Source of the DNA: Chitinophaga pinensis
GTDB taxonomy: Bacteria; Bacteroidota; Bacteroidia; Chitinophagales; Chitinophagaceae
Assembly (NCBI GenBank): GCA_943371705.1
Contig: CALRVV010000004.1
Coordinates: 157,858-221,857 of the forward strand
Length of the DNA: 64,000 nt
Direction: 5' to 3'
Shown here: piece after piece, positions 1 to 64,000 of the stretch
Position numbering within the stretch: the first letter of the stretch is position 1
How the letters are laid out: each line of letters begins with the position of its first letter
The notes under the pieces: generated by a model
Database searches by the model: none
Told to the model about the DNA's origin: nothing
Seen by the model: only the letters and a program-made list of their open reading frames with translations
Translations under genes and position numbers: made by a program

Positions 1-1
1 G

Positions 2-3000
2 GCGGTAGCCCAAACCGTTACCGATGCCAACGGATTTTATTTATTCTCTAATGTGTTACCCGGTACCTATAGTGTAGGTTTCGGCACCATTCCGGCCTCA
101 TCTGCCTTTACCACTCAAAATGCAGCCGGAAGTACGGCTGCTAATAACAGCGATGCCGATCAAACAGGACGTACAGCAACCTTTACCCTGGTTGGAGGTC
201 AGTCTAAAACAGATGTGGATGCCGGTTTGGTTTCATTAAAAGCAGCCGTAGGCGATTATGTTTGGAATGATGCAAACAACGATGGTCTGCAGGATGCCAG
301 TGAAGCAGGTGTTGCGGGTATTACCGTAACCATGTTCACTTCGGCAAATGCCACCATTGGTGATGCCGATGATGTAGCAAGAGCATCTGCAGTTACCGAT
401 GCCAACGGATATTATTTTATCAATAATGTTTCTGTAGCAGCAACAGGTTCACAGTTCTATATGCGTTTTACCGACCTGCAGTCTGCATATGACTTTACAT
501 TACCACTTGTTGGCGGAACAGGAGCTTCCAATAACAGCAAGGTAACAACGCAGCCCGTTGCCAATGGCAGAACAGGCTTCTTTACCCTTGCTCCTGGCCA
601 GGTATACCGTGATGTGGATGCAGGTATCGTAATCAATACAGCGTCTATCGGCGACCGTGTTTGGAATGATACAAACGGAAATGGTATACAGGATCCAAAT
701 GAGGTGGGTATTGCCGGTGTAACCATCGTGTTGTATAACTCGTTGGCACAACCCATTGCCACCACAACCACCGATGCATTTGGTATTTATAAATTCAGCG
801 GTTTGGCTGCTGATAATTACACTTTGAAAATCACACCTCCGTCCAATTATACCTTATCGGCCAAAACACAGGGCGGAGATACCAATACAGACAGCGATTT
901 CGATCCAATAACTTATACAACAGCAACAGTAACCCTGGCAGCCGGACAAAACCGCACCGATATTGATGCCGGCCTTAAATTTACTCAATCACAGCCGGCC
1001 AGTGTGGGCGACCGTGTATGGCTGGATAACAATGGTGATGGTATACAGGATGCCGGAGAACCAGGCGTATCCAATGTGCTGGTTACCTTATACAATGGTA
1101 CAGGTACACCTGTACGTTATACATACACTGATGTAAATGGTTATTACCTGTTTACTGATGTAACACCAGGTTCTTATACAGTAGGTGTAAGCTTACCTCC
1201 AGCGTTTGTATTTACTGCAAACAATGGTGCTGTAAGCAATACAACCAACAGTGATATTATTCCTGCCACCGGCAGAACTGCTTCATTTACCGTAAATGCG
1301 GGCGACCAGATCAGGTATGTGGATGCCGGTTTAAAACAACAGCAAACAACCAATGGCAGTATAGGAGATTTTGTGTGGAATGACCTGAACCAGGATGGCC
1401 AGCAGGATTCCGGTGAACCGGGTATTGCAGATGTGGCCGTACGTTTAATAAATGCTGTAACCAATGCAGTTGTGGCAACCACCGCAACCGATGTTACCGG
1501 TAAATATATTTTCAATGATGTACTTGCCGGTAATTACCTGGTGGAATTTGTAACACCGGCCGGATATACCACTACCAGCAAACTGAATAATAATGTAGAA
1601 GCTTCTGCAACGGACAGTGATGTAGATCCTGCTACTTCAAAAACAGCATCATTCATCCTGGCAGCCGGCCAGCGCATCACAGCAGTGGATGCCGGTTACT
1701 GGCAAACCAGTGGTGGAACAAGTATGATCGGCGACCGTGTATGGCTTGATGCCAACCAAAACGGTATTCAGGATATTGGTGAAAAAGATGTACCCGGAAT
1801 AACAGTGGTTTTATATGACGGAACCAATACAGCCATCAAACAAACAGTAACCGATGCTTCAGGCAATTACCTGTTCACCAACCTGGCAGCCGGTAATTAC
1901 ACCGTTGGTTTCAGCAATATACCAGCTGGCTATACATTCACAACCCAGGGTTTGGGCACAGCAGCAACTGGCAGTGATGCTAACCCGGCAACAGGCCGTA
2001 CAGCAACCATTACTTTAGCTGCGGCACAAACCAACCTGGATGTGGATGCCGGTATCCGCTCTGCAATGGCGGGTACAGCTTCAATAGGAAACAGGGTATG
2101 GAATGATTTAAATAATAATGGATTACAGGATGCAAATGAACCGGGAATAGCGGGTGTAACTGCAGAATTGCTGGATGCCAATGGCAACCCGATCGACAGC
2201 GATCCGGTAACAGCAGGAATACAGCCTACCACACGTTTAACCAATGCACTGGGCGAGTACCTGTTTACAGGCCTTGCAGCTGGCGATTACAAAGTCCGCT
2301 TTGGTACTTTACCTGCTGGCTTTAATGCTTCACCAAAAGCAGCAGGAACCAACAGGGATATCGACAGTGATGGAAATGCAATAGCAGCCGGAACTTCAAC
2401 AACTGATATGGTTAGTGTGGCTGCAGGCGAAGAGCGTTTGGATATAGACCTTGGTTTACATAATCCAACTGCACCTTCCGGCCAGATAGGCGATTATGTT
2501 TGGTTTGATTCCAATAACAATGGTGTTCAGGATGCAACAGAACAGGGTGTGCCCGGAGTATCAGTTTCCTTACTGAATGCTTCTAATAACGTACTGGCAA
2601 CCACCGTAACTGATGCAAACGGAAACTATCTTTTTGCAAACCTGGCTGATGCCACTTATGCTGTAAGGTTCAGCAATTTGCCTGCAGGTTTTGTTTTCTC
2701 ACCAAAAGACCAGGGAGGTAATGACAATCTGGATAGTGATGCAGATCCTGCAACCGGCCAAACCGGAACGTATACCATTACTGCCGGAAATACCAATCTT
2801 ACTGTAGATGCCGGTATTTACTCAACCAGGGCAGCACTGGGCGACTATGTATGGTTTGATGCAGACAATGACGGTACACAGGATGCAACCGAGAAAGGTA
2901 TTGCGGGTGTAACGGTAACACTATACGATGCAAATAATACAGCTGTTACTTCAACAGTAACAGATCAAAACGGAAGATATTTCTTCAGTAACCTGGATCC

Positions 3001-3967
3001 CGCTACCTACACCGTAGGATTTGGTACCATACCAACCCAACTGGTATTTACCATAAAGGATGCAGTTGTTGCCGGAGACCTTGCTGACAGTGATGTAGAT
3101 CCTGCAACAGGTAAAACCGGGCCGGTAACCCTAACTGCCGGCCAGGTTAACCTTAGTGTGGATGCCGGTTTAAGACCATTTGTACCGGCTTCAATTGGTG
3201 ATTTTGTTTGGTATGATCTGGACAGGGATGGTATACAGGATCCGAATGAACCGGGTGTACCGGGTATTGTAGCAACACTTTACAATGCTGCTAACCAGGT
3301 GATCGGTTCTGCAATAACTGATGGCAACGGGTTCTACCAGATCAGCAATGTACCTGCGGGCACCGATTACTATGTGTTATTCAGCAACAAGCCTGATCCT
3401 GCTGCACCATGGACATTACAAAATGTTGGCGGAGCCGGAGCTAATAATAACAGCAAGGCGGATGCTACCGGAAAAACCGGTTCATTCAATGTTGCAGAAG
3501 GACAAAATATCACCAATATAGATGCCGGTTTATACAGGCTCATCAGTTTAAGCGGAAATGTTTGGCACGATGCCAATGGTATGGATGATAACCTGGTAAA
3601 CAAAACAAGTACAACGCCTATTCCGGTTGGATTAAGGGTATACCTCGTTAATTTCAGTAACGGAGCCATCATTGAAGGTGTAAGGGGTATTTCATCATTT
3701 ACCGGAACTTATTTATTCCAGAACGTGAATGTGAACACCAATTACAGGATCTATTTGACCAACCAGGCATTTAATGTTGGAACGGTATTCCCTAATTCCG
3801 GCTTTAACACACTGCCGGGAACCTGGACCAATACCGGTGAAAAACTGGGTATTACACCGGGCAGCGACGGAATTGCCAATGGCTGGTTAAATGTGACTGT
3901 TGGTGTATCCAGTGTGGTGAATGCCAATTTTGGAATAAAAGAAGGCGGTGGCGGTGGCCAGCAATAA
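2..3967 (+). CDS. Giant SdrD B-like (Cna-B) repeat surface protein, 5'-truncated by window edge
   Basis: Frame is open from base 2 (AVAQTVTDANGFYLF...). Nine complete GD.VW.D.N.DG.QD..E.G repeats plus a partial first and a divergent last domain; ends GGGGGQQ with no T9SS CTD. Confidence 0.9.
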   Translation, partial: AVAQTVTDANGFYLFSNVLPGTYSVGFGTIPASSAFTTQNAAGSTAANNSDADQTGRTATFTLVGGQSKTDVDAGLVSLKAAVGDYVWNDANNDGLQDASEAGVAGITVTMFTSANATIGDADDVARASAVTDANGYYFINNVSVAATGSQFYMRFTDLQSAYDFTLPLVGGTGASNNSKVTTQPVANGRTGFFTLAPGQVYRDVDAGIVINTASIGDRVWNDTNGNGIQDPNEVGIAGVTIVLYNSLAQPIATTTTDAFGIYKFSGLAADNYTLKITPPSNYTLSAKTQGGDTNTDSDFDPITYTTATVTLAAGQNRTDIDAGLKFTQSQPASVGDRVWLDNNGDGIQDAGEPGVSNVLVTLYNGTGTPVRYTYTDVNGYYLFTDVTPGSYTVGVSLPPAFVFTANNGAVSNTTNSDIIPATGRTASFTVNAGDQIRYVDAGLKQQQTTNGSIGDFVWNDLNQDGQQDSGEPGIADVAVRLINAVTNAVVATTATDVTGKYIFNDVLAGNYLVEFVTPAGYTTTSKLNNNVEASATDSDVDPATSKTASFILAAGQRITAVDAGYWQTSGGTSMIGDRVWLDANQNGIQDIGEKDVPGITVVLYDGTNTAIKQTVTDASGNYLFTNLAAGNYTVGFSNIPAGYTFTTQGLGTAATGSDANPATGRTATITLAAAQTNLDVDAGIRSAMAGTASIGNRVWNDLNNNGLQDANEPGIAGVTAELLDANGNPIDSDPVTAGIQPTTRLTNALGEYLFTGLAAGDYKVRFGTLPAGFNASPKAAGTNRDIDSDGNAIAAGTSTTDMVSVAAGEERLDIDLGLHNPTAPSGQIGDYVWFDSNNNGVQDATEQGVPGVSVSLLNASNNVLATTVTDANGNYLFANLADATYAVRFSNLPAGFVFSPKDQGGNDNLDSDADPATGQTGTYTITAGNTNLTVDAGIYSTRAALGDYVWFDADNDGTQDATEKGIAGVTVTLYDANNTAVTSTVTDQNGRYFFSNLDPATYTVGFGTIPTQLVFTIKDAVVAGDLADSDVDPATGKTGPVTLTAGQVNLSVDAGLRPFVPASIGDFVWYDLDRDGIQDPNEPGVPGIVATLYNAANQVIGSAITDGNGFYQISNVPAGTDYYVLFSNKPDPAAPWTLQNVGGAGANNNSKADATGKTGSFNVAEGQNITNIDAGLYRLISLSGNVWHDANGMDDNLVNKTSTTPIPVGLRVYLVNFSNGAIIEGVRGISSFTGTYLFQNVNVNTNYRIYLTNQAFNVGTVFPNSGFNTLPGTWTNTGEKLGITPGSDGIANGWLNVTVGVSSVVNANFGIKEGGGGGQQ

Positions 3968-4044
3968 TAACAAAAGTTTAAACTGAACATAATATCCATT
4001 GATTGCCAAATGAACACAAGAATTCAAACTAAAAAACAAAAGAA

Positions 4045-6660
4045 ATGAAAAAGTTAGTTATCGTAACCTGTTCTATCATTTGTGCATCCTTTTTCGGTAT
4101 TGCAGTAAATGCCCAGAACCCAAGCCTAGAGTTAAGCTGGCTTAGTGGTTCATGGAACCCGGCTCCTGGTCCAACCCAGGGACCGTCATTAGCAACGCAG
4201 CTTCAGACCTTTCAGAATGATGCGTTGAACAATTCAAATTTTTCTAATTACAGTCCGGCTGTAAGCGTTACTACTTCGCTTAGAAACCAGGTATTCACCG
4301 GTTATAACTATTCGGGTATACAGGGAACCGTTAGTACCGGCCTTTCTTTTGGTACCTCAAAGTCTGAATGGAATGATGCGGTGGTTACCACACAAGGCCC
4401 AAGAGCGAGTAACCTTTTTGATCTGATAGGTGCAAACGTAGGTGCTCATGGCCCTACCGCCAGCCTGTACCGTTCTTTTGCAGGCGAGGCCCTGGGTACC
4501 ATTGATGCCGATTTCAGCCAGTTTGGCGCTGATGGCAACGGCGGCGTTTCCCTTTTTACAACGGTGGAACCCTTAAAAACCTTACCGGGTGTAGACAAGG
4601 CAGGACGCTATGAATATGGAGAACTGGTCATTAGGTTTAGCCGTAAGGTTAAAGACCCGGTTATAAATATAGCCAGCCTGGGTGGATCATCCTGGTACCA
4701 GACCTCTGTTGGAGCCCCCTGGAATATGGCGTATTTCACCACGGAACTGGAATTGGTTACCCCTGGTTTTACTTCTGTAAAATTATCCGGAACCCCATAT
4801 CTGGATGTACAGGGCAATAATATTTTAAATAATGCAGCACGGCCCAATGGTGATTCTCAATCTGGCGCTGTGGATGTAAAAGGCTTTTCTACTTTTGGGT
4901 CTGCCAGTGGCAGTATCCAGGTAAATGGTGTTGTAGATTCATTGGTATATAAGGTATATATGCGTGGGTCATCGTTATCCGATTATCCGTTTACGTTTGA
5001 TGCAGTAGCAATTTTGGGTGCTTCACGCAATCCTTTTTACGGTGATTTCTGGTCTATCAGTTATTCTCTGAAAACTCCAAACCAGCAAATTTCCGGTAAC
5101 GTATTTATTGATCCGCAAACTACAGACAATAATATCAATCAGTCATTTGGAAACGCTAACGCACGCACCAATGCTGGTGGTATGTTGTATGCCAATTTAA
5201 TTCAGGGCGGACTGGTAGTGGCCACTGTGCCGGTTTCGGCCAATGGCGATTTCTTATTTGATAATGTGCCCGTTAACAACGGGTATACCGTGCAATTAAG
5301 CAGCAACCAGGGTGTGGTTGGCAATGCGCCACCTGCATCTGCCCTGCCTGCTAACTGGATAAATACAGGCGAGTTTATCGGAACCGGTGTGGGTACTGAT
5401 GGAACAATTAATGGTATTTCTGCGTCATTTAATGTGGCAGCTTCTAATATCGTTGAGCATGTGAATTTTGGTATTAAAGCAGGCCCTTGTCCTAATAATG
5501 TTTTGTATACGGTTCCGCCTACCCTTACGGGTTATTTTGGTGGTTTTGAACTTACACCTGCAGCCGCTAATTTTTTCCCTGCCGGTGTAAATTACAGCAA
5601 TGGCCGTGGCCGTATTTATCCGGCAACGCCACTGGCACCTGCCGATTACAGTGTAACCAGCAATCCAAATCTGTTTAGTCCCGCTTTAAGTTCATATCCT
5701 GCTTTAGGCGGACAAAGCCAAATGGCAATAAGGCCATCGGCCAATAACCAGGTTGTTTACTACATTATGGACAGCGCCGGTAAAACCAATGCAGGCGGAC
5801 AGATCTATTTCATATCCGGCCCCGGCCCGGGTGGCGATTATAATTTCAGGGGATGGTTTGCTAAATCTACCGCTGCAGATGCCATTGTGAAAATAAAAAT
5901 TTATGATGCAGATGTACCTGCCAGGGTATTTAAAGATATCAATGTCACTGTTACAGGTCCTGCAGGCAGTTGGGTTTACTGGAGTGCACCGTGGAATGTA
6001 AACTATGGTGTTCCCGGCAGTTTCTCACAAACCAAAAAAGTTGTATTCGATATCATTTCAGTAAATGGAGCGCCATTCAGCATAGATGAACTTTGCTTTG
6101 ATGAGCCGGCCCTTGGCCCGCCATTGCCCATAACCCTGGCTGACTTTGCAGTAAACAAAACCAATTGCAATGCAAACCTGGTTTGGAAAACATCAACAGA
6201 GATCAACAGCGACAGGTTTGAAGTGGAAGTAAGTACCGGAAACAATGCTGTTTACACCCTTGCCAGTACCGTAATGGCTGCCGGCAGCAGTTCAACTGCA
6301 AAAACATACCAGTTCAGCTATCCGATGCAAACCGGAGAAGTGTATTATTTCCGGATCAAAATGATCGATAAGAACGGTTCGTTCACTTACAGTAATGTGC
6401 TTTCATCAGACTGTTCAAAAGGTGGTGGAGGTATCATCATTGCTCCAAATCCGGTGGTAGATAAATTCATGATCCGCGGAATGGAAAATGGAAAGAACAC
6501 CATCCTTGTATATGGCGCAAATGGACAGTTGGTTAAAACGCAAACCAGTACAACCAACAACAGCAGTGTAAATATATCTTACCTGGCTCCGGGTATGTAT
6601 ACAGTAAAAGTTACCAGCGAAAAAGGCAACACCGTAATTCGCAAATTAATAAAGCATTAA
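4045..6660 (+). CDS. T9SS type A sorting domain-containing protein
   Basis: Signal peptide MKKLVIVTCS...VNAQ; PLPITLADF Ig-like domain then CTD IAPNPV...LAPGMYTVKV...RKLIKH. Confidence 0.9.
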   Translation: MKKLVIVTCSIICASFFGIAVNAQNPSLELSWLSGSWNPAPGPTQGPSLATQLQTFQNDALNNSNFSNYSPAVSVTTSLRNQVFTGYNYSGIQGTVSTGLSFGTSKSEWNDAVVTTQGPRASNLFDLIGANVGAHGPTASLYRSFAGEALGTIDADFSQFGADGNGGVSLFTTVEPLKTLPGVDKAGRYEYGELVIRFSRKVKDPVINIASLGGSSWYQTSVGAPWNMAYFTTELELVTPGFTSVKLSGTPYLDVQGNNILNNAARPNGDSQSGAVDVKGFSTFGSASGSIQVNGVVDSLVYKVYMRGSSLSDYPFTFDAVAILGASRNPFYGDFWSISYSLKTPNQQISGNVFIDPQTTDNNINQSFGNANARTNAGGMLYANLIQGGLVVATVPVSANGDFLFDNVPVNNGYTVQLSSNQGVVGNAPPASALPANWINTGEFIGTGVGTDGTINGISASFNVAASNIVEHVNFGIKAGPCPNNVLYTVPPTLTGYFGGFELTPAAANFFPAGVNYSNGRGRIYPATPLAPADYSVTSNPNLFSPALSSYPALGGQSQMAIRPSANNQVVYYIMDSAGKTNAGGQIYFISGPGPGGDYNFRGWFAKSTAADAIVKIKIYDADVPARVFKDINVTVTGPAGSWVYWSAPWNVNYGVPGSFSQTKKVVFDIISVNGAPFSIDELCFDEPALGPPLPITLADFAVNKTNCNANLVWKTSTEINSDRFEVEVSTGNNAVYTLASTVMAAGSSSTAKTYQFSYPMQTGEVYYFRIKMIDKNGSFTYSNVLSSDCSKGGGGIIIAPNPVVDKFMIRGMENGKNTILVYGANGQLVKTQTSTTNNSSVNISYLAPGMYTVKVTSEKGNTVIRKLIKH

Positions 6661-6695
6661 ACTAGTTTCGATAACCAAGCACAAGCAAAAGATGT

Positions 6696-6726
6696 CCCCC
6701 CGCCTTAACCGGGGGGCTCTTTTTTT
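6696..6726 (+). terminator. Rho-independent terminator
   Basis: CCCCCCG-ccttaac-CGGGGGG stem followed by a T tract, after the 6660 stop. Confidence 0.8.
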
Positions 6727-7118
6727 AAAAAAGTATCGGTTTGTTTTATGTTATTAAATTGTTGATTATTATGCATTTATAGCAGTTCCATATTTTATTT
6801 AAAAAATATTTTTAAAAAAATTAGGAAATGTGAAAACTCTTTCCATATATTTGTATCTCCTAACAATAGTAATTTTACTGTCTTTCACGTGATTTCTCCC
6901 TTAATTTGACAAGGTTGTTATTCTAATACAATAACCACTTCAATACCTGATTCAGTTGTGTACAACCGGTTGTTTTATATGCGTTTTTTTGCATACAAAG
7001 CCCTGGTTTCAACAACAGAGCTGGCGTTGCTTTAATTTATCCAGTATTCTTTTATTTTTTGAAAAACGGAAATATCAGTTCCCGTAAAACGGAATTATTA
7101 CCTCTGAAAGAAAATAAA

Positions 7119-9065
7119 ATGAATAATATTTTTACCCACCCGAAAACAGGAAACTTTACGAAAAAGTTTTCTTACTTCACTAAAAGGGCATTTGCATGTA
7201 CTGCAGCCCTTATCAGTGTGTGTAATATCAGTGTAGCTCAAAATACAGACCTCCCCAATCCGGATCCGAATATCTGGAATGCCCCGGCCGGTACAATGGT
7301 AATTGCCATGGACAATACAAACCAGGGCAATGCAGGTATCTTTAACCTGAAAGCCTACGGCCTGGTGGTAACTTTAATGAACAATTATACAAGACTGCGC
7401 TGGATCATTACGGCAGGCAAAGGCAAAGACGGAACCGATATCAGTGTTCCTGCCCGTTCAATTACACATCCAACCATTGTTGCGGCAAGTTCTAAAATTA
7501 CGGTTACTGCCGGAAGCAATGTGGCCCTGATCACTAATGTGGTGGGCACACTGCAGGCAGGCATGACCGTTACTGCCACAGGAATACCGGCGGGTACAAC
7601 CATTCAAAGCATCAATAATCCGATGCAGATCACATTAAGTAATAATGCGGTATCAAATCAATCCAATAAGGATGCGGCTTATCAAATAAACACCTACCCG
7701 GCAATTACCCGTAATTTTAAGGCCGGTCCTTTTGTGATTCCACCGGCAGATACCGCGGGGGTAAGGGCAATAATAAACACATTCAACAATGCACAAACCG
7801 CAGCAAATAAAGTAAAGGTATATGTAACCACCGCTGCAACCACTGCGGATGTTCGTTATGATATGTATGGCCTGAAGCCAAAAGTTGCGGTTGTTGATGA
7901 TGGCGGTAATGCCCGTATCCATACCGATTATTTAGAAAACGCATCTATACCTGCAACAAATTATACGGTAATACCCAGTGCTGCGGGCTTAACTTTAGGC
8001 TGCTACACTTTTGCATCTGAACCGCACAACGGAAGCCAGGGGGCATTTATCGACAGCATTAAAAACTATGTTTTACTGGGAGGCAATTTTCTGGCACAAT
8101 GCCATGCCATTACCACTTATGAAAACTGGGTTAACGGGCATTTTCAAACCACCGGTGGATTTGATAATATGAACGTTAACATAACCCCCAATATCAATTA
8201 TCAGAATAGCGACCTTGCATATACGCAGTTTGAAGGTAATTATGATGCCAATATTGGGGGCAATACACAAACCTGGACCTTATCGGCCGGAAGTACACTA
8301 CATAGCAATTTTTTTGCAGCGATCAGAGGCGCCAATGCAGGCATGCAGAATTATTTTGGGGCAACTGCTTCAAAACTGGTAACAGGAAGAGGTGGCATGG
8401 TATATTTTTTAGGCAATCATAATTTCGGCACATCACAAATGGAAGAGATCAACGGCCAGCGTATGTATTTAAATGCAATGCTCACACCATCTGCAACCGT
8501 GGCCTGCCCGTTTACATTACCTGTTCATTTAAAATATTTTGCTGCCAAAAAAACGAATAACGGACAGGTACAGATCAACTGGGCAACAGCCTCTGAGCAA
8601 AATGCCAGGGAATTTGTAATTGAACGCTCTGCCGACGGGGTACACTTTGCACCACTAACAAGCGTAACTGCAACGGGTAACAGCAATATAGAAAGGAAAT
8701 ACAATGCACTGGATGCAAACCCGGTTGATGGCAGAAATTTTTACCGCTTGCAGCAAATAGATATGGACGGTACTATAACATACAGCAATATTGTAATGAT
8801 CAATATGAGTATCAGCAATGCTTCTGTAACTGTATTTCCAAATCCTGCACGTGGTTTTGCCAATATCAACCTGAATAATTTGCCCGAAAAAAATAACACC
8901 ATTACCGTTTTTGATGTTACCGGAAAGGCAGTAATAAACCAGGTAAATGTTACCGGAAATACGGTGAAACTGAATATTTCTGCATTGCAATCCGGCACCT
9001 ACTTTATTAAGGTTTTTACCGAAAATGGTAACGTGCTGCAAAACAAAATGAATGTATTCAATTAA
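7119..9065 (+). CDS. T9SS type A sorting domain-containing protein
   Basis: ATG at 7119 preferred over TTG at 7059; signal peptide ending VAQ; TLPVHLKYF domain; CTD VFPNPA...LQSGTYFIKV. Confidence 0.85.
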   Translation: MNNIFTHPKTGNFTKKFSYFTKRAFACTAALISVCNISVAQNTDLPNPDPNIWNAPAGTMVIAMDNTNQGNAGIFNLKAYGLVVTLMNNYTRLRWIITAGKGKDGTDISVPARSITHPTIVAASSKITVTAGSNVALITNVVGTLQAGMTVTATGIPAGTTIQSINNPMQITLSNNAVSNQSNKDAAYQINTYPAITRNFKAGPFVIPPADTAGVRAIINTFNNAQTAANKVKVYVTTAATTADVRYDMYGLKPKVAVVDDGGNARIHTDYLENASIPATNYTVIPSAAGLTLGCYTFASEPHNGSQGAFIDSIKNYVLLGGNFLAQCHAITTYENWVNGHFQTTGGFDNMNVNITPNINYQNSDLAYTQFEGNYDANIGGNTQTWTLSAGSTLHSNFFAAIRGANAGMQNYFGATASKLVTGRGGMVYFLGNHNFGTSQMEEINGQRMYLNAMLTPSATVACPFTLPVHLKYFAAKKTNNGQVQINWATASEQNAREFVIERSADGVHFAPLTSVTATGNSNIERKYNALDANPVDGRNFYRLQQIDMDGTITYSNIVMINMSISNASVTVFPNPARGFANINLNNLPEKNNTITVFDVTGKAVINQVNVTGNTVKLNISALQSGTYFIKVFTENGNVLQNKMNVFN

Positions 9066-9097
9066 AACAATTTGATAGTTGATTTTATAAAGATATA

Positions 9098-10237
9098 ATG
9101 CGAATAAAAATAAACATATTACATAACGGGTTTTTAGCTGTTGCCATGATAAGCTTAGTGCTTATGATGCATACAGGGCAGTTAAATGCGCGGCCATATT
9201 TGGATGAAACCAATGCAGGCAGGTATAATATGCCGGCAATAATGGCTGTTACCCAGGACACGGTGCCACCAGTTGATACTGTAACAGCTGAAAATTTTGC
9301 TTCGCTGGGTGATTTTGTATGGATAGATAATAATGCAAACGGCATCCAGGATAAAGGCGAACCCGGAATATCGAATATTGAAGTGGTGCTGTATGATTCC
9401 TTATTGAACATCATTGATTCAAAATATACCGATGACTCGGGCTATTATCATTTCAACAAAATTTCCATTGCAGCAGGAAGTTCAAGAACGTTTATCGTAG
9501 GGTTTAACAATATTCCGCCAAATTATGCATATACCAATCTTATTACAGACAGTATCATGCAATTGGTGAGCAGTAAATCAGATACCATTTCGGGCAGAAC
9601 AAAACCATTTGTTTTACAGGCAGGCGAAAACAGAACGGATATTGACGGGGGTATCAAAAATGCACCGGGTGTGGTACTTCCCCTGATCATCAACCAGTTC
9701 AATGGCAATTATTCAGACGGTTTCATCCAGCTTGGCTGGAGTACCTATTCGGAAATTAATGTGGATCATTTTGATGTGGAACGCAGCACCGATGGGGTTA
9801 ATTTCAGGCAAATCGGAAAAACTACCTCTGCAGGCGGACAGCTCAACAGCAATATGAATTATAATTACCTGGATATTACAGCAGACCGGGGAAATAATTA
9901 TTACCGGTTGGCAATTGTGGATATCAATGGCAATTATACCTACAGCAAATCCATTATGCTGAATGTTGATGTAAAAGGGATCAGTGTAATGATCGTTTAT
10001 CCAAACCCTTTCAGCAGGCGGGTTAAAATACGGGTAAACTGTGATAAAGCTGAAAAAGTAAAGATCAATGTATTAAACAGCAATGGTGTACTGGTGAGTA
10101 CGATGGATGCTCAAACCAATGTGGGAGATAACAATATTGATATCACCAAGGTAGAATCATTGCCGGGGGGTGTTTATTTTATAGAAGTAGTAAGCAGTAC
10201 CCGCAGCTTAAAGACCAGAGTAATGAAACTCAATTAA
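9098..10237 (+). CDS. Single SdrD B-like domain plus T9SS CTD protein
   Basis: LGDFVWIDNNANGIQDKGEPG repeat, VLPLIINQF domain, VYPNPF...LPGGVYFIEV CTD. Confidence 0.85.
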   Translation: MRIKINILHNGFLAVAMISLVLMMHTGQLNARPYLDETNAGRYNMPAIMAVTQDTVPPVDTVTAENFASLGDFVWIDNNANGIQDKGEPGISNIEVVLYDSLLNIIDSKYTDDSGYYHFNKISIAAGSSRTFIVGFNNIPPNYAYTNLITDSIMQLVSSKSDTISGRTKPFVLQAGENRTDIDGGIKNAPGVVLPLIINQFNGNYSDGFIQLGWSTYSEINVDHFDVERSTDGVNFRQIGKTTSAGGQLNSNMNYNYLDITADRGNNYYRLAIVDINGNYTYSKSIMLNVDVKGISVMIVYPNPFSRRVKIRVNCDKAEKVKINVLNSNGVLVSTMDAQTNVGDNNIDITKVESLPGGVYFIEVVSSTRSLKTRVMKLN

Positions 10238-10267
10238 TATTTTTCTTACCTCTACATTGTTTTATTT

Positions 10268-10295
10268 AAAAGCCCTGCCAGACGCAGGGTTTTTT
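10268..10295. terminator. Bidirectional terminator
   Basis: aaaaGCCCTGC-cagac-GCAGGGTttttt between convergent genes. Confidence 0.75.
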
Positions 10296-11529
10296 ATTGG
10301 GGGTTATTTAATGCATGAAGGATTTCATCTGCAGAGATATTAACCGAAAAATAAGTTTTCAGTTTATTGATCACGCCTTCTACCAAAGCATCCGGACAGC
10401 TTGCTCCGCTTGTCATTAATATCCTCACCGGTTTTTTATGGGTAAGGAAATTTTCAGTTAATTGTTCCGATCTACTGTGCATATTATAATGCAGTATTGA
10501 ATTGCCCGACAATATTTTTTCTTCGCTGCTGATAAAGTAGGTGGGCAGCCTGGATTCGCATAATTCCACCAGATGCGAAGTGTTGCTGCTGTTGTAGCCT
10601 CCTACCACAATGGCCAGTTCGGCATCCTGCTCCAGTAAACCGTATACCGCCGTTTGGTTGTCGTTGGTGGCATAGCATAAAGTGTCCCTGGTTTCGGCAA
10701 AGCGCTGCTCTATGTTGTTTTCACCGAGCTTATACCGGGTCATCATCACCTGTTTTAAGAAATCGGCAATTTCCTGTGTATCGCTGGCCAGCATGGTTGT
10801 TTGGTTTACAACGCCAATACGATCCAGGTCTTTATGCACATCAAACCCTGCAGAACATTTACCGGCAAAATCCTGGTTGAATAAAGCAGCATTTCTTTCG
10901 CCGGTAATATATTTACTTAAGATTTCGGCATCGTTCAGGTCATTCACAATAATGGTTGGCGTATGTGCCGATGCATGGGAGAAGGTAGCCCTGGTTTCTT
11001 CATGTGTTGGTTTGCCGTGTACTACCACCGTGTAATTTTTTTTGGCGATCTGTTCACTGCGGTTCCATACTTTTTCAACAAAGGGGCAGGTGGTATTATA
11101 CCGGTAAGTTTCAATACCAATACCGGTAAGTTGTTTTTCAATATCCAGTGTTGTACCAAAAGCCGGAATGATCACTACATCCTCTTTGGTTAATGTATCA
11201 AATGGGATCACCTGTTTGCCATGGGTATCCTGCAAAAACTGAACACCTTTTTCAAGCAGATCGGCATTTACCTGCGGGTTATGGATCATTTCACTCAATA
11301 AAAAAATCCGTTTCCCGGGGTTTTCTTCAATGGTACGGAATGCAATCTCTATTGCATTTTCTACTCCATAACAAAATCCAAAATGCCTGGCCAGGTAAAT
11401 TTTAAGCGAACCATAATCGAGCAGGGTAGGCGTAAAATCTTTTTTCATTTTATCCAGCTCCTTACGTTTGTTTTTAATGGCCGCAATTAACGGGCTGCGG
11501 TATATGATGGGGACGTCAAATTTTTTCAT
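10294..11529 (-). CDS. ispH: 4-hydroxy-3-methylbut-2-enyl diphosphate reductase
   Basis: GFCYGVENA, IHNPQV, TTCPFV, HEET, NQTT, TLCYATNDNQ, SSNTSHL motifs; start set at MKKFDV. Confidence 0.95.
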   Translation of the reverse strand: MKKFDVPIIYRSPLIAAIKNKRKELDKMKKDFTPTLLDYGSLKIYLARHFGFCYGVENAIEIAFRTIEENPGKRIFLLSEMIHNPQVNADLLEKGVQFLQDTHGKQVIPFDTLTKEDVVIIPAFGTTLDIEKQLTGIGIETYRYNTTCPFVEKVWNRSEQIAKKNYTVVVHGKPTHEETRATFSHASAHTPTIIVNDLNDAEILSKYITGERNAALFNQDFAGKCSAGFDVHKDLDRIGVVNQTTMLASDTQEIADFLKQVMMTRYKLGENNIEQRFAETRDTLCYATNDNQTAVYGLLEQDAELAIVVGGYNSSNTSHLVELCESRLPTYFISSEEKILSGNSILHYNMHSRSEQLTENFLTHKKPVRILMTSGASCPDALVEGVINKLKTYFSVNISADEILHALNNPQ

Positions 11530-11546
11530 GGTAAAAATAACAGCTA

Positions 11547-11554
11547 CAAAGGTA
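11547..11554 (-). promoter_or_regulatory. Bacteroidetes -7 promoter box for ispH
   Basis: TACCTTTG on minus strand matches TAnnTTTG, 17 nt before the ATG. Confidence 0.6.
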
Positions 11555-11603
11555 CATGGTTGATAACAAAATCCGAACCTGAACTTTATATGCATCCAGT
11601 GCT

Positions 11604-11611
11604 TACATTTG
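11604..11611 (+). promoter_or_regulatory. Bacteroidetes -7 promoter box for the GH13 gene
   Basis: TACATTTG matches TAnnTTTG upstream of ATG 11638. Confidence 0.55.
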
Positions 11612-11637
11612 AATACATAATTTAACCCGGTTCATCA

Positions 11638-12930
11638 ATGAACAATGCAATTTATAAAAGAGCTGACTGGATTGCCAATACCAATATTTATGAAGTAAAT
11701 ATCAGGCAATATAGTGCCGAAGGCAGTTTCAAAGCATTTGCCGAATCCTTACCCAGGCTGAAAGATATGGGTGTTAAAGTACTTTGGCTAATGCCCATAC
11801 ACCCCATTGGCAAAATTAACCGCAAAGGCAGTTTGGGCAGTTACTATTCCATAGCCGATTTTAAAGGGGTAAACCCCGAATTTGGGACGGCAGCCGATTT
11901 TAAAAAGCTGGTTGAACGGGTGCATGAACTGGGGATGAAACTGATCATGGACTGGGTTGCCAACCATGCTGCCTGGGATCATGTATGGACAAATGAACAC
12001 CCGGAATATTTTGTACGGGATGAGGAAGGAAATTTTAAAGCACCCTACGACTGGACAGATGTTATACAGATTGACCATAGCAATGAAGCAGAACAGGATG
12101 CCATGATCGATGCCATGCAGTATTGGATAACCGAGTTTGATATTGATGGATTCAGGGCCGACCTGGCTCACCTTACCCCGCTTGGTTTCTGGAAGAAGGC
12201 CAGGACAGCCATTGAGCCTTTAAAGCCCAACCTGTTTTGGCTTGCCGAATCGGAAGAGATCAGTTACCACGAGGTTTTTGATGCCAGTTTTACCTGGGAG
12301 TGGATGCACATTACTGAAAATTATTACAAGGGTAAAACCGGTATCCATAGCCTATACGAAGTACTTGCAAAATATGTTGCTTCGTTTCCGGAAACAGCGC
12401 ATCGGTTATATTTTACCAGCAACCACGATGAAAATACCTGGAATGGTACCGGAAATGAAAAGTATGGCGATATGCTGAAATGCCTGGCTGTATTTAGTTG
12501 TACCTGGAACGGGATACCCCTGATATACAGCGGAGAAGAAATGCCCAATACCAAAAGGCTTCCCTTTTTTGAAAAAGGTGCTATTGAATGGAACGGAGCA
12601 TACCGGTTACATGATTTTTATAAGACCCTGTTGACCCTGCGTAAAACCAATCCGGCATTGCGATCGGCGGATGAGGCAGTTTCTACTTTTCATATACTAA
12701 CCGAAGGCGGTAAAAATATTATGGCTTACTTACGTAAACATGATCTGTATGAAGTGCTGGTTTTTTTAAATTTAAGTGCAGCGCCCGCAGGATTTACCAT
12801 AAAAGACCAGCTTATTAATGATGTTTACACCAACGTTTTTGATGGTTTGGAAAATCATTTAAATGCCGGTTCATTTATAAAAATGCAACCCTGGGATTAC
12901 CTGGTTTTTGAAAGAAGAATAAAGCCATAA
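11638..12930 (+). CDS. Alpha-amylase family glycoside hydrolase (GH13)
   Basis: DWVANH, DGFRADLA, WLAESE, FTSNHD catalytic regions. Confidence 0.92.
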   Translation: MNNAIYKRADWIANTNIYEVNIRQYSAEGSFKAFAESLPRLKDMGVKVLWLMPIHPIGKINRKGSLGSYYSIADFKGVNPEFGTAADFKKLVERVHELGMKLIMDWVANHAAWDHVWTNEHPEYFVRDEEGNFKAPYDWTDVIQIDHSNEAEQDAMIDAMQYWITEFDIDGFRADLAHLTPLGFWKKARTAIEPLKPNLFWLAESEEISYHEVFDASFTWEWMHITENYYKGKTGIHSLYEVLAKYVASFPETAHRLYFTSNHDENTWNGTGNEKYGDMLKCLAVFSCTWNGIPLIYSGEEMPNTKRLPFFEKGAIEWNGAYRLHDFYKTLLTLRKTNPALRSADEAVSTFHILTEGGKNIMAYLRKHDLYEVLVFLNLSAAPAGFTIKDQLINDVYTNVFDGLENHLNAGSFIKMQPWDYLVFERRIKP

Positions 12931-12959
12931 AAAAAGGGCACCATGTGGAGCCCTTTTTT
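12931..12959. terminator. Bidirectional terminator
   Basis: AAAAAGGGC-accatgtgga-GCCCTTTTT between convergent genes. Confidence 0.8.
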
Positions 12960-12975
12960 ATGTCTGTTCAACCCC

Positions 12976-14514
12976 TTAATTTTCATCCAGCGAAAGCGGG
13001 TATTCATATATGCCATCATAGCCCGGATAAAACCCACTTACGGTTATATTTTTATTTGTGCCTATGGCAGATTTCAATTCATTCACATTCTTCACATCCT
13101 TTTCATTTACTTTTAAAATAATGAAGCCATCCTTCATCCTGGTCTGGTCGTTAATAACCCCTTCATTGATCTTCTTTACAATTACGCCGCCTGCAACGCC
13201 GTATTCGCGTGCTTTTCGGTTATCAAGCGAAATAAATTCGGCTCCTAAAGTTTCTAAAGCTGCATCTGCTTTTACAATATCGTAATTGCCTGCTTTGTTT
13301 TTTAAAGTTACCAGGGTGTTATTTTCCTTTCCGTTTCTTGTATAACTGATGGGTATTTTATCACCCGGTTTCTGGCGGCTTATCAAACCCTGCATTTCGG
13401 CACCATTGGTTATTTCGGCACCGTTTACTTTTTTTAGGATATCTCCTTTACGTATACCTGCTTCGTATGCACCACCATCGGTAGGCACATCGGTTACGTA
13501 AATGCCTTCGGCAGTTGCCGGAATTCCCTGACGCTTTTTTTCATCTTCCGTTAAATCGCTGGCATTTACAAAACGTACACCCAGGAAGCCTCTTTGTACG
13601 GTTCCAAATTTGATCAGGTCGTCTATTACTTTTTTTACAATATTAACCGGTATGGCATAAGAATATCCCGAGTAATATCCGGTTGGCGAAGCAATGGCAG
13701 AGTTAACACCGATCAGTTTACCATCGGTGTTGATAAGGGCGCCACCGCTGTTTCCCATATTTACTGCGGCATCTGTTTGTAAAAAGGATTCAACGCCCGA
13801 GCCGGGGTCTCCGTTCTTATCTTTATTTAAACCCAGTGCCCTTGCTTTGGCACTGATGATACCGGCTGTAACGGTTGTTTCCAGGTTAAGCGGATAACCA
13901 ATGGCCAATACCCATTGCCCGATCTTTACATCATCTGAATTGCCGTATAATAAAAAAGGCAATCCTGCAGCTTCTACTTTTATTACGGCCAGGTCGTATG
14001 AAGGATCGGAACCTATTAATTTTGCTTTATAGGTTTTTTTGTTGCTGAGTGTAATATTTATTTCATCGGCATTTTGAACCACGTGGTTGTTGGTTACAAT
14101 GTATCCGTCTTCGCTGATGATGACACCCGAACCACTGGCCCTTTGTTCGGGTATTACACCACGGCCACGGTTGCCAAATAACTGGTTAAACATATCATCA
14201 TCAAAAAGATCGCTGAACGGATTGCTGGGCTGAGCCTTGGGCAAACCATTGCCAACCTGTTTGGCGTTTGTTTTGGTTTTAATATGCACTACTGCAGGGG
14301 TTGCTGCCTGGGCAGGAGTGGTAAAATCAATGCTACTGCCCGGAGCTGTGGCTCCATCAAATACGCCTGCATATTTATAGTTGGCAGGCACTATGCCTTC
14401 CTGCTGCCCGGCATAGGTATTGTTTTTTGCAACGTAGGTTCCATAACCCCAGATAACGGCCAGGGCTGTTGCTGCACTAATTGTGATCGTAAAAAAAATC
14501 TGTTTCCATTTCAT
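12976..14514 (-). CDS. Do/DegQ (HtrA) family serine protease with PDZ domains
   Basis: SGSGVII, TNNHVV, DLAVIK, QTDAAVNMGNSGGAL; two PDZ-like C-terminal domains. Confidence 0.93.
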   Translation of the reverse strand: MKWKQIFFTITISAATALAVIWGYGTYVAKNNTYAGQQEGIVPANYKYAGVFDGATAPGSSIDFTTPAQAATPAVVHIKTKTNAKQVGNGLPKAQPSNPFSDLFDDDMFNQLFGNRGRGVIPEQRASGSGVIISEDGYIVTNNHVVQNADEINITLSNKKTYKAKLIGSDPSYDLAVIKVEAAGLPFLLYGNSDDVKIGQWVLAIGYPLNLETTVTAGIISAKARALGLNKDKNGDPGSGVESFLQTDAAVNMGNSGGALINTDGKLIGVNSAIASPTGYYSGYSYAIPVNIVKKVIDDLIKFGTVQRGFLGVRFVNASDLTEDEKKRQGIPATAEGIYVTDVPTDGGAYEAGIRKGDILKKVNGAEITNGAEMQGLISRQKPGDKIPISYTRNGKENNTLVTLKNKAGNYDIVKADAALETLGAEFISLDNRKAREYGVAGGVIVKKINEGVINDQTRMKDGFIILKVNEKDVKNVNELKSAIGTNKNITVSGFYPGYDGIYEYPLSLDEN

Positions 14515-14686
14515 TTTTCGTAGGTTTTATTTATTTCAACAATTATATAAGGTTTTTGTTTTGATGCCGCAAATCAGTGATCAACTCCCGTGCCGGCTCA
14601 TGCAAAATAACGAAGCAATGACAAAATGTTATTGACCAACTGCCATGTTTAACAATTAATTAGGAAGGGTTTCGTAGATTGCATTT

Positions 14687-14809
14687 TCCCGCAGATTTCG
14701 CTGATGTCGCAGATTTAGTGGCTTTGCATTTTTTTTACCTCAGCTTCTTAGTAAAACTCAGTACTAAGCTTGTTGATTTTTTTCTGCGCCATCAGCGGCA
14801 TCTGCGGGA
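14687..14809. repeat. MITE-like element with 27-bp terminal inverted arms (CGCAGAT type)
   Basis: 14687-14713 TCCCGCAGATTTCGCTGATGTCGCAGA versus reverse complement of 14783-14809 (3 mismatches); inner hairpin CTTAGTA/TACTAAG. Confidence 0.75.
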
Positions 14810-14812
14810 TAA

Positions 14813-15808
14813 TTATAAAGTTAACAAAAACTGCATCGTATCCACTCCGTCGGCATAATTCATCAAACTGGGGCATTGTGCCTGTCCGAATGCAATGCCG
14901 TTTTTACCGCAAATACATTGTATATCGTTGTTCCCGGCCAACTGGTCCAGCAGCTTTTTTTCATCCTCATAAAAACTGTAATTGAGCCTGCTGATGGCTG
15001 CAAAAATGGCATCGGATTCAATTAATAAAAGGCTGCCATTGGTCATATAAAAAACATTATTCAGCAGCGCAATGGAAAGCTGGTAATCGTAATTATTTTT
15101 AAATTTATGATGATCGGCAAAATAGGTATACTTGTCAAAAGCGCTCAGCAACGGCACAAAATCGTAACCGGCCGGTACAAATAACTGGGTGATGTTTCTG
15201 CATCCCAAACCAAAATACTGGTGTATATCGTCCGACAGCAGTTGCAGCTCATCCTGCGTTTCTTCTCCGGTTAAAACGGCTACACTTGTGCGGTTGCGGC
15301 GAATGATACTGGGGTATTTTGAAAAATATTGTTCAAAATACCGGGCAGTGTTGTTGCTTCCGGTAGCAATATAGGCATCGCAGCCTTTCAGCATATCGGC
15401 AAATGCGATATATGCAGTAAGCGAAGGCTCCCATGCGGTCATTTTTTCAACCAGGTGCTTCAGCAGGATATCATCTTTAGAAGATAATTTGATGGTCTGT
15501 TTATGCCCGCTGATGAACACGGTTAAAAAATCATGAAAGCCCACCAGCGGAATATTCCCGGCCATTACAATGCCCATGTTTTTTCCGCCCACATTGTCGT
15601 CGAGGTGATAGTGGCGGGCCCACTGCTCCAGTTTTTCTTTTTGCAAAAATTCGTTGCAGATATTTTCAACGGCCAGGTCAATAAATGCTTCGGTAAACCA
15701 GCCATTTTGAAATGAGGCTTTTGTTTTTATATGCTGCCATTCTTCGCCGTTGGCAGATAAATATTTTTGCAGGCTTTGTAAAATTTCAATTCGTTTTTGT
15801 AAATTCAT
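14813..15808 (-). CDS. Acyl-CoA reductase (LuxC-like)
   Basis: GIVMAGNIPLVGFHD, IKLSSKD, YIATGSNNTARYF, YFGLGCRN; start may be 15829. Confidence 0.85.
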   Translation of the reverse strand: MNLQKRIEILQSLQKYLSANGEEWQHIKTKASFQNGWFTEAFIDLAVENICNEFLQKEKLEQWARHYHLDDNVGGKNMGIVMAGNIPLVGFHDFLTVFISGHKQTIKLSSKDDILLKHLVEKMTAWEPSLTAYIAFADMLKGCDAYIATGSNNTARYFEQYFSKYPSIIRRNRTSVAVLTGEETQDELQLLSDDIHQYFGLGCRNITQLFVPAGYDFVPLLSAFDKYTYFADHHKFKNNYDYQLSIALLNNVFYMTNGSLLLIESDAIFAAISRLNYSFYEDEKKLLDQLAGNNDIQCICGKNGIAFGQAQCPSLMNYADGVDTMQFLLTL

Positions 15809-15871
15809 GCTGTTATTATTAAATTGCACCTGGCTTCCATAAGGAGGTTGTAAAATTCAAAATTACGATAG

Positions 15872-16219
15872 ATGGCTATAAAGATCACAGAAGAATGTAT
15901 TAATTGCGGAGCCTGCGAGCCCGAATGTCCCAATAACGCTATTTATGAGGGCGGTGTTGAATGGGCGATATCCGACGGAACAAGCATTAAAGGTATGTAC
16001 ACTTTGATGGATGGAACCGTAGTGGATGCCAGCCAGCGCCATGCACCTTTAAGTATGGACGTGTATTACATAACACCCAACAAATGCACCGAGTGCCAGG
16101 GTTTTCATGAAGAACCACAATGTGCGGCAGTTTGCCCGGTAGATTGCTGTGTTCCGGATGAAATGTATGTAGAAACAGTGGACCAATTGCTGGCGAAGAA
16201 GGATAAGATGCATATTTAA
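15872..16219 (+). CDS. 4Fe-4S dicluster ferredoxin
   Basis: CINCGACEPECP and CTECQGFHEEPQCAAVCPVDCC; divergent from acyl-CoA reductase. Confidence 0.93.
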   Translation: MAIKITEECINCGACEPECPNNAIYEGGVEWAISDGTSIKGMYTLMDGTVVDASQRHAPLSMDVYYITPNKCTECQGFHEEPQCAAVCPVDCCVPDEMYVETVDQLLAKKDKMHI

Positions 16220-16290
16220 GCCCGGAAGTGGATACTGAGGCATGAATAATTCACCGCCGAAGATTTCCACTCACAAAATAAATCTTTCGG

Positions 16291-16308
16291 ATCCGCCGCC
16301 TGGCGGAT
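16291..16308. repeat. REP-like palindrome ATCCGCC-N4-GGCGGAT
   Basis: Perfect 7-bp arms; same arms recur at 51171-51188. Confidence 0.6.
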
Positions 16309-16337
16309 CACAGGAGCAGGGAATATTTCCTGCAACA

Positions 16338-16375
16338 GGGTGAAGGTATTTGTAAAAAATACCTTCGCCTTTTTT
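16338..16375 (+). terminator. Rho-independent terminator
   Basis: GGGTGAAGGTATTT-loop-AAATACCTTCGCC then T tract. Confidence 0.75.
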
Positions 16376-16403
16376 ATTACACCAAAATTTATTACATTGT
16401 TGA

Positions 16404-16883
16404 ATGAATAGCATTTTACCTGTGTTTATTGCAGCCCTTTTGTTTTCGTCCTGTGTTCTGAAGCCTGATCAGGAAAATAAGGCAGATGCTTTTGCTAAAA
16501 TGGAAATGATGGAGGCCGACAGAAAATTTTCGAGGATGAGTGCAGAAAAAGGAATGAAAGCTGCTTTTATAGAATACATAGACAGCAATGGGGTTTTACT
16601 GCGACCCGGCCACCTGCCCATTGCCGGTGCCGATGCCGTAGATTTTTTGATACAGCAAAATGATGCTGAATATACCATGTCCTGGGAACCCAGCAATGGG
16701 CATATTGCCAAATCAGGCGAATTGGGCTATACCTACGGGGTTTATGCATTAAGGCCGTCGGTAAAAGACACGGTCATTTATGGTACCTATGTCAGTATCT
16801 GGAAAAAAGAAAAAGGCGGCACCTGGAAATTTGTATTAGACAGCGGCAATGAAGGCATTGGGGATCCTGTACCGGAACAATGA
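16404..16883 (+). CDS. NTF2-like (YybH/DUF4440) lipoprotein
   Basis: Lipobox LFSSC; SGELGYTYG, GTYVSIWKK, WKFVLDSG typical of this family. Confidence 0.8.
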   Translation: MNSILPVFIAALLFSSCVLKPDQENKADAFAKMEMMEADRKFSRMSAEKGMKAAFIEYIDSNGVLLRPGHLPIAGADAVDFLIQQNDAEYTMSWEPSNGHIAKSGELGYTYGVYALRPSVKDTVIYGTYVSIWKKEKGGTWKFVLDSGNEGIGDPVPEQ

Positions 16884-16996
16884 TGATACAGGGTTGAGAA
16901 AATGTTAAATTGTAATAAAAACAAATGCCCGCAACTAAAAAAGGTTATCCGTAATCTATATTTCGTTTCTTTGTAAAACAACCTGTAGCAATCCAG

Positions 16997-17977
16997 ATGA
17001 AAAAAAAAATAGCATTGATAACCGGTGGTTATTCCGGCGAAGCGGTTATTTCATACAAAAGCGCCAATAACATAGAAAAGCACCTGGATGCAGATAAATG
17101 GGAAACCTACAAGATCGACATCAATCCTGCAGGCTGGAACTACATGTCGCCTGGTGGAGAAACTACCCCGGTTGATAAGAATGATTTCAGCATTACCCTT
17201 GACGGAAAAAAAATAAATTTTGATGCCATACTGGTTGGCCTGCACGGTACACCCGGTGAAGATGGCAAATTGCAGGGTTATTTTGATACCCTGGGCATAC
17301 CCTATACCAGCTGCGATACCGCCACTTCTGCATTAACTTTTAATAAACGTTACACCGTTGCCGTAGCCGCTTTTGCCGGCATACAGGTAGCCCGGTCGGT
17401 ACACCTGTTCAAGCACATACCGGTTACCACAGCAGCTATTTTAGCTACACTCAAATTACCTGTTTTTGTAAAACCAAACAATGGAGGCAGCAGCATTGGC
17501 ATGAGCAAGGTAAAAGAGCCCGGCGACTTGCAGGCCGCACTGGATAAGGCATTTGCAGAAGACGACCAGGTGCTGGTGGAAGAATTCATTAAGGGAAGAG
17601 AATTGACCATTGGTGTTTTTAAATCAAAAGGGGAAGTGATCGCCTTGCCCATCACCGAGATCATTGCGAAGAATGAATTTTTTGATTACCAGGCCAAATA
17701 TGAAGGCGCCAGCGAAGAGATTACCCCGGCAAATTGTGATGAAAGCATGGCTGAAAAAATAAGGGCCGAAGCAAAAAAAGCCTATGCTGTATTTAATTGC
17801 AGCGGATTGGTGAGGATCGATTTTATTTATGATGAAGCATCCGGCAATCCGTTTATGCTGGAGATAAATACGGTGCCGGGACAGAGTGAGGCAAGCATCG
17901 TGCCACAGCAGGTGGTGGCCATGGGGTGGACTTTAAAGCAGTTTTATACCGCTTTGCTGGAAGAATGTTTTTACTGA
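16997..17977 (+). CDS. ddl: D-alanine--D-alanine ligase
   Basis: GGYSGEAVIS, LHGTPGEDG, FVKPNNGGSSIG, LEINTVPG. Confidence 0.95.
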   Translation: MKKKIALITGGYSGEAVISYKSANNIEKHLDADKWETYKIDINPAGWNYMSPGGETTPVDKNDFSITLDGKKINFDAILVGLHGTPGEDGKLQGYFDTLGIPYTSCDTATSALTFNKRYTVAVAAFAGIQVARSVHLFKHIPVTTAAILATLKLPVFVKPNNGGSSIGMSKVKEPGDLQAALDKAFAEDDQVLVEEFIKGRELTIGVFKSKGEVIALPITEIIAKNEFFDYQAKYEGASEEITPANCDESMAEKIRAEAKKAYAVFNCSGLVRIDFIYDEASGNPFMLEINTVPGQSEASIVPQQVVAMGWTLKQFYTALLEECFY

Positions 17978-18049
17978 GTGATGATACAGCTTAAAACTTT
18001 GCAGTGTAAAAAATAATCGTACAACAATTAAAAATATTAAATTCACAGC

Positions 18050-18880
18050 GTGTTTAAATTCATTACCGGTAAACCCCTTTGGGTAAATTTCATTGCTGCA
18101 ATTGTCATTGCATTCCTGATCTTAGTATTGTTTTTGAAAATGCTGGGCTGGATAACCAAACACGGTGCCTATTTAAAAGTACCGGCGGTAACCGGCATGA
18201 ATACCAATGAGGCTGTTAAGCTACTGGAGAAAGCAGGTTTTGATGTATATATACAGGATTCGGTATTTACCGATACCGCCAAACGCGGTTCGGTTTTAAA
18301 GCAATTGCCCGATGCCAATGCAACCGTAAAAGTAAACCGTACGGTCTTTATTACGGTAAACCGTTATGTGCCGCCCATGCTTGATATGCCAAAACTGGAA
18401 GGACAGAACCTTGCCTTTGCCATTCGGATGCTGGAGCGTAATCATCTGAAACTGGGTGATACCACATTCAGGCCCGATTTTATGATGGGCTCGGTGCTGG
18501 AGCAGTTGTATAACGGAATGCGGATACCGGAGAAATCAAAAATTCAATGGGGAAGTAAGATCGATCTGGTGATCGGCGGTGGCCTGGAAGACAGGCAGAT
18601 ACCTGTTCCTGCCTTGACCGGCATGAGTTATGCGGAAGCCAGTGCTTACCTCAATGAAAACGGGATCGGCCTGGGGGCAGTAATAGCCGACGGGGCCATA
18701 ACAGACACCAGCTCGGCCTATATCATCAGACAAAGCCCTGAGCGCTTAGACGAAGAGAACATGCTTATCTATATCCGTTCGGGACAGATCATGGATGTAT
18801 GGATATCGCAGGTAATGAAAAACCCGGTTGATTCTGTAGAAAAGAAAAAAGAAAATCTACAACGAAAAAAAGAAAATTAA
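18050..18880 (+). CDS. PASTA domain-containing protein
   Basis: GTG start, N-terminal TM helix, three VP/MP.L.G PASTA repeats. Confidence 0.88.
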   Translation: MFKFITGKPLWVNFIAAIVIAFLILVLFLKMLGWITKHGAYLKVPAVTGMNTNEAVKLLEKAGFDVYIQDSVFTDTAKRGSVLKQLPDANATVKVNRTVFITVNRYVPPMLDMPKLEGQNLAFAIRMLERNHLKLGDTTFRPDFMMGSVLEQLYNGMRIPEKSKIQWGSKIDLVIGGGLEDRQIPVPALTGMSYAEASAYLNENGIGLGAVIADGAITDTSSAYIIRQSPERLDEENMLIYIRSGQIMDVWISQVMKNPVDSVEKKKENLQRKKEN

Positions 18881-18884
18881 ACCC

Positions 18885-19190
18885 ATGCAAATTATTACCG
18901 CAGAAGAAATAAAAGCCCGCCTGGATGCAGGTGAAACCATTCATCTGGTGGATGTACGTGAACCGCATGAACATGCCGAATTTAATATCGGAGGCATGTT
19001 GGTGCCATTGGGAAAAGTGCAATCCATGCAGACAGAAGAATTAGAGGATATGAAAAATGAAGAAGTGATCTGCTACTGCCGCAGCGGTGCAAGAAGCATG
19101 CAGGCCTGCATGATACTGGAACAAATGGGTTTTACCAATATGAAAAACCTGGCCGGGGGAATGCTGGGCTGGAAGCAACTTTTTGGCTAA
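18885..19190 (+). CDS. Rhodanese-like domain protein
   Basis: LVDVREPHE, CYCRSGARS, NLAGGMLGW. Confidence 0.92.
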   Translation: MQIITAEEIKARLDAGETIHLVDVREPHEHAEFNIGGMLVPLGKVQSMQTEELEDMKNEEVICYCRSGARSMQACMILEQMGFTNMKNLAGGMLGWKQLFG

Positions 19191-19224
19191 AGCAGTTATT
19201 GGTTAAGGGAATGCTGTTATGGTA

Positions 19225-19252
19225 TCAAGTAGCAAGTAGTAAGTAGCAGGTA
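19225..19252. repeat. Heptamer tandem array, 4x NNAAGTA
   Basis: TCAAGTA GCAAGTA GTAAGTA GCAGGTA. Confidence 0.65.
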
Positions 19253-19259
19253 TCCACCA

Positions 19260-21443
19260 TCAAAATTTCAGATTTACACCCAGCATAAAATTGAATCCTG
19301 CCATCGGGAAATAAAAATTTTCTGTGGTTTGTTCTCCTCCATAAATATAGCTGAAGCTGTAGCCGTTGGGTTCGTACCTTTTATCAAATACATTGTTCAG
19401 CTGCAGTATTATATGGGTTTCCTTAAATATTTTATGTGTTATTACATAACTCAGCCTGATATCCTGTAGGTAATAGGGGTTCAGGCTTCTTGATTTCTGC
19501 GAAGTATTATCTAAATACTGCCTGCCTACCTGTTTGCTGATGAGGCTGATCTCTGCATTTTTTACCGGAATAAAATTTACGCTTCCCGAGGCAATTACCG
19601 CCGGTGAAAAAGAAATGGTTGTTTTGGGATAGAATTTTGTTTGCTGTCCGCCATTGTCATAATCATCCAAAAACTCGGTAAAGCCCTTTATTTTATTTTC
19701 ACTGAAACTGATATTGGCATTCACATTCATCCACCTGGCAAGAGTGGCTTTGCCCTGTAATTCAACCCCGGCACGGTAACTTTTTGCAATATTGGTACGG
19801 GTATAAGCACCTACATCATTTATTTTTCCGGTTAACACCAGTTGGTTTTGATAGTACATGTAATAGAAGTTAATGCCCACAGCATAGCCTGTACCTTTTT
19901 TTTCGGCACCTATTTCAATATCGTGTAACCGTTCGGGTTTGGGTTGCTGCGTATTGCCGGCTTCAAAATCATCCCGGTTGGGTTCTTTGCCTGCCAGTGC
20001 ATAGGAAATATAAGCCTGCCAGTTTTTGCCGGAATAGGTAATGCCAATTTTCGGATTCAGAAAAGTATAGTTTTGTGTGGTGTTTAATGCAGGGTTGTTT
20101 CTGAAACCATGAATGCGGTAATCCACCTTTCTGAGCTGCACATCGGCAAAACTTTGCCAGCCCGGCCTGCCGGCTTGCAGGTTGCGGCTCCACTGCTGGG
20201 TCCATTTGGTATACACCGAAAGATCTTTTTTGTATGCCGTTAGATCATACCAGCGGTAATTGGCCGGCACACCCGCCTGCAGGGCGGTCCATTTGATATC
20301 TCCAAAATGCCTGCCGTCATAGGCATTGTAGCTGCCGCCAAAGATCACCTGGGTTTTATTTTTTTTATATTGTAAAGAATAAATGGTGCCATAAAAAGCG
20401 TTATCCAGCCAAAGCCTTCTTACCAGGTCGGTTTCGGTTACGATGGTGGTGCCATTGTTGTAATCGGGTAAGCCATAGGCCCCAAATGCTTCCTGTGCTT
20501 TATATTGTTCATAATACCCCTTGCCCCGCGTTAAGAATAAAGCCACATTCCCTTTCCAGTAAGGGTTGAAACCATGGTTGTAAAAAAGCTGGTAATGCGT
20601 TTGTGTGTAATTGTCCGTTTCATTATCGTAAGGCTCTCCGGGTCTTTGGGTGCCGCTGGGGTTATTTGTGCGGTTTGTTTTCAATAAATTTTCTGCCACC
20701 CCGTTCCAGGCCTGGTAGGTTTTTTCTTTGCCCGAAAAAACATTCAGCCGTAAACTGTTCTTTTCATTTACATAGGCAGTGCTCAGGTAAAATGACTGCA
20801 GGTTTGATGTCGCCCGGTCTATATAACCATCGCTGCTGATGCGGCTTAACCGGCCATCCAGGGTAAAATGCTTACCCAGCATACCGCTTCCGAACTGTAT
20901 ATTGTTTTTTAAGGTATTGAAGGAACCAATGCTGTTGTTGGCAGCAACGTAAAATTCCCGGTTGAGTTCATTGGTGGCAATATTGATGGTACCGCCAAAG
21001 GCACCGGCCCCGTTTGTAGAGGTACCAACGCCCCGCTGCACCTGGATGCTGTTGGCCGAGGAAGCAAAATCGGGGAGGTCAACAAAAAATGTTCCCTGGC
21101 TTTCTGCATCATTATACGGTATGCCATTGAGGGTAACATTGATACGGGCGGCATCGGTACCCCGTATGCGTATGCCGGTGTAACCCACGCCATTGCCTGC
21201 ATCGGAATTAACGACCACAGACGGTGTCTGATTCAATAAAAATGGCAGGTCCTGCCCCAGGTTGTTCTTTGCAATTTCTTTTTTGGTAAGGTCTGTTTTT
21301 GCAAAGGGGGCATTTTCACCGGCCCTCACCGCCACCACTTCCAGCGGCTGCAGGTAGGCTGTATCATTGAATTTTTTTTCTTTTTGTGCAAATACAACAG
21401 AAATAATGGCGCACAGCAAGGCACTTAATAATAACTTCTTCAT
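19260..21443 (-). CDS. TonB-dependent receptor, probably thiamine uptake
   Basis: Signal peptide MKKLLLSALL...FAQ, plug RIRG...NVTLNGIP, C-terminal GVNLKF; TPP riboswitch upstream. The ORF-track 63-aa extension is riboswitch sequence. Confidence 0.9.
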   Translation of the reverse strand: MKKLLLSALLCAIISVVFAQKEKKFNDTAYLQPLEVVAVRAGENAPFAKTDLTKKEIAKNNLGQDLPFLLNQTPSVVVNSDAGNGVGYTGIRIRGTDAARINVTLNGIPYNDAESQGTFFVDLPDFASSANSIQVQRGVGTSTNGAGAFGGTINIATNELNREFYVAANNSIGSFNTLKNNIQFGSGMLGKHFTLDGRLSRISSDGYIDRATSNLQSFYLSTAYVNEKNSLRLNVFSGKEKTYQAWNGVAENLLKTNRTNNPSGTQRPGEPYDNETDNYTQTHYQLFYNHGFNPYWKGNVALFLTRGKGYYEQYKAQEAFGAYGLPDYNNGTTIVTETDLVRRLWLDNAFYGTIYSLQYKKNKTQVIFGGSYNAYDGRHFGDIKWTALQAGVPANYRWYDLTAYKKDLSVYTKWTQQWSRNLQAGRPGWQSFADVQLRKVDYRIHGFRNNPALNTTQNYTFLNPKIGITYSGKNWQAYISYALAGKEPNRDDFEAGNTQQPKPERLHDIEIGAEKKGTGYAVGINFYYMYYQNQLVLTGKINDVGAYTRTNIAKSYRAGVELQGKATLARWMNVNANISFSENKIKGFTEFLDDYDNGGQQTKFYPKTTISFSPAVIASGSVNFIPVKNAEISLISKQVGRQYLDNTSQKSRSLNPYYLQDIRLSYVITHKIFKETHIILQLNNVFDKRYEPNGYSFSYIYGGEQTTENFYFPMAGFNFMLGVNLKF

Positions 21444-21496
21444 CAATAAATAGTTAAACTGAACATCCGGGGGGAGTAATAATCTGCTTCGATATT

Positions 21497-21525
21497 CCTC
21501 CCCTTGGGGGAGGCTAGGAGGGGCC
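21497..21525 (-). repeat. GC-rich hairpin arm related to the DUF559-flanking repeat
   Basis: Minus strand GGCCCCTCCTAGCCTCCCCCAAGGGGAGG has the same CCCCTCC-spacer-CCCCC-loop-GGGG layout as the arms at 25401 and 60056. Confidence 0.55.
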
Positions 21526-21537
21526 TGAGCTGTATTT

Positions 21538-21640
21538 TCTCCCTTCGCAGGCATTATCCTGTGCAGGTTATCGGGTATTGTCTCAGCCTTTATGGTTATG
21601 TTACGTAATTTGAAACATAACAAAAAAAGCACCCCGGAAA
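21538..21640 (-). promoter_or_regulatory. TPP riboswitch
   Basis: Minus strand GGGGTGC...GGCTGAGACAATACCCGATAACCTGCACAGGATAATGCCTGCGAAGGGAG matches the TPP aptamer layout. Confidence 0.9.
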
Positions 21641-21839
21641 TTCAAACGGTTAAAAGAGCTTTAAAACACGAAGTTAAGGGAGTTTTAGATAAAATTTTAT
21701 AATAGTGTAACAAAACTACCTGCCCTTTCGTATAACTAAGCAAGTATAGCCACGAAACTGGTTTATCAAAGCAATCATATACAAATATGATTGCTTTGAT
21801 TTGATCGGTTCGTCTTTTTTTAATTTTAAAACTATAAAG

Positions 21840-22559
21840 ATGAAAAAATTATTAGTATCACTGGTTGCATTTATTTCCCTGACTGTCTTTGCACAGGAAA
21901 CCAGATTAATGAACGACGCCAATGCGATAACCCGCAGCTTAAACGGCAGTTTTACTGGTATTGCTGTTTCAAGCGGTGTTGAACTGTATATTACCCAGGG
22001 AAATGAAGAAGCTATTGCAGTAAGTGCATCAGAACAAAAGCACCTCGACCGTTTAAAAACAGAGGTTGTGAATGGTACGTTGAAAATTTATTATGACAAC
22101 AAAGGGGTTACCTGGAAATCAAATGGAAAGTCTAAATTGAAAGCTTATGTTTCATTTAAAACCCTGGAAAAATTAAATGTTTCAGCAGGTTCGGAAGTTA
22201 CGGTAAACGGTACTGTTAAATCTGATAAATTAAGAATGGATGTAAGCAGTGGTGCTGATTTTACAGGAGCCATTAATGTTACTGAACTTAATGCTGTTAT
22301 GAGCAGCGGAGCTGGGATTAAAGTTACCGGTACTGCAGGTAAATTAATTGTAGATGCCAGCAGCGGAGCTGATTTTAAGGGATATGATTTTGCAGTTGAC
22401 TTTTGTGATGCATCGGCCAGCAGCGGTGCCGACATACACGTTACCATTAACAAAGAACTGAATGCCAAAGCCAGCAGTGGTGGCGGTATTCAATACAAAG
22501 GCACAGCTCTTATCAGAGACATAAAAACCGGAAGTGGCGGATCTGTTAAAAAAAGATAA
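21840..22559 (+). CDS. Head GIN domain (DUF2807) protein
   Basis: Signal peptide; repeated ASSGA beta-solenoid motifs; start at MKKLL. Confidence 0.85.
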   Translation: MKKLLVSLVAFISLTVFAQETRLMNDANAITRSLNGSFTGIAVSSGVELYITQGNEEAIAVSASEQKHLDRLKTEVVNGTLKIYYDNKGVTWKSNGKSKLKAYVSFKTLEKLNVSAGSEVTVNGTVKSDKLRMDVSSGADFTGAINVTELNAVMSSGAGIKVTGTAGKLIVDASSGADFKGYDFAVDFCDASASSGADIHVTINKELNAKASSGGGIQYKGTALIRDIKTGSGGSVKKR

Positions 22560-22580
22560 TTTCAAATACAAATAAACGAT

Positions 22581-23297
22581 ATGAAAAAGTTTATATTAAT
22601 GCTGATGACGGTATGTACTGTGTTTACAGCAATTGCGCAAAAAGATATTGTTGTAGATCCCAACGCATCAGCAAGAACACTAACCGGTCAATTTGAAACA
22701 ATAAAAGTATCAGGCGGGATAGATCTGTATATATCACAATCAGATAAAATAGCGGCTGCAGTAAGCGCCTCAGCTGAAAACTATAAGGAGGAAATAAAAA
22801 CTGTAATAGAAAACGGCACACTTAAAATATTTTTTGATGGAAGTAAAGGCTGGACAAAAAAAGACCGTAAACTGCGTGTCTATGTATCCTTTACCGATCT
22901 TAAGAAACTGGAAGCATCGGGTGCCTGTGATGTTTTTGTAACAGGAAGTATTAGTACAACAACTTTGGTTTTACAAATGTCTGGTGCCTGCGACTTTAAA
23001 GGGTCGGTAAAACTAAATACGCTGGATATCAATCTGAGCGGTGCCTCCGATGCAAGGATATCCGGAACGGCAGGCTCCGTTAATATTAAAAGTACGGGTG
23101 CCAGTGATGTGAAAGGATATGATTTGATAACAGAATTTTGCAATGCAAATGCATCGGGTGCATCTGATATACATATTACCGTAAACAAAGAACTGAATGC
23201 AACAGCCAACGGTGCCAGTGATATTAAATACAAGGGTACTGCTGTTATTAAAGAAAAACACATCAATGGTGCCAGTAGTATTGTAAAGGTGAATTAG
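22581..23297 (+). CDS. Head GIN domain (DUF2807) protein, tandem paralog
   Basis: Signal peptide; ASGAS repeats; clear similarity to the preceding gene. Confidence 0.85.
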   Translation: MKKFILMLMTVCTVFTAIAQKDIVVDPNASARTLTGQFETIKVSGGIDLYISQSDKIAAAVSASAENYKEEIKTVIENGTLKIFFDGSKGWTKKDRKLRVYVSFTDLKKLEASGACDVFVTGSISTTTLVLQMSGACDFKGSVKLNTLDINLSGASDARISGTAGSVNIKSTGASDVKGYDLITEFCNANASGASDIHITVNKELNATANGASDIKYKGTAVIKEKHINGASSIVKVN

Positions 23298-23304
23298 GCC
23301 TTCC

Positions 23305-23360
23305 GCAAACCTATAAGGTTTTGCTTTGCTGCCTGGCCATGCTGCAAACCTGATAGGTTT
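23305..23360. repeat. Two REP-like AAACCT-N3/4-AGGTTT palindromes
   Basis: GCAAACCTATAAGGTTTTGC at 23305-23324 and GCAAACCTGATAGGTTT at 23344-23360, between convergent stops. Confidence 0.6.
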
Positions 23361-24216
23361 ATTTTCCAAAGGCCCATATCAAAAAGGCCGGCAATTGTTT
23401 GCTCCAGCTTTCATAATCATGCTTGCCGTTGGGTTCCTGTACAAAACGGATATCTTCGGGCAGGCAGATGTTTTTGTTTTTAATGATCTCAACCAGGTCG
23501 CGGGTATCATCAATCACATCAATGATGCTGTCTTTATCCCGGTCGCTTTCTTCTTCTTTGCCACCGGCATAAAACCAGTATTTAAGCGCTGCTTTTTTTC
23601 TGGATGACCTGATCTTATTATGCATGATCCGGTTTTTATCATCCGAATAATCAACCGCCTTATCATCCTTATCGCGCCACCAGAAGGAACCTGAGAAAAC
23701 ACCTGCCTTATCGATCTTATCGGCATGGTTCCAGGCAATATCAAAGGCCGATAAACCGCCCTGCGAGCAGCCGGCAATGACCACGGTTTTAAACTTACGT
23801 ACCGTTGCATTCTTTTTGGCAAAGGGGTACAGTTCGTTGTTGATGAACGCATCGTAATGATCAGCTTTATCACCCCGTTTTAAAAAATCCGGATTTCCGG
23901 CAACGCCATATTCTTTCATCCGGTCTCCGGCATGTACCCCTACGATCACCAATGGTTGTATCAGTTTTTTGCTGTATAGGCTGTCAATGATCTCCTTTAC
24001 CTTAAACTGTCCCATTTCCTGGCCGTCGTTCAGTATCAGTAAATTCAGTTCGGTTTTATCGCCGGGCACAGGGGTATTTATGATGGTTAATTTAACGTGC
24101 CGTTGCAGATGCCGGCTGTATAATTCATCATCCTGTTGTTTTATTTTTGATTTGCAGCCAAGGGCTGTAATCAGCCACAGTACTAAGATCAGGGGGAGTT
24201 TATATTCTTTAAGCAT
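23359..24216 (-). CDS. Esterase family alpha/beta hydrolase lipoprotein
   Basis: Lipobox ALGC; GCSQGG nucleophile elbow, FSGSFWW, C-terminal HDYESW; start at MLKEYK (the ORF-track extension runs antisense through the tRNA). Confidence 0.85.
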   Translation of the reverse strand: MLKEYKLPLILVLWLITALGCKSKIKQQDDELYSRHLQRHVKLTIINTPVPGDKTELNLLILNDGQEMGQFKVKEIIDSLYSKKLIQPLVIVGVHAGDRMKEYGVAGNPDFLKRGDKADHYDAFINNELYPFAKKNATVRKFKTVVIAGCSQGGLSAFDIAWNHADKIDKAGVFSGSFWWRDKDDKAVDYSDDKNRIMHNKIRSSRKKAALKYWFYAGGKEEESDRDKDSIIDVIDDTRDLVEIIKNKNICLPEDIRFVQEPNGKHDYESWSKQLPAFLIWAFGK

Positions 24217-24245
24217 ACCCAAATCTACTAAAGGATTGTTTAATA

Positions 24246-24277
24246 TTTGGCAGCGCAGGCATAAAACCTTAGTTTTG
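24246..24277 (+). promoter_or_regulatory. Bacteroidetes housekeeping promoter of the tRNA
   Basis: TTTG (24246-24249), 20-nt spacer, TAGTTTTG (24270-24277), just ahead of the tRNA. Confidence 0.8.
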
Positions 24278-24280
24278 CAC

Positions 24281-24352
<72 letters not shown>

Positions 24353-24375
24353 CACATGAAGAATACTGGCTCATT

Positions 24376-24389
24376 CCAGTCTTCGCAAC
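24376..24389 (+). repeat. 14-bp direct repeat of the tRNA 3' end
   Basis: CCAGTCTTCGCAAC identical to 24340-24353. Confidence 0.75.
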
Positions 24390-24393
24390 TAAG

Positions 24394-24428
24394 AAATCAG
24401 AAAGGCTCTACTGAGCCTTTTCTGATTT
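24394..24428 (+). terminator. Terminator after tRNA
   Basis: AAATCAG-AAAGGCTC-tact-GAGCCTTT-T-CTGATTT. Confidence 0.8.
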
Positions 24429-24533
24429 AAAACGAATTTTTATTCTCAGTACAGGTTGCTGATGAATTTGATTATCTCCTCCATTCTCTTTGCATGTTTG
24501 TGATAATCAATTTATTTAAAATGATCACATTCA

Positions 24534-25400
24534 ATGAAATCAGGTTTTGTAAACATATTTGGTAAGCCCAATGCAGGTAAAAGCACTTTGCTCAATGCGC
24601 TCATGGGCGAGAAGATGGCCATTGTATCGCACAAAGTGCAAACAACCCGGCATCGCATTAAAGCCATTTTAACCGAAAAAGATTACCAGATCATATTTTC
24701 TGATACGCCGGGCATCATTGAACCCAAATACAAACTGCACGAAAAAATGATGGATGCTGTCAGAGGCAGCCTGGAAGATGCAGATGTGGCTTTGCTGATA
24801 ACCGATGTACGGGAGAATACAGAAGAGAGCCATGCCATTTTCAGTTCGCTGCGGCTTAAGGCCCCGGCCATAGTTATTTTAAATAAAGCCGATACCGTTA
24901 ATGGGGAGCAGTTGAAAACAACCGCTGCTTTTTTTGAGGCACAGCCTTATTGCAAACAGGTGGTTTCCATATCGGCCTTGAAAAAAACAGGCATTGACGA
25001 ACTGTTAAAGGCCATTCTTACCTTTTTGCCCGAAGGTGCACCTTTTTATGAGGGCGATGACCTGAGTGATTTGCCCACAAAATTTTTTGTAAGTGAGATC
25101 ATCCGCGAAAAAATATTTTTATTGTACGGGGAAGAGATACCGTATCATGCAACCGTTTTGGTACAGGAGTTTAAAGAAAAGGCAAGTCTTACCAAAATAA
25201 GCGCCGAGATCATTGTGCAGCGTGAAACACAAAAGGGCATTATACTGGGCGGCGGTGGCAGCATGATCAAAAAACTGGGCACCGATGCCAGAAAGGATAT
25301 TGAAACATTTTTAGGCCGGAAAGTATTTTTGGAATTGTTTGTAAAAGTGCGGCCAAAGTGGCGGGATAATGAGTTTCAGTTGAAGGAGTATGGGTATTAA
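24534..25400 (+). CDS. era: GTPase Era
   Basis: GKPNAGKSTL, QTTR, DTPG, NKAD, KH domain EEIPY...IILGGGG. Confidence 0.96.
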   Translation: MKSGFVNIFGKPNAGKSTLLNALMGEKMAIVSHKVQTTRHRIKAILTEKDYQIIFSDTPGIIEPKYKLHEKMMDAVRGSLEDADVALLITDVRENTEESHAIFSSLRLKAPAIVILNKADTVNGEQLKTTAAFFEAQPYCKQVVSISALKKTGIDELLKAILTFLPEGAPFYEGDDLSDLPTKFFVSEIIREKIFLLYGEEIPYHATVLVQEFKEKASLTKISAEIIVQRETQKGIILGGGGSMIKKLGTDARKDIETFLGRKVFLELFVKVRPKWRDNEFQLKEYGY

Positions 25401-25570
25401 AAACCCCCTCCGCCCCCTGAAGGGGGAACCTGGAGTCTTAAATTAAAGACAGTATTTATTTACACTTAGGTACAATAAATGCTTAGATAAAAGTTTGATA
25501 TTTTTAATTTTTTAAAAAACTCTTAAAGGATCAGGGATCAAGTTCCCCCTTTAGGGGGCGGAGGGGGTTT
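25401..25570. mobile_element. Gene-less cassette bounded by DUF559-type inverted arms
   Basis: Left arm 25401-25432 and right arm 25539-25570 are 32-bp inverted repeats (2 mismatches) around about 105 bp of AT-rich non-coding DNA; arms match those at 60056 and 60510. Mobility is inferred. Confidence 0.65.
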
Positions 25571-25572
25571 TT

Positions 25573-26889
25573 ATGAGTTTCACAGTAGCAATAACAGGCA
25601 GGCCCAATGTGGGCAAAAGTACATTCTTTAACCGTTTGCTGGAGCAGCGTAAAGCCATTGTTGATGATATCAGCGGGGTTACCCGCGACCGGCAGTATGG
25701 CGTGGCCGAATGGGCTGGAAAATCCTTTAACGTAATTGATACCGGTGGCTTTGTGGCCGGCAGCAATGATGTGTTTGAAAAAGAAATACGCAAACAGGTG
25801 GTGATTGCCATTGAAGAAGCCAATGCCATTATTTTTATGGTAGATGCGGCAACCGGCATTACCGAACTGGATAACAGCATGGTTGATCTGTTGCGCAGAA
25901 GCAAGAAGCCGGTCTTTTTAGTGGTTAATAAAGTAGACAATCATGAACGGCTGATGGAAGCCAGTGAGTTTTATGCGCTCGGTTTCGAAAATATATTTTT
26001 TGTCTCCTCCATCAGCGGCAGCGGCACCGGCGAAATACTGGATGCCCTTACTGAAAAGATAAGCGAAAAGGATTCGGATGAAGCAGCAGCAGAAACAGAC
26101 CTGCCAAAAATTTCCATCATTGGCCAGCCCAATGTGGGCAAATCATCTTTACTGAATGCGCTGATCGGGCAGGAGCGCACCATTGTAAGTGATATTGCCG
26201 GTACCACCAGGGATACCATTCATACACACTACAATCTTTTTAACAAGGAGTTCATGCTCATTGATACGGCAGGCATCAGGCGCAAGACCAAAGTGCATGA
26301 AGACCTGGAGTTTTATTCGGTGATACGTGCCATTAAAGCGGTGGATGAATCGGATATATGCATGCTGATGCTGGATGCCGGCAAAGGCATTACTGCCCAG
26401 GACCTTTCTATTTTTTCGCTGGCCGTAAAAAAAGGAAAAGGTATTGTGGTGCTTGTTAACAAGTGGGACCTGGTGGATGAAAAGAAAACCAACACCACCA
26501 AAGATTATGAAAAGGAATTAAAGAAAAAATTTGCCCCTTTCAGTGATGTACCCATTATCTTTATTTCGGTTACCGAGAAGCAACGCATATTTAAAAGTAT
26601 TGAAATGGCGCTGGAAGTATTTGAGAACCGCAAGCGAAGAATACCCACCTCACAGCTGAATGAAGTGATGCAGAAAGTGATTGAGGCATACCGGCCACCG
26701 GTGGTTAGGGGCAACCAGTTAAAAATAAAGTATGTGACCCAGTTGCCTACCTTTACACCCAGCTTTGCATTTTTCTGCAATTATCCCGATGATGTAAAAA
26801 CACCTTATAAAAATTACCTGGAGAACCAGTTGCGTGAAAACTTTAATTTTACGGGTGTGCCGGTGAGGTTGTTTTTCAGGAAGAAATAG
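25573..26889 (+). CDS. der: Ribosome biogenesis GTPase Der (EngA)
   Basis: Two GTPase domains GRPNVGKST and GQPNVGKSS, DTGG/DTAG, C-terminal KH-like domain. Confidence 0.96.
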   Translation: MSFTVAITGRPNVGKSTFFNRLLEQRKAIVDDISGVTRDRQYGVAEWAGKSFNVIDTGGFVAGSNDVFEKEIRKQVVIAIEEANAIIFMVDAATGITELDNSMVDLLRRSKKPVFLVVNKVDNHERLMEASEFYALGFENIFFVSSISGSGTGEILDALTEKISEKDSDEAAAETDLPKISIIGQPNVGKSSLLNALIGQERTIVSDIAGTTRDTIHTHYNLFNKEFMLIDTAGIRRKTKVHEDLEFYSVIRAIKAVDESDICMLMLDAGKGITAQDLSIFSLAVKKGKGIVVLVNKWDLVDEKKTNTTKDYEKELKKKFAPFSDVPIIFISVTEKQRIFKSIEMALEVFENRKRRIPTSQLNEVMQKVIEAYRPPVVRGNQLKIKYVTQLPTFTPSFAFFCNYPDDVKTPYKNYLENQLRENFNFTGVPVRLFFRKK

Positions 26890-26952
26890 TTTTTAGTTCT
26901 TAGTTCTTAGTTTTTAGTTTTTAGTTCTTAGTTTTTAGTTTTTAGTTTTTAG
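26890..26952 (+). repeat. Heptamer tandem array, 9x TTYTTAG
   Basis: Starts on the base after the der TAG, in phase with it. Confidence 0.9.
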
Positions 26953-26999
26953 TTTGTGGACTGTCGTCTTTTACATTATAAAATCAAAAAATAAAGTAA

Positions 27000-27197
27000 A
27001 TGAAAAAATTATTAGCCATTGTAGCCATCGCTTCTTTTTTAGCAGCCTGTAATAACAGCAGCGAGGAAACAACTACCGGTTCAAAAGATTCAATTTCGGC
27101 AGATTCGCCATTGATGGATGCGGTGAATACAGCTGATAGTGTAAGCAAAAAAATAGAAGATAGTACCGTTAAAATAAAAGATAGCATAATGAAATAA
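27000..27197 (+). CDS. Small lipoprotein
   Basis: MKKLLAIVAIASFLAAC lipobox, Ser/Thr/Asp-rich tail. Confidence 0.8.
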   Translation: MKKLLAIVAIASFLAACNNSSEETTTGSKDSISADSPLMDAVNTADSVSKKIEDSTVKIKDSIMK

Positions 27198-27471
27198 TAC
27201 ATTGCCTCTTTTCTATGTTACAAAATGTATACAATGATTGGTGCCATAAAATTCAATGAAATGCTTTTTGTAAAAAAGTAATAATTGAAGGGTGGGTATA
27301 GTTTTTTTAAGGCTCTGCAACCGGGGGCTTTTAATATGTTATTTCCAAAAGTATTTTCAATTATATTTGCTTACAACCTTTTAAAACTACCCCTTATTCA
27401 TGTAAAACCTGAAACCTGCTGATTGTAAAATCAGACTGTTGATATAAACAACATTCATATATTAAACAGGT

Positions 27472-30400
27472 ATGAAAAAATTATACTTTTTCTTTGTAAC
27501 ATTTTTTTTATTTGTGTCTGCCGGTTTTGGCCAGGCAGTAACTGTTACCAATCCTGCCAATACAACTCCTAACCTGGCAGCATCTTATACTTCCCTTGCC
27601 AATGCCATAACAGCATTGAGTGGTATTACTGGTATCAGCGGGCCGGTTACCATTACACTCAATGCAGGTAACCCCGAAACAGCCCCGGCTGGTGGCTATG
27701 TGATACAGTTTACAGCTGCTACATCGGCCATAAATAATATTACTATAGAAGGCAGTGGTAATACCATTACTGCTTTTACTCCCCAGCCTGCCGGTAATTA
27801 TAACAATGGTATTTTTAAATTGATTGGTGCTGATTATATAACCCTGCAGAATTTTACCATGCAGGAGAATGCAGCTAATACCACTACGGATAACGCAACC
27901 AATAATATGACCGAATGGGGTGTTGCATTGTTACATAGTTCTGTAACTAACGGGGCGCAGCATAATAGCATTCTAAACAATACCATATCGCTTAACAGGA
28001 CTTACCAGAATACATTTGGTATTTATAGCAATACCCGGCATTCGGCAACAAGTGTCGTTATAGCAGAATCCATATCCAGTTTTGCAGGCTCAAATTCTTA
28101 TAACAGGGTGTATAACAACCATATCAGTAATATTGGTTATGGCATTGTTTTTATCGGATCTGTAACTGCTGCTTTTATGGATGATGGAAATGATATTGGA
28201 GGCAGTTCGGCAACAACAGGAAATACCATTAGCAACTGGGGGCGCATTAACACTGCCATAGTTAGTTATATAGATGTTACAACAAGTAGTTTCTGTGTTC
28301 AGGCAAATCACCAGATCAACGAAAATATTTCCTACAATACAATCACCAGTGCGGTTGTTTCGGGTGGTAGTTTTGCGCTTGGAGGTATCTTAAAAAACTA
28401 TTCCGTTCTTCCATCTTCCGGTGTCTGTACCGCATCAATCACTAATAATACCATTACGCTTTCCAACTCCAACACATCGGGTAGTATGAATGGCATTCTT
28501 AGTCAGGGCTCCATTAATACTTCATTAACAATCAATCTTAATAATAATTCAATCATAAACTGCAGTGTAAATTTAGGAATAAGCAGCAGTTCTTTTACAG
28601 CCATAACCAATTCGATGGCATGCGGCGTATTAAATATCAATAACAATATAACCCGTGGGTTTACCAATCCATCAGCTACAGGAGGTTTTACCGGGTTTAG
28701 CAATACCGGCGCTGTAACTACCACCATCAATATAAATAATAACCAGGTTGGTAATGCAGCAGGTGGGGCAGCTACATTTAACAGTACCATTTCAACCAGT
28801 ATAACTGCTATTGCGAATACTGCTGGTGCTGCTACTGCCACAGTTAATCTCAATAATAATTCGATTGATGGGTTTGCTATTGTAAGCAGCTTTCAAATCT
28901 TTTTTATACAAAACACAGCCGGAGGCGTTGCTGCGGTAAATATGAACAATAACCAGCTGGGTACTGCAACAGGCTCTTTGATCAGTTTCAGCGGAGTTCA
29001 GAGTAGTGCCTTATCGGGTTTATATAATCCAAATGGCAATGCAGCCATGGCCATTTCCATACAGAATAATGATATCAGGGGAATCGTTAATACGCTTACC
29101 GGTACAGGAACCCAGCAGTATATAAACAGCCAGGCCCCTGTTCTATCAAGCAACATCAGTAATAATTCATTTACCAACCTGGTTATAAATTCAAGCAGTA
29201 GTGTTTACCTGATATTGAAAGGAGGCGCCATGGCTTCAGGCGCCAGTTCTATTGTAAGCAATAACAGTATTGTTGGCAGCTTTAGTAAAACAGCCTCTGG
29301 CAGTAGTGTGCGTGGGTATTATTCAACAGGTGCTTCTGTAAGTGGTTCTGCTGTAACTATCACCAACAATAATTTCTCAAATCTTACTGTTACAGGCAGT
29401 ACTTTTTTTGTTGGAATAGAAGATTCAGATGGAGCCTCTGGTTTAAACGGCCCTGCCAAAACAATTTCGGCAAATACCATCAGCAACATAAACATGGGAA
29501 CTGGTGGGTTTTACGGTTTGCAGTTGTCGTTAGGGGATAATATTAACATTAGTTTAAACAACATCACTAATGTAACCGGTTCTGGTAGAACATACGGGAT
29601 ATATCTTGGCACCGTTTTAGGGTTGCTGGAAATAGCTTACAATACCATCAGTTCATTAAGCTCTTCTGGGCAAGAGCTTTGGGGCATAGTGCAGGTTGGC
29701 GGCGCTAGCATCAAACCTCCTGTCAACAATGTTATTCATCACAATAGTATAACTGGTCTGTCAGGAGGGTTAGGCAATAGTAGTATATTTGGTATATTTA
29801 TACAAGACTTTGAAATATTAAATATTTATGACAACGATATTAACAACTTTACGGCAACAGGAATGAGCCAAATTTGTGGTATGCAGTTTAGCCACTATTA
29901 TCGCATTGGAACCACGCTAAATGTTTACAGGAACAATATACATAATCTGGAGGGGAGTAATACTAATTCCCGTATAAAAGGCATGTATTTAGCAATATCA
30001 GTTACTACAGTTAATGTGTATAACAATTTTATCAGCGAGCTGAAAGCTCCCAATGCCAATTCAAGTGATGCTATAATTGGTGTATATGTTTTTACCAGTC
30101 TTATAACGACTAACAACCTTTACAATAATTCCATTTATCTCAATGCTTCATCATCCGGTACCAATTTTGGCAGTGCTGGTATTTATCATTATGCCAATGC
30201 AGATCCCACAGTAAATGTTTTGAAAATGGTTAATAATATTGTTGTAAACACATCAACTGCAAATGGTACCGGTGCTACTGTTGCTTTTTGGCGAGAGGGT
30301 GCGGCACTTAACAATTATGCTGCCACATCCAATTATAATTTATTTTATGCAGGTACACCGGGTGTAAAAAACCTGATCTATTACGACTATACCAACAGCG

Positions 30401-31746
30401 ATCAAACACTGGCTGCCTACCAGGCAAGGGTTAGCCCAAGAGATGCAAATTCAATAAGCATGATGCCTGTTTTTACTTCGGCTACCAACTTGCATTTAAC
30501 CCCCAACAATTGTGCACTTGACAACAAAGGAACTCCCATTGCAGGTATTACCAACGATATAGATTTGGATACAAGAAGTACTACGGTTCCTGATATTGGT
30601 GCTGATGAATTTGATGCGTATAATGTGGGTGTATTAGCAGGTGTTGTAAGTACAGCAGTGTGTTCTAACAAAGCAGTTGTTAATACCGGAACAATCTATA
30701 CTGATGCCAGTTGTAATCTGATAGCAAATGTATTACCATCCGGCGGTGATCCGGTTGCGGGTGTAATAAATACCTGCGTTACGATGGACGCATCGCAACT
30801 ATTTTTTAATGGCGATCCTTATGTACAGCGCCATTATGATATTGAGCCGGTTATCAGTAATCAAACCACCACTTCGGCAACCATTACTATGTACTTTACC
30901 GATGCAGAGTTTGCATTGTATAATACCAATAACAGTGCTACCTGGCCTCTTTTACCAACAATTGCAAGCGGTGGAAATGCCAGCCCGTTCCTGGGAAATG
31001 TAAGAGTTACCCAGTTTCATGGAACACCTACCGGTGGTTTGCCAACATCAACTCCCGGTAATTATACAGGAGTAAGGGTTTCTTTGTTACCAGTAAGTGT
31101 AGTATTAACCGGAAGCATTTGGGCAGTAACGGTAAATGTTGCGGGCTTTAGTGGTTTTTATGTTCATACTAACCTTTGGTTTGTGCCGTTACCTATTGTT
31201 GTAAACTACCTTACCGGCCGCAAACAGGGCAGCAACCATTTGCTAAACTGGAAAGTAACCTGTGTCAGTTCGCCACGTGCAACTATGATGTTGGAACGAA
31301 GTGCAGACTCACGCAACTTCACCGGCATTAATACCATTACGGCCGATGCAGCAAGATGTAACCAGCCATTTGATTATACCGATGCACAACCTTTGAAAGG
31401 CATGAACTACTACCGCCTTAAAATTGTGGATGCAGATGGTAAAGTAACTTACAGCACCACCGTAGCATTAATAAATGCTGTTAAAGGATTTGATATGATC
31501 AGCATTGCACCCAACCCGGTTGTAAGGGATAATTTTAAACTGAATGTTGCCAGTGCACAGGCCGGTAAAATGGAGATCAGCATTTTTGATATGCAGGGCC
31601 GTTTGGTAAACAGGCAAACCCTTACGTTAATGGCCGGGTACAACAGTATGCCGGTAAATGTGGCAAACCTGGCGCCGGGCACCTACACCATAAAAAGCAG
31701 CATGGCCGGTGACCAATCTAAAATAATACGTTTTGTAAAACAATAG
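27472..31746 (+). CDS. Large T9SS type A cargo with Asn/Ser/Thr-rich parallel beta-helix repeats
   Basis: Signal peptide; many N.I.NN.I turns; PDIGADEF; PLPIVVNY domain; CTD IAPNPV...LAPGTY...RFVKQ. Confidence 0.88.
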   Translation: MKKLYFFFVTFFLFVSAGFGQAVTVTNPANTTPNLAASYTSLANAITALSGITGISGPVTITLNAGNPETAPAGGYVIQFTAATSAINNITIEGSGNTITAFTPQPAGNYNNGIFKLIGADYITLQNFTMQENAANTTTDNATNNMTEWGVALLHSSVTNGAQHNSILNNTISLNRTYQNTFGIYSNTRHSATSVVIAESISSFAGSNSYNRVYNNHISNIGYGIVFIGSVTAAFMDDGNDIGGSSATTGNTISNWGRINTAIVSYIDVTTSSFCVQANHQINENISYNTITSAVVSGGSFALGGILKNYSVLPSSGVCTASITNNTITLSNSNTSGSMNGILSQGSINTSLTINLNNNSIINCSVNLGISSSSFTAITNSMACGVLNINNNITRGFTNPSATGGFTGFSNTGAVTTTININNNQVGNAAGGAATFNSTISTSITAIANTAGAATATVNLNNNSIDGFAIVSSFQIFFIQNTAGGVAAVNMNNNQLGTATGSLISFSGVQSSALSGLYNPNGNAAMAISIQNNDIRGIVNTLTGTGTQQYINSQAPVLSSNISNNSFTNLVINSSSSVYLILKGGAMASGASSIVSNNSIVGSFSKTASGSSVRGYYSTGASVSGSAVTITNNNFSNLTVTGSTFFVGIEDSDGASGLNGPAKTISANTISNINMGTGGFYGLQLSLGDNINISLNNITNVTGSGRTYGIYLGTVLGLLEIAYNTISSLSSSGQELWGIVQVGGASIKPPVNNVIHHNSITGLSGGLGNSSIFGIFIQDFEILNIYDNDINNFTATGMSQICGMQFSHYYRIGTTLNVYRNNIHNLEGSNTNSRIKGMYLAISVTTVNVYNNFISELKAPNANSSDAIIGVYVFTSLITTNNLYNNSIYLNASSSGTNFGSAGIYHYANADPTVNVLKMVNNIVVNTSTANGTGATVAFWREGAALNNYAATSNYNLFYAGTPGVKNLIYYDYTNSDQTLAAYQARVSPRDANSISMMPVFTSATNLHLTPNNCALDNKGTPIAGITNDIDLDTRSTTVPDIGADEFDAYNVGVLAGVVSTAVCSNKAVVNTGTIYTDASCNLIANVLPSGGDPVAGVINTCVTMDASQLFFNGDPYVQRHYDIEPVISNQTTTSATITMYFTDAEFALYNTNNSATWPLLPTIASGGNASPFLGNVRVTQFHGTPTGGLPTSTPGNYTGVRVSLLPVSVVLTGSIWAVTVNVAGFSGFYVHTNLWFVPLPIVVNYLTGRKQGSNHLLNWKVTCVSSPRATMMLERSADSRNFTGINTITADAARCNQPFDYTDAQPLKGMNYYRLKIVDADGKVTYSTTVALINAVKGFDMISIAPNPVVRDNFKLNVASAQAGKMEISIFDMQGRLVNRQTLTLMAGYNSMPVNVANLAPGTYTIKSSMAGDQSKIIRFVKQ

Positions 31747-31764
31747 TTATTAATCATTTAGTTT

Positions 31765-31802
31765 AAAAAACCCGGTTGAGATTAAAACCTCACCGGGCTT
31801 TT
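31765..31802 (+). terminator. Rho-independent terminator
   Basis: CCCGGTTGAG-loop-CTCACCGGG then CTTTT. Confidence 0.7.
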
Positions 31803-31983
31803 GTATTTTATGTGGAAATCTTAATGCATTATTAACTATATCGGGGTGCAACTATTTTTTGAAATCAGGTATCTTGCACAATATTCCGGCACCAATTTTG
31901 AACCCTGATAAAATACATACAAGCCTTTTTTAAACTTTTACAGCAATTGGTTAAAAAACCAGGGGCATTTTTTATTTAAAACC

Positions 31984-32001
31984 TCCCGATACTTATCGGG
32001 A
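31984..32001. repeat. 18-bp palindrome TCCCGATA-CT-TATCGGGA
   Basis: Family member of CCGATAGCTATCGG, 10 nt before ATG 32012. Confidence 0.7.
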
Positions 32002-32011
32002 TCAAAAACAG

Positions 32012-35000
32012 ATGATGAAGAAAATTTACGTGTTTATTTTTTTGATTTTAGGAAGTGTGGGGGTTTGGGGGCAACAGGTGATCGGCTCTTTTCCAACCAT
32101 GGATGGAGGGTTTGAAAGCCAGGTAGCCGGAAACCTTACAGGTACTACAATTTTACCTGGCGCTCAAAGAACAGACTGGACTGTACAAAGTACAACTGGT
32201 TCGAGGCTTATTACAACCACCGGCGGAAGATCCGGACCAAAATATGTAACATATGGTACTACAACTGCTACTGGAAGGCGTCTTCAAAGCCCTACTGCTG
32301 CGGATGCTGCTGTTGTAAATTTAACAGCATATACCATTCAATATTTTTATAAAACTGCCGGTGCAACAGGAGCTTCAAACGGACAGGCAGGAGCCTCACC
32401 AGATGGAACAAGTTTTCCAGGCACATATGTTGCTACAACTTTGGCCGGAACCAGTGGGGTCTGGACAAAATCTACTACAGCCGTTACTTCCGGAACTTCT
32501 GCAGCTAATCCAAAATATGGAGTTGGAGTAATACGATTTGGTAATATTTCAGGTGTGGACATTGACATAGATGATTTTGTGATGTACGCAGGTGCTGTAG
32601 ACAATGCCGCTCCAAACAGTGCCGGTACAGTTACGGTTAATAACCCAACCGGAACTACCCTGGATGTAAGCTGGCTTGCTGCCAGTGGTGGAGTAGATGG
32701 AGGAGGATATGTAGTGGTAAGATATGCCGTATTACCTGGTGCAACAGACGATCCTTTGCAAAACGGAATTTATGCAACAGGTAATTCCGTGCCTGGTGGA
32801 ATTTCCGGAACTGTTGTATATATTGGTACAGGTCTTGGTTTTACCGATGTTGGACTGGCTGGATCTACCACTTACTATTATAAAGTGTATACTGTTGATA
32901 AAGCATTTAATTATGCAGTTGAAAGTGAAGGCAATGGCACAACCACATCTGCAATTCCCGATATCGTTTTATCATCTCCCAACCCGGCTGTTCCGGCCGG
33001 AAATTTACCCCAGGGTACAAATAATAATGTGATATACCGTTTCGACCTGGCTGTAACAACAGCCGATGCTATATTAACCGGGTTAACCATAAGTACTTCA
33101 TTCACATATTTAACCGGCGACTTTACCAATTTTAAATGCTGGTATTCAAGCGATGCTGTTTTCAATCCCGGAACCGATGTATTGTTAGCAACCCACTTCC
33201 CCTTGATGCCTGGCACACAAACATTTCCACCTTTAACCAGCCAAACCATCACAAGCGGAACCACCGGCTATTATTTTATTACCGTAGACTTACCATGTAC
33301 TGCAGCACTTGGTAACACCATTACTGTTAACCCCTTAACTACCGCTGATATCAGTTTTGTAAGCGGCAATAAATCAGGAACTGCCTTTGCTGGTGGATTA
33401 CAAACCATTACTGCGGCAACCGTTTTTGATGTTACCGGTGCAGCTGCTTCTATAGGTAATACCCTGTCATCTGTAAGCTGGATTAGTCCAACAGGTTGTT
33501 ATGATGAAGTAATGATCGTAGCTGCTGCCGGTGCTACAAACAGCGGTACACCAACCGGCGACGGAACAGCGTATACCGCTGCGCTCAGTTATGGTGCCGG
33601 TACTGCATTAGGTAACGGATTTGTAGTGTATAAAGGCCCATCTTCTTCGCCGCAGGTTGTTAACACCCTGGTTAACGGAACAACATACTATTTTAAAATT
33701 TATACCCGTTTTGGAACTACCTGGAGTTCGGGTGTGGAGGTAAATGCAACTCCGGATTTTATTACCAATCCAACCGATTATTTCCGGTCGGTGGCCAACG
33801 GTAGCTGGGCAACACTGGCAACCTGGCAAAGTTCGGTTGATAGTGTAAGCTGGATAGCTGCCACTGTTGTACCCGGAGCCACTGCTGCACACGTAGTGAT
33901 ACAAAACCCGGATTCTGTTTGGTTAGATGCAAACAGAACAACTGCAAACCTGACCATCATGTCGGGGGCAATTATGAATGCACTTACCTTTACCATGACA
34001 GCAACCCTGCGGTTTAATTTACTGGGCACTGCTACTTATTACCAGGGTGGTACGGTTACAACAGTACCCGGTTTATTAGGTAATCAGGTTCTGGCAACTA
34101 CCAGTAACTATCGTTATAACGGAACACAGGCAGGTACTTCAGCAGCACTTCCGGAATACGGAAACCTGTTTTGGGAACCTACAGCCAGTGGGGCCGGTAC
34201 ATTTGTGAATAATAATGCATCAGCCCCATTCAATAATGGATTGGTGGTACGTGGAAATATGACCATCAATATACAGGGAGGCACCGTAAGAGAAATAAGG
34301 TTTGCTACCGGGTCGTCAATTTCCCGGATACATACGATTGATGGTAACCTGAATATCATCAGTGCTGTTTCAACAGTGGTTGTTCAAAACGGTAGTAATG
34401 CCGTTACCAGTATAGTAAACATAGGCGGTGATATAAATATCAGTGCAGGCATATTGCAGGGCACCAGTACAACTGCGGCTACAACCGGCAGTGGTATATT
34501 AAACTTAAGAGGTAACATAAATAATACCGGTGGTACCATACAAACCGGTAACAGTACAGCTGGTTTATTTAGCCTTAATTATGTTGGTATTGTGCCCCAA
34601 AACATAAACAGTACCGGAGGAACATATACTTTTACTGCCAATCAACGCGATTCCATAAACAATGCCGGCAATGGCGTTACATTGAATACGCCTATTACGC
34701 ATAATGGCACCATTAACTTTTTATCGGGTAATATCAACACCACCAATGTTAACCTGTTAATATTAGGTGCTACGGCTACGGTATTAAATGCATCCAATGC
34801 CAGTTTTGTAAACGGGCCGGTTTCTAAAATCGGTAATACCTTATTTACTTTCCCGGTTGGTAAAACAGATTGCGGCCCAGGCAATACGGTTAGCGGATAT
34901 GCACCTATTGCCATTTCGGCGCCGGCAACCGCTACCGACCAGTTTACGGCCGAATATGTGCACAGCAGCGGCCATGCATTAGGAACCATTACTGCCCTTG

Positions 35001-35848
35001 GCCTTGAAAAGGTTAGTGCCTGCGATTACTGGAACCTTAACCAGGTATCGGGCGCCAATACACTTAATGTGACCCTCAACTGGAATGCAGCGGTAAATAA
35101 TTGCACCACTGCATCGGCTTATGTTGATGATCTGCCTGCATTGGTGGTGGCACATTTTGACGGACTCAACTGGGATGCATTTGGAGCTCCGGGCACGGCC
35201 ACAGGAACCCCTGCAGCCGGTGATGTTACCTGGCCAAATGTGAGTACATTCAGTCCCTTTGCCATAGGCAGTATTAGTTTCAATAATCCTTTGCCCATCA
35301 CCATCAATTATTTTAATGGTACCAGAAGTAACGGAAACCATTTACTGAACTGGAAAGTTACCTGTGTAAGCACACCCAGTGCCACCATTGAAATGGAACG
35401 CAGTACCGATGGAAGAAACTACAACAGCATCTACAGCATTTTTGCAACTGCTGTTCGCTGCGAGCAGCCGTTTACCCATACAGATAACCAGCCGGCAAAA
35501 GGCATTAATTATTACCGCATTAAAATGACCGGTGCTGATGGCAAAATAACCTACAGCACGGTGGTTACTTTGATCAATGCCGTAAAAGGAATTGATGTGA
35601 TGAACATTGCGCCAAACCCGATCGTGAACGGCCGGTTTAATTTAAAGATAAGCACCGCAGAAAAAACGCAGATGGAACTGGTGATCACCGATATGCAGGG
35701 CAGGGTATTGCAAAAGCAGTCTGCCAGCATGATAGCCGGCTTTAACCAATTGCCGGTGAACGTAAGAAACCTGGCAGCCGGTACGTACCAGCTGTTTGGC
35801 AATACAACCGATGGAAGAACAAGGGTATTAAGGTTTGTGATTCAATAA
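32012..35848 (+). CDS. Large T9SS type A cargo with fibronectin type III-like domains
   Basis: Signal peptide; TLDVSW...TTYYYKVY and TTYYFKIY Fn3-like repeats; PLPITINY domain; CTD RFVIQ. Confidence 0.88.
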   Translation: MMKKIYVFIFLILGSVGVWGQQVIGSFPTMDGGFESQVAGNLTGTTILPGAQRTDWTVQSTTGSRLITTTGGRSGPKYVTYGTTTATGRRLQSPTAADAAVVNLTAYTIQYFYKTAGATGASNGQAGASPDGTSFPGTYVATTLAGTSGVWTKSTTAVTSGTSAANPKYGVGVIRFGNISGVDIDIDDFVMYAGAVDNAAPNSAGTVTVNNPTGTTLDVSWLAASGGVDGGGYVVVRYAVLPGATDDPLQNGIYATGNSVPGGISGTVVYIGTGLGFTDVGLAGSTTYYYKVYTVDKAFNYAVESEGNGTTTSAIPDIVLSSPNPAVPAGNLPQGTNNNVIYRFDLAVTTADAILTGLTISTSFTYLTGDFTNFKCWYSSDAVFNPGTDVLLATHFPLMPGTQTFPPLTSQTITSGTTGYYFITVDLPCTAALGNTITVNPLTTADISFVSGNKSGTAFAGGLQTITAATVFDVTGAAASIGNTLSSVSWISPTGCYDEVMIVAAAGATNSGTPTGDGTAYTAALSYGAGTALGNGFVVYKGPSSSPQVVNTLVNGTTYYFKIYTRFGTTWSSGVEVNATPDFITNPTDYFRSVANGSWATLATWQSSVDSVSWIAATVVPGATAAHVVIQNPDSVWLDANRTTANLTIMSGAIMNALTFTMTATLRFNLLGTATYYQGGTVTTVPGLLGNQVLATTSNYRYNGTQAGTSAALPEYGNLFWEPTASGAGTFVNNNASAPFNNGLVVRGNMTINIQGGTVREIRFATGSSISRIHTIDGNLNIISAVSTVVVQNGSNAVTSIVNIGGDINISAGILQGTSTTAATTGSGILNLRGNINNTGGTIQTGNSTAGLFSLNYVGIVPQNINSTGGTYTFTANQRDSINNAGNGVTLNTPITHNGTINFLSGNINTTNVNLLILGATATVLNASNASFVNGPVSKIGNTLFTFPVGKTDCGPGNTVSGYAPIAISAPATATDQFTAEYVHSSGHALGTITALGLEKVSACDYWNLNQVSGANTLNVTLNWNAAVNNCTTASAYVDDLPALVVAHFDGLNWDAFGAPGTATGTPAAGDVTWPNVSTFSPFAIGSISFNNPLPITINYFNGTRSNGNHLLNWKVTCVSTPSATIEMERSTDGRNYNSIYSIFATAVRCEQPFTHTDNQPAKGINYYRIKMTGADGKITYSTVVTLINAVKGIDVMNIAPNPIVNGRFNLKISTAEKTQMELVITDMQGRVLQKQSASMIAGFNQLPVNVRNLAAGTYQLFGNTTDGRTRVLRFVIQ

Positions 35849-35866
35849 TACTGCATGAAATAATAT

Positions 35867-35900
35867 AAAAAAAGTGCTGCCCGCGGGCAGCACTTTTTTT
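35867..35900. terminator. Bidirectional terminator
   Basis: AAAAAAAGTGCTGCCC-gc-GGGCAGCACTTTTTTT inverted repeat. Confidence 0.85.
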
Positions 35901-35929
35901 ATTGCGGTTATGTACAATTTGCAGCACCT

Positions 35930-36037
35930 TATACCGACCATACATAATAAATAGTCAGGCAGTTTTTATGTCGGCATAATACCATCTAATATTTCAACGC
36001 AGTCCGTTGGACTACTTATGAAATAAAGATGGGATTA
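35930..36037. repeat. 108-bp double-hairpin dispersed element, copy A
   Basis: Aligns with 42617-42724 (inverted) and 58130-58250; contains AGTCC-gtt-GGACT. Confidence 0.85.
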
Positions 36038-36397
36038 ACCAGCTATATATTTTTTGATAACGATAAAAGCTATGATCATCAATAAAAGCAGGGTGACTAT
36101 GGTGATATACAGCCAGGGCTGGTCTTTCAGTTTTCGTTTTTCTTTTTTTGGTTTCTTTTTTTCTGTTTGTTTTTTCAGTTCACTGTTCAGTTGCTGTACC
36201 AGCAGGGAAAGGTCTTTTTTATTTTTAAAATTTTCCAGTCCTTCTATGGCATCGTTCATAAACTCATCATCGGCCATCTGCTTTTCCACTTCGTGGGCTT
36301 CTTCGGCAGTCAGGTTCTTATTCAGATAGTCAAGCAGTTTATCCTGCTCAATATCTTTGTTTAAATTAGATAGTATGTCTTTTAAATTGTCACTCAT
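36035..36397 (-). CDS. Short single-pass membrane protein, putative anti-sigma factor
   Basis: LLDYL...EVEK...DAIEGL N-terminus, basic stretch, C-terminal TM helix; directly downstream of an ECF sigma gene. Confidence 0.65.
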   Translation of the reverse strand: MSDNLKDILSNLNKDIEQDKLLDYLNKNLTAEEAHEVEKQMADDEFMNDAIEGLENFKNKKDLSLLVQQLNSELKKQTEKKKPKKEKRKLKDQPWLYITIVTLLLLMIIAFIVIKKYIAG

Positions 36398-36404
36398 TGG
36401 TATA

Positions 36405-36432
36405 GTTCATTGTTCATAGTTGATGGTTCATA
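36405..36432. repeat. Heptamer tandem array, 4x GTTCATA-like
   Basis: GTTCATT GTTCATA GTTGATG GTTCATA. Confidence 0.7.
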
Positions 36433-36461
36433 GTTAAGCTCATTATCTTTTATCCCTTTCA

Positions 36462-36479
36462 TCCCGATAGCGATCGGAA
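36462..36479. repeat. 18-bp palindrome TCCCGATAGCGATCGGAA
   Basis: Variant of the CCGATAGCTATCGG palindrome. Confidence 0.7.
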
Positions 36480-36480
36480 G

Positions 36481-36515
36481 GCAATTGCTTATTGCCAATT
36501 GTCTATTGCTCATTG
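36481..36515. repeat. Heptamer tandem array, 5x NNNATTG
   Basis: GCAATTG CTTATTG CCAATTG TCTATTG CTCATTG, overlapping the sigma factor stop codon. Confidence 0.65.
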
Positions 36516-37078
36516 CCATTGCTCATTCGTTCCATGATTATTTTCAAATTACGTTTTCCATTTTGTATATGGCTTTTTACATGCATGATACTATAGCTGG
36601 TTTGCTCGGCAATTTCCTGGTAGCTTTTTTTCTCCAGGTAAAACAAAGTTACACATAGTTGCTGCTCTTTGTTGAGTTGCATCAGTGCCCCGGCCAGGTT
36701 ATCGAGTGTTTTATCTTTTTGAATATGCTGGCCGCTGCCGTCGGGTTCTGCCGGGGTACTCAGCGCCTGCTCATTGATCTCTGCATTAAACCTGCCTTTA
36801 TCACGCAATTGCATCAGGCAGTGATTTTTTGCGATCATGTATATCCAGCTTTTAAAATATTCCACTTTGTATTTATGCAGTTCATTAATGGCTTTCAGAA
36901 AAACCTGTTGAACGGCATCTTTTGATGCTTCTTCATTTTTCAGGTATTTCATGCAAACACCCAGCAGCAGCATGGTATAGCGTTCCAGTAAAATACCCAG
37001 CCACTCATTATCGTGGTCTGCATAAAACCGGTTCAGCAGTTCTGTATCGCTGGTATGCCTGTATTGACTGTTGTTCAA
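36503..37078 (-). CDS. ECF RNA polymerase sigma-70 factor
   Basis: DAVQQVFLK, FKSWIYMIAKNHCL (region 2); SYQEIAE...VKSHIQNGKRNL (region 4); TTG start. Confidence 0.92.
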   Translation of the reverse strand: MNNSQYRHTSDTELLNRFYADHDNEWLGILLERYTMLLLGVCMKYLKNEEASKDAVQQVFLKAINELHKYKVEYFKSWIYMIAKNHCLMQLRDKGRFNAEINEQALSTPAEPDGSGQHIQKDKTLDNLAGALMQLNKEQQLCVTLFYLEKKSYQEIAEQTSYSIMHVKSHIQNGKRNLKIIMERMSNGNEQ

Positions 37079-37112
37079 AAGCCTGTTTTATTAATTAGAT
37101 TCAAAATAGGGA

Positions 37113-38315
37113 TTAGTTCACAAACTGACCGTTTTTTTTATTTTTTTCCTGGTTATTTTTCAGAACCAGGTATTCGAGCCAAAGGGCTTTATTGTAAGCG
37201 GTACAGTAAAAATAATAATTAAGGTAATTAAAGTGAAGCAAAACCTGTTTCAGTGGCGTTGGTTGTGCAAATGCGGCCCTGGCCTGAAAAAAAACAAACG
37301 ACTCCTGGCCGGTTTTTTCAAATGCGGCGATGGATTCGATATTGATATGAGGAACCCTGACCCCCAGCCTGATCAATGCTGTTCGAAGAATAATGCGGTC
37401 CATGATATGGGTTGCTTTGTCAAGTACACGGGTAGCATCTGTTATTAACTGTTGTTGATACACCTGCAGTTCCGGAATAGGAAATGCAGCCATCAGCCGG
37501 GTAACATGATAAATAAGTACAGCAGGTTTTACATAAAAGGGAGAAATATAAACCGGCTTTTTCATGTAATCCCTGTTTTTAAGCATTTGGGCCAGCAGCA
37601 AAATGGTGGCACTGTCTTGTTCAACCAGTGGCAGTTTTTTTTCAAAATTGAAGTACAGCAGATTGCAATGCACTGCAAAATCAAAATCGGGGTGCATTTT
37701 TTCGCCCAGGTAAGTGCTGTATGCAGGGATATCGCGGTATTTTTTTAAGGTGGCATTGATCCTTTTCTTTTTAAGGTTGCTTACCTGGATCATTCTTTCT
37801 TTCAAGGCCCTGTTGTCAGATTCATTGTTGTCTGAAGCCATCAGTATCATTACGCTGTCGTCTGCATCATCGCCCTGCGACAACATGCCGGTGAAGCGGT
37901 TAATGAACAATGAATGGGGCAGGATAGGGGCATTGGCCGGCCAGAAATTGTAATAGGGTTTGCCATTTAAGTTTCTGTATTTGGGATAAGCCAGGGCTGC
38001 ATCCTTACTGATCCTAATTGCGTTTGCTTTATCCTTTTCGTTCAGGTAAAGGGTAAGTTTATTTACCGTAAATGCTGTTATGGCTGTATAAAAAATATTA
38101 TTATCAGGCTGGTAATTGTACGGAAATCCGGCACATTTCCGGTAAGATGGAAAAGTGCCTTTGTAAAATTCGCCATCCTGCTTAACCTGCATGGCCTCAA
38201 TATCTGCAAGCAGGTTGCTTATCAATGCAGCATCGGTTTGGGCAAATACAAAACGGCCGTTAAAAAATAAAACAAAAAATATCAGGACCAGTCTTCTCAT
38301 AAAAGCTTTTTTCAT
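37113..38315 (-). CDS. Hypothetical exported protein with class II terpene cyclase-like DxDD motif
   Basis: ATGA overlap with upstream gene at 38312-38315; signal-like N-terminus ...FVFAQ; DDADDS, DFAVHCNLLYF, SPFY..P...YH..RL. Function inferred. Confidence 0.6.
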   Translation of the reverse strand: MKKAFMRRLVLIFFVLFFNGRFVFAQTDAALISNLLADIEAMQVKQDGEFYKGTFPSYRKCAGFPYNYQPDNNIFYTAITAFTVNKLTLYLNEKDKANAIRISKDAALAYPKYRNLNGKPYYNFWPANAPILPHSLFINRFTGMLSQGDDADDSVMILMASDNNESDNRALKERMIQVSNLKKKRINATLKKYRDIPAYSTYLGEKMHPDFDFAVHCNLLYFNFEKKLPLVEQDSATILLLAQMLKNRDYMKKPVYISPFYVKPAVLIYHVTRLMAAFPIPELQVYQQQLITDATRVLDKATHIMDRIILRTALIRLGVRVPHINIESIAAFEKTGQESFVFFQARAAFAQPTPLKQVLLHFNYLNYYFYCTAYNKALWLEYLVLKNNQEKNKKNGQFVN

Positions 38316-39298
38316 CCGGGTAATTTGTATGCATAGTAAAGCCACTTCAAAAAGTTAAGGGGTTTTTCCATATCCACGATCATCTCTTTTCTTTGCAATG
38401 GCCACCAGTTTATTTTTTTGCCTGCTTTTTTTTGTCTGCGTACAAACTGATCCAGCGCAACCACAGATCTTGCGTTGATGGTGTTCATCACAAAACAAAA
38501 TTCCTTTTTATTTTTTTCGGCATAGGGCAATGCCATGATCTTTTGATTTTGCAACTGAACCCTTTCTAAAAATGATCTGCGCAAGGCTGCATAATCAGCG
38601 CAGGTGTTCACCAGGGTGTATATATTGTCCCTTACATCTTTATACAGGTCAAAAATATCATTGCCCAGCTGGTATAAACTGCCAATTAAAAACAATACTT
38701 CTTTCATCTGTTCATCAGCTTCATCATCCAGGCATTGGTGATAAATAATAACCGAAACGGCGCCCTTCGTATAGGTGATGTGTTCCAGTTCGGGAACAGA
38801 TATGGCGGGGTTTGTTTGCCGGGCTGTTTCGATCTGTATGTTCAGCACATTTGTTGCGGCCAGCAGGTAGGCTTCTTTATGCGGAACATCGGCCAGTAAA
38901 AAACCCTGGATCTCTTTGGCCACTTTAGCCGAAAAGGTGGTTGCAGTAAAGTTTTCGGGGTCGTACGTGATGGCCCTGATGCTTTCAATGTTCAGCTTGT
39001 CTTCATCAAACAGGTCATCGCCCACCGGGGTTAAAATACCAAAAAGGGTGCATCTTTTCCTTTCGGCACCGGTAAGGGGCCTTCCCAGTAACCGGGTAAA
39101 GCTGCTGCATAAAAAAGAAGTGATGAAGAGGCCGTAATAATCCAGTATCTTTTTTCTCTGTTCATCCCTGAATTTTCCGCCGTATTTTTTTTCAAGGCCG
39201 TGCAGGTAAGGAACCAAAAAGGTTTTATTGTATTGCTTTTGTTTTTTTATTTCTTTATAAACGCTGCGGGATATGTTTATATACCTGAATAGCCTCAT
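38312..39298 (-). CDS. Class I isoprenoid synthase-fold protein
   Basis: GDDLFDE (DDxxD), TKG, YQLGNDIFDLYKD second metal-binding motif; all-helical character. Confidence 0.75.
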   Translation of the reverse strand: MRLFRYINISRSVYKEIKKQKQYNKTFLVPYLHGLEKKYGGKFRDEQRKKILDYYGLFITSFLCSSFTRLLGRPLTGAERKRCTLFGILTPVGDDLFDEDKLNIESIRAITYDPENFTATTFSAKVAKEIQGFLLADVPHKEAYLLAATNVLNIQIETARQTNPAISVPELEHITYTKGAVSVIIYHQCLDDEADEQMKEVLFLIGSLYQLGNDIFDLYKDVRDNIYTLVNTCADYAALRRSFLERVQLQNQKIMALPYAEKNKKEFCFVMNTINARSVVALDQFVRRQKKAGKKINWWPLQRKEMIVDMEKPLNFLKWLYYAYKLPG

Positions 39299-39372
39299 GG
39301 TTGCCTGTTTCCTGAATTTTAAATATGCCCGGATAACCGTTTTGTAATGGTACGGAGTTGCAACGGTATTGG

Positions 39373-39807
39373 TCAGCCGCCATCAACCTTGTTCACATTA
39401 AGCTGCGACTGTTTTGCATTCACTTCATTTTTTTTTGCTTTATCAATGAACAGCATTTTTATTGCAATGATGATCATCACTATGGCAAATACTTTTTTTA
39501 AGGTTTCCTGTGAAATGGATAAAGCCATCTTACTGCCAAAAAAACTGCCTGCTAAAAAGCCAATGGCCAGCAGTCCCACAATTCTGAAATCAACATGGCC
39601 CTGCTTATAATATTGCATTACCCCTAAAATGCCAACAGGCAGCATGATCATGGCAAGGGATGTGCCCTGTGCCGTTTTTTGGCTGAAGCCGATAAAATAC
39701 ACCAATGCCGGTACTATGATGATGCCGCCACCCACGCCTACAAGGCCGCTGAGCATGCCGGCAGCAATTCCCACCATGATGATGATGAGTACAGTTTGTA
39801 TTTCCAT
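39373..39807 (-). CDS. TauE/SafE (TSUP) family small membrane protein
   Basis: AGMLSGLVGVGGGIIIVPAL, AQGTSLA; start at MEIQTV. Confidence 0.88.
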   Translation of the reverse strand: MEIQTVLIIIMVGIAAGMLSGLVGVGGGIIIVPALVYFIGFSQKTAQGTSLAMIMLPVGILGVMQYYKQGHVDFRIVGLLAIGFLAGSFFGSKMALSISQETLKKVFAIVMIIIAIKMLFIDKAKKNEVNAKQSQLNVNKVDGG

Positions 39808-39824
39808 TTTTTTGGTTTTAATGG

Positions 39825-40364
39825 TCATTTGGGAAAACTTGTTTTGTATAAAGCAATGGCTTCATCAATGATATTAAAAGCAGCTTCCGCATTTTGAAAT
39901 TCATCTATCTCTACAATTTTATTCTCCAGTACCTTATACTGCTCAAAATAATTGCGTAATACGGCAATAAAATGTTTGGGCAGTTCATCCATGGAATTTA
40001 TATAATTCACTTCGGGGTCATGCGATGCCACCGCAATTATTTTATCATCGGCCATACCGCTGTCGATCATCTGCATATTGCCGATCACGTTGGCCTCTAC
40101 GAGGCATAAAGGCTCAATGCTTTCGCTGCATATCACCAGTATATCCAACGGGTCGCCATCATGTCCCAGTGTTTGCGGAATGAAACCGTAATTGACCGGG
40201 TAATGAAAGGAAGAATAAATGATGCGGTCTAATTTCAATAACCCGGTTTTTTTATCAACCTCGTACTTCGTACGTGAACCTTTGGGTATTTCAATGAGGC
40301 CGTTAACTACCTGGGGGGCTTTATCGCCGAAGTGGGCACCATGCCAGGGATGAAGTGTGTGCAT
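39825..40364 (-). CDS. ppa: Inorganic pyrophosphatase (family I)
   Basis: EIPKGSRTKYE, YPVNYGFIPQT, DGDPLD, DDKIIAV. Confidence 0.95.
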   Translation of the reverse strand: MHTLHPWHGAHFGDKAPQVVNGLIEIPKGSRTKYEVDKKTGLLKLDRIIYSSFHYPVNYGFIPQTLGHDGDPLDILVICSESIEPLCLVEANVIGNMQMIDSGMADDKIIAVASHDPEVNYINSMDELPKHFIAVLRNYFEQYKVLENKIVEIDEFQNAEAAFNIIDEAIALYKTSFPK

Positions 40365-40424
40365 GTTTTATGGTTTAGTAGTTTGGGGTTTAGATGTTTA
40401 GGGTTTAAAATTAACGCTTCAAAT

Positions 40425-40452
40425 CTCACGACTCACCATTCACCACTCACGA
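40425..40452. repeat. Heptamer tandem array, 4x YTCACSA
   Basis: CTCACGA CTCACCA TTCACCA CTCACGA; the last unit contains the crcB TGA. Confidence 0.75.
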
Positions 40453-40818
40453 ACTTTTTATTATCAATTGGTATCCCGCAAACGTTGCTGCAATACCCAA
40501 TACCACAGTTAAAATGATATACAAAAAAGCCATGCCTGTTTTACCGCTCTGCAACATGCCAAGATTCTCGAGCGAAAAAGCAGAGAAAGTGGTAAACCCG
40601 CCACAGATACCTGTTGCCAGGAACAGTTTCCAGTTGTCGTTGAGGCCATTTTCCTTTATACTGAAGGCAAGAACCAGCCCTATGATAAAACTGCCGGATA
40701 TATTTATTGCCAGGGTAGCGTAAGGAAAATAACGTGAATGAATGGCCAGAGATACTGCATACCTGAATACAGAGCCAAGGCCGCCTCCCAAACCAACCAG
40801 TATTAAATTTTTAATCAT
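40447..40818 (-). CDS. crcB: Fluoride efflux channel Fluc
   Basis: GGGLGSVFRY, TLAINISGSF, GICGGFTTFSAF. Confidence 0.95.
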   Translation of the reverse strand: MIKNLILVGLGGGLGSVFRYAVSLAIHSRYFPYATLAINISGSFIIGLVLAFSIKENGLNDNWKLFLATGICGGFTTFSAFSLENLGMLQSGKTGMAFLYIILTVVLGIAATFAGYQLIIKSS

Positions 40819-40825
40819 TTGCTGT

Positions 40826-41236
40826 TTATAGATTTCCCGAGAAAGTGTATTTCAGATCTACCAGCCATTGGTTATTGATCCTTACCAGTTTTAATACGGT
40901 TTTATCTTTCAGACTGTAACTGTTGCTGTAATTAAAAATAAAAATACTGTCGGTCACATAACTGGTTTCATTAACCTTTATATAGGCCTTCTTATATTCC
41001 TGTAATGTAGCTTTATCCTTATGGCTGTACTGATCTTTAAAGCGTTCAAATATCTGGGTATTGGTTTCATCTTTTAACAGGTATTGTTCAGCCTCTTTAA
41101 AATCATTATCCAGCAAGCCGCGTACAAAGGCATTGGCAACTTCAAGGTCAGTTACTGCCGGTTTTTTCTTATCTGAAGTATTGCATGCGAAGATCAATGC
41201 TGCGAGTATTGCAGAAACCAGGTATTTTTTAATCAT
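40826..41236 (-). CDS. DUF4878-like lipoprotein
   Basis: Lipobox IFAC; VANAFVRGL..NDFKEA; LKLVRINNQWLV; start at MIKKYL. Confidence 0.7.
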   Translation of the reverse strand: MIKKYLVSAILAALIFACNTSDKKKPAVTDLEVANAFVRGLLDNDFKEAEQYLLKDETNTQIFERFKDQYSHKDKATLQEYKKAYIKVNETSYVTDSIFIFNYSNSYSLKDKTVLKLVRINNQWLVDLKYTFSGNL

Positions 41237-41264
41237 AGCTAAAGTTAAACATCTTTTAATAAAC

Positions 41265-41298
41265 AAAAAAGCATCCCGGTTTTTCCGGGATGCTTTTT
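41265..41298. terminator. Terminator
   Basis: AAAAAAGCATCCCGG-ttttt-CCGGGATGCTTTTT. Confidence 0.8.
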
Positions 41299-41314
41299 AA
41301 AATAAAATAAAGGT

Positions 41315-41872
41315 TTATTTTTTTTCCATTGCTTTTTTAAGCGAATCCATTGCCTGTATTCCTTTGTCCATCATCATTTTCAGCGAGTCGGCGCTCATAT
41401 TTTTGAATTTTTCCATTTCTTCTTTCATATTACCCATCTGCTCATCATTCATTTCCTCCTTCATTTTTTCAGCACCCATGTTCATCATGGTACCCATATC
41501 CATGGCAACTTTCCAAGAGCCGCCTTCTTTTTTCAGTACAAAATTGATCGACTCGCCGGTTTTGATCTCTTTCACACTTACGGTTGCTTTGTCTCCCTCA
41601 ATTTTGGCTTCTCCCATCTCCATCTTGGTTTTGTCAAACTGTTCACTGGTTTTGTCTTCCATGGTATTGTCCTGCATTTTCATTCCCATTTCCATCAGGT
41701 CAAGCATTGATTTACTTTCGGCTGTGGCCAGCTTACGGGCGGCTGCAATATCTTTTTTGGCCATGGCATCAAAAAAACTGGTTAGTACAGCTTTGGGATC
41801 GCCGGCTCCGCTGTTGCAGCTGCCGAGGTAAAGGGTAGAAACTGCCAATAGAAGGGCTAATAATTTTTTCAT
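41315..41872 (-). CDS. DUF4878 lipoprotein
   Basis: Lipobox LGSC; PKAVLTSFFDAM; KIEGDKATV; LKKEGGSWKV. Confidence 0.8.
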   Translation of the reverse strand: MKKLLALLLAVSTLYLGSCNSGAGDPKAVLTSFFDAMAKKDIAAARKLATAESKSMLDLMEMGMKMQDNTMEDKTSEQFDKTKMEMGEAKIEGDKATVSVKEIKTGESINFVLKKEGGSWKVAMDMGTMMNMGAEKMKEEMNDEQMGNMKEEMEKFKNMSADSLKMMMDKGIQAMDSLKKAMEKK

Positions 41873-41943
41873 AAACTATTTTTTTTAAGGTGAATACCAT
41901 GCCAGATGACCGGGCAGGTTGATTATAAAATTAAATGTATTTT

Positions 41944-42540
41944 TCAGTTTTCAGTATTTTTTTTCTTTTGCATCGAGTCCAGTGCCTGTACCCCTTTCCG
42001 GATCAGCATTTTAAGGGTGTCGGGATCTATTTTCTGCAGTTTTTCAAGCCCGTCCTTTAAATCTCCTTTACGGGCACCCATATTTCCCTTCATGCTGTTG
42101 AACATTTGATTTCCGGGTTTGGAGAGGGCTATTTTCCAGGCGTTGTCTTCTTTTACCAGTTCAAATTTTTGCTTGCTCATCTTTTCCCCGTTTTGGGCGG
42201 CCGTATCCTTTATGGTGATCTCGGCTTCTACGGTGGCGTGGTCGCCATCGATGGTTTCGTTTTTTATATCAAACTCAATATGTTTCGCATTTTCTTTTAA
42301 TTCCTCGGTGAGCCTGGTCTTTATTTTATTTATGCCTTCGGGGTCAATGCCTGCCATGAATTTTTCTGCAGCTTCCAGCATGGCCACATCCGATTTGGTC
42401 ACGAATTTTTTCATTTCTTCAATATTGCCCTTCTTCATGGCAGTAAACATATCTTCCAGTACAACAGCAGGCGGATTGGCCGGTTGTTTGCAGGCAGCAA
42501 GGCAAAAGAGTACACATAAAGCGGCAATTGATCTTTTCAT
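41944..42540 (-). CDS. DUF4878 lipoprotein, paralog
   Basis: Lipobox LAAC; ETIDGDHATV; LVKEDNAWKI; C-terminus similar to the 41315 gene (DKGIQAMDSL / RKGVQALDSM). Confidence 0.8.
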   Translation of the reverse strand: MKRSIAALCVLFCLAACKQPANPPAVVLEDMFTAMKKGNIEEMKKFVTKSDVAMLEAAEKFMAGIDPEGINKIKTRLTEELKENAKHIEFDIKNETIDGDHATVEAEITIKDTAAQNGEKMSKQKFELVKEDNAWKIALSKPGNQMFNSMKGNMGARKGDLKDGLEKLQKIDPDTLKMLIRKGVQALDSMQKKKNTEN

Positions 42541-42616
42541 ATCATGGTATTTTACCGGTAAAAATAATTTTATTTATCTGCAACCGGTTATTTTTTACCT
42601 GTTTTGTTACAGCCGG

Positions 42617-42724
42617 TAATACCATCTTGATTTATGAAATAGTCCAACGGACTATGAGGAAATCTTAGATGATATTATGCCGATAGAAAATTGATTGGAC
42701 TATTTATTATGCTACATCGGTATA
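42617..42724. repeat. 108-bp double-hairpin dispersed element, copy B (inverted)
   Basis: Reverse complement aligns end to end with copy A, same length. Confidence 0.85.
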
Positions 42725-42731
42725 GCACCAT

Positions 42732-42758
42732 AAAAAAGAGGCAGTTGTAAACTGCCTC
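42732..42758 (-). terminator. phoH terminator
   Basis: Minus strand GAGGCAGT-ttaca-ACTGCCTC then TTTTTT. Confidence 0.8.
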
Positions 42759-42785
42759 CGGTATATAGATACAAGGTTAGCGTAC

Positions 42786-43802
42786 TTAAGGTTGTGGTGT
42801 TCTTTTGGATTCGCCGGTTTTATGGTCTATTGATTTTGCCTCGGTGGCTTTTACATCATCTTTATTGTATGCTTTGATGATCTGTTTAACCAAACGGTGC
42901 CTCACCACATCTTCTTCATTCAGTTCAATATGCGATATGCCTTCAATATTTTTTAAAATACGGGCAGCTTTAAACAAACCGCTTTGCTGGTTTTTGGGCA
43001 GGTCGATCTGTGTAGGATCGCCGGTAATGATGGCTTTTGCATTGGGGCCTATACGGGTCAGGAACATTTTTATCTGCAGGTCGTTTGTATTCTGAGCCTC
43101 ATCCAGTATGATGAATGCATTGTCGAGTGTACGGCCACGCATGTAAGCCAATGGTGCTATTTCAATGGTACGGGTACTCATATAATAGCCCAGTTTATCG
43201 GCTGGTATCATATCATCCAGTGCATCATATAAGGGGCGCAGGTAGGGGTCAATTTTTTCTTTCAGGTCGCCGGGCAAAAATCCCAGGCTTTCACCGGCCT
43301 CTACCGCCGGCCTGGTTAAAATTATTTTTTTAACCGATTTGTTTTTTAATGCCCTTACTGCCAAAGCCACGGCAGTATAGGTCTTTCCGGTACCTGCGGG
43401 GCCAATGGCGAAAAGGATGTCATTTTTATCGCAGGCTTCCACCATTTTTTTCTGGTTGGCCGTACGGGCCCTTACTGTTTTTCCATTGGGCCCGAATACC
43501 AACACATCATTGGGGTTCCGGTCTATAAAATTATCAACCACCCGTTCATCATCACCACCAAGGATCTGTTCAAAATAATTGGCACTCATGTGGCCGTTTC
43601 GTTCAAGATAACTGAGAATAAGATCGATCTTTTCCCTGGCGCCTTCAATTTGTTCGGGGGCTCCGCTTAATTTTATCTGCGTGCCGCGACTAAGGATTTT
43701 TAAAAGGGGAAATTTCTTTTTGAGGATGTCTAACTTACCGTTGTTTACGCCAAAAAATTCGATAGGGTTTACGGTTTCGAGATTAATGATCGTTTCTGTC
43801 AA
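42786..43802 (-). CDS. phoH: PhoH family protein
   Basis: [48 protein letters not shown]. Confidence 0.93.
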
Positions 43803-44536
43803 TGGATTTTAGTTTTTGCCACTGTTTCTGTAGGCTGTATTACCAGGGTATACATAGCAGCGGTTAGTGATCAATAAAAATTCAATTGCGTACTAACTTG
43901 TCTCTTTTTCAAATGTAACGAAATGAATTTAAAAGAATGTACATATACTTATCAACAATGTGTTAATTAATGCATTTTTAAAATAAAAAATAAATGGCAA
44001 AGGGGTATTTCAAAGTGGTTAAGATCACCTCATCCATTTTTGCGTTGTTTTAATTTCCGGCGTAAATAAATTGGCATATCCATGAAGGGAGCAACCGGTC
44101 CTAAACGTTTTTTATTTTCATGTTTATCGCGGGCGAATGAGTTACATAAAGCCTTTGATGAATAATGGATGGTTTAATCTTTACAACAAATATCAGTAAA
44201 CTGCCGATCCGCTGCTTTTAAAAACAGATGAATGTTAACCGTGTTTACCAGGCAGGGGCCATTAAAAAGTACAACCCCTTAATTCGCCGGCATACCTTAC
44301 CTGCTGTAAAATATTTGCCATGGCTCTGTTTTAATAATTTGAATTAAACATCCCGGGCATTTAATAAAGCCTGTAAACCATTCCTGTTAAATGACATATC
44401 CCTTCGCCGTCTCTGTTAAAATGATAAGTCTTATTATGCAGTATGACCAATATCAGGATTTCTTTTCGGGCAGTTATTACCTTTATCCGGTAATAATACA
44501 GTTACGCGATCAATTAAAAATCTAAAAAATATCACC

Positions 44537-44893
44537 ATGTATACAGAAACACAACACCGCGAACTCCTGGATGAATGTGCTCAATGGCTCAACCAGCTGG
44601 TATCTTACCGTGAGAAGCTGAACCAGCTTAAAAACGAGTTATATTATTTTGCACCCGGCAAAACCGAATCCAGTGTTTTATTGGGTATCGAACATTTTCA
44701 CAACCAGTTTCATATTCAGCTTATCAATATTCACGACCTGAAGCATGAGATCAGGTATCATGTGAATGAAGCAGAAAAGCATCCCACTTTCGGGCACCGG
44801 ATACCTCATCATTATATCAAGGAAAAGCTGGACATGCTGCTGGCCGACCTGGACAAACTCGAAAATGAGTTTCACGCTTTTATAAAACAATAA
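44537..44893 (+). CDS. Hypothetical coiled-coil protein
   Basis: 118-aa ORF with AT-rich leader and downstream hairpin; IEHFHNQFHIQ motif. Confidence 0.75.
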   Translation: MYTETQHRELLDECAQWLNQLVSYREKLNQLKNELYYFAPGKTESSVLLGIEHFHNQFHIQLINIHDLKHEIRYHVNEAEKHPTFGHRIPHHYIKEKLDMLLADLDKLENEFHAFIKQ

Positions 44894-44906
44894 TATGCAA
44901 TGCCGC

Positions 44907-44935
44907 CAGCCAGCCTGTAAAAAGCTGGCTGTTTG
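44907..44935 (+). terminator. Probable terminator
   Basis: CAGCCAGC-loop-GCTGGCTG then TTTG. Confidence 0.6.
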
Positions 44936-44970
44936 TTTATTGCACCATCACGTTCATTAAATTTTTTATT

Positions 44971-47103
44971 ATGGCAACATACGATTCCAAACATGTAAAA
45001 AATATTGCCCTGCTGGGGCATGCAGGCTCTGGTAAAACCACGCTGGCCGAATGCATGCTGTTTGAAGCAGGTATTACAAAACGCCGCGGAAGTATTGCAG
45101 CAAAAAACACTGTGAGTGATTATCACGAGCTTGAAATTGAAAGGCAAAGTTCGGTATTCTCTTCGCTGCTGCATACCACCTGGAAAGATTTTAAGATCAA
45201 TATTATAGACACACCCGGTTACGATGATTTTGCCGGGGAAGTCATCAGTGCACTGCGGGTAGCTGATACCGGTGTAATCGTATTAAATGCTGCCATGGGG
45301 GTAGAAGTGGGAACTGATATTATCTGGGATTATACCAATATGTTTAAAACGCCTTCTGTTTTTGTGGTAAACCAGCTGGATCATGAAGATGCCGACTTTG
45401 ACCGTACACTGGCCGATGCCCAAAGCCATTTTGGAAACCAGGTAGTAGCTGTTCAATACCCGGTGGAAACCGGTGCCGGCTTTAATTGCATTGTTGATGT
45501 GCTCAACATGATCATGTACCAATATGGTCCCGATGGCGGCAAGCCCGAAAAAGTGCAGATACCTGAAGCCGAAAAAGAAAAGGCCGACCGGTTGCATAAG
45601 GAATTGATCGAAACCATCGCATCAAATGATGAGACCCTGATGGAAAAATATTTTGAGCAGGGTGAACTTACCGAAGACGAGATGAAGGCCGGCCTGCATA
45701 CTTCCATGATCAGGCACGATATTTTTCCGCTGTTCTGTGCATCTGCTGAAAAAAATATGGGTATTGGCCGTATCATGAGTTTTATAGATTATGTATGCCC
45801 TGCACCAAATGAAATGCCTGCACAAAAGACCAAGGCCGGTACAGAGCTGCCTTGTGATGTGAACGGGCCTGCCTGCATATTTATATTTAAAACCATTATA
45901 GAGCCGCATATTGGCGAGCTTAGTTTGTTTAAAGTATATAGCGGCAGTGTAAAAACAGGGATGGAACTGGTAAATGAAAATACCGGGGTTACTGAAAAGA
46001 TAAGCCAGTTGTTTTTAATGGAAGGCCATAACCGTGTACCGGTACAGGAACTGGTGGCCGGCGATATTGGTGCTACCATCAAACTAAGGTCAACCCATGT
46101 TAACAACACCTTGCATGAAAAGGGAATAAACCTGGAACTGGAACCCATTGTTTTTCCAAAAGCCAATGTTACTGTAGCTATTTCGGTAGTAAATAAGGGC
46201 GATGAAGAAAAATTATCCAATGCACTGCATACTTTAAGGGAAGAAGATGCCAGCATGCATTTTGAAGTATCGCCCGAAATAAAGCAAACGCTGGTGCATT
46301 GCCAGGGCGAGCTGCACCTGAGGGTTTTGCAATGGAAGATCGATCATATTCATAAACTGGAAGTAAAGTTTGAAAAACCCAAGATCCCATACCGCGAAAC
46401 CATTGGCAGGAAGGCAGAATCCAGTTACCGCCACAAAAAACAAAGCGGCGGTGCCGGGCAGTTTGCCGAAGTGTACCTGCGTATTGAACCCTGGTATGAG
46501 GGTATACCTAATCCCGAAGGGCTTAACCTGCGCAATAAGGACGAAATAGACCTGGACTGGGGTGGCAAACTGGTATTTTGTAATTGTATTGTTGGTGGTG
46601 CCATAGATACCCGTTTTCTTCCGTCTATTTTAAAAGGCGTGATGGAAAAAATGCAGAACGGGCCATTAACCGGAAGTTATGCCCGGGATATACGGGTGAG
46701 TGTGTATGACGGCAAGATGCATGATGTGGACAGCAATGATATTTCATTTAAAATTGCAGGGTTACAGGCATTCAGGCAGGCATTTATTGAAGCCGATCCG
46801 CAATTGCTGGAGCCTATTTATACCGTGGAAGTATTTTGTCCTGATGAAATGGTGGGTGCTGTAATGGGCGATCTGCAAACCCGTATGGGTGTGGTAGAGG
46901 GTATGCAGGCCGAAGGGCATTTTGAAAAAATAACAGCTAAAGTACCGCTGGCGCAAATGCATCAATATTCATCATCGCTGCGCAGTTTAACGCAGGGGCG
47001 TGCCAGGTTCAATATGTTCTTCAGTTCGTATGCGCCTGTGGCATATGAAGTGCAGCGCAAACTGATGGAAGCACACAGCAAGCATGAGGTGTTGCCGGAT
47101 TAA
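44971..47103 (+). CDS. fusA: Elongation factor G paralog (EF-G2 type)
   Basis: Five-domain EF-G layout with non-canonical G motifs GHAGSGKTT, RQSSV, DTPG, NQLD; insert in domain IV. Confidence 0.9.
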   Translation: MATYDSKHVKNIALLGHAGSGKTTLAECMLFEAGITKRRGSIAAKNTVSDYHELEIERQSSVFSSLLHTTWKDFKINIIDTPGYDDFAGEVISALRVADTGVIVLNAAMGVEVGTDIIWDYTNMFKTPSVFVVNQLDHEDADFDRTLADAQSHFGNQVVAVQYPVETGAGFNCIVDVLNMIMYQYGPDGGKPEKVQIPEAEKEKADRLHKELIETIASNDETLMEKYFEQGELTEDEMKAGLHTSMIRHDIFPLFCASAEKNMGIGRIMSFIDYVCPAPNEMPAQKTKAGTELPCDVNGPACIFIFKTIIEPHIGELSLFKVYSGSVKTGMELVNENTGVTEKISQLFLMEGHNRVPVQELVAGDIGATIKLRSTHVNNTLHEKGINLELEPIVFPKANVTVAISVVNKGDEEKLSNALHTLREEDASMHFEVSPEIKQTLVHCQGELHLRVLQWKIDHIHKLEVKFEKPKIPYRETIGRKAESSYRHKKQSGGAGQFAEVYLRIEPWYEGIPNPEGLNLRNKDEIDLDWGGKLVFCNCIVGGAIDTRFLPSILKGVMEKMQNGPLTGSYARDIRVSVYDGKMHDVDSNDISFKIAGLQAFRQAFIEADPQLLEPIYTVEVFCPDEMVGAVMGDLQTRMGVVEGMQAEGHFEKITAKVPLAQMHQYSSSLRSLTQGRARFNMFFSSYAPVAYEVQRKLMEAHSKHEVLPD

Positions 47104-47121
47104 GCAATACGCAAACCTGGT

Positions 47122-47988
47122 CTATTGCTTTGCAGCTGCAGCAGTTTCTCTTTTTTGCTGCGCTGCAAGAATAGCAGCCAGGTAAGGTGTGGTTTGATCC
47201 TGAATTTCAGCTTCGGTAATATCCAATGCATGGGGATTGGTGGTTAGCTGCAACCAGGGTTTGGGCGCATCAAAAGGATAACTGCCAAAAACAATTACTG
47301 CTGTTCCGTTTGCCAGAACAGTTTCTTTGCCATCCAATATCCACTCATCAGCCCATTCATATAAATAGCGGGCATCTTTTTCGGGCAGGCGCAGGCAGGA
47401 GTGAGATGCTGGATAACCCGGCATGGCATACTGATGCCATCCCACGCCATCTTTATTGGCAATATTAAAATTCCACAGCAGTTCCCATTCGTCGTTAACG
47501 GTGCTGATTGTTTTCTCTGCTTTCCAGTTGGCATAAAAAAGTCCGGTTGGTGTTGGGTCTTTTTTACGGCCCATATTAGTTGGGCCGGTGTGCATTAATA
47601 TGCCGTTTTCGTAAGTGCCAAATGTTTGGGTTGGATAACTGAAGAAAATGATTTTGTTGATGTTTGCCAGGTAAGGAACGTTTAAAGGAAAAGGAAGATA
47701 GTAGGCAATGTCACCGGTCATATCTGCCGGTATGATTACCGTATCCATTTGTGCAAAGCCGGCCTTATCGGTTCTGTTAGCTGCCAGTACAATGTGTAAC
47801 TGGTTGCTGTCTTTATTGGCAAGCAACCATTGCTTTGAATTGGCCAGTTGGTAGGTAACTGTTTTGGGCTGTTGGCGCTGCGGGGGTTGTTTTAACGTAA
47901 GTTTTTTTTCTTTTTTTGTGCTGCATGATAATAAAACAGTAATACAAAAAGATAAAAAGATGGTGGCGTTTTTTATGGTGTTTTTCAT
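47122..47988 (-). CDS. L,D-transpeptidase (YkuD) family lipoprotein
   Basis: Lipobox LLSC; GWHQYAMPGYPASHSCLRL catalytic motif; start at MKNTIK. Confidence 0.88.
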   Translation of the reverse strand: MKNTIKNATIFLSFCITVLLSCSTKKEKKLTLKQPPQRQQPKTVTYQLANSKQWLLANKDSNQLHIVLAANRTDKAGFAQMDTVIIPADMTGDIAYYLPFPLNVPYLANINKIIFFSYPTQTFGTYENGILMHTGPTNMGRKKDPTPTGLFYANWKAEKTISTVNDEWELLWNFNIANKDGVGWHQYAMPGYPASHSCLRLPEKDARYLYEWADEWILDGKETVLANGTAVIVFGSYPFDAPKPWLQLTTNPHALDITEAEIQDQTTPYLAAILAAQQKRETAAAAKQ

Positions 47989-48150
47989 GGGGTAAATATG
48001 CACGCTATATTTTTAAAAAGGTTACATGATTACCGGAATGCATTGTATTATTCACACATTCCACTGTATTATCTTTTCTCAAAACTACCCGCCCATCACT
48101 TTTTGTATTTTTAGTTGCCAAAGCGTATTTACATTGCATAAATTTTCTTT

Positions 48151-49209
48151 ATGAAAAAGATACTTGTTTTGTTTTTGCTGAGCCTGGCGGCAAAAGACAT
48201 GATTGCCTGTACCACTTTCTGCATCAATAAAAACGGCCAGATCGTTTTTGGCAGAAACTACGACTGGGTAACCGGTGCCGGCATTGCAAATACAAACCAG
48301 CGTGGCCTGTTTAAAACTTCTATGAAAGTTGGCAATGCTTCAACCATAAGCTGGATATCGGCCTATGGCAGCATCACTTTTAACCAATACGGCAAGGAAT
48401 TTCCTACGGGAGGCATGAATGAAAAGGGGCTTGTGGTGGAACTGATGTGGCTGGATGGAGCAAGTTACCCTGCCGCCGACAACAGGCCGGCCCTGGGCGT
48501 TTTGCAATGGGTACAATACCAGCTGGATAATGCAGCAACAGTAGCAGAAGTTATACAATCTGATACTAAAATACGCATTGACGAAAATGATACACCATTA
48601 CATTACCTGGTGGCAGATGCAGCCGGTAATGTAGCCGCTATTGAATTTCTGAATGGTAAAATGATGGTGCATAAAGAAGCGGAACTTCCTTTTCCCGTAC
48701 TTACCAACGATACTTATGCATCATCTGTACAAACAGCGAGGCCAATTGTTGAAAAAGGTTCAGGAATTTCTTTAAATAGCAATTCGCTTGACCGTTTTGT
48801 AAAGGCCTGCAGTATGGTTAAAAAATTCAACGAAACCCAAATGGATGTACCGGTTACAGATTTTGCATTTTCAATTCTGGATAAAGTGGCACAGGGCAGT
48901 TATACCAAATGGAGCATTGTGTACGATATCAGCCATAAAAGAATTCATTTTAAAACTGATGCCAACAGAAATGTAAAGACCATTCAGTTTGAGGTTTTTG
49001 ATTTTGCCTGCAATAATCCTGCAACCATGTTCAATATGAACCAGGATGGTAAAGGGGATATCAGCAAACAGTTTATTTTACCTGATATAAAAATAAAGCA
49101 GCAGGTTTTGCACCAGGCTGTAACCGGGAGCAGCAGCCGGGTAACCATCAGCAAAAAAGAAGAAGAGGAGTTGCTGGGTTATGAAGCAGGCGTAAGCTGT
49201 AAGCTGTGA
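48151..49209 (+). CDS. Linear amide C-N hydrolase (choloylglycine hydrolase / penicillin V acylase family)
   Basis: Signal peptide then nucleophile CTTF, GRNYDW, GMNEKGL, VLTND. Confidence 0.9.
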   Translation: MKKILVLFLLSLAAKDMIACTTFCINKNGQIVFGRNYDWVTGAGIANTNQRGLFKTSMKVGNASTISWISAYGSITFNQYGKEFPTGGMNEKGLVVELMWLDGASYPAADNRPALGVLQWVQYQLDNAATVAEVIQSDTKIRIDENDTPLHYLVADAAGNVAAIEFLNGKMMVHKEAELPFPVLTNDTYASSVQTARPIVEKGSGISLNSNSLDRFVKACSMVKKFNETQMDVPVTDFAFSILDKVAQGSYTKWSIVYDISHKRIHFKTDANRNVKTIQFEVFDFACNNPATMFNMNQDGKGDISKQFILPDIKIKQQVLHQAVTGSSSRVTISKKEEEELLGYEAGVSCKL

Positions 49210-49215
49210 TTTGTT

Positions 49216-50136
49216 TTACAAATACCTGTTTGAAAAGGCCACTGCTATTTTAGCACCCAATGCTGCATTGTGCAATATCAATGCAATGTTTGACTGCAGG
49301 CTTTCTCCGTCGGTATGGTCTGCCAGGTATTTTAATAAGAAGGGGGTAATTTTTTTTCCTTTGATATGCTGCCGTTCTGCAGCTTCCAATGCTTTGCGGA
49401 TATGTATTTCCATTTCATCTTTTGGTATTTCCTGTGCCGGCGGTACCGGGTTTGCGATCAGTACCGAGCCTTCAAGCCCCATGGCCCATTTGGTGTGCAG
49501 CATGGCCGCAATCTCTTTGGGCGTTTCCAAACGCAGGGGAGATGCAAAGCCGCTTTTGGAAGAATAAAAGCCAGGGAACTCATCCTGTGCAATAGTAACA
49601 ACAGGGATGCCTTTTGTTTCCAGATATTCCAGTGTAAGCTCAATATCCAGTATTGATTTGATACCTGCCGATATAACGGCAACTGAGGTTTGTGCCATCT
49701 CGGTGAGGTCGGCAGAAATATCCATGCTGCCGGGTGCACCACGGTGTACACCACCTGTACCACCGGTCACAAAAATTTTTATGCCTGCCATGGCTGCAAT
49801 GCGCATGGTTGCAGCCACGGTGGTGGCACCATTTAATTTTTTGCAGAGCACGTAAGGCATATCACGCAGGCTTACTTTCCATACGCCCTGCGCATTTCCA
49901 AAAAATTCAAGCTGCTTTTGGGTTAAACCCACATAGCATTTTCCATCCATGATGGCAATGGTAGCCGGTATAGCTCCGTTGGAACGTACCACCGCTTCCA
50001 CAGCCAATGCAGTTTCCACATTTTTTGGGTAAGGCATGCCATGCGAAATGATGGTGCTTTCCAATGCAACAACCGGTTTGCCCTGTTCCAGAGCCTGTTG
50101 TATTTCGGGTAAGATGTGTATAAGAGAATGGCTCAT
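49216..50136 (-). CDS. psuG: Pseudouridine-5'-phosphate glycosidase
   Basis: VALESTIISHGMPYP, VSLRD, ATTVAAT, GGVHRG, DISADL. Confidence 0.95.
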   Translation of the reverse strand: MSHSLIHILPEIQQALEQGKPVVALESTIISHGMPYPKNVETALAVEAVVRSNGAIPATIAIMDGKCYVGLTQKQLEFFGNAQGVWKVSLRDMPYVLCKKLNGATTVAATMRIAAMAGIKIFVTGGTGGVHRGAPGSMDISADLTEMAQTSVAVISAGIKSILDIELTLEYLETKGIPVVTIAQDEFPGFYSSKSGFASPLRLETPKEIAAMLHTKWAMGLEGSVLIANPVPPAQEIPKDEMEIHIRKALEAAERQHIKGKKITPFLLKYLADHTDGESLQSNIALILHNAALGAKIAVAFSNRYL

Positions 50137-51062
50137 TATTCTTCGTAGTATTTAGAAACCAGTTGTAAAAGTTTTTCCTGGTTAAGGTGGGTGGCTATAG
50201 CACCTTTAACCTGTAAGATCTCGGCGCTTAACGTATGGGCTGTACGCAGGCTGTTGAGGTTGTCTTTGCCAAAATATTTCGACAGGATAAAACCGCTTAC
50301 TGAGCCATCGCCTGCACCGGTACAATCTACCACGTTGGCATTGGGTGCATTCAGTTGCAGGGTTTCTGTTTTTTTGTACAGTGCAGATCCATCAACGCCC
50401 TGGTGCAGCCAGATATATTGTACGCCACGGTCAAACAGTTCTTTTATCTGTTCATCTGTGGTTAAGGCAGTATCACTGCACAATGCCGGCAATTCATCTT
50501 CGTTGGGCGTAATTAAATACAGCCCGTTGAAATTGGCGGCAGCTACCTTTTTTGCAGGAGGTACCGATACCGGCTCAATGATCATCCTTATTTTATTGAG
50601 GTTGGTAAACTGTATCAGCCAGTTAATAGATTCCACGCTGATGTTGGCATCCACCAATACATAGGCAGCTGTGCTTAAAAGGGCTTCTTTTTCCTGTAAA
50701 TATTCAGGAGTGATTAAATGCAATGCGGCATTGGTGAGCAGGGCAGTAAACATAGATCCATCTGTATTGATGATGGCGGTATATTTACCGGTTGGTACGG
50801 GTGCAGTAATGGATGCATCCAGTTGCATACCAGTATCGGTACACGCGGTTTTCAACCATTCGCCATCAGCATCATTGCCAAAAACAGAAATAAGCTGAAC
50901 AGGAATATCGAGTATGGAAAGCTGGTGGGCAATATTACGGGCCACACCGCCAGCTGTGCGGGTACTGCTTACTTCGTTGGTGGTATGCATCAGCATTTTT
51001 TCACGTGCATGAAAGAGCTCGTCAACCAACGCAGCGCCTATGCAGATAACAGGTTTTGACAT
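50136..51062 (-). CDS. PfkB family kinase, probable pseudouridine kinase
   Basis: GGVARNIA, TPNEDE, DCTGAGD; 1-nt overlap with psuG. Confidence 0.88.
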   Translation of the reverse strand: MSKPVICIGAALVDELFHAREKMLMHTTNEVSSTRTAGGVARNIAHQLSILDIPVQLISVFGNDADGEWLKTACTDTGMQLDASITAPVPTGKYTAIINTDGSMFTALLTNAALHLITPEYLQEKEALLSTAAYVLVDANISVESINWLIQFTNLNKIRMIIEPVSVPPAKKVAAANFNGLYLITPNEDELPALCSDTALTTDEQIKELFDRGVQYIWLHQGVDGSALYKKTETLQLNAPNANVVDCTGAGDGSVSGFILSKYFGKDNLNSLRTAHTLSAEILQVKGAIATHLNQEKLLQLVSKYYEE

Positions 51063-51165
51063 GGGGCAAAAGTACTGAAACTTATTGTTGCTGATGAATT
51101 TTGGTTATTTTACCGGTGATGGAAATTTTGTGTTATGCTTAACCCGTATGCAATAACCACCAAAT

Positions 51166-51193
51166 AAAACATCCGCCTGCCGGCGGATGTTTT
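51166..51193. terminator. Palindrome / probable lpdA terminator
   Basis: AAAACATCCGCC-tgcc-GGCGGATGTTTT; arms match 16291-16308. Confidence 0.65.
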
Positions 51194-51245
51194 ATTATAC
51201 AGTTGAGCATTTCGTTTTTAAAATTTCACTTTTAAACAATCAGGC

Positions 51246-51326
51246 TGTCAGCCTGTACCGATAGCTATCGGGATGTAGAAGCCGGGTTCGTTCCTGTACA
51301 CCGGTTTCGACAAGCTCAACCTGACA
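51246..51326. repeat. REP-like inverted-arm element (TTCGACAAGCTCA type) carrying an inserted 18-bp palindrome
   Basis: Right arm GGTTTCGACAAGCTCAACCTGACA; left arm TGTCAGCCTG[TACCGATAGCTATCGGGA]TGTAGAAGCC. Confidence 0.75.
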
Positions 51327-51352
51327 TACTTCTTTAACAGGTACAGCATTGT

Positions 51353-52741
51353 TTAAATATCCGTAGCCTCTCCGTAAGCCACAGCAGTAGCTTCTTTCAA
51401 AGCTTCGCTCATGGTAGGGTGAGGGTGTACGGCATTTAATATTTCGTGTGCGGTGGTTTCCAGTTTGCGGGCAACCACAGCTTCGGCGATCATATCGGTT
51501 ACCCCGGCGCCAATGATATGGCATCCTAAAAACTCGCCGTATTTGGCATCATAGATCACTTTTACAAAACCTTCGGTAGCACCGGCAGCAACTGCTTTGC
51601 CACTGGCAACAAAAGGAAACTTACCCACTTTCAGTTCGTATCCGGCCTCTTTGGCCGCTTTTTCGGTGTAACCCACGCTGGCAATCTCAGGACTGCAATA
51701 CGTGCAACCCGGTATATTGTTGTAATCCATAGGCTCGGGATGGTGGCCGCTTAAATGCTCGGCCGCATTGATGCCTTCTTTGCTGGCCACATGTGCAAGT
51801 GCCTGTCCGGGTGTACAATCGCCAATGGCATATATGCCCGGTATATTGGTTTGCCCGTTTGCATCCACAATGATCTTTCCTTTATCGGTTTTTATGCCCA
51901 ATGCTTCGAGGCCTATGTTTTCAATATTGGCAACCACACCCACAGCGCTTAATAAAATATCGGCTTCCAGCATGACCTCGCCGGTTTGACTTTTTACTTT
52001 TGCTTTAACACCGGCGCCACTTGTATCAACACTGATCACTTCGCTGCTGGTCATGATCGTCATACCCTGCTTTTTGAAATTCTTTTCCAGTTCCTTGCTG
52101 ATGTCTTCGTCTTCAACAGGTACCAGCCTGGGCATAAACTCAACCATGGTAACTTTAGTGCCCATGCTGTTGTAGAAATAGGCAAACTCGCTGCCTATGG
52201 CGCCGCTTCCGCATATGATCATGCTTTTGGGTTGCTCCGGTAAAACCATCGCTTCGCGGTAACCTATTATTTTTTTACCATCAATGGGCATGCTAGGTAA
52301 GGCACGTGCCCTGCCGCCTGTGGCGATGATGATATTTTTTGCTTCAACAATTTGTTTGGTACCATCGGCTGCGGTTACTTCCAGTTTGTTGGCAGCAATC
52401 AATTTACCGTTACCCATGATCACCTCTATCTTATTCTTCTTCATCAAAAACTGGATGCCTTTGCTCATTTTATCGGCAACACCCCGGCTGCGGCTGATGA
52501 CCCCGCCAAAATTATGCGTTGGATTCTCTACATTGATGCCATAGTTATTGGCATGTTTTGCATATTCATATACCTGGGCGCTTTTTAACAATGCCTTGGT
52601 AGGTATACATCCCCAGTTGAGGCAAACGCCGCCGAGGCTTTCACGTTCTACAATTGCCACTTTTTTACCAAGCTGACTTGCTCTGATTGCTGCGGGATAT
52701 CCACCGGGACCACTGCCGAGTACTATTACGTCGTATGCCAT
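51353..52741 (-). CDS. lpdA: Dihydrolipoyl dehydrogenase
   Basis: GSGPGG, CLNWGCIPTK, GSGAIG, C-terminal HPTMSE. Confidence 0.95.
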   Translation of the reverse strand: MAYDVIVLGSGPGGYPAAIRASQLGKKVAIVERESLGGVCLNWGCIPTKALLKSAQVYEYAKHANNYGINVENPTHNFGGVISRSRGVADKMSKGIQFLMKKNKIEVIMGNGKLIAANKLEVTAADGTKQIVEAKNIIIATGGRARALPSMPIDGKKIIGYREAMVLPEQPKSMIICGSGAIGSEFAYFYNSMGTKVTMVEFMPRLVPVEDEDISKELEKNFKKQGMTIMTSSEVISVDTSGAGVKAKVKSQTGEVMLEADILLSAVGVVANIENIGLEALGIKTDKGKIIVDANGQTNIPGIYAIGDCTPGQALAHVASKEGINAAEHLSGHHPEPMDYNNIPGCTYCSPEIASVGYTEKAAKEAGYELKVGKFPFVASGKAVAAGATEGFVKVIYDAKYGEFLGCHIIGAGVTDMIAEAVVARKLETTAHEILNAVHPHPTMSEALKEATAVAYGEATDI

Positions 52742-52749
52742 GTTTATAA

Positions 52750-52777
52750 TTTTAGATTTTAGATTGTCGATTTTAGA
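52750..52777. repeat. Heptamer tandem array, 4x TTTTAGA-like
   Basis: TTTTAGA TTTTAGA TTGTCGA TTTTAGA just upstream of the lpdA ATG. Confidence 0.75.
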
Positions 52778-52919
52778 ATTATTTATTGCAATGAGACTGC
52801 TTTTTATTGCAGGCTGGCTGCAAATTTAAACTGAAAGGGGGGATTAGCCAAAAGCTAATTTAGGGGCCGTTTTAACGTTTTGTATAGTCCGTTCAAGTCA
52901 TTTCTATGTATTTTTAAGG

Positions 52920-53834
52920 ATGATTAAAAGAATTCTGTTTTTGTTTACACTGGTGGCTTGTGTGCAGATTGTACAGGGCCAAACGATCCCCAAATGGAAG
53001 ATGGATGATGTGGTAAGGTCCTTTTCGGCCAAAAACGATACCACTTATGTGGTTAATTTCTGGGCAACCTTTTGTAAGCCTTGCATTGAAGAAATTCCCG
53101 CTTTTATACGCATTACAGACAGGTATAAAAGTAAAAAGGTAAAATTGCTGCTGGTGAGTATAGACCTGCCCTCGTATGTTGCGGCAAGGCTTCCGGCCTT
53201 TATTAAAAAGAATAATTTTAAAACCAATCATGTATGGCTGAATGAAACCGATGCCGACATTTTTTGCCCTAAGATCGATGCGAAATGGAGCGGTGCCATA
53301 CCCGCTACCATTATTGTAAACAACAAAACGGGCTATAAAAAATTTGCAGAAGACCAGATAAGCCCGGAAGAATTTGAAAGATACCTGGACGAAGCGATAA
53401 GCGGAACTGCTGCAAAAAAATATATGGCACCCATGAATGATGCTGTGGCCATTTATGATGACCCCAAAGACACGGCTCACGTGAAAAAGGAGTTTGTTAC
53501 GTTTAAATCAAGTGACAGTTCGGTTTATTCCATTGCCGGAGGAAAAGTGAGTACGATTGCCAAAATTGATCACATGAAAGTAGTGATCATTGAAAAGGAT
53601 AATTTTTTTTATACCTATTCAAACCTGGGGTCTACTTTAATAAAAAAAGGCGACGAGGTCAAGCCAAACCAGTTGATCGGTTATGCTGCATTTGACCTGG
53701 ATAAATACAGGCCAACGGTAGAACTTTATATTTCCAGTGCAGATGAATTTTTAGTACTGACCAGGGATAATTTTATAAAGCGAAGTGACAAGCGGCTCAC
53801 AGATCATTCAATTGATTCCAACGATCCTCAATAA
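52920..53834 (+). CDS. TlpA-like thioredoxin fused to a degenerate M23 (LytM) domain
   Basis: VNFWATFCKPC redox motif; C-terminal SVYSIAGGKV...YTYSNL...KKGDEVKPNQLIG LytM-like pattern lacking Zn ligands. Confidence 0.75.
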   Translation: MIKRILFLFTLVACVQIVQGQTIPKWKMDDVVRSFSAKNDTTYVVNFWATFCKPCIEEIPAFIRITDRYKSKKVKLLLVSIDLPSYVAARLPAFIKKNNFKTNHVWLNETDADIFCPKIDAKWSGAIPATIIVNNKTGYKKFAEDQISPEEFERYLDEAISGTAAKKYMAPMNDAVAIYDDPKDTAHVKKEFVTFKSSDSSVYSIAGGKVSTIAKIDHMKVVIIEKDNFFYTYSNLGSTLIKKGDEVKPNQLIGYAAFDLDKYRPTVELYISSADEFLVLTRDNFIKRSDKRLTDHSIDSNDPQ

Positions 53835-53921
53835 AATAATTTCAGGTACTTTATTTGATCAGGAGGGTTTTAGATACAGGCTTTTGCCTTCCCTGCCGGC
53901 GGTGCAACTACTGGTAAAAAT

Positions 53922-53959
53922 AAAAGATCAGTTTGCTTATAACAGCAAACTGATCTTTT
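53922..53959. terminator. Bidirectional terminator
   Basis: AAAAGATCAGTTTGCT-tataac-AGCAAACTGATCTTTT. Confidence 0.85.
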
Positions 53960-53994
53960 TATAATAATGCGCTTTATATGATCTTAATCCCCAA

Positions 53995-54022
53995 CTAAAA
54001 ACTAAAAACTCAGAACTCAAAA
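53995..54022 (-). repeat. Heptamer tandem array, 4x TTYTKAG
   Basis: Minus strand TTTTGAG TTCTGAG TTTTTAG TTTTTAG, 3 nt after the stop at 54026. Confidence 0.75.
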
Positions 54023-54025
54023 CAA

Positions 54026-54652
54026 TTACAATCCTCCTGATTCCGATTTTTTCATTCGCTTGATCGTGCATCCTACACTCTTGCTTTCTTTAACAGAAAT
54101 TTCTTTTCCGCCAGCCATTTCATTAATGGCCTCCTGCAGGTGAACCCGTGTAATGGCAGCAGCATCAGCGGGGCTGTTGTCTATGGCGCCATGATAAACC
54201 AGTTTTAAATTCTTGTCAAACAAAAAACATTCGGGTGTGCGGTTGGCACCAAATGCATCGGCCACTTCGTGGTACTTATCAACCACATAATTCCATTGGT
54301 ATCCCTGGACTTTGGCATAAGCCTGCATGGCATTAAAACTGTCATCTTTTCTACGTAAAGCCTCATTGCTGTTTAAAATAATTACGCCTACATCATTAGC
54401 TGTTGCAAATTTACTGATGGCTATTGTGCGTTCCTGGTTCTTGATCACATACGGACAGGTATTGCAACTAAACATGACCAATACGCCATTTGCCCTTGCT
54501 GCATCTTTCATGGCCACTTCCTTTCCGGAAATGTCCTTCATTTTACGATCGGATTTGGGCATGGTGCTGCCAACCGGAAGCGGGTCGACGGTGGTAAAAG
54601 CAAGTATTGCTAAACACGCAATCGCAATAAAACTAAAAAGTACCTTTTTCAT
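54026..54652 (-). CDS. Exported thioredoxin/redoxin family protein
   Basis: Signal peptide; VMFSCNTCPYV, FGANRTPECFLFD, YHGAIDN, SVGCTIK. Confidence 0.88.
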   Translation of the reverse strand: MKKVLFSFIAIACLAILAFTTVDPLPVGSTMPKSDRKMKDISGKEVAMKDAARANGVLVMFSCNTCPYVIKNQERTIAISKFATANDVGVIILNSNEALRRKDDSFNAMQAYAKVQGYQWNYVVDKYHEVADAFGANRTPECFLFDKNLKLVYHGAIDNSPADAAAITRVHLQEAINEMAGGKEISVKESKSVGCTIKRMKKSESGGL

Positions 54653-54702
54653 ATTTGAACATTTTTTAAAATTAAGTAATCCTGAAGTATTTGATATGCC
54701 GC

Positions 54703-55677
54703 TTATGTATTTTTCTGTTTACCCGGTTCCAGTTTTTCCCTGGCCTCCCGTTGTTCGGCCCTCGATTTTAATGTTTTGATACTTACATTCAGTTCAAACC
54801 CAATAAGCAGTACCAGGGAGTTTATAAAAACCAGCGCCATTAAAACAATGATGGTGCCAATAGACCCATACAGGGCATTGTAAGTACCAAAGGAGTTTAC
54901 AAAATAGGAAAACCCCAGTGTTGCGGCCAGGCATAAAAAAGTAGCCAGTATGGTTCCGGGTGAAATGAGTTTCCATTTTTTGTGAACGGCCGGGGCGTAT
55001 TTATAAATAAAAGCAATGGAATAATAGATCAATGCAATGATAACGAACCAGCGTACATAAGCAATAAACCCAAGCCAGAAACCACTCTTTAATCCAAACC
55101 ATTTTAATACGGCAGTTTGGGTGATGAGTATCACCAGGCAGCCCAGTACCAGGCCAAAGATCAATACCGTTAAGCGAATAGCGATCCACCGGTCGTGTAG
55201 CCCGGCCCTGCGCCTGAACCCGTGATAATTTTTATTAAAGGATCGCATCAGGCCCATCATGGCATTGCTGGCAAAAAACAGGGCCAGTAGTAAACCAAAA
55301 GACAACAGGCCGAACACCGGAGTGTCGAAAAAAGTTTCTTTAATGAAATTGATAATGGTTTTATTATAACCCTCGGCCGGGATAATATCTTTGATGATGA
55401 GCGAAAGCTGATTGAGTATTTCCCTTTTTTTGATAAAGGGTAAATTAGGGATGAGGGTAAATAAAAATAAGAATGATGGCGGTATGGCCATAATAAAATT
55501 AAAGGCAATGGCCGAAGCCCTTTCGGACAGGCCAACGGTTTTAACCTGGTTGAAAAAAAAACGAACCACATCATATAAAGGGACGCCTTCAAAACCCGGT
55601 AAATACCAGTGCTTGCTCTTGTTCAGGATAAAAGCAATGGGTATGCTGGTTATTATTTTTCGTTCCAGGTTGGTCAT
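54703..55677 (-). CDS. YihY/virulence factor BrkB family membrane protein
   Basis: ASAIAFNF, FASNAMMGL, PGTILAT, YNALYGSIG. Confidence 0.9.
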   Translation of the reverse strand: MTNLERKIITSIPIAFILNKSKHWYLPGFEGVPLYDVVRFFFNQVKTVGLSERASAIAFNFIMAIPPSFLFLFTLIPNLPFIKKREILNQLSLIIKDIIPAEGYNKTIINFIKETFFDTPVFGLLSFGLLLALFFASNAMMGLMRSFNKNYHGFRRRAGLHDRWIAIRLTVLIFGLVLGCLVILITQTAVLKWFGLKSGFWLGFIAYVRWFVIIALIYYSIAFIYKYAPAVHKKWKLISPGTILATFLCLAATLGFSYFVNSFGTYNALYGSIGTIIVLMALVFINSLVLLIGFELNVSIKTLKSRAEQREAREKLEPGKQKNT

Positions 55678-55871
55678 TTACAATATGGCTGTTGCTGCAC
55701 AAGATAACAAAATTGCTGAATGGATAGAACCCCGTTAACCGGGCAATGCAGGTAAATGCATGGAAAAGGCGGTGATTGTTTTGCAGATCATGCGGATAGC
55801 GGGTATTAAAAAATACTTTTCTGCAACATTTATAAAATCTGCGGGCAAACCAAACGGTGTAAACCGGGGGT

Positions 55872-56900
55872 TTATTTTTTATCTCCCCTCGCTTTAATTA
55901 AACTATCCAATGCCTGCTGGTATGCTTTAGCATATACCTGGTGCTGTGCATAGGTAGATGCAAAATTTGAATAGCCGTTAAAATCGGGTTTTGCCACAAA
56001 GTATATATAACTGGTTTGTGGTGCATTTAACACGGCATCAATGGTTTTTACCGACGGGGTACAAATGGGGCCGGGTGGTATACCGGTATATACATAGGTA
56101 TTAAAAGGCGAATCGTAACTGAGGTGTTTAAACAGGATCCTTTTTAATCCAAAATCCTTCATGGCAAATTTTACCGTTGGGTCTGCCTGCAGTTTCATGC
56201 CGCTGTTGATGCGGTTCAAATACACGCTGGCAATTAATCCTTTATCTTCTTCCTTGTTGGTTTCTTCCTCAACAATGCTGGCCATGCTGTAAACCTGCAC
56301 AGGCGTAAGGTTAATGGATTTTGCTTTTGCCTGTCTTTCTGTATTCCAGAATTTTTCCTTTTCGCTGTATAGTTTATCCATGATCTTTTTGGGTGAAGCA
56401 TTCCACAGCATACTGTAGGTGTTGGGAATTACAATGGTCATCAATGTGTTTTCATTAACATTGAATTTCTTTAAGGTTTCCGGGTCGGTTAAACATTCCA
56501 TCACACTTGCCGAATCGCATTCAAATTGGCCAGCAATTTTTTGAGCCAGTTCTTCCTTTAGCCTTAATTTATTGATGACCAGGTTTACCGGCGACTGGTT
56601 ACCGGAGCGCAGCATACGGATCAACCGAAACATGCTGCTGCCATTTTTTACCTGGTACCGGCCGGCTTTAACCAGCTGCGGGTATTTTAATTGTTTGGAT
56701 ACCAGGTCGAAAAAAAAAGTATTGCTGATGATCTGTTGATCGATCAGGGATTGCCGAACCTCGCTGTAGGCAGTGCCAGTTTTAATATAAAAATATTTGC
56801 TTTCGGGCGCAGAAACCGTGGGCCCAAAAACCTGCCAGGCAGCATACCCTCCGGCAAGGAGTAAAACAACAAAAATGGCTGAAATTATTTTCTTTTTCAT
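55872..56900 (-). CDS. mltG: Endolytic transglycosylase MltG
   Basis: ASIVEEET, IASVYLNRI, LQADPTV, SPFNTY...GIPPGPI; start at MKKKI. Confidence 0.93.
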   Translation of the reverse strand: MKKKIISAIFVVLLLAGGYAAWQVFGPTVSAPESKYFYIKTGTAYSEVRQSLIDQQIISNTFFFDLVSKQLKYPQLVKAGRYQVKNGSSMFRLIRMLRSGNQSPVNLVINKLRLKEELAQKIAGQFECDSASVMECLTDPETLKKFNVNENTLMTIVIPNTYSMLWNASPKKIMDKLYSEKEKFWNTERQAKAKSINLTPVQVYSMASIVEEETNKEEDKGLIASVYLNRINSGMKLQADPTVKFAMKDFGLKRILFKHLSYDSPFNTYVYTGIPPGPICTPSVKTIDAVLNAPQTSYIYFVAKPDFNGYSNFASTYAQHQVYAKAYQQALDSLIKARGDKK

Positions 56901-56916
56901 GATGGGCAAAATAAAC

Positions 56917-56945
56917 AAAAAACCCCGTCAGCAACTGACGGGGTT
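56917..56945 (-). terminator. secG terminator
   Basis: Minus strand AACCCCGTCAG-ttg-CTGACGGGGTT then T tract. Confidence 0.8.
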
Positions 56946-56964
56946 CTAAATTATTTGTAAAATA

Positions 56965-57315
56965 TTATTTTTTACCTGCGTTGGTATCCACAGCAGCCGG
57001 AGTAGCCGTATTGGCCGGGGTTGCCGGTGCGGGCGTCTTTGTATTTACATTTTCCAGTAATTCTTTGTTGGGAGCCGATCCGGTTCCTTCTTTTGGAATA
57101 AAGGCCGGCGAAACGATACACAATACGCCTACAATGGCTGCAAATAACCAGGTACCTTTTTCCAGTACATCGGTAGTTTGTTTAACACCCATGATCTGGT
57201 TGCCAAAGCCTCCAAAGCTGCTTGACAGGCCACCACCCTTGGGGTTTTGTACCAAAACGATCAATCCCAGTATCACAGAGGCAATAATCACTAAAATTCC
57301 AAATAAAATCAACAT
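56965..57315 (-). CDS. secG: Preprotein translocase subunit SecG
   Basis: IVLVQNPKGGGLS, TTDVLEKGTW. Confidence 0.93.
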   Translation of the reverse strand: MLILFGILVIIASVILGLIVLVQNPKGGGLSSSFGGFGNQIMGVKQTTDVLEKGTWLFAAIVGVLCIVSPAFIPKEGTGSAPNKELLENVNTKTPAPATPANTATPAAVDTNAGKK

Positions 57316-57319
57316 GTTA

Positions 57320-58114
57320 TTATGCTTTAAGGTTTTCTAATTTGGCTGCAAAGTAAGTGCTTTTAGCAGGATTGAGCAAACTTAATTTTTGGTACACTTC
57401 TATGGCTTTGGCTATTTTGCCCTGCCTGGCAAATACTTCGGCCATAGATTCGGTAAGTACTTCCGTATCATTATTGCTGTTTTCGGCCAGTATTTGAACT
57501 TTTGTATCTGTTTTTGCAGTGTTTTCGGCATCATTTTCCACATGGATCTTTTTCATGGTCTTAAGCCATTCTGTAAAACTCTTAAGCTGTTTGCCCAGTT
57601 TGTCGGCGGTTTGGGCCTCTTCGGTTAATTTTATGCCCTGCGATGCAAAATAGTCAACCATGTGCATGGGTTCAAAAAGCATGGCTTCGGCAGCAAGGTT
57701 TGCTTTTTGTGATGGCATTTTCAATTCGATATGCATGGGCTCAATTTCTGTTTCCTGCCCGCTTCCATCGCCGGCCGGTAATTCTGTATTGTCTGGCTGG
57801 TCATCTGCCATTAAGGTTTCTGGCGCAGGCATCCTATTTCGAGGTGCATCAACAGCGGGCTCATCCGCAGTAATGGCCTTACTTGTTTGGTTGAGCTGAA
57901 AATTAAGCCAGTGCGGGTTATTGAAAAAGAGGTTTGTTTTTACGGCCTGTTTTTCAAATGCAGTGGTATCTTCTTGTATACTATGCAGCAGAAAAAAATG
58001 TGCCGGCGAAAAGCTGGGATGCTTTGCGGTGATCTCTTTTAAAAAATCAACATGGCCTGCATCAGTAAAGCTCCTGTTAAATAATGATTCAAATATTTTT
58101 GTATGGTGCTGCAT
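57320..58114 (-). CDS. Conserved hypothetical protein (TPR-like C-terminus) upstream of secG
   Basis: VLTESMAEVFARQGKIAKAIEVYQKLSLLNPAKSTYFA. Confidence 0.8.
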   Translation of the reverse strand: MQHHTKIFESLFNRSFTDAGHVDFLKEITAKHPSFSPAHFFLLHSIQEDTTAFEKQAVKTNLFFNNPHWLNFQLNQTSKAITADEPAVDAPRNRMPAPETLMADDQPDNTELPAGDGSGQETEIEPMHIELKMPSQKANLAAEAMLFEPMHMVDYFASQGIKLTEEAQTADKLGKQLKSFTEWLKTMKKIHVENDAENTAKTDTKVQILAENSNNDTEVLTESMAEVFARQGKIAKAIEVYQKLSLLNPAKSTYFAAKLENLKA

Positions 58115-58129
58115 GGTGCAAATCTACAT

Positions 58130-58250
58130 TATACCGACTATACATTATAAATACTCCTGCGGTTTTTATGTCGGCATCCCGATAGCTATCGGAACAATCT
58201 GATATTTCAATCCAGTCCATCGGATTGCTTATGAAATAAAGTTGGTATTA
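58130..58250. repeat. Double-hairpin dispersed element, copy C, with inserted 18-bp palindrome (121 bp)
   Basis: Aligns with copy A except TCCCGATAGCTATCGGAA (58177-58194) in place of TAATA. Confidence 0.85.
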
Positions 58251-58850
58251 CCAGTTAGAAAATATCTTATTAAAAATAGCATCGGTCAGGTTCCTGGAAA
58301 TTTCATCCCCTTTTGATTGTTCAACCTGGCTCAGGCTTAGGTTGGCATCAAAATCAATGCTGTACGTTACATCGGCTTCAAAGTTCTTTTTCTCGTCGAG
58401 TGTATTTTTAAAAATAAGATGAAAATTGGCCGTTAACCGGTTAAGGCTGGTATTGGTGCCGCTGATACCGGTAGTACTGGTAAAGTATCCCGATACATAG
58501 CCGCTGATATCGTAATGGGCGTCATCATCATTGCTTTGGCGCAGCCGGGTGGTACCAATGATCTTTTGCTTCAGTTTTTCGGTAAGCTGCGGGCTCAGCT
58601 GCGGGTTCTTGTATTCGGCCCGGTTCTCAAAATAATTAACCCTGAAGGTTTTTACTTCGGGTGGTAAACCGCCGATATCTTTAAAGCCGTATTTGCAGGT
58701 AGCAAAGTTGAAGGTAACAAGTAGCAGCAGGCATATAGCAAATAGCTTGTTGCGGCTGATTGTAGATTTTAGATTGCCGATTTTAGATTGTTGGGTGCTA
58801 ACAGCTAACAGCTCATAGCTCAAAGCTTTCCCACTATTCTTCAATATCAT
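58248..58850 (-). CDS. lptE: LptE family LPS assembly lipoprotein
   Basis: Lipobox-like FATC-KYGFK, TFRVNYFENRA, position in the miaB-secG operon; exact start uncertain. Confidence 0.75.
   Translation of the reverse strand: MILKNSGKALSYELLAVSTQQSKIGNLKSTISRNKLFAICLLLLVTFNFATCKYGFKDIGGLPPEVKTFRVNYFENRAEYKNPQLSPQLTEKLKQKIIGTTRLRQSNDDDAHYDISGYVSGYFTSTTGISGTNTSLNRLTANFHLIFKNTLDEKKNFEADVTYSIDFDANLSLSQVEQSKGDEISRNLTDAIFNKIFSNW
58760..58824. repeat. Two adjacent heptamer arrays (4x TTTTAGA-like; 4x GCTMAYA-like)
   Basis: TTGTAGA TTTTAGA TTGCCGA TTTTAGA (58760-58787) and GCTAACA GCTAACA GCTCATA GCTCAAA (58797-58824). Confidence 0.75.
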
Positions 58851-60051
58851 ATTCTTTCAATTTTCTGTATAATGTTCTTTCACTAATACCCAGATCAAGC
58901 GATGCGTCTTTGCGTTTGCCTTTATGTTTCTTTAATGCTTTGATGATGAGTTCTTTTTCTTTGTCCATGATGCTCAATGATTCTTCTACATCTTCATGAT
59001 GTTGAATGGCATCGTTGCTGTGCGGCAGAAAAACCGGTTTTGAAGAGGGTAAATTGTTGTTGTTGACATCGGCAAAGGCCTGCTCATTATACCCTGCTGC
59101 ATGCCGCGCCATATCGGGGTTTTGTAACAGGTCGAAGAACATCTTTTTCAGCTCGTTCACATCTTTCTTCATATCAAAGAAAAGTTTGTACAGGATATCC
59201 CGTTCATTGGCAAATTCACTCTGGCTTACCGAGCCTGCACCACCTGCAAGTACTGGTAAACGTGAGTAATTATGATCGGGTAAAAAACTTTTCATGGTGT
59301 TTGCGTTGATCGTCTTATCCTGGCTCAGCACCGATATCTGTTCTGCAATATTCTTCAGTTCACGCACATTACCCGGCCAGGGATAGTTAATTAACACATC
59401 TTTCGCCCCTTCATCCAGCTGTACAGGTGTGCCTTTATAACGGTCGGAAAAATCGGTTACAAATTTGCGGAACAGTAAATAAATATCTTCCTTCCTGTCT
59501 CGTAAAGCCGGAACCCTGATAGGCACTGTGTTTAAGCGGTAGTAGAGGTCTTCCCTGAATTTGTTGGTTTGCGTGTATTCGATCAGTTCTTTGTTGGTTG
59601 CCGCAATTACGCGTACATCTGTTTTTTGTACTTTACTGCTGCCCACCCGAATGTATTCGCCGGCTTCTAGTACCCTTAACAAACGTGCCTGTGTGCCTAA
59701 AGGCAATTCGCCGATCTCATCTAAAAAGATAGTACCGCCATTTACGGTTTCAAAATAACCTTTGCGGCTGTCTACAGCACCGGTAAACGATCCTTTCTCG
59801 TGGCCAAATAATTCCGAATCAATGGTGCCTTCGGGAATGGCGCCGCAGTTAACGGCAATAAAGGGATTGTGTTTGCGGGCACTCAGTGAATGAATGATCT
59901 GTGAAAAAACTTCTTTACCCACACCGCTTTCTCCGTTAATGAGTACGCTCAGGTCGGTATTGGCCACCTGCACGGCTACATGCAATGCATGGTTAAGGCC
60001 CGGTGAGTTGCCGATAATGCCAAAACGGTTTTTTATTGATTGTAGTTCCAT
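58834..60051 (-). CDS. Sigma-54-interacting Fis family transcriptional regulator without receiver domain
   Basis: GESGVGKE, ELFGHEKGSFTGA, FLDEIGE, FREDLYYRL, WPGNVREL, C-terminal LGISERTLYRKL. Confidence 0.93.
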   Translation of the reverse strand: MELQSIKNRFGIIGNSPGLNHALHVAVQVANTDLSVLINGESGVGKEVFSQIIHSLSARKHNPFIAVNCGAIPEGTIDSELFGHEKGSFTGAVDSRKGYFETVNGGTIFLDEIGELPLGTQARLLRVLEAGEYIRVGSSKVQKTDVRVIAATNKELIEYTQTNKFREDLYYRLNTVPIRVPALRDRKEDIYLLFRKFVTDFSDRYKGTPVQLDEGAKDVLINYPWPGNVRELKNIAEQISVLSQDKTINANTMKSFLPDHNYSRLPVLAGGAGSVSQSEFANERDILYKLFFDMKKDVNELKKMFFDLLQNPDMARHAAGYNEQAFADVNNNNLPSSKPVFLPHSNDAIQHHEDVEESLSIMDKEKELIIKALKKHKGKRKDASLDLGISERTLYRKLKEYDIEE

Positions 60052-60055
60052 AATA

Positions 60056-60540
60056 AAACCCCCTCCGCCCCCTGAAGGGGGAACTTTGGAGTATGATTAT
60101 TTTAAGTGGTTTTCAATTATTTGTAAAACTGATTCTAATTCGTTTGTAATTTCTTTTGTTGTAAACCTGATGACTTTTAATCCCAAAACCTCTAATTCTT
60201 TTTGCCTTAATTCATCTTTAATTTTTATTTCTTCCAGATCATGAATACTTCCATCAATTTCAATAACCAGTTTTTTAGAATGACAATACATGTCAACAAT
60301 ATAAAATGAAATTGGATGTTGCCTTCTGAATTTTATATCAGGAAAATATTCTTTCAATTTACCCCATAAAATCATTTCAGTTGGTGTAACATTATTTCTC
60401 AACTTCTTTGCCTTTTCAAAAATCAAATGCCCGGCTCCATAAAACATATTTTCTTTCATAATCAACCCGACTTCTGAAATAAATAAATGCTGTTAAAATC
60501 TTCCGGCCCCAAGTTCCCCCTTTAGGGGGCGGAGGGGGTT
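60056..60540. mobile_element. DUF559 nuclease cassette bounded by hairpin inverted arms
   Basis: Arms 60056-60084 and 60510-60540 are inverted repeats identical to the era-der arms; the enclosed gene is visibly AT-richer than its neighbours. Mobility is inferred. Confidence 0.7.
60097..60459 (-). CDS. DUF559 / Vsr-like endonuclease domain protein
   Basis: AKKLRNNVTPTEMILW, FRRQHPISFYIVDMYC, LVIEIDGSIH, GLKVIRF; ATG 60459 or TTG 60465. Confidence 0.9.
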   Translation of the reverse strand: MKENMFYGAGHLIFEKAKKLRNNVTPTEMILWGKLKEYFPDIKFRRQHPISFYIVDMYCHSKKLVIEIDGSIHDLEEIKIKDELRQKELEVLGLKVIRFTTKEITNELESVLQIIENHLK

Positions 60541-61967
60541 ACCACGCTGCCAATTAGTGTGCCGGCTGTGCAGTCTACTATTTTGACAGTTACATATTCT
60601 CCCACTTTCAAATCTCCTTTTGCGAACACCACCACTTTATTCTGATCGGTTCTTCCATACAGGTCATTTTCGCTTTTTTTAGAATTGCCTTCAATCAGCA
60701 CTTTACGGGTTTTGCCTACTTCTTTTTGCATGGCCAATAAAGAATGTCCACGATACAGATCAACCATTTCCTGCAACCTTCTTTTCTTAACTTCCAGGGG
60801 GACATCATCCTCAAACCTTCGGGCAGCCAGTGTTCCGGGCCTTTCGCTGTAAAAATACATGTAGGCCAGATCGTATTTGCAGTATTCCATCAGGCTTAAC
60901 GATTCCTGGTGGTCTTCCTCGTTTTCGGTACAAAAACCGGTGATCATGTCGGTTGATAGCCCGCAATCGGGAATGAGCTCCCTGATGCGGTTTACTTTGG
61001 CGATATACCACTCCCGGCTGTACGTGCGGTTCATCATTTGCAATACGCGGGTACTGCCGCTTTGTACCGGCAGGTGAATGTAGTTGCAGATGTTTTCGTA
61101 TTTCACCATGGTGTGCAACACCTCATCGGTAATATCTTTTGGATGGGAAGTGGAAAAGCGAACACGCAACAATGGAGATATCAATGCAACCTGTTCCATC
61201 AGCATGGCAAATGTTACCACCTGATCTTTCTGTTCATCCACCCAATGGTAACTGTCCACATTCTGCCCCAGCAAAGTAACTTCGCGGTACCCTTCGTCAA
61301 ATAGTGATTTGCATTCGCTGATGATCGAGGCAGCATCGCGGCTTCTTTCGCGGCCACGTGTAAATGGCACCACGCAAAACGAGCACATATTATTACAGCC
61401 CCGCATGATGCTTACAAAAGCGTTTACGCCATTGCTGTTGAGGCGTATGGGCGCAATATCGGCATAGGTTTCATCGCGGCTGAGTAAAACATTTACCGCT
61501 TTCTGGCCGGTTTCGGCTTCTTCAATAAGACCGGGCAGGGTTCGGTAGGCATCCGGCCCTACCACCATATCAACCAGTTTTTCTTCTTCTAAGAACTGTG
61601 CTTTCAGTCGTTCGGCCATACACCCCAGAACGCCAACCAGCATGCCTGGTTTTTCTTTCTTTATCTTTCTGAATTCGGTCAGTCGTTTTCTGACAGTGGT
61701 TTCGGCTTTTTCGCGGATGGAGCAGGTGTTAATGAAAATGAGATCAGCCTGTTTGTAATTGTTTGTTGCACCAAAACCATTATCCATTAATATAGAAGCT
61801 ACCACTTCGCTGTCGGCAAAGTTCATGGCACAGCCATAGCTTTCTATATAAAAATATTTTTTATGCTGTTCCGCAGGGGGCTGCGGGTTGCTGTTTGTTG
61901 CAAGGGGGACAAATGCTTCTCCCTGCCTGGCTTCATCGTGTTCTTTGCTGGTAGCAACATGTAACAT
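60522..61967 (-). CDS. miaB: tRNA-2-methylthio-N6-dimethylallyladenosine synthase
   Basis: [29 protein letters not shown] radical SAM motif, TRAM domain. Confidence 0.96.
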
Positions 61968-62229
61968 TAACCTTCATTTTTTGGAGCAGCAAAGATAGTT
62001 AATTAACAAACATAGTGACAGGATGGCAGAAGCTTTTCTGGCTGTTTTACCGGTAGCCATCCTTTGTAAAGCCGGGTTGCGTTCAACAATTGTGCATCTG
62101 TTTTGGCTGCCCGGGTAATGTATTAAGTTCATTCTGTCTTTAAAAGCGTAAATTCACCGGCCTGAACGCTTCATTTTCCATCATTCGGAACCTGCCGGAA
62201 TTTAAAGATCAAAACTCAGCCAATTTATT

Positions 62230-62694
62230 ATGGGCAATAATTTATATATAGTTCGACATGGAAAAATGTTGATTGAAAACCGGAACAGACCCGATTACCT
62301 GCACTTATCGCCGGAAGGGATTGATTTCGGGCAGCACCTCGACAATTATTTTAAAGATGTTTATTTTGATCATATTCTTTACCAGTGTATTGATGTAAAA
62401 ACATCTGACCCTTATAACCGCTGCCAAAGTACCATCAGGGGCACAAAGGGTACCAAAAAAGAGTTTGATAAAACACAGCTAAGTAAAATATTTGAAGACA
62501 TCAATAAAGAAGAAAACGGCCGTAAGAATGTTTTGCTGTGTTACCGCACCGAAGCTTTTAATGTGATCAGCAATATCCTGGATATTGAAGACAACGATGA
62601 GTTCTTTAATAAAGATTACAACCGCATCTTTCATTTTACTTTCAGTAATAACAATTACAGTTTTGTAAAGAAGGTGAATACAGAAGAGAAGTGA
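62230..62694 (+). CDS. Divergent histidine phosphatase superfamily protein
   Basis: LYIVRHG, LSPEG, RCQST; second catalytic His not evident. Confidence 0.55.
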   Translation: MGNNLYIVRHGKMLIENRNRPDYLHLSPEGIDFGQHLDNYFKDVYFDHILYQCIDVKTSDPYNRCQSTIRGTKGTKKEFDKTQLSKIFEDINKEENGRKNVLLCYRTEAFNVISNILDIEDNDEFFNKDYNRIFHFTFSNNNYSFVKKVNTEEK

Positions 62695-62791
62695 TATTTT
62701 CTGTTAGGGAGATTTTCCTTTAAGTATTTTCTTTTTTTGAATGTGCAAACCCACTATAACCAGGTTAATTCCTGGCATTGAAGGGCCATTC

Positions 62792-62829
62792 AAAAAAAAC
62801 CGCCTCATATATGTGAGGCGGTTTTTTTT
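62792..62829. terminator. Bidirectional terminator
   Basis: AAAAAAAACCGCCTCA-loop-TGAGGCGGTTTTTTTT. Confidence 0.85.
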
Positions 62830-62848
62830 AATTATTTGTGATCTCATC

Positions 62849-64000
62849 TTACCAAACCTTGGTACGTTGCTCCGGTGCCTTATACATTTTGTCTCCAGAC
62901 TTCACATCAAAAGCTTTGTAAAATGCTTCCAGGTTAGTGAGTGGTCCGTTGGCACGGAATACATTAGGAGAGTGGTTATCAGTTACAATACGTTGTGCTG
63001 CAGATTCGGGTAAAATATTCATACGCCAGATCTGTGCCCAGCTTAAAAAGAAACGCTGGTCGGGGGTAAAGCCATCTATCATTTCGGTGCCTTTTCCCTG
63101 TTTTGTTTTTTTAAAGGCTTCGTAAGCAATGCTTAAACCGCCCAGGTCGGCCAGGTTTTCGCCCAGCGTTAATTTGCCATTTACCTGCAGGGTATCCAAT
63201 ATAGTGTAGCCATTATATTGTTTCACCACTTCATCAGCACGCTTTTTAAATTCATCGGCATCCGCTTTTGTCCACCAATCCTGTAAATTTCCATCAGCAT
63301 CATACTGGCGGCCCTGGTCATCAAATCCATGGGTCATTTCGTGGCCTATCACAGCGCCAATGCCGCCATAGTTAATGGCATCATCGGCTTCAAAATCAAA
63401 GAAAGGAAAACGGAGAATGCCTGCAGGGAAAACGATCTCGTTCTTTTGCGGACTGTAATATGCATTTACCGTTGGCGGCGTCATGGCCCATTCTGTTTTA
63501 TCAATGGGTTTGCCCAGGCGGTTTATGTTATCGTTATAAGCCCATTGGCTGCAACGGCGCAGGTTTCCCATAAAGTCATCTCTTTTAATTTCAATGCCAT
63601 CATAATTTTTCCATTTATCCGGGAATCCAATTTTTTTCGTAAATGCTTTCAGTTTACCCAATGCCCTTTGCCTGGTTGGTTCACTCATCCAGTCGAGTGT
63701 TTTTATGCGGCTTTCGAAACCGCTTTCCAGGTTATTTACCAGCTCCAGCATTCTTACTTTGGCAGCCTGGTTAAAATATTTCTCTACATATAATTGTCCT
63801 AACAGATCACCCAGCTGGCGGTCAATTAAGCCGCTCATGCGTTGCCAGCGCGGGGTTTGTTCTTTTTGTCCACTAAGGGCCTGGTTGAAGGCAAAATTTG
63901 CATCTACAAAAGCGCTGCTCAGGTAAGGTGCGGCATCTTTTAAAACGCCCCATTTCAGGTAAACCTTCCAGTCATCCAGGGGAATTTTATTTAGCAAAGA
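62849..64000 (-). CDS. M13 family metallopeptidase, 5'-truncated by window edge
   Basis: VNAYY, HEMTHGFDDQG, GENLAD, HSP...RANG; frame open to the window end. Confidence 0.95.
   Translation of the reverse strand, partial: SLLNKIPLDDWKVYLKWGVLKDAAPYLSSAFVDANFAFNQALSGQKEQTPRWQRMSGLIDRQLGDLLGQLYVEKYFNQAAKVRMLELVNNLESGFESRIKTLDWMSEPTRQRALGKLKAFTKKIGFPDKWKNYDGIEIKRDDFMGNLRRCSQWAYNDNINRLGKPIDKTEWAMTPPTVNAYYSPQKNEIVFPAGILRFPFFDFEADDAINYGGIGAVIGHEMTHGFDDQGRQYDADGNLQDWWTKADADEFKKRADEVVKQYNGYTILDTLQVNGKLTLGENLADLGGLSIAYEAFKKTKQGKGTEMIDGFTPDQRFFLSWAQIWRMNILPESAAQRIVTDNHSPNVFRANGPLTNLEAFYKAFDVKSGDKMYKAPEQRTKVW

Follow-up and report, generated by a model that had tools for sequence, protein, structure and literature searches.

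The double-hairpin repeats that occur in three copies within the window (the entire 64-kb stretch of DNA analysed here, 64,000 nucleotides) are probably best explained as a non-autonomous mobile element of about 109 nt that has spread through the Chitinophagaceae. The initial annotation had proposed either an ncRNA or 3'-UTR motif, or a non-autonomous element mobilised by an HUH/Y1 transposase. The element is mobile DNA and not primarily an RNA gene, as judged from its sharp ends, the triplet repeated at its flanks and the empty sites found in near-identical strains; moreover, one copy lies inside a gene. These properties, and with them the presence or absence of copies at strain level, outweigh the RNA motif as the primary identity of the repeat. 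That the element has been mobile recently, is non-autonomous and uses a polar TAA target is very likely.

A covariance model of the family (R1), scored at every position of the window, recovered exactly three copies (Table 1), which can be aligned end to end. The other R1 matches in the window were reverse-strand echoes of the palindromic hairpin 2, or noise. The three copies were therefore as first described, the second of them inverted, and their coordinates stood except at the left boundary, where the true edge lies one base further to the left because of the conserved T ahead of TATACC. Throughout, the strand whose flanking triplets read TAA is called E'; on the strand used in the initial annotation they show TTA.

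On its E' strand copy A reads 5'-TAA-TCCCATCT...GGTCGGTA-TAA-3', with a central TAA common to hairpins 1 and 2, and the ORF that it abuts is located downstream of an ECF sigma gene (36503-37078). Copy B is flanked by a PhoH-like gene (42786-43802, - strand), which has a terminator at about 42727-42760, and by a DUF4878 gene (41944-42540, - strand). It is antisense to both neighbours and touches no real stop codon. An ORF of 166 codons on the + strand (42119-42619) does end on the TAA of copy B; as it has no Pfam match and overlaps the DUF4878 gene, which has one, on the opposite strand, it is probably a spurious shadow ORF. Copy C occupies the short spacer of a co-directional gene pair. The stop of the LptE-like gene (58248-58850) is the copy C triplet 58248-58250, and the second gene of the pair (ORF 57320-58114) starts 14 nt past the other end of the copy. 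The identity of the terminal TAA with the stop codon of the adjacent gene, noted at the outset for copies A and C, is thus borne out for both.

Copy C is longer than copies A and B because of an extra palindrome, CCCGATAGCTATCGG, between its hairpins; the palindrome, CCCGATAGCTATCGG(G), measures about 13-18 nt. In related strains copy C is found without it, 13 nt being skipped at 58179-58196 with loose ends AATACCATCTAATATT. The same palindrome occurs again at window positions 51248-51275, and at the same hairpin junction in locus L050 (about 1360-1380) and in metagenome contigs. A small third hairpin, variable in sequence and not present in every copy, is placed exactly at the module junction in copy C and in loci L050, L021, L063 and L074.

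Table 1. Positions of the element copies, their parts and a sister family. Positions are those of the window unless a locus (L) is named; E' marks the strand with TAA as its flanking triplets.
Feature	Position	Strand	Description
Copy A	35929..36037	- (E')	109 nt; covariance model match on + strand, 109.7 bits
Copy A core	35932-36034		103 nt, flanked by TTA 35929-35931 and TTA 36035-36037
Copy A hairpin 1 (module 1)	35929..35979	-	TTATACCGAC...GTCGGCATAA, 10-bp stem
Copy A hairpin 2 (module 2)	35977..36037	-	TAATACCATCT..TATTTC..AGTCCgttGGACT..GAAATA.AGATGGGATTA
Copy A right-hand triplet	36035..36037	-	TAA, native stop of 120-aa ORF 36035-36397
Copy B	42617..42725	+ (E')	109 nt; covariance model match on - strand, 107.4 bits
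Copy C	58129..58250	- (E')	about 121-122 nt; covariance model match on + strand, 68.5 bits
Secondary insert in copy C	58177..58194	.	palindrome CCCGATAGCTATCGG, stands instead of AATA where the two hairpins meet
Ferruginibacter sister family	L003 892-1023; L069 1189-1339; L044 about 1807-1895; L060 1-90		

Other repeats are also present in the window. A GC-rich inverted-repeat family (AAAACCCCCTCCGCCCCCTGAAGGGGGAACTT), unrelated to the element, forms two arm pairs at 25398-25432, 25539-25573, 60055-60089 and 60508-60540. Tandem heptamer arrays (TAGTTTT/TAGTTCT) at 26887-26969 and 53993-54027 are mutually inverted, and at 163-3265 a very long repeat-protein gene contains at least nine repeats of about 357-400 nt (families D1-D3).

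The family unit is about 109 nt in length, comprises a 103-nt core between two identical triplets, and contains no ORF. The collection of further copies, suggested in the initial annotation, yielded at least about 150 of them in Chitinophagaceae metagenome-derived genomes (Hanamia, Ferruginibacter and unnamed genera) and in metagenome contigs. A first scan, in which a pattern over the conserved blocks of both hairpins was applied to species-representative genomes, returned at least 80 loci; among the 80 matches listed, 77 are real copies and three are chance matches in unrelated GC-rich genomes. Nearly all of the copies among the matches listed came from Chitinophagaceae genomes derived from metagenomes, and at least 27 loci belonged to one Hanamia genome. 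A second scan, anchored on the outer stem of hairpin 2 alone, gave 88 metagenome loci with 81 matches to the model, and in these hairpin 1 was almost always found ahead of hairpin 2. Five loci from the second scan (L089, L092, L150, L158 and L162) have only the 11-nt arms in common and were taken as chance matches or unrelated sequences. Both scans demanded exact conserved blocks, and some stem positions are consequently fixed by ascertainment.

Similarity between the copies stops sharply at both ends, between T and TATACC on the left (T in 66/69 full copies) and after GGTATTA on the right, and the length is 108-109 nt in most of the 69 full copies. The outer inverted repeat, TTATACC/TAATACC, is 7 nt long with one mismatch, or 4 nt long if the triplet is counted as target. 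Many copies are located at contig ends, as is expected of a repeat that breaks assemblies. In the source sample the summed contig depth was ~430 over hairpin 2 versus ~23 in the flanks, which suggests, as a rough guide, that this sample holds of the order of 10-20 copies. No copy was present in viral contigs, phage records or plasmid records. A search of Rfam 15, as had been proposed, gave no match on the element at the gathering threshold, and hits with E up to 10 were microRNA-type noise; no described RNA family was therefore matched at either level. No description of the family was found in the literature searched; an automated census of Bacteroidota MITEs (PMC11602168) has been published and may include it.

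A second family was found in one Ferruginibacter genome, in which the same ends enclose a different and longer interior (132-150 nt; Table 1). Its termini are TTATACCGAT..., ...ATCGGCATAA and ...GGTATTA. As the sister family keeps the ends and changes the interior, this comparison of sequences points to the ends as the part of the element that may be recognised.

Empty sites, which the initial annotation had proposed to seek in relatives, were observed with a single triplet for copy A, for copy C and for a copy elsewhere in the family. The empty allele of copy A is carried by contigs of three other sediment-metagenome runs, the flanks of which are 98-99% identical to the window. In these contigs position 35928 is joined to 36035, 106 nt are skipped and three letters fit either side, so that the site reads ...GCAGCACC-TTA-ACCAGC... 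with a single TTA; GCT GGT TAA is preserved. The site of copy B is occupied in related strains. Copy C is present in the main related strain, and in one more distant strain ...ATCTAC is directly joined to ATTACCAG, again with a single TTA (loose end at 58247). The third case is a copy in L135, inserted at an out-of-frame TAA inside a RAYT-like Y1 transposase gene (631-1207). The intact form of this gene, encoding a 100% identical protein of 156 aa (P0001), was found on contig L169 (480-950) from another metagenome, where the empty site reads AAAA-TAA-AAGC with a single TAA. Across species, the proteins encoded by a filled locus (L052) and by its ortholog without a copy (L015) stop at the same residue (..KKM-stop versus ..KKI-stop). 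A filled site is thus TAA-core-TAA and an empty site one TAA, an arrangement in which a duplicated target and a single target next to a triplet at the element end are indistinguishable.

When 126 non-redundant sites were compared, the 5' triplet on E' was TAA in 122 and the 3' triplet was TAA in 111; the inverted arrangement was not seen among these sites. A flank preference was evident solely 5' of the site, comprising A at -3, A/T at -2 and G/A at -1 (A-W-R; 0.27, 0.16 and 0.25 bits, respectively), with at most 0.06 bits in the 3' flank. This one-sided preference was still there once the stop-codon cases had been removed. Together, the fixed polarity and the one-sided preference favour strand-specific recognition, since a symmetric staggered cut would give both polarities. 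Pairing of the central TTA and its neighbours with the A-W-R flank was also considered and, by inspection, gave no fit beyond the triplet itself.

The TAA closes an ORF of at least 80 codons in 25 of the 126 sites (~20%), as against one or two in control frames. Such targets are the native stop of a gene that converges on the element (as seen on the strand used in the initial annotation), and both the stop and the length of the protein are preserved, which leaves the protein unchanged. The gene upstream of E' is co-directional with it in 47/60 cases, a bias due in part to the stop-codon insertions, and copies antisense to both neighbours make up 9/60, copy B among them. Where copies are neighbours in one locus, they were in opposite orientation in 5 of 6-7 pairs, which is a small sample.

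Each unit folds into two hairpins, the cores of which are TTATACCGAY...RTCGGCATAA and TAATACCATCT...AGATGGTATTA. The feet of the hairpins are the ends of the element; both start T(T/A)AT(A/G)CC, and the central complementary triplet (TAA) is able to close either of them. In the first alignment 91% of cells were paired and double changes were present in six pairs; in the second alignment, which was anchored outside most stems, nine pairs displayed double changes (for example A-U/G-C, 32/17). Both the paired cells and the covariation score lay above all 500 shuffles and all slid controls, although the counts derive from related copies and the second alignment was fitted to the model, such that independence is overstated. 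The alignments thereby upheld the earlier proposal that the structure is under selection. The two compensatory changes on which that proposal had been based are genuine and recur across the family. The closing pair of hairpin 1 is U-A in 41 sequences and C-G in 13, and the variable pair of hairpin 2 is G-C or U-A in 45 and 13 sequences of set 1, and in 36 and 24 sequences of set 2.

Hairpin 1 of copy A contains one A.C mismatch on the + strand, which is equivalent to a G.T/G.U wobble on the - strand. The A.C mismatch is invariant in set 1, where it was imposed by the pattern of the first scan; in set 2 the position alternates between C and T (GGCA or GGTA), giving G.T or A-T on E'. Across the family, A.C cells exceed G.T cells on the strand opposite E'. 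E' was the more stable strand in 60/62 copies with RNA parameters and in 53/62 copies with DNA parameters, and the mean MFE was -35.6 kcal/mol for the sense strand versus -29.0 kcal/mol for the opposite strand. With RNA parameters, copy C belongs to the two copies that depart from the greater stability of E', and copy B is nearly equal on both strands.

The loop of hairpin 1 carries a hexamer, TAGTCC, that recurs in hairpin 2 as the 5' arm of its inner stem (35952-35957 and 36000-36013 in copy A). This identity is family-wide; in one subfamily the loop reads TAGACC and the 3' arm GGTCTA, but the 5' arm AGCCC. The repetition of the hexamer may reflect long-range pairing or a protein site that is present twice.

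In the proposed mechanism, the element would be moved in trans by a strand-specific, hairpin-recognising enzyme of the IS200/IS605 or HUH 'peel-and-paste' type. Alternatively, the mover might be another recombinase that pairs a 3-nt core, as opposed to a symmetric DDE cut-and-paste enzyme. Insertion takes place at 5'-TAA-3' with constant polarity, and a gene keeps its stop whenever the target is its stop codon. What suggests this class of enzyme is the polarity and the one-sided preference, combined with hairpins that are conserved and terminal inverted repeats that are almost lacking. If the element is taken as mobile with a polar TAA target, a single-strand, HUH-like mechanism is plausible at slightly less than an even chance, and a DDE mechanism is, on the same premise, unlikely. 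The HUH/Y1 transposase of the initial annotation is accordingly only a candidate: the fixed polarity and one-sided preference favour a strand-specific mechanism, but neither a tnpA nor a RAYT gene bounded by these ends turned up in the loci.

A further possibility, which we regard with some scepticism, is an undescribed single-strand system in which the central TTA would pair with TAA on the exposed sense strand. The enzyme would then be either one that is new to Bacteroidota repeats or the product of a RAYT-like gene with a second substrate. If this were true, the TTA-TAA pairing would account for both the homing to stop codons and the rebuilding of the stop.

The observed target has also to be weighed against a classic MITE, mobilised by a DDE transposase of the IS5/IS1031 or PIF/Harbinger type with a 3-bp TTA/TAA duplication, in which the hairpins would have arisen secondarily from internal inverted repeats. 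IS5-related and PIF/Harbinger elements duplicate TNA/TTA triplets, and the 3-nt direct repeat in the empty and filled alleles, together with the short terminal inverted repeats TACC...GGTA, is as such a MITE would have it. However, the asymmetric triplet is constant in polarity (122/126), when a symmetric staggered cut should yield both orientations; the flank preference is confined to one side; the outer inverted repeat amounts to merely 4-7 nt; covariation is seen in the stem pairs, and the two strands fold unequally well; and no IS with these ends was found in the loci. We therefore consider a DDE-mobilised MITE quite unlikely. The polarity, the one-sided flank, the 4-7-nt outer repeats and the at least nine covarying pairs fit better with a strand-specific mechanism that recognises the hairpins.

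In the loci, which total ~1.1 Mb, no gene had these ends on its flanks and no transposase recurred. Nor was a parent IS with the family ends (TTATACCGA... / ...GATGGTATTA) recovered when orphan end motifs and recurrent ORFs near the copies were examined, and the ORFs that recur beside copies encode housekeeping proteins only. A 505-aa ORF between two copies in L129 was set aside, as it encodes a T9SS-sorted protein and not a transposase. When all six-frame ORFs from the window and the loci were searched with an HMM built from 120 RAYT homologs, only three Y1-type genes emerged: one in L135, which the element interrupts, one in L153, and a truncated one in L022.

These three RAYT genes are each within 0-650 nt of a copy, and RAYT-like Y1 genes are common in the Chitinophagaceae (2478 homologs, many of them named RayT). 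The repeats are, in addition, hairpin-forming, multi-copy and intergenic, all of which would agree with a REP/REPIN-type repeat maintained by one of the single-copy RAYT genes of these genomes. That explanation is nevertheless improbable. Every RAYT gene examined has its own GC-rich palindromes, unlike the element, in its flanks (L169 1-480; L170 3110-3230; L153 92-108 and 694-712), the covariance model finds no copy beside the intact RAYT loci L169-L175, and one RAYT gene (L135) is itself disrupted by the element. To our knowledge, sharp ends, a repeated flanking triplet and a 5'-TAA target have not been reported for REPs. The search for copies flanking tnpA or RAYT genes, suggested at the outset, accordingly found none in the loci examined, the nearby RAYT genes being flanked by other palindromes, and the element is not the cognate REP of the RAYT genes seen.

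As a separate observation on these genes, the one found in L169 and L135 is preceded by a GC-rich palindromic repeat, GCGGTCTGACGCTAAGGCGTGCTGACCGC, in three copies, which are presumably its own REPs. Other RAYT-like genes of the Chitinophagaceae occupy fixed chromosomal contexts (GSHPx-RAYT-Dus), and the short GC-rich repeats that flank RAYT genes differ between RAYT subfamilies.

The covarying stems, the best folding being that of the sense-strand RNA, and the orientation of E' along the upstream gene in most cases could also be those of a structured RNA, either a 3'-UTR stabiliser or a small RNA, that has spread by duplication and whose DNA features are secondary. One unstranded metatranscriptome contig contains 91 nt of a copy and 118 nt of flank, and is compatible with read-through from the neighbouring gene. 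Set against this, no family in Rfam matches, and neither a promoter nor a T-tailed terminator is present within the element. Some copies are antisense to both neighbours and one is inside a coding region, and the sharp ends, the repeated triplet and the strain-level presence or absence are properties of a DNA insertion. The RNA evidence amounts to that one contig, which carries no strand information. A structured RNA as the primary identity is thus improbable as well. A role as intrinsic terminator was ruled out, as neither hairpin is followed by a T-run. Stabilising 3'-UTR hairpins have been proposed for REP, ERIC and Correia repeats, and by analogy an RNA structure in the 3'-UTR, or an effect on mRNA 3' ends, is plausible as a by-product of the mobile element. 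An integron attC-like site was excluded because the ends are not RYYYAAC/GTTRRRY.

The element is a well-defined and recently active mobile repeat from a bacterial family whose intergenic repeats have barely been described, and its ends, target, empty sites and covariance model are now established. In practical terms, it breaks assemblies, can mislead gene callers at 3' ends, and is a possible strain marker in lake and sediment metagenomes.

Among known systems, PIF/Harbinger-Tourist and IS5-group elements have the same flanking direct-repeat triplet (3-bp TTA/TAA). They are characterised, however, by a symmetric cut, by insertion in both polarities and by inverted repeats of at least 10 nt that match a DDE transposon, and neither such polarity nor such repeats were seen here. 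The bacterial MITEs of transcribed spacers (Correia/NEMIS, ERIC and RUP) have been reviewed (PMC3184786, PMC10969869). Like the element, they are ~100-150 nt long and gene-less, are present in numerous near-identical copies within a genome, fold into stable hairpins, have a short duplicated A/T target, often touch or run over the ends of genes, and occupy sites in some strains that are empty in others. They differ in having long terminal inverted repeats and a duplication of TA or longer without fixed polarity, whereas the element has an outer repeat of 4-7 nt, a polar triplet and covarying internal stems. Of the traits of a classic MITE, the element is small, non-coding and multi-copy and has both filled and empty sites; it lacks the terminal inverted repeats of at least ~10-15 bp shared with a parent IS and the unpolarised duplication.

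REP, BIME and REPIN sequences are likewise abundant intergenic hairpin repeats, often located just beyond gene ends, with a hairpin-recognising HUH enzyme as the presumed driver, and RAYT genes are present in the same genomes as the element. A REP unit is an imperfect palindrome of 20-40 nt with a conserved 5' tetranucleotide and no defined ends. The element, in contrast, ends sharply, is bracketed by a repeated TAA and has precise empty sites; it is AT-rich and is made up of two different hairpins with a fixed length of 108-109 nt in most copies.

With the IS200/IS605 family and PATEs (for which IS608 and ISDra2 serve as models) the element has in common the lack of long terminal inverted repeats; it also resembles them in its hairpin at each end, in what appears to be insertion in a fixed orientation by a short specific sequence with one copy retained in the empty site, and in a structurally favoured strand. 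IS200/IS605 elements use T/A-rich targets such as TTAC or TTTAA(C), and the classic members have an orientation bias with respect to the replication strand. The target of the element is only 3 nt long, preceded by a weak A-W-R, and its hairpins are terminal and share the central triplet, whereas those of IS608 and ISDra2 are subterminal. No Y1 tnpA or tnpB with the ends of the element was present in the loci examined. Furthermore, copies that are neighbours do not as a rule point the same way (opposite in 5 of 6-7 pairs, a small sample), which argues against a replication-strand bias of the IS200/IS605 kind.

Overall, the element is a real and recently active non-autonomous hairpin repeat. The combination of a polar TAA, neutrality at stop codons, near-absent terminal inverted repeats and covarying hairpins places it outside the usual pictures of MITEs and REPs, and provides a concrete handle toward the enzyme responsible.

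Follow-up and report, generated by a model that had tools for sequence, protein, structure and literature searches.

An overlapping gene pair of Chitinophagaceae that encodes a class I isoprenoid synthase-fold protein and a predicted exported class II terpene cyclase β domain

An acidic residue and a shielded pocket are all that a class II terpene cyclase needs, and its action in the periplasm is therefore possible in principle. To our knowledge, the terpene cyclases characterised so far all act in the cytoplasm or at the cytoplasmic face of the membrane, and no terpene cyclase working in the periplasm was found described in the literature searched. In the pathway to the sesquarterpenes of Bacillus, the class IB "large" terpene synthase YtpB strips a long prenyl diphosphate of its diphosphate, and the class II enzyme SqhC then protonates the hydrocarbon so formed at its free end. 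The drimenol synthase AsDMS of Aquimarina spongiae (HAD-TCβ; PDB 9MHS, 9M7D-F) catalyses a Mg2+-independent cyclisation and holds the phosphate with R368, R370, R415, and Y416 (PMC12232559). Its general acid is D333 (PMC12232559, PMC12365925), the Y427F variant is inactive (PMC12365925), and activity is abolished by the replacement of any of D331, D333, and Y427 (PMC12365925, PMC9128629). In merosterolic acid synthase, MstE (PDB 6SBB), which uses a DxD motif (PMC12324236), a single β domain shields the carbocation without a γ domain (PMC12232559, PMC12324236).

The two genes described here, A and B, overlap on the minus strand of DNA from a freshwater Chitinophagaceae bacterium. They had been noticed earlier in the letters of the window, i.e., the whole stretch of 64,000 nucleotides that was analysed, and the pair described in that original prediction is confirmed. 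Gene A (38312–39298, minus strand) is an open reading frame of 328 residues encoding a class I isoprenoid synthase-fold protein of an uncharacterised family, whereas gene B (37113–38315, minus strand) encodes, from the ATG at 38315, a 400-residue precursor of a predicted exported class II terpene cyclase β domain. The stop codon of A and the start codon of B share the tetranucleotide ATGA (38312–38315, minus strand; tcat on the plus strand), an arrangement which suggests that translation of the two genes may be coupled. The overlap can be read from the sequence as was claimed, provided that B starts at Met1; with a start at Met6, a gap of 11 nt would take its place. The mechanically called reading frame of B opens at a GTG (38345) ahead of the ATG at 38315, and the database gene call for a protein identical to B has 395 residues, and thus starts at Met6. 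Met1 is favoured as the start of B since most of its homologues begin with MKK. The motifs listed in the original prediction were all located, with DDLFD and YQLGNDIFDLYKD at residues 94–98 and 209–221 of A, and with DDADDS, DFAVHCNLLYF, and SPFY at residues 149–154, 212–222, and 258–261 of B.

Signal peptide is absent from A, which is a cytoplasmic protein. Its AF2 model is all-helical (pLDDT 93.6), and all 50 Foldseek matches listed for it are isoprenoid synthases (probability 0.93–1.00, E of 2e-3 and weaker), led by CrtM, class IB terpene synthases, Sat1646, and polyprenyl synthases, with TM-scores of up to 0.60. The model and its matches thus give the α fold anticipated when A was called class I isoprenoid synthase-like. 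The first Asp-rich motif, D94-D95-L-F-D98 (DDxxD), lies at 39005–39019 (minus strand), and the second motif, of a metal-binding type, has its N-D-x-x-D-x-x-x-D core, N213-D214-I-F-D217-L-Y-K220-D221, at 38636–38662 (minus strand). As read from the sequence, A would thus carry the two motifs expected in the class I isoprenoid synthase superfamily, and no variation at D94, D95, D98, N213, D214, D217, or D221 occurs among 41 sequences, down to 23% identity, drawn from the two subfamilies that make up the A family, the second of which was found without B.

At the level of sequence, the sole Pfam match of A is PF00348 (polyprenyl_synt), with 15.4 bits against a cut-off of 27 bits; 11 of the 24 family members match this model, with the best E being 6.7e-5, and all of them fall below the Pfam cut-off. 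No match was found in NCBIfam. Searches of the PDB sequences with the single protein and with the close-family profile returned just a designed repeat protein, and those with wider profiles nothing significant (best, an isoprenyl diphosphate synthase, E of 0.16–0.53), so that no curated family or solved structure was matched to A by sequence in Pfam, NCBIfam, or the PDB. With its class I isoprenoid synthase fold, A may be a terpene synthase, a chain-elongating enzyme, or a head-to-head synthase, and it is probably Mg2+-dependent.

The AF2 model of B (pLDDT 84.9, pTM 0.86) has 12 main helices arranged in an α/α barrel. The ten top Foldseek matches are all chains of AsDMS, including 9M7F and 9MHS (E of 5e-9 to 4e-8, TM-scores of 0.54–0.57), the best of them being to its β domain (E of 5e-9, TM-score of 0.56), and they are followed by a 345-residue squalene-hopene cyclase entry and by SsDMS. 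For barrels unrelated to terpenes (GH88-like, GH8, and GH76 structures, and the thioester domains of complement), E is no better than 4e-3; a glycoside hydrolase-type barrel, the adverse outcome envisaged for B in the original prediction, ranks far behind AsDMS, with E of 4e-3 to 0.1 and TM-scores not exceeding 0.46. A profile of the wide B family also matches, among the PDB sequences, those of AsDMS (E of 6e-7) and of fungal AstC (E of 4e-3), with the alignment to AsDMS spanning profile positions 132–307 of 374. AsDMS was reached only by this wide profile, since the single protein and the close-family profile matched nothing among the PDB sequences, and scans of B against Pfam and NCBIfam gave nothing above cut-off. 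By this profile comparison, B and the cyclase domains of AsDMS and AstC, both of them HAD-fused drimenol synthases, are homologues. All 150 relatives listed are single-domain proteins, the full-length ones having about 345–480 residues, and a Pfam HAD match was found in none of 125 family members; B is therefore a stand-alone relative and not a HAD-TCβ enzyme, in agreement with its earlier reading as a stand-alone β-domain cyclase. The family, which at 50% identity falls into 449 clusters or more, was not found described in our literature searches.

The predicted catalytic residues of B can be placed by the same alignment. The putative general-acid motif D149-D150-A-D152-D153 (37857–37871, minus strand; family consensus LPDDxDDT) is in register with that of AsDMS, as the family motif PDDxDDT falls on F-P-D-D-L-D-T-T, and D150 and D152 align with D321 and D323 in the numbering of 9MHS, equivalent to D331 and D333 of the full-length enzyme. 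Y261 (37533–37535, minus strand), the tyrosine of the SPFY motif and a candidate hydrogen-bond partner of the general acid, appears to correspond to Y417 of 9MHS, i.e., to the catalytic Tyr427 in full-length numbering, and D212 and N218, which delimit the DFAVHCN segment (37662–37682, minus strand) conserved in both the B family and AsDMS, align with D372 and N378. Among 135 relatives with 25–52% identity to the protein from the window, D150, D152, and Y261 are each conserved in 99%, N218 in 100%, and D212 in 96%, and the catalytic residues are as well conserved in the members that lack a signal peptide as in those that have one. The residues of AsDMS that hold the phosphate are another matter: R368, R370, R415, and Y416 align with M207, D210, V255, and F260 of B, and the family consensus at these positions is Met, Asp or Glu, variable, and Tyr or His, never basic. 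The absence of their conservation argues against binding of FPP by B in the manner of AsDMS, although not against cyclase chemistry.

The N-terminus of B, MKKAFMRRLVLIFFVLFFNGRFVFA|QTD, is hydrophobic and was judged by rules on its n/h/c layout. Residues 1–25 (38241–38315, minus strand) form a predicted Sec signal peptide, in which K2, K3, R7, and R8 precede a core of L9–F18, with Val at position –3, Ala at –1, and Q26 at +1 of the predicted cleavage site VFA/Q26. By these rules, the segment has the typical features of a Sec/SPase I substrate (a positively charged n-region, a hydrophobic core within 7–15 residues, and positions –3 and –1 occupied by small residues, with the Cys of a lipobox absent), and the signal-like character noticed earlier extends to the clade as a whole. 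In the close family, a small residue and then Gln follow the hydrophobic core in 53 of 57 members; in the wide family, 82 of 135 members have an N-terminus resembling a signal peptide, with Lys or Arg ahead of the core in 80 of these 82 and a lipobox in one. The letters of the signal peptide vary across the clade, with the n/h/c character kept. The 46 relatives (of 135) without a signal peptide form a single clade and begin exactly at helix 1, and localisation would therefore be a stable, selected trait. On these grounds, B is predicted to be exported.

Adjacency of the two genes is widely maintained. Among about 75 usable genome loci anchored on B, 66, and 4 more that are truncated, have A immediately upstream in the same orientation (~93%), and of 65 metagenome loci anchored on A, 60 have B as the next gene downstream; the rare co-occurrence that the original prediction had set against itself is thus replaced by adjacency of about 92–93% in both directions. 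By crude calling of reading frames, the distance from stop to start falls between –49 and +46 nt in most related loci. The pair is conserved in many Chitinophagaceae, and its cultured carriers include Arachidicoccus sp. BS20 (36.5% and 35.6% identity), Parafilimonas terrae DSM 28286, Limnovirga soli KCS-6, Ilyomonas limi, and Panacibacter ginsenosidivorans. Whether they carry a signal peptide or not, relatives that share no more than about 35% identity with B usually stand alone among unrelated genes, with no A within 6–7 kb. Neither A nor B strictly needs the other as its neighbour.

No other gene, carbohydrate-active genes included, was found conserved beside the pair across related loci. 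In the window, B is followed on the same strand by genes for an ECF sigma factor (36503–37078, minus strand) and for a small single-pass membrane protein, presumably the anti-sigma of the ECF pair (36035–36397, minus strand), as had been stated, whereas ppa (39825–40364), which had been placed just upstream of A, is separated from it by a half-size TauE-family membrane gene (39373–39828). The ECF sigma/anti-sigma pair, TauE, ppa, and CrcB were rejected as parts of the system, as they accompany the pair in the 10–13 closest loci only. Also set aside were prfB, a housekeeping neighbour found beside B in 14 loci, and a divergent A-like gene as a member of an informative cluster, its neighbours being TatC, QueA, PdxJ, and similar genes. 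Scans for promoters and terminators gave counts near those of shuffled sequence; a Bacteroidota-type –7 motif was not found just upstream of A in the promoter scan, and strong terminators on the minus strand occur only at the flanks of the whole eight-gene co-directional block. Runs labelled as RNA-Seq, most of which may contain DNA, yielded short contigs over parts of A and B, two of them across the junction.

We take the A–B pair to be a real two-gene terpenoid module. For its substrate, product, and order of reactions, we infer that A and B belong to one pathway, in which A most likely acts before B, the substrate of B carries no diphosphate, and the product is a cyclic terpenoid lipid. In the cytoplasm, A would bind a prenyl diphosphate through its DDxxD motif and the N213/D217/D221 triad and would remove or transfer the diphosphate, yielding a lipid-soluble isoprenoid lodged in the membrane. 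The substrates of class I enzymes are cytoplasmic diphosphates, so that a partner in the periplasm needs an intermediate that crosses the membrane or sits in it, and such an intermediate between A and B is assumed here. Since B has a predicted, presumably cleavable, Sec signal peptide, we propose that it acts at the periplasmic side of the inner membrane, where D152, helped by D150 and Y261, may protonate the terminal C=C bond of the isoprenoid and so start ring closure. Class II chemistry involves no metal, nucleotide, or diphosphate, and can therefore run outside the cytoplasm; once cyclised at its free end from the periplasmic face, the isoprenoid would become a cyclic terpenoid lipid in the envelope. 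The combination of features suggests a terpenoid lipid cyclised outside the cytoplasm, and we hold with moderate confidence the explanation as a whole, namely a self-contained two-gene terpenoid module with an exported cyclase, in which A acts first.

It is possible, if rather doubtful, that the case is a general one, in which a large family of Sec-exported monodomain class II enzymes in Bacteroidota performs terpene cyclisation in the periplasm, fed here by a new class I family, and makes envelope lipids. If true, this would be, as far as we know, the first terpene cyclase shown to act outside the cytoplasm, together with a new class of bacterial envelope lipids, and such cyclic terpenoid lipids might stand in for hopanoids or sterols. 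Both families are without a Pfam or NCBIfam model, and genome mining by curated terpene synthase models misses them. As a stand-alone relative of the cyclase domain that is fused to HAD in drimenol synthases, B bears on the origins of both the fusion and the monodomain cyclases, and a small module of two genes, present in cultured strains too, offers a direct test of periplasmic cyclisation.

Other readings of the pair differ in which part of this scheme they give up. The hand-over from A to B would disappear if B by itself acted on one of the isoprenoids common in envelopes (for example squalene, a carotenoid, the menaquinone-7 tail, or undecaprenyl as its phosphate or diphosphate), with A as a separate accessory, e.g., a chain-length-specific prenyl diphosphate synthase linked to B for supply or regulation. 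The distant relatives of B, most of them alone amid unrelated genes, would be explained in this way; equal conservation of the catalytic residues with or without a signal peptide fits a membrane substrate reachable from either face, and the sole sequence-level signal of A is that of the polyprenyl synthases. A precedent exists in monodomain MstE, whose substrate is a quinone-like precursor cyclised at its prenyl tail (PMC12232559, PMC12324236). However, pairing on the same strand, with an ATGA overlap or a few nucleotides between the genes, is kept down to 36% identity and is more typical of consecutive steps or of a complex, and A has neither the RRG found in trans-prenyltransferases just after their first Asp-rich motif nor an Asp at the opening of the second motif, which begins with Asn. 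We regard such independence of B as unlikely.

Less likely still is an entirely cytoplasmic pathway, in which the N-terminus of B would be no working export signal, or just a tether for a domain facing the cytoplasm, and B would cyclise FPP or GGPP before A ionises the cyclic diphosphate, in the manner of copalyl diphosphate synthase and kaurene synthase. Pairs of class II and class I genes whose products act in that order are usual in bacterial diterpenoid clusters, the highest TM-score to A belongs to the class I pimarane-type diterpene synthase Sat1646, one clade of the B family is entirely without a signal peptide, and that of B was called by rules, not by a trained predictor. Against this stand the four Lys/Arg residues, the 10-residue hydrophobic core, and the V-x-A/Q site, which by the positive-inside rule would put the domain outside the cytoplasm, the recurrence of the same N-terminal layout in unrelated letters in 82 of 135 relatives, and the absence from B of the phosphate-binding residues of AsDMS. 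We find it very improbable that B is not a cyclase at all and is instead an exported α/α-barrel glycoside hydrolase, lyase, or lipid-binding protein sharing ancestry with terpene cyclase β domains; its pairing with A would in that case mean something else. Exported hydrolases of this fold with Asp/Glu catalysis are common in Bacteroidota, and GH88-like, GH8, and GH76 structures do figure in the Foldseek list, but with E and TM-scores far inferior to those of AsDMS; moreover, the sequence-level matches of B are solely class II cyclases, on which the catalytic Asp-x-Asp and Tyr fall in register, nothing conserved in the neighbourhood is carbohydrate-active, and the conserved partner, A, has an isoprenoid synthase fold.

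Compared with the described systems, B is closest to AsDMS, likewise from a member of Bacteroidota, with which it shares the β-domain fold as well as the DxD(D/T)(T/S) motif, the catalytic Tyr, and the D...N segment, all aligned in register; sequence homology to the profile of the B family extends to both AsDMS and AstC. Unlike these two enzymes, B has no HAD phosphatase domain but a predicted Sec signal peptide instead, and the identity is just 15–17%; relative to AsDMS, the phosphate-holding Arg, Arg, Arg, and Tyr are replaced by Met, Asp, Val, and Phe, and B is coupled to a separate gene of the class I fold. MstE and B are both stand-alone class II cyclases of about 350 residues consisting of a β domain only, although the profile of the B family did not match the MstE sequence even at E of 10, and MstE is absent among the 50 Foldseek matches listed for B. 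Neither an export signal nor a partner of class I fold is known to us for MstE.

Protein A shares the α fold and two Asp-rich motifs with the trans-prenyl diphosphate synthases (PF00348) and with the squalene/phytoene synthases, represented by CrtM, its top Foldseek match (E of 2e-3), and its G-x-x-x-Q-L-x-N-D-x-x-D-x-x-x-D stretch resembles by sequence the second motif of both families. It differs from them in having no RRG after the first motif, no Arg before it (compare CrtM), and Asn at the start of the second motif. The bacterial class II/class I diterpene pairs are also encoded by adjacent genes, and Sat1646 (7E4N) is the best match of A by TM-score, 0.60; their class II members are βγ proteins of the cytoplasm, which use GGPP in the first step, whereas B has only a β domain, is predicted to be exported, and is encoded by the second gene. 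The order of reactions in the Bacillus sesquarterpene pathway, from YtpB to SqhC, has the same logic as that proposed for A and B. In structure, A is matched comparatively well by two class IB synthases, 5YO8 and 6LOO (TM-scores of 0.54–0.55), it presumably is without the class IB motifs, and SqhC is a two-domain βγ enzyme that is not exported, in contrast to the predicted exported, β-only B.

Genes A (38312–39298, minus strand, 328 aa) and B (37113–38315, minus strand, 400 aa counted from the ATG at 38315) meet at 38312–38315, where the plus strand reads tcat, so that the stop codon of A and the start codon of B together form ATGA; the overlap described in the original prediction is thus present, with Met1 as the start of B. 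For the same B protein, one database record lists a gene of 395 aa, which places the start at Met6 and would leave an 11-nt gap after A in place of the overlap. Met1 is favored because most homologs begin with MKK. All motifs quoted originally are found, namely DDLFD (residues 94–98) and YQLGNDIFDLYKD (residues 209–221) in A, as well as DDADDS (149–154), DFAVHCNLLYF (212–222), and SPFY (258–261) in B. The window originates from a lake-water metagenome, and the genomes nearest to it belong to Ferruginibacter-type Chitinophagaceae.

No match to B was found in Pfam, in NCBIfam, or by direct search of PDB sequences. Its AlphaFold2 model, built from 57 homologs, is confident (pLDDT 84.9, pTM 0.86) and contains 12 main helices. 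The top ten Foldseek matches in the PDB are all chains of AsDMS, the HAD-fused drimenol synthase of Aquimarina spongiae (E 5e-9 to 4e-8, TM 0.54–0.57); next come an entry for a squalene-hopene cyclase of 345 residues and then the drimenyl diphosphate synthase of Streptomyces. This ranking, with AsDMS first, bears out the class II cyclase β-domain fold put forward for B. When 1.84 billion cluster representatives were searched exhaustively with a profile, 449 relatives reached E ≤1e-3; the best 150 of them are all single-domain, the full-length ones comprising ~345–480 aa. A profile made from 125 relatives, 25–52% identical to B, matched only AsDMS (E 6.1e-7) and the fungal AstC (E 3.9e-3) among PDB sequences, while none of these 125 proteins rose above noise in Pfam. 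These results predict that B consists of a class II terpene cyclase β domain standing alone, evolutionarily closest to the β domain in AsDMS and AstC.

In the profile alignment, the family motif P-D-D-x-D-D-T sits on F-P-D-D-L-D-T-T of AsDMS, and a nearly invariant tyrosine falls on Y417 (9MHS numbering). The general acid of AsDMS is D323 in 9MHS, equivalent to D333 of the full-length enzyme, in which D331 and Y427 are also essential, with Y427 hydrogen-bonded to D333 (PMC12232559, PMC12365925, PMC9128629). The aligned counterparts of D333, D331, and Y427 in B are D152, D150, and Y261, each 99% conserved among 135 representatives, and N218 is conserved in 100% of them. Since Y261 and N218 are conserved and aligned with AsDMS, the DFAVHCN and SPFY motifs singled out originally are real family signatures common to the B family and AsDMS. 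In turn, the phosphate-holding R368, R370, R415, and Y416 of AsDMS are replaced in B by M207, D210, V255, and F260, and the residues at these positions are basic nowhere in the family.

The N terminus of B (MKKAFMRR, LVLIFFVLFF, and NGRFVFA, then QTD) carries four positive charges and a 10-residue hydrophobic core, with Val at −3, Ala at −1, then Gln, and contains no Cys. Substrates of signal peptidase I in Bacteroidota typically have Gln at +1. Among the 57 close homologs the N-terminal sequences vary and the layout is kept, a small residue and then Gln following the core in 53. The signal-like N terminus noted for B recurs in 82 of the 135 wide-family representatives, with Lys or Arg ahead of the core in 80 of the 82, a small residue followed by Gln in 62, and a lipobox-like motif in only one. 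The extension is absent from 46 representatives; in five such relatives the stop-to-stop frame opens 2–22 codons (6–66 nt) before the start, leaving no space for a signal peptide in four. Catalytic residues are equally conserved in both groups. As the extension-less representatives constitute essentially one clade of 47 in a neighbor-joining tree, the predicted localization is a stable, clade-level trait. Export of B is, on these features, a strong prediction.

The model of A is very confident (pLDDT 93.6) and all-helical, and the 50 Foldseek matches listed are isoprenoid synthases throughout, none of them close. They include CrtM (E 2e-3), the class IB β-prene synthases 5YO8 and 6LOO (TM 0.54–0.55), the pimarane-type diterpene synthase Sat1646 (TM 0.60), and many polyprenyl synthases. 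The only sequence signal is a sub-threshold match to polyprenyl_synt (15.4 bits for the window protein against a cut-off of 27 bits), seen in 11 of 24 family members and reaching E 6.7e-5 at most; a wider profile gave nothing significant among PDB sequences. A second subfamily, some members of which NCBI names 'class 1 isoprenoid biosynthesis enzyme', was reached via a divergent copy (24% identity) adjoining B in one related locus. Residues E79, D94, D95, D98, Q155, Q161, K178, Q210, N213, D214, D217, D221, R303, and D309 are invariant in 41 sequences from both subfamilies, and this set includes the DDxxD motif and an N/D/D triad at i, i+4, and i+8. The class I-like character suggested for A is thereby upheld: A represents a new family, and its model shows the fold of class I isoprenoid synthases. 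The fold and homology assignments are highly probable. Three members of the second subfamily (P0498, P0501, and P0502) carry an additional KTSC domain (PF13619, best E 4e-18).

In 79 B-anchored Chitinophagaceae genome loci, A lies directly upstream of B on the same strand in 66, is lost to a contig end in four more, and is missing beside B in about five. Conversely, among 65 A-anchored metagenome loci whose contigs extend 300 nt or more past A, B directly follows A in 60. The two genes thus co-occur regularly, and the pair is a conserved unit. The cultured Arachidicoccus sp. BS20 likewise carries the pair in its complete genome (CP015971.1), where A and B share 36.5% and 35.6% identity with their window counterparts, are 24 nt apart, and keep all motifs and a signal peptide. 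At greater divergence the linkage weakens, and no B was found near two proteins from the second A subfamily. These data suggest that in one large Chitinophagaceae clade B is translationally coupled to the unannotated class I-fold A.

No other gene family occurs in more than 14 of the 79 loci. The one reaching 14 is prfB (peptide chain release factor 2), which adjoins B in the A-less L017, L035, and L068 and an A-like gene in the B-less L090; this neighborhood may be an ancestral insertion site with one partner lost. On two metagenome contigs (L116, 4994–6947, and L150, 4985–6037), an A 63–71% identical to that of the window has no B after it, and 1.9 kb downstream of A in L116 lack an ORF of at least 110 aa; gene loss or misassembly could be the cause. 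Just downstream of the Arachidicoccus sp. BS20 pair, on the opposite strand, lie genes for chorismate synthase, EPSP synthase, DHQ synthase, and DAHP synthase/chorismate mutase (L172, 11437–17212). Other loci have no such arrangement and it is probably coincidental, yet it would be of interest if the substrate were a quinone or aromatic meroterpenoid.

In the window, B is followed on the minus strand by an ECF sigma factor (36503–37078) and a 120-aa single-pass membrane protein (36035–36397), and A is preceded by a half-size TauE-family gene (39373–39828), ppa (39825–40364), and then crcB, all on the same strand. The sigma/anti-sigma pair and ppa pointed out originally are indeed present here, but together with TauE and crcB they accompany A–B only in the 10–13 closest loci and are ruled out as parts of the module. 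The 151-aa TauE/SafE protein, whose gene start shares 4 nt with the ppa stop, spans half of the Pfam model (positions 1–113 of 237) and may work as a dimer.

Strong minus-strand terminators were detected only at 41298–41266 and 35902–35865, and promoter and terminator scans do not delimit the transcription unit. Both hairpins are long, perfect, and GC-rich (14 and 17 pairs, respectively), with T/A runs on both sides, and look like bidirectional terminators. They enclose an eight-gene co-directional minus-strand block (146-aa ORF, crcB, ppa, TauE, A, B, sigma factor, anti-sigma-like gene). Short contigs from runs labeled RNA-Seq overlap parts of A and B, and two of them (38240–38447 and 38197–38423) cross the junction, most of these libraries possibly containing DNA; one clean contig within B comes from a true metatranscriptome. 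Just ahead of the 35865–35902 hairpin ends a plus-strand ORF (32012–35848) for a Thr/Gly/Ala-rich, 1278-aa protein. It starts with a signal-like segment and ends with a type IX secretion sorting domain (Por_Secre_tail, E 3e-6), and is probably a large protein of the cell surface. Beyond the other hairpin, two adjoining minus-strand genes (41315–41872, without a Pfam match, and 41944–42540, matching DUF4878) encode small proteins that look like paralogs, with lipoprotein-like N termini (Cys after a hydrophobic segment) and Met/Lys/Glu-rich C-terminal tails.

The most likely mode of action is that A, in the cytoplasm, would turn a prenyl diphosphate into a diphosphate-free, lipid-soluble isoprenoid residing in the inner membrane, and that D152 of mature B, on the periplasmic side, would protonate its terminal double bond to close one or more rings. 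This overall picture is moderately probable; the order of steps, A before B, is proposed tentatively, its chances falling just short of even. That order fits with protonation chemistry being cofactor-free (the homologous AsDMS domain is a proven Mg2+-independent class II cyclase), with the loss of the phosphate-binding residues, and with the same active-site residues in family members predicted on either side of the membrane.

An unlikely alternative is that B alone acts on a common envelope isoprenoid, A only supplying or tuning the precursor; no A lies within 6–7 kb of eight B relatives whose identity is at most ~35%, some with a signal peptide and some lacking one, and the pair itself is conserved in Chitinophagaceae. 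Less probable still is a non-exporting N terminus, in which case the pair would form a conventional pathway in the cytoplasm, class II step first and class I step second: the signal peptide was judged by sequence features (charge, core, −3/−1), and its layout recurs widely. That B is a barrel protein other than a cyclase is very improbable, as glycoside hydrolases, like complement thioester domains and transcobalamin, appear in the Foldseek ranking only at E ≥4e-3 and TM ≤0.46.

The original reading of a class I-like enzyme paired with an exported class II-like one is supported and the finding real. The B family comprises unannotated class II cyclases of a single domain, most of which are predicted to be exported; the literature found covers AsDMS, AstC, and the monodomain MstE, and describes no stand-alone family that is exported or occurs in Chitinophagaceae. 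The A–B chemistry is open to direct study in cultured strains. The closest functional analogy to the proposed route is sesquarterpene formation in Bacillus, where the class II cyclase SqhC takes over after the class IB synthase YtpB.

Follow-up and report, generated by a model that had tools for sequence, protein, structure and literature searches.

The window, by which we mean the whole 64,000-nt stretch of DNA that was analysed, corresponds to positions 157858-221857 of contig C4 in a 3.93-Mb assembly with 41% G+C. We refer to the genome containing it, a Ferruginibacter-like member of the Chitinophagaceae, as G000; the other G numbers denote genomes that were compared with G000. Proteins of the window have close homologues annotated as Ferruginibacter sp. 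or Chitinophagaceae. Four copies of an 18-base palindrome, TCCCGATAGCTATCGGGA in its exact form, had been predicted to lie in the window, and all four are present at the positions given by the original prediction (no strand was assigned to them). A variant copy with an altered loop (TCCCGATACTTATCGGGA) is found at 31984-32001, 10 nt upstream of the ATG of a gene encoding a T9SS cargo protein of 1278 amino acids. A decayed copy (TCCCGATAGCGATCGGAA) at 36462-36479 is intergenic, 23 nt past the stop of an ECF sigma-factor gene. The two remaining copies carry one mismatch each and stand within larger repeats: TACCGATAGCTATCGGGA at 51256-51273 replaces the central AGCT in the left arm of a REP-like inverted doublet downstream of lpdA, and TCCCGATAGCTATCGGAA at 58177-58194 is part of copy C of a 108-bp element, where it occupies the junction between two hairpins. 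With up to two mismatches allowed, the 14-mer core of the palindrome has four matches in the window compared to 0.07 expected, and none of 100 shuffled sequences gave four. An Rfam scan of the window returned only a TPP riboswitch (21523-21646, − strand) and a tRNA gene (24281-24352, + strand), with no RNA family matching the palindrome. Among the other features of the window are a large open reading frame (1-3967) with about nine repeats of an SdrD-B-like module of approximately 357-400 bp each, and a separate hairpin with 15-bp arms (AATAAAACATCCGCC/GGCGGATGTTTTATT, 51163-51196) between pfkB and lpdA that looks like a bidirectional terminator.

Counting over the whole genome, as had been proposed with the original prediction, yields 47 exact copies of TCCCGATAGCTATCGGGA and 97 copies with at most three mismatches, compared to zero in the reversed genome that served as control. 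Sequence conservation among the G000 copies ends sharply at the borders of the 18-mer. As a single strand the palindrome is predicted to fold into a DNA hairpin with a 7-bp stem and a 4-nt loop (−6.5 kcal/mol, z-score −4.2), and its most variable positions are those of the loop. The hairpin is demonstrably preserved: among the mutated copies we counted 22 double changes in both arms that keep the pairing intact, compared to 3.2 by chance (maximum of 11 in 2000 simulations). Solo half-sites of the 18-mer occur at chance level in G000 (21 and 20 compared to 28 and 19 in the controls), and no left and right half-site less than 5 kb apart were found among the G000 positions listed. That solo half-sites are not in excess is an argument that the 18-mer represents the entire unit, and it rules out the palindrome as the end of a larger IS or MITE. 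The palindrome as the tip of larger host hairpins was ruled out as well, flank complementarity being at or below chance; longer stems extending beyond the 18-mer are found in only 2 of the 97 copies, and position ±1 is paired in 12% of them.

The way in which copies are placed becomes visible where filled and empty members of the same repeat family can be compared. The 108-bp two-hairpin element occurs in the window as copy A (35926-36037, + strand) and copy B (42617-42724, − strand), both empty, and as the filled copy C (58126-58250, + strand). Copy A reads GTCGGCAT-AATA-CCATC, with AATA at 35978-35981, and copy C reads GTCGGCAT-CCCGATAGCTATCGGAA-CAATC, so that the 18-mer stands at the AATA of copy A, and the swap predicted for this element is confirmed. 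Throughout G000 the family has 13 members. Five of them carry the palindrome in the place of AATA, with two junction types (GGTAT+TCCC and GGCA(T/C)+CCC), and eight are empty and read TATCGG(C/T)AT-AATA-CCATCTAA; three subfamilies contain both filled and empty members. The second predicted swap, the 18-mer at 51256 in place of AGCT, holds equally. The left arm of the doublet (51246-51286, + strand) reads TGTCAGCCTG-palindrome-TGTAGAAGCCGGG, with the 18-mer at the AGCT position, and the unfilled right arm (51301-51326, + strand) reads CCGGTTTCGACA-AGCT-CAACCTGACA, with AGCT at 51313-51316 and the sequence TTTCGACA-AGCT-CAACCTGACA around it. Genome-wide we found 45 arms of this REP-like family (consensus TTCGACA-NNNN-CA(G/A)(G/C)CTGACA), 38 of which have 4 nt at the variable position (23 AGCT, 13 GGCT, 2 other) and 7 the palindrome. 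The net change in the 108-bp and the REP-like family is +13 or +14, with zero duplicated bases. Filled and empty members stand side by side in the same repeat subfamilies, and the claim that the unit replaces a few bases without target duplication is supported.

Part of the enrichment in host repeats could be due to hitch-hiking or gene conversion among family members instead of fresh hits. The further notion that the palindrome is a parasite specifically of other palindromic repeats did not stand up. Clustering of the 97 G000 copies by their flanks gives 63 distinct contexts, 50 of which are unique; the flanks are non-complementary, and at least ten copies reside in housekeeping genes. A comparison between G012 and G000 revealed six sites that are filled in one of the two genomes only, with 4-7 nt replaced, which demonstrates insertion polymorphism and the replacement of bases. 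No target-site duplication was found at approximately 20 compared sites; instead, 0-7 nt were lost, and the replaced bases differ from site to site (AATA, AGCT, ATCT, GTAT, AAT and others). A replaced length of 0-7 nt is looser than usual for most transposases.

Entry into genes had been regarded as possible on account of two stop-free frames (PIAIG and PDSYR), and this is what we observe. At least ten copies in G000 stand in frame within conserved genes and are read as (I/V/L)PIAIG(T/I) or PDSYRE. The genes hit encode an ABC ATPase, Mrp/ApbC, an RlmI-like methyltransferase, Mfd, LpxH, DNA polymerase III delta' (holB), an HI0933-like flavoprotein, IF-2, the linker of PDH E2, and an RlmL-like methyltransferase. 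In same-genus orthologues of eight hit genes the insert is mostly absent, and the net difference amounts to +12 or +15. In Mfd the AAT of the empty site C-AAT-TT is exchanged for the 18-mer (+15), the empty site in RlmI being GCCG-AAT-TT (+15), in LpxH AAT-GATA-AAGC (+12) and in holB G-TAGCGA-TG (+12); in Mrp the empty site GGAATTG is replaced (+12). For RlmL, an empty gene on a Logan contig with 97.2% DNA identity to G000 reads AATATCC-CCGAGGGAG, compared to ACCATCC-CGATAGCTATCGGGA-CCGAGGGAG in G000, which represents a clean 15-nt insertion relative to that contig.

The same sites have been hit repeatedly. In a tree of 121 RlmL homologues, for whose calculation the site was masked, approximately nine separate lineages are filled and have empty sisters, and the inserts at this site add 2, 4, 5, 8 or 9 residues depending on the lineage; one of them is the variant palindrome TCCCGATAATTATCGGGA with a shifted junction. 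About 15 of 120 LpxH homologues have four or five additional residues at the insert site of G000, in the form of decayed PDSYRE-like sequences such as DPGSYRE, EPGSHRE and SPDSSLE. In Mfd a variant palindrome occupies the G000 site in G023, and G012 and G001 are empty there. In G001 two different RAYT-like paralogues have received the 18-mer at nearly identical codons, each with 4 nt replaced and a net change of +14 that shifts the frame; these genes are pseudogenes destroyed by the palindrome. A net change of +14 is what is seen where the outcome is free of constraint by a reading frame.

Coding DNA is avoided as a whole, since 31 of the 97 copies fall into stop-to-stop frames measuring 600 nt or more, compared to 80% of random positions, and 71 (73%) are intergenic according to crude gene calls. 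No constant distance or position of the copies relative to genes was found in G000. Among 129 copies from other genomes, ten are located deep in long reading frames, in the same two frames as in G000.

Copies are also found in two loci of G000 outside the window. In a 35-kb stretch (C9:120000-156500) small unrelated genes, almost all of them on the same strand, are separated by spacers of approximately 200 bp composed of several hairpin modules, and 14 copies of the palindrome lie within these spacers; the region looks like a candidate cassette array of the integron or CALIN type. A related hairpin, CCCCGATGAATCGGGG, which shares the CCCGA/TCGGG stem core and has a different loop, recurs in the C9 and C11 spacers (e.g. 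near C9:135850 and C9:121250), and the pattern CCCGA-N(2-10)-TCGGG occurs 125 times in G000 compared to 20 times for a control. At C7:19990-21660 an AbiEii-type nucleotidyltransferase toxin pair stands between two direct repeats of approximately 70 bp, each with a copy of the palindrome, and the whole unit is located inside a polysaccharide locus.

The palindrome is no local oddity, as the same 18 bases occur in multiple copies across Bacteroidota and also in phage contigs. The genomes of the G000 genus are patchily occupied, with 0 to 63 copies each. Outside the genus, multiple copies of the exact 16-mer core are found in further genera, families and orders (e.g. 45, 30, 25, 19 and 16 copies), and in approximately 300 sampled genomes from other classes of the phylum it has 0-1 copies; the reversed control gave zero everywhere. 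All 15 copies examined in one distant genome are the full 18-mer, in unrelated and mostly intergenic contexts. At least 119 stretches with the 18-mer were found on scanning species genomes, compared to approximately nine matches that we estimate for this collection by chance. Every named record among the matches listed belongs to Bacteroidota, and the orders among them are Flavobacteriales, Cytophagales, Sphingobacteriales, Chitinophagales and Bacteroidales. A further 46 viral stretches contain the 18-mer, some phage contigs having several copies. The sequence is demonstrably conserved phylum-wide, and it is specific to Bacteroidota and their phages.

Conservation includes a weak rule for the flanks. 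At position −1 T is nearly absent and at position −3 C or T predominates, with the mirror image on the opposite flank, which can be written as Y-N-(not T). The rule was found in three independent sets, namely the G000 copies, the 129 foreign copies and 43 viral copies. ATCG is enriched in the flanks, and neither a GTAG nor a CGTC tag was found there. No fixed target word was found; besides the flank rule there is only a trend towards A/T-rich 3-4-mers of the ANNT type.

A hint towards the structure of the targets comes from 17 empty sites that were folded. At the foreign locus L253 the anticodon loop ATTAT has been replaced by the palindrome in two dead tRNA fragments, and at L213 and L281 the D-loop bases AAC and AGT, respectively, of a dead tRNA fragment have been replaced. 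The replaced bases lie in loops in all three tRNAs, and in the 108-bp element they form the junction between its two hairpins, so that hairpin targets are documented in these cases. Small stem-loops are predicted at the sites in Mrp (CCGG-AATTG-CCGG) and RlmL (TCCC-CGA-GGGA) and at L083 and L089. Several other folded empty sites fold weakly, and no convincing hairpin was found at them. That unpaired bases within DNA hairpins or next to them are preferred is clear only for strongly structured targets. We also scored the similarity of the empty sites to the palindrome itself, which is slightly higher than that of random windows (mean of 4.86 compared to 4.26, P ~0.02). This similarity is driven by the 108-bp family, and targeting seeded by homology, which it supports weakly, was rejected.

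We consider the palindrome to be an 18-bp non-autonomous mobile DNA element with overwriting insertions that is moved in trans by a sequence-specific enzyme, and we assign a probability of roughly 55% to this explanation as a whole. New copies arise by discrete insertion events in which a few target bases are overwritten and none are duplicated. The modal event is the replacement of 4 nt with a net change of +14; events of +13 and +15 and a pure 15-nt insertion are seen as well. In strongly structured targets the overwritten bases are the unpaired ones of a hairpin loop or of the junction between two hairpins. Within genes only +12 or +15 events in the two stop-free frames would survive, and the proteins, otherwise normal, would contain the translated xPIAIGx or PDSYR(E/D) in loops or linkers; with age the copies would then decay. 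The mobiliser could be a sequence-specific enzyme that acts in trans on single-stranded, hairpin-folded DNA and is encoded away from the copies. We infer such an enzyme because the 18 bases and the weak flank rule are constant over the whole phylum. Against the explanation speak the failure of any gene to recur convincingly beside the copies, the loose replaced lengths, the empty sites with weak folding, and the possible share of hitch-hiking or gene conversion in the host repeats. In a more specific form, which we put forward tentatively and at less than even odds, the 18-mer together with its 3-nt flank rule would be the complete substrate of an undescribed “loop-replacement” type of transposition, conserved in Bacteroidota and also carried by their phages, where a single-stranded hairpin is pasted into the unpaired loop or junction of another one and 3-5 bases are overwritten.

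The main rival explanation does without an enzyme. Replication template switching, a short-patch ectopic copying, might spread the palindrome if a nascent strand stalled at a hairpin or weak spot, copied one of the many palindromes elsewhere and rejoined its template some bases farther downstream. Intrastrand template switching in quasi-palindromes, the mechanism associated with Ripley and Lovett, reportedly keeps the two arms complementary, and the frequent compensatory changes in the arms are in agreement with this. The same holds for the absence of target duplication, the replaced length of 0-7 nt, the lack of a linked gene among those we looked at, the slightly palindrome-like empty sites, the ATCG in the flanks, and the tendency of the targets to be hairpins, i.e. 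polymerase-stalling structures. However, a sequence-blind process should let lineage variants drift and spread, whereas the same 18 bases and the same flank rule are found across orders and in phages. The sharp edges of the copies, with donor flanks not being co-copied, also argue against template switching, and the similarity of the targets is weak and driven by one family. On balance we regard this rival as rather unlikely.

Any enzyme-based explanation raises the question of where the mobiliser is encoded. No gene recurs beside the copies in G000 apart from large T9SS cargo genes, no convincing one recurs in 165 foreign loci, and a mobilising enzyme for the palindrome was not found among the neighbouring genes and the RAYT and GIY-YIG candidates that were checked. 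REPs and REPINs are known together with RAYT transposases (PMC3116915), REPs tagged by GTAG and CGTC have been described (PMC3733652), and so has the cleavage of REPs by RAYT (PMC3733652, PMC3116915). A REP-type element mobilised by a RAYT-like (Y1 HUH, IS200-like) transposase of these genomes is the second alternative. G000 encodes an IS200-like TnpA and at least three RAYT-like proteins, and Y1 enzymes act on single-stranded DNA hairpins without target duplication, as is established for IS200/IS605. The palindrome is found 66 bp ahead of the start of one RAYT-like gene of G000, the two G001 paralogues have their copy at the same codon, and the copy number shows a weak correlation with the count of Y1_Tnp genes (rho 0.40, P 0.05). 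We located five RAYT/TIRYT-like genes in G000, at C17:61795-62343, C8:37902-38462, C10:29545-30105, C23:35649-36125 and C3:288788-289330, those on C23 and C3 by tblastn. The flanks were read for the genes on C17, C8 and C10, and each of these is enclosed by a pair of inverted repeats of its own that bear no relation to the palindrome; the repeats of the C8 gene belong to the CGCAGAT family. In the high-copy genomes G012, G009 and G006 the RAYT-like genes have no copy within approximately 1 kb, zero-copy genomes possess RAYT-like genes too, the GTAG/CGTC tag is absent, and the copies in the RAYT-like genes of G001 destroy these genes. A role of the palindrome as REP cognate to RAYT was rejected on gene context and phyletic pattern, and mobilisation by a RAYT-like enzyme appears distinctly unlikely to us.

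The neighbours of the foreign copies include small GIY-YIG genes beside tRNA genes. Small stand-alone GIY-YIG nucleases of approximately 85-100 amino acids, usually encoded beside tRNA genes, might move the palindrome or make the breaks for it. Their gene count correlates with copy number within the genus (rho 0.60, P 0.0014), within 1.25 Mb of foreign loci six such genes have a copy at a distance of 43-453 nt, and the unit of GIY-YIG gene and tRNA gene at L253 has copies on both sides. At three of the six loci (L253, L213 and L281, where the sequence was read) the copies lie in dead tRNA fragments that flank the gene. Such fragments are hairpin-rich DNA free of selection, and the proximity is therefore probably indirect. 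GIY-YIG and Y1 gene counts are moreover intercorrelated (rho 0.59), which suggests a general load of mobile DNA, and in G000, where copies are most numerous, there are only two small GIY-YIG genes, neither of them near a copy. Correlation and proximity are real, but they are probably due to the dead tRNA fragments, and we hold a GIY-YIG mobiliser to be improbable. Around the GIY-YIG genes at L253, L213 and L281 the adjacent tRNA is partially duplicated on the flanks, which looks as though a GIY-YIG cassette had been inserted into or beside a tRNA gene. At L198 the palindrome stands between intact tRNA-Lys and tRNA-Pro genes, upstream of a GIY-YIG gene.

An immobile binding site or RNA hairpin kept by selection (operator, terminator or stabiliser) would fit with the phylum-wide conservation, the 73% of copies that are intergenic, two variants at the tips of longer terminator-like stems and the several copies on some phage contigs, but it is largely refuted, and hardly credible, as the copies are 12-15-nt indels at otherwise conserved sites of housekeeping genes, vary from 0 to 63 within one genus, have no fixed position relative to genes and in some cases destroy genes. 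The indels and the copy number that is unstable among relatives (0-63) likewise set the palindrome apart from operator palindromes of the parS, NBS or matS type.

Returning to the mobile element as the preferred explanation, its relation to known systems can be considered. REPs have occasionally been located within genes, those for replication and repair among them (PMC3733652). The palindrome resembles REPs and REPINs in being short, abundant, mostly extragenic, patchy between related genomes and occasionally intragenic, and in the absence of target duplication, none being reported for REPs. It differs from REPs, which are 20-40 bp long, imperfect, species-specific and marked by a GTAG or CGTC tag, in being a perfect palindrome of 18 bp with a sequence identical across the phylum that overwrites target bases. 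Its copies are single and not inverted doublets as in REPINs, and no RAYT gene is flanked by it. IS200/IS605 elements and their gene-less derivatives, the PATEs, need two different subterminal hairpins at their ends; their insertion takes place 3' of a fixed tetra- or pentanucleotide and removes no bases. The palindrome shares with PATEs a single-strand logic based on hairpins and the absence of target duplication; unlike them it consists of one symmetric hairpin, has a variable target and causes a loss of bases. An IS-derived MITE would differ by target-site duplication and a parent IS with the same terminal repeats, neither of which was found for the palindrome.

The small dispersed repeats SDR1-8 of Nostocaceae, reportedly described by Elhai et al. 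in 2008 (in Genome Res 18:1484), are 21-27 nt long and are said to behave as mobile units. They are reportedly non-coding and often nested in other repeats, SDR4-6 being tripartite and not perfect palindromes. To our knowledge, in-frame residence in housekeeping genes and targets in tRNA loops are not part of their description. Like them the palindrome is shorter than 30 nt, shows insertion polymorphism and is often nested in other repeats; it belongs to a different phylum and apparently has a different sequence. The Rickettsia palindromic elements (RPE), said to have been reported by Ogata et al. in 2000, are palindromic selfish DNA of 100-150 bp, reportedly restricted to one genus, located in frame in functional protein genes and translated there. 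In a similar manner the palindrome is inserted in frame, retained and translated in functional proteins (at least ten G000 genes and 10 of the 129 foreign copies), but at 18 bp it adds only four or five residues. It seems to work like an RPE and is not a member of that class because size and host range differ. RPEs are also mentioned in PMC3733652 and PMC10969869. The 8-bp palindrome HIP1 (GCGATCGC) of cyanobacteria is conserved and over-represented across its phylum, linked to methyltransferases, and thought to arise by substitution (PMC13756078). Phylum-wide conservation and over-representation are common to both, whereas the 18-mer arrives as a discrete indel of 12-15 nt. A literature search returned no match for the sequence of the 18-mer and no description of such repeats in Bacteroidetes. 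The palindrome is in our best reading an undescribed, Bacteroidota-wide REP-like or SDR-like nano-element.

If the 18-base hairpin is a complete mobile unit, it would set a new lower size limit for transposable DNA and suggest that a major bacterial phylum possesses a new enzyme or replication process with folded single-stranded DNA as its substrate. If loop replacement is true, no mobile DNA smaller than the palindrome would be known to have a defined target structure, and the palindrome would steadily supply essential proteins with insertions of four to five residues. The fixed sequence and the hairpin-loop targets make the mechanism directly testable by a simple genetic trap. For sequence analysis it is relevant that copies can mislead alignments and gene callers. 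The palindrome is also a measurable shaper of proteins, with PIAIG- and PDSYRE-type loops in Mfd, IF-2, LpxH, rRNA methyltransferases and others, and because protein loops have been added repeatedly at the same sites it provides a natural experiment in insertion tolerance.

Follow-up and report, generated by a model that had tools for sequence, protein, structure and literature searches.

Why is a small, AT-rich gene from the DUF559 family wedged between miaB and the gene for a sigma-54-dependent regulator in Chitinophaga pinensis, and why do the inverted hairpin arms that bracket it occur again, without the gene, between era and der? We considered these questions for a 64,000-nt stretch of contig CALRVV010000004.1 (hereafter, the window) and for related loci in other genomes and in metagenomes.

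The 28-nt core of the arm, AACCCCCTCCGCCCCCTGAAGGGGGAAC, is found on the forward strand at 25402-25429 and 60057-60084, and its reverse complement, with TAAA as the loop, is found at 25542-25569 and 60513-60540 (Table 1). These are four matches in the window, versus none in 100 shuffles. The inverted arms of both pairs are 33-35 nt long and 94% complementary, and they are 106 and 418 nt apart. The original prediction, which was made from the sequence of the window alone, was that identical arms are present at both loci and that DUF559 lies between miaB and the regulator; this was borne out base for base. The boundaries of era, der, miaB, and the regulator are also as it described, with the arms at or over the upstream stop codon and near the next ATG. 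It reported no target-site duplication, transposase, or integrase, and we found none at the window's elements. A search of the whole window against Rfam at the gathering threshold gave a tRNA and a TPP riboswitch only, with no match at the arms.

At the miaB locus, the DUF559 cassette is co-oriented with miaB and the regulator, and the GC content of its interior is 28%, versus 43-49% in the flanks. The outer end of the left arm is 4 nt from the regulator's ATG (60049-60051). The right arm overlaps miaB: the stop codon TAA (60522-60524) is inside the loop, and the arm supplies the last five codons of miaB as well as the stop, so that MiaB ends with ..TPSAP*. The same ending is found at three other loci (L042, L121, and L009). 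The leader of the DUF559 gene is conserved in cassettes that are located at other sites.

Table 1. Features of the two arm-bounded elements and of the adjacent host genes (positions within the window)
Feature	Position	Strand	Details
era, flanking host gene	24534..25400	+	stop 25398-25400, directly before the arm
Left arm of gene-less element	25401..25429	.	adjoins the era stop codon TAA
Non-coding AT-rich interior, 109 nt	25430..25538	.	
Right arm of gene-less element	25539..25569	.	3 nt before the der ATG
der, flanking host gene	25573..26889	+	ATG at 25573
Sigma-54-dependent regulator, flanking host gene	58834..60051	-	
487-nt stretch swapped for 54 nt in close strains	60053..60539	.	joint 60052->60540; L199/L200
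Left arm of DUF559 cassette	60056..60084	.	box CCCCC, spacer TCCG, hairpin CCCCC-TGAA-GGGGG, then AAC
DUF559 gene, 120 aa	60097..60459	-	ATG 60457-60459, stop TAA 60097-60099
DUF559 leader, probable promoter region	60460..60509	-	between start codon and right arm; putative function
Right arm of DUF559 cassette, inverted copy	60510..60540	.	loop TTTA
miaB, flanking host gene	60522..61967	-	

The gene-less element between era and der is predicted to fold stably (-87.6 kcal/mol, z = -10.2). We rejected the idea that it is a close internal copy of the longer element, as the two interiors have no overall alignment. Its right inner end resembles the DUF559 leader of cassettes from two other loci (L045 and L211); this similarity lends weak support to the view that it is probably a deletion derivative. 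The interior of this element is missing or different in related strains. More broadly, relatives have either an arm-free spacer of 104 nt between era and der or a pair of arms with an unrelated interior, partly with different variants of the arm. In every relative with arms at this site, the pair begins at the stop codon and finishes at the ATG.

The predicted protein from the cassette is a clear member of DUF559 (PF04480; E = 4.8e-29, 100.9 bits versus a cut-off of 20.6 bits). Among proteins with known structures, it is similar in sequence to NGO0050 from Neisseria, which also belongs to DUF559 (3HRL; E = 1.7e-22), and to the catalytic domain of I-Bth0305I, a homing endonuclease (3R3P; E = 1e-3). 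Foldseek comparisons with the AlphaFold2 model (pLDDT 87) gave the same two structures (TM = 0.83 for 3HRL and 0.76 for 3R3P), followed by PvuRts1I/AbaSI and then Vsr (1CW0 was listed). Asp56, Glu67, Asp69, and His73 are invariant across 26 sequences and align to the EADGGQH motif of 3HRL. They correspond to the conserved acidic and histidine residues of the predicted active site. Vsr proper (of very short patch repair) nicks T:G mismatches and is distinguished by having a C5-cytosine methyltransferase as its partner; no such partner is present here, where the neighbors are miaB and the regulator. Among DUF559 cassettes, dN/dS is 0.08-0.22, which indicates purifying selection and hence that the protein is kept functional.

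An exact look-up of the window's DUF559 protein did not return any record. We found no close homologs on plasmids or phages (the best matches are 40-46% identical). Seven IMG/VR contigs contain arms, and none of the seven contains DUF559.

Does the cassette move? Copies of the cassette at different sites align from ACCCCC to GGGGGT, with no base beyond. We did not find direct repeats at the ends of the cassette at any of five independent sites, and the A-run and the T-run beside the arms are part of the inverted repeat. Cassettes that encode near-identical proteins are found at miaB/regulator, smpB/sdaA, nuoD/nuoH, and korB/asd. For instance, the closest relatives of the window's DUF559 are at smpB/sdaA (94% identity), between a TIR gene and smpB in the opposite orientation (88%), and at nuoD/nuoH (83%), while the copies at the miaB site in relatives are 92% and 78% identical to it. 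The gene persists at the miaB site down to 79% identity of MiaB.

The miaB site is also variable. The full cassette is present at miaB/regulator in the window and in L042 and L121, and in L054 there is a remnant with only the last 23 codons of DUF559. Two contigs (L199 and L200) encode a regulator protein that is 100% identical to the window's and lack the cassette. In their 54-nt replacement, the native end of miaB (..VVEKN*) is followed by an 18-nt spacer and then by a solo arm of a different type, which lies directly against the ATG. Genomes with 95% identical regulators have an arm-free spacer of 51 nt at the miaB junction. The cassette-free allele was found in four metagenome runs (X3, X6, X26, and X5), and one of these (X5) holds the cassette sequence as well. 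At asd/korB and at another site (L122/L018), a full cassette in one genome corresponds to short pairs of arms in others. Across fixed sites, there is a decay series from full to gene-less forms.

These comparisons show that the cassette is a discrete unit with exact boundaries that is polymorphic between strains. This agrees with the original prediction of a mobile unit, and the comparison of relatives at era-der and miaB-regulator that it had proposed does reveal cassette-free sites in close relatives. We rejected the description of these sites as simple "empty sites": in the other alleles, the entire spacer has been swapped, and in one case a solo arm of a different type is present. Homologous exchange between strains can produce such a swap, which is uninformative as to the chemistry of insertion. 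A search for RNA evidence gave contig-level runs that share few words with the window; a single contig labeled as RNA-Seq covers the 5' end of DUF559 and the right arm, which proves nothing.

The arms belong to a larger family of repeats. An exact-pattern scan with one genome per species gave at least 118 loci, and among the matches listed, nearly all of the arm loci were from Chitinophagaceae, Ferruginibacter, Mucilaginibacter, Pedobacter, and relatives. Arms occur alone, as pairs that are 90-220 bp apart, or as cassettes of ~480 bp with an intact DUF559 gene; about half of the arms among the matches listed have an inverted partner 90-220 bp away, and the remainder are solo. We estimated the number of arms per genome from the depth of contigs in a lake metagenome (run X1) that contains the window almost word for word. 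Depth over the two arms is 913 and 578, versus 24-28 in the flanking genes, which implies that there are tens of arms per DUF559 gene. DUF559 itself has a flat depth of 28.4 and is single-copy. The two loci in the window had been described as an autonomous/non-autonomous pair. Gene-less forms do exist, and some are deletion derivatives, but the arms form a family with tens of copies per genome instead of a pair.

All types of arms share a common grammar: a C-rich box, a spacer of 2-4 nt, and a hairpin with pyrimidines in the 5' stem and purines in the 3' stem. The loop is usually TRAA. The stems vary by lineage, with compensation on both sides (CCCCC, TCCCC, CCCCTCTCC, CCCTTCTCC, TCCCGAC, and others). 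In all 19 of the 19 arms with asymmetric stems, the box is a closer match to the 5' stem's mirror image than to the stem itself. A fold-back triple helix would have this order of pyrimidine box, pyrimidine stem, and purine stem, and the arms may adopt such a structure; for now this is just an idea. Arms are also strongly conserved. Between the window and L121, they are identical except at the R of the loop, despite dS of ~1.4, which is near synonymous saturation.

Arms are preferentially found at the ends of open reading frames (ORFs), and with a consistent orientation. Among 116 arms, the box side abuts an ORF's stop in 63 cases and an ORF's start in 12, while the hairpin side abuts a stop in 7 cases and a start in 4. 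For solo arms, the ORF end is at the box side in 24 cases versus the hairpin side in 5. The stop codon immediately before the arm is TAA (48 cases) or TAG (7 cases) and never TGA, and 18 further ORFs terminate at the TRA of the arm's loop. That arms abut stops and starts agrees with the original prediction. There are also in-frame insertions within genes: three genomes have one in hutU, and others are in recQ, aroC, and argF'. These add peptides such as PPPPPKGG or VPPLGGGGG. The bias towards stops and starts may reflect target choice or the survival of harmless insertions; the data fit either.

Is DUF559 specifically associated with the arms? DUF559 genes or remnants are present in 9 of the at least 118 arm loci and are flanked by arms in all 9. 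The original prediction called for a tabulation of what lies between the arms; we found that DUF559 is the only recurrent cargo among the matches listed. The other ORFs between arms did not match Pfam; these include one of 141 aa in L064 and another of 91 aa in L001. In the reverse direction, we considered 72 metagenomic loci that encode homologs of DUF559 (42-91% identity), with 254 windows displaced by 0.9-2.4 kb as controls. At an inverted-arm score of at least 35, flanking inverted arms were found for 40 of the 72 loci (56%) and for none of the 254 controls. This is the opposite of the lack of arm enrichment beside DUF559 genes that the original prediction had named as the outcome to weigh against it. 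About 40% of the homologs lack inverted arms at this score, and some of these have direct or multiple arms.

Also, the type of arm tracks the lineage of DUF559. DUF559 proteins with the same type of arm share 67% identity, versus 48% between types (p = 2e-4), and the nearest neighbor of a DUF559 protein has the same type of arm in 23 of 31 cases. In one genome (L095), the window's type of arm is in-frame in argF', while the DUF559 gene, whose lineage is 47% identical to the window's, is flanked by its own lineage's type of arm. Co-inheritance could be an alternative explanation for the co-variation of arm type and protein.

The association extends to distant bacteria. In Deinococcus proteolyticus, plasmid pDEIPR03 carries a DUF559 gene within 56-nt arms that are 95% complementary and follow the same grammar. 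The gene for NGO0050 of Neisseria has arms with a hairpin plus a mirror box on its flanks. In E. coli, ycjD (in sapF-ycjD-fabI) terminates at a TGA that is in the loop of the first of three arms. This repeat is found in all 5426 of the 5426 complete genomes of E. coli (median 18 copies, maximum 32), while ycjD is single-copy and is present in 3378 of the 5426. We compared the number of repeats in an even sample of 60 genomes, of which 37 contain ycjD and 23 do not. Genomes with ycjD have the repeat at 16-37 places (median 26), versus 1-23 places (median 5) in those without it (Mann-Whitney p = 3e-10). Among the genomes without ycjD, ST131 has 1-3 places and O157:H7 has 19. In the genomes that lack ycjD, the gene and its arms are jointly replaced by an island with the eef efflux locus. 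This contrast follows the phylogroups, so it rests on few independent events. By its copy number, its length, and the BoxC consensus, E. coli's repeat is putatively BoxC, whose published description it fits. BoxC repeats are 56 bp, are present in ~22-32 copies, and have no known function (PMC2267715). We did not find any paper that links BoxC to ycjD, or any publication that links DUF559 or ycjD to repeats.

On balance, the arms are probably a REP-like repeat, with DUF559 as the cognate nuclease in the role that RAYT has for REPs. A PD-(D/E)XK nuclease cannot carry out strand transfer by itself, so the spread of these elements must rely on the host's repair systems, and we infer the following mechanism. 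A dimer of DUF559 would recognize the box and the hairpin, whether on single-stranded DNA or after extrusion from a duplex, and would nick them. The nick would then be repaired by copying from another locus that bears arms. Such copying would keep the arms uniform, and it would spread the arms and whatever lies between pairs of them to new gene boundaries. The copies that survive would be those that leave the neighboring reading frames properly ended and started. We favor nicking and copying because it would explain why the arms are uniform, why target duplications are lacking, and why whole spacers are replaced, and because it would allow a gene-bearing unit to spread without an enzyme for strand transfer.

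More tentatively, DUF559/YcjD-type nucleases might be the cognate enzymes of a cross-phylum class of repeats that includes BoxC from E. coli, which would make this a second partnership of the REP-RAYT kind; we consider this a reasonable possibility at somewhat below even confidence. The form of the cognate repeat that is recognized may be a folded-back, three-stranded structure, with a mirror repeat fused to a hairpin. E. coli's ycjD-adjacent repeat resembles the window's arms in its box-spacer-hairpin layout, in its copy number, and in having the TGA that ends ycjD in its loop, and its sequence is similar to that of a longer type of arm that flanks some DUF559 genes from metagenomes. However, the window's arms have C5/G5 stems and a different sequence.

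The closest analogy among known systems, which the original prediction did not name, is REP/REPIN with its single-copy cognate gene, RAYT (Bertels and Rainey; PMC3116915, PMC3337134, PMC5581495). Both systems have tens of copies of a short hairpin repeat with a conserved 5' flank, mostly just outside of genes, as singlets or inverted doublets. Both have a single-copy cognate gene that has the repeats on its flanks, evolves under purifying selection, and is mostly inherited vertically. In both, the gene and the repeat fall into cognate groups, and there are fewer repeats where the gene is missing. In contrast to RAYT, which is a Y1 HUH transposase (similar to IS200/IS605), the cognate protein here is a Vsr-type PD-(D/E)XK nuclease of the DUF559 family, and the window's arms do not have GTAG or CGTC at the end of the palindrome (PMC3733652). 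Thus, the DUF559 system fits the description of REP/REPIN-RAYT and lacks both of the features that define membership (the Y1 transposase and GTAG/CGTC). It also differs in that the box is a mirror of the stem, in the varied locations of the gene-bearing unit and its polymorphism among strains, and in having arms that abut stop and start codons and occur in-frame inside genes.

Other repeats are less similar. Like the elements described here, miniature inverted-repeat elements (MITEs), including the Correia elements of Neisseria, have terminal inverted repeats, are 100-200 bp, lie in or beside operons, and include gene-less derivatives of longer elements. The DUF559 elements do not have a target-site duplication or a parent with a DDE transposase, so they are not classical insertion sequences or MITEs; also, every arm forms a hairpin of its own and has a mirror box, and solo arms are common. 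Rickettsia palindromic elements are likewise tolerated in-frame within protein-coding genes, but they have no sequence relation to the arms, most of the arms are at the ends of genes, and the arms have an identifiable cognate gene.

The strongest alternative is that DUF559 is a free-standing homing endonuclease that parasitizes existing pairs of arms, with the arms themselves spreading by some other route. It would cut a gene-less pair, and repair from a gene-bearing pair by way of homology between the arms would copy the gene in. DUF559 is related in both fold and sequence to I-Bth0305I (an EDxHD nuclease), and as with free-standing homing genes, a small AT-rich gene (28% GC) is wedged between conserved genes and is present or absent between strains. 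Relatives have full or gene-less forms at the same sites, close relatives of this polymorphic gene are nonetheless found at unrelated sites, and the unoccupied miaB site has a solo arm of another type. On the other hand, a working homing gene should fill its targets, yet the genome has a single copy of DUF559 and tens of gene-less potential targets. Unlike short-lived homing genes, DUF559 is under purifying selection and has persisted vertically at the miaB site. I-Bth0305I has an extra DNA-binding domain that the 120-aa protein lacks, and the cassette does not involve an intron or an intein. A parasite of the repeats would not be predicted to have fewer repeats in the E. coli genomes that lack ycjD. 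Finally, because the gene occupies numerous unrelated locations, each time bounded by a dispersed repeat, the cassette is probably not a classical homing gene. We consider this alternative to be unlikely.

It seems less likely again that the arms are useful to the host as modules at the ends of genes (to stabilize the 3' ends of mRNAs, to insulate, or to form stems for translational coupling) and that DUF559 is an unrelated lodger. The orientation of the arms (an ORF end is at the box side for 75 arms versus at the hairpin side for 11), the stop codons that they provide (as in TPSAP*), their placement 0-5 nt from ATGs, the very stable stem, and conservation far above that of synonymous sites would all fit such a role. 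But this gives no reason why DUF559 alone should recur between arms across phyla, and it does not explain why the type of arm follows the DUF559 lineage within one genome or why arms are in-frame in hutU, recQ, aroC, and argF'. Also, these junctions are arm-free in many relatives.

We think it very unlikely that an unlinked tyrosine transposase, of the IS200/IS605 type or a RAYT, mobilizes the arms with DUF559 as a passenger. HUH transposases act on substrates of this type (hairpins with a conserved 5' flank), and the lack of target-site duplications at the cassettes is also as in this family. However, no such gene is found between or beside the arms in at least 118 arm loci or in 80 DUF559 loci, the arms do not carry the GTAG/CGTC tags that REPs have (PMC3733652), and the specific association with DUF559 would be unexplained. 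Least likely of all is that the element acts mainly as RNA, with the arms pairing in the operon's transcript, the stem being processed as rRNA intervening sequences or Correia elements are, and DUF559 binding or cutting RNA: the stem between the arms is 33-35 bp, miaB, the cassette, and the regulator's gene all have the same orientation, and there are DUF559-like folds among RNA-binding mitoribosomal proteins, but solo and in-frame arms cannot form the long stem and there is no match in Rfam. The transposase, host-module, and RNA explanations each account for less of the evidence than does nicking and copying by DUF559.

For annotation, the arms matter because they give genes their stop codons, change the C-termini of proteins (as in ..TPSAP*), and insert peptides such as PPPPPKGG into enzymes. 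They also break metagenome assemblies at gene boundaries. As for DUF559, a family of unknown function gains a testable role that is akin to that of the REP-linked transposases, and the link between DUF559 and repeats can be tested directly in E. coli K-12 with ycjD and BoxC. If this link is true, it would explain both a very widespread family that has no assigned role and small, GC-rich palindromic repeats, such as BoxC in E. coli, that have had no known origin or partner. It would also add a second class of enzymes to the REP/RAYT type of long-lived intragenomic replicator.

In all 19 informative arms (from L139, L145, L164, L175, L187, L189, L195–L197, L223, L224, and L226), the outer box of this REP-like hairpin repeat mirrors the stem strand next to it. 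The elements thereby run pyrimidine-pyrimidine-purine along the arm, an order that is compatible with a fold-back triple helix.

Arms are also found within protein-coding sequence. Solo arms or entire short pairs (inverted arm pairs without a gene) lie in frame inside enzyme genes (see table), where they add peptides such as PPPPPKGG and VPPLGGGGG. The hutU site is common to the three genomes listed for it.

In-frame arm sites in other genomes and further features of the window
Feature	Locus	Position (nt)	Remark
Arm site in hutU	L024	6971-7650	in frame
Arm site in hutU	L025	about 5083	in frame
Arm site in hutU	L084	about 3611	in frame
Arm site in recQ	L016	about 4996	in frame
Arm site in aroC	L034		in frame
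Arm site in argF'	L095	about 1204	in frame
TPP riboswitch, tRNA, G/C hairpin	window	21500-21530, 21523-21646, 24281-24352	riboswitch and tRNA by Rfam
AT-rich ORF, 154 aa	window	62230-62694	low-GC patch a short way past miaB

The G/C hairpin at the edge of the TPP riboswitch (CCCCTTGGGGGAGGCTAGGAGGGG) loosely resembles the arm grammar. Another motif, with the approximate form GTACAAG(A/T)G(T/A)G(C/A)GAC(G/A)C and then (A/G)ATGA, recurs in arm-bearing genomes; it lies in many intergenic regions, often upstream of genes (L002, L010, L023, L027, L069, L095, and L099).

Seven viral contigs from IMG/VR, some of just 4–5 kb, contain the arm (L216–L222), frequently immediately 5' of an ATG; none of these seven arm-bearing contigs encodes DUF559. 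Elsewhere, L143 has a tandem pair of DUF559 genes (3001-4193) with 842 nt between the copies, and in L146, L147, L176, and L191, long direct repeats on either side of DUF559 suggest that arrays of short pairs flank the gene. In a set of DUF559 proteins (P0241, P0246, P0261, and others), many come from contigs just 500–900 nt long, the pattern that assembly breaks at the arms would produce. Many proteins of the set are labelled by JGI as "cyclase" or "imidazole glycerol-phosphate synthase subunit HisF," names that look like a misannotation passed from record to record.

In E. coli, the DUF559 gene ycjD ends within a BoxC-like repeat, at the repeat's loop (sapF-ycjD-fabI; L223/L227, from the ecoli_genomes collection). 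Across a sample of 60 E. coli genomes, those with ycjD have a median of 26 copies of this repeat, versus 5 for those without it (no phylogenetic correction). The eef efflux locus replaces ycjD along with its arms in CFT073 and O157:H7.

The cassette (an inverted arm pair enclosing DUF559) is also found inside the nuo operon, as nuoD-DUF559-nuoH (L214/L215), where one arm has a TCCCGAC/GTCGGGA hairpin in place of C5/G5 yet retains the outer G-run and the placement at the ATG. A cassette-free allele of the miaB-regulator junction (L199/L200) has a solo arm of another type (TTCCCCCTTTAGGGGGTTAGGGGGT) flush with the regulator's ATG, so this junction has been struck by two arm families. Between era and der, relatives that lack arms (L204–L207) have an AT-rich spacer of 104–105 nt that likewise extends from stop to start and forms an inverted repeat of its own (TGGATAATTGATAATGG ... 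ATTATCAATTATC). The era-der spacers behave like exchangeable modules.
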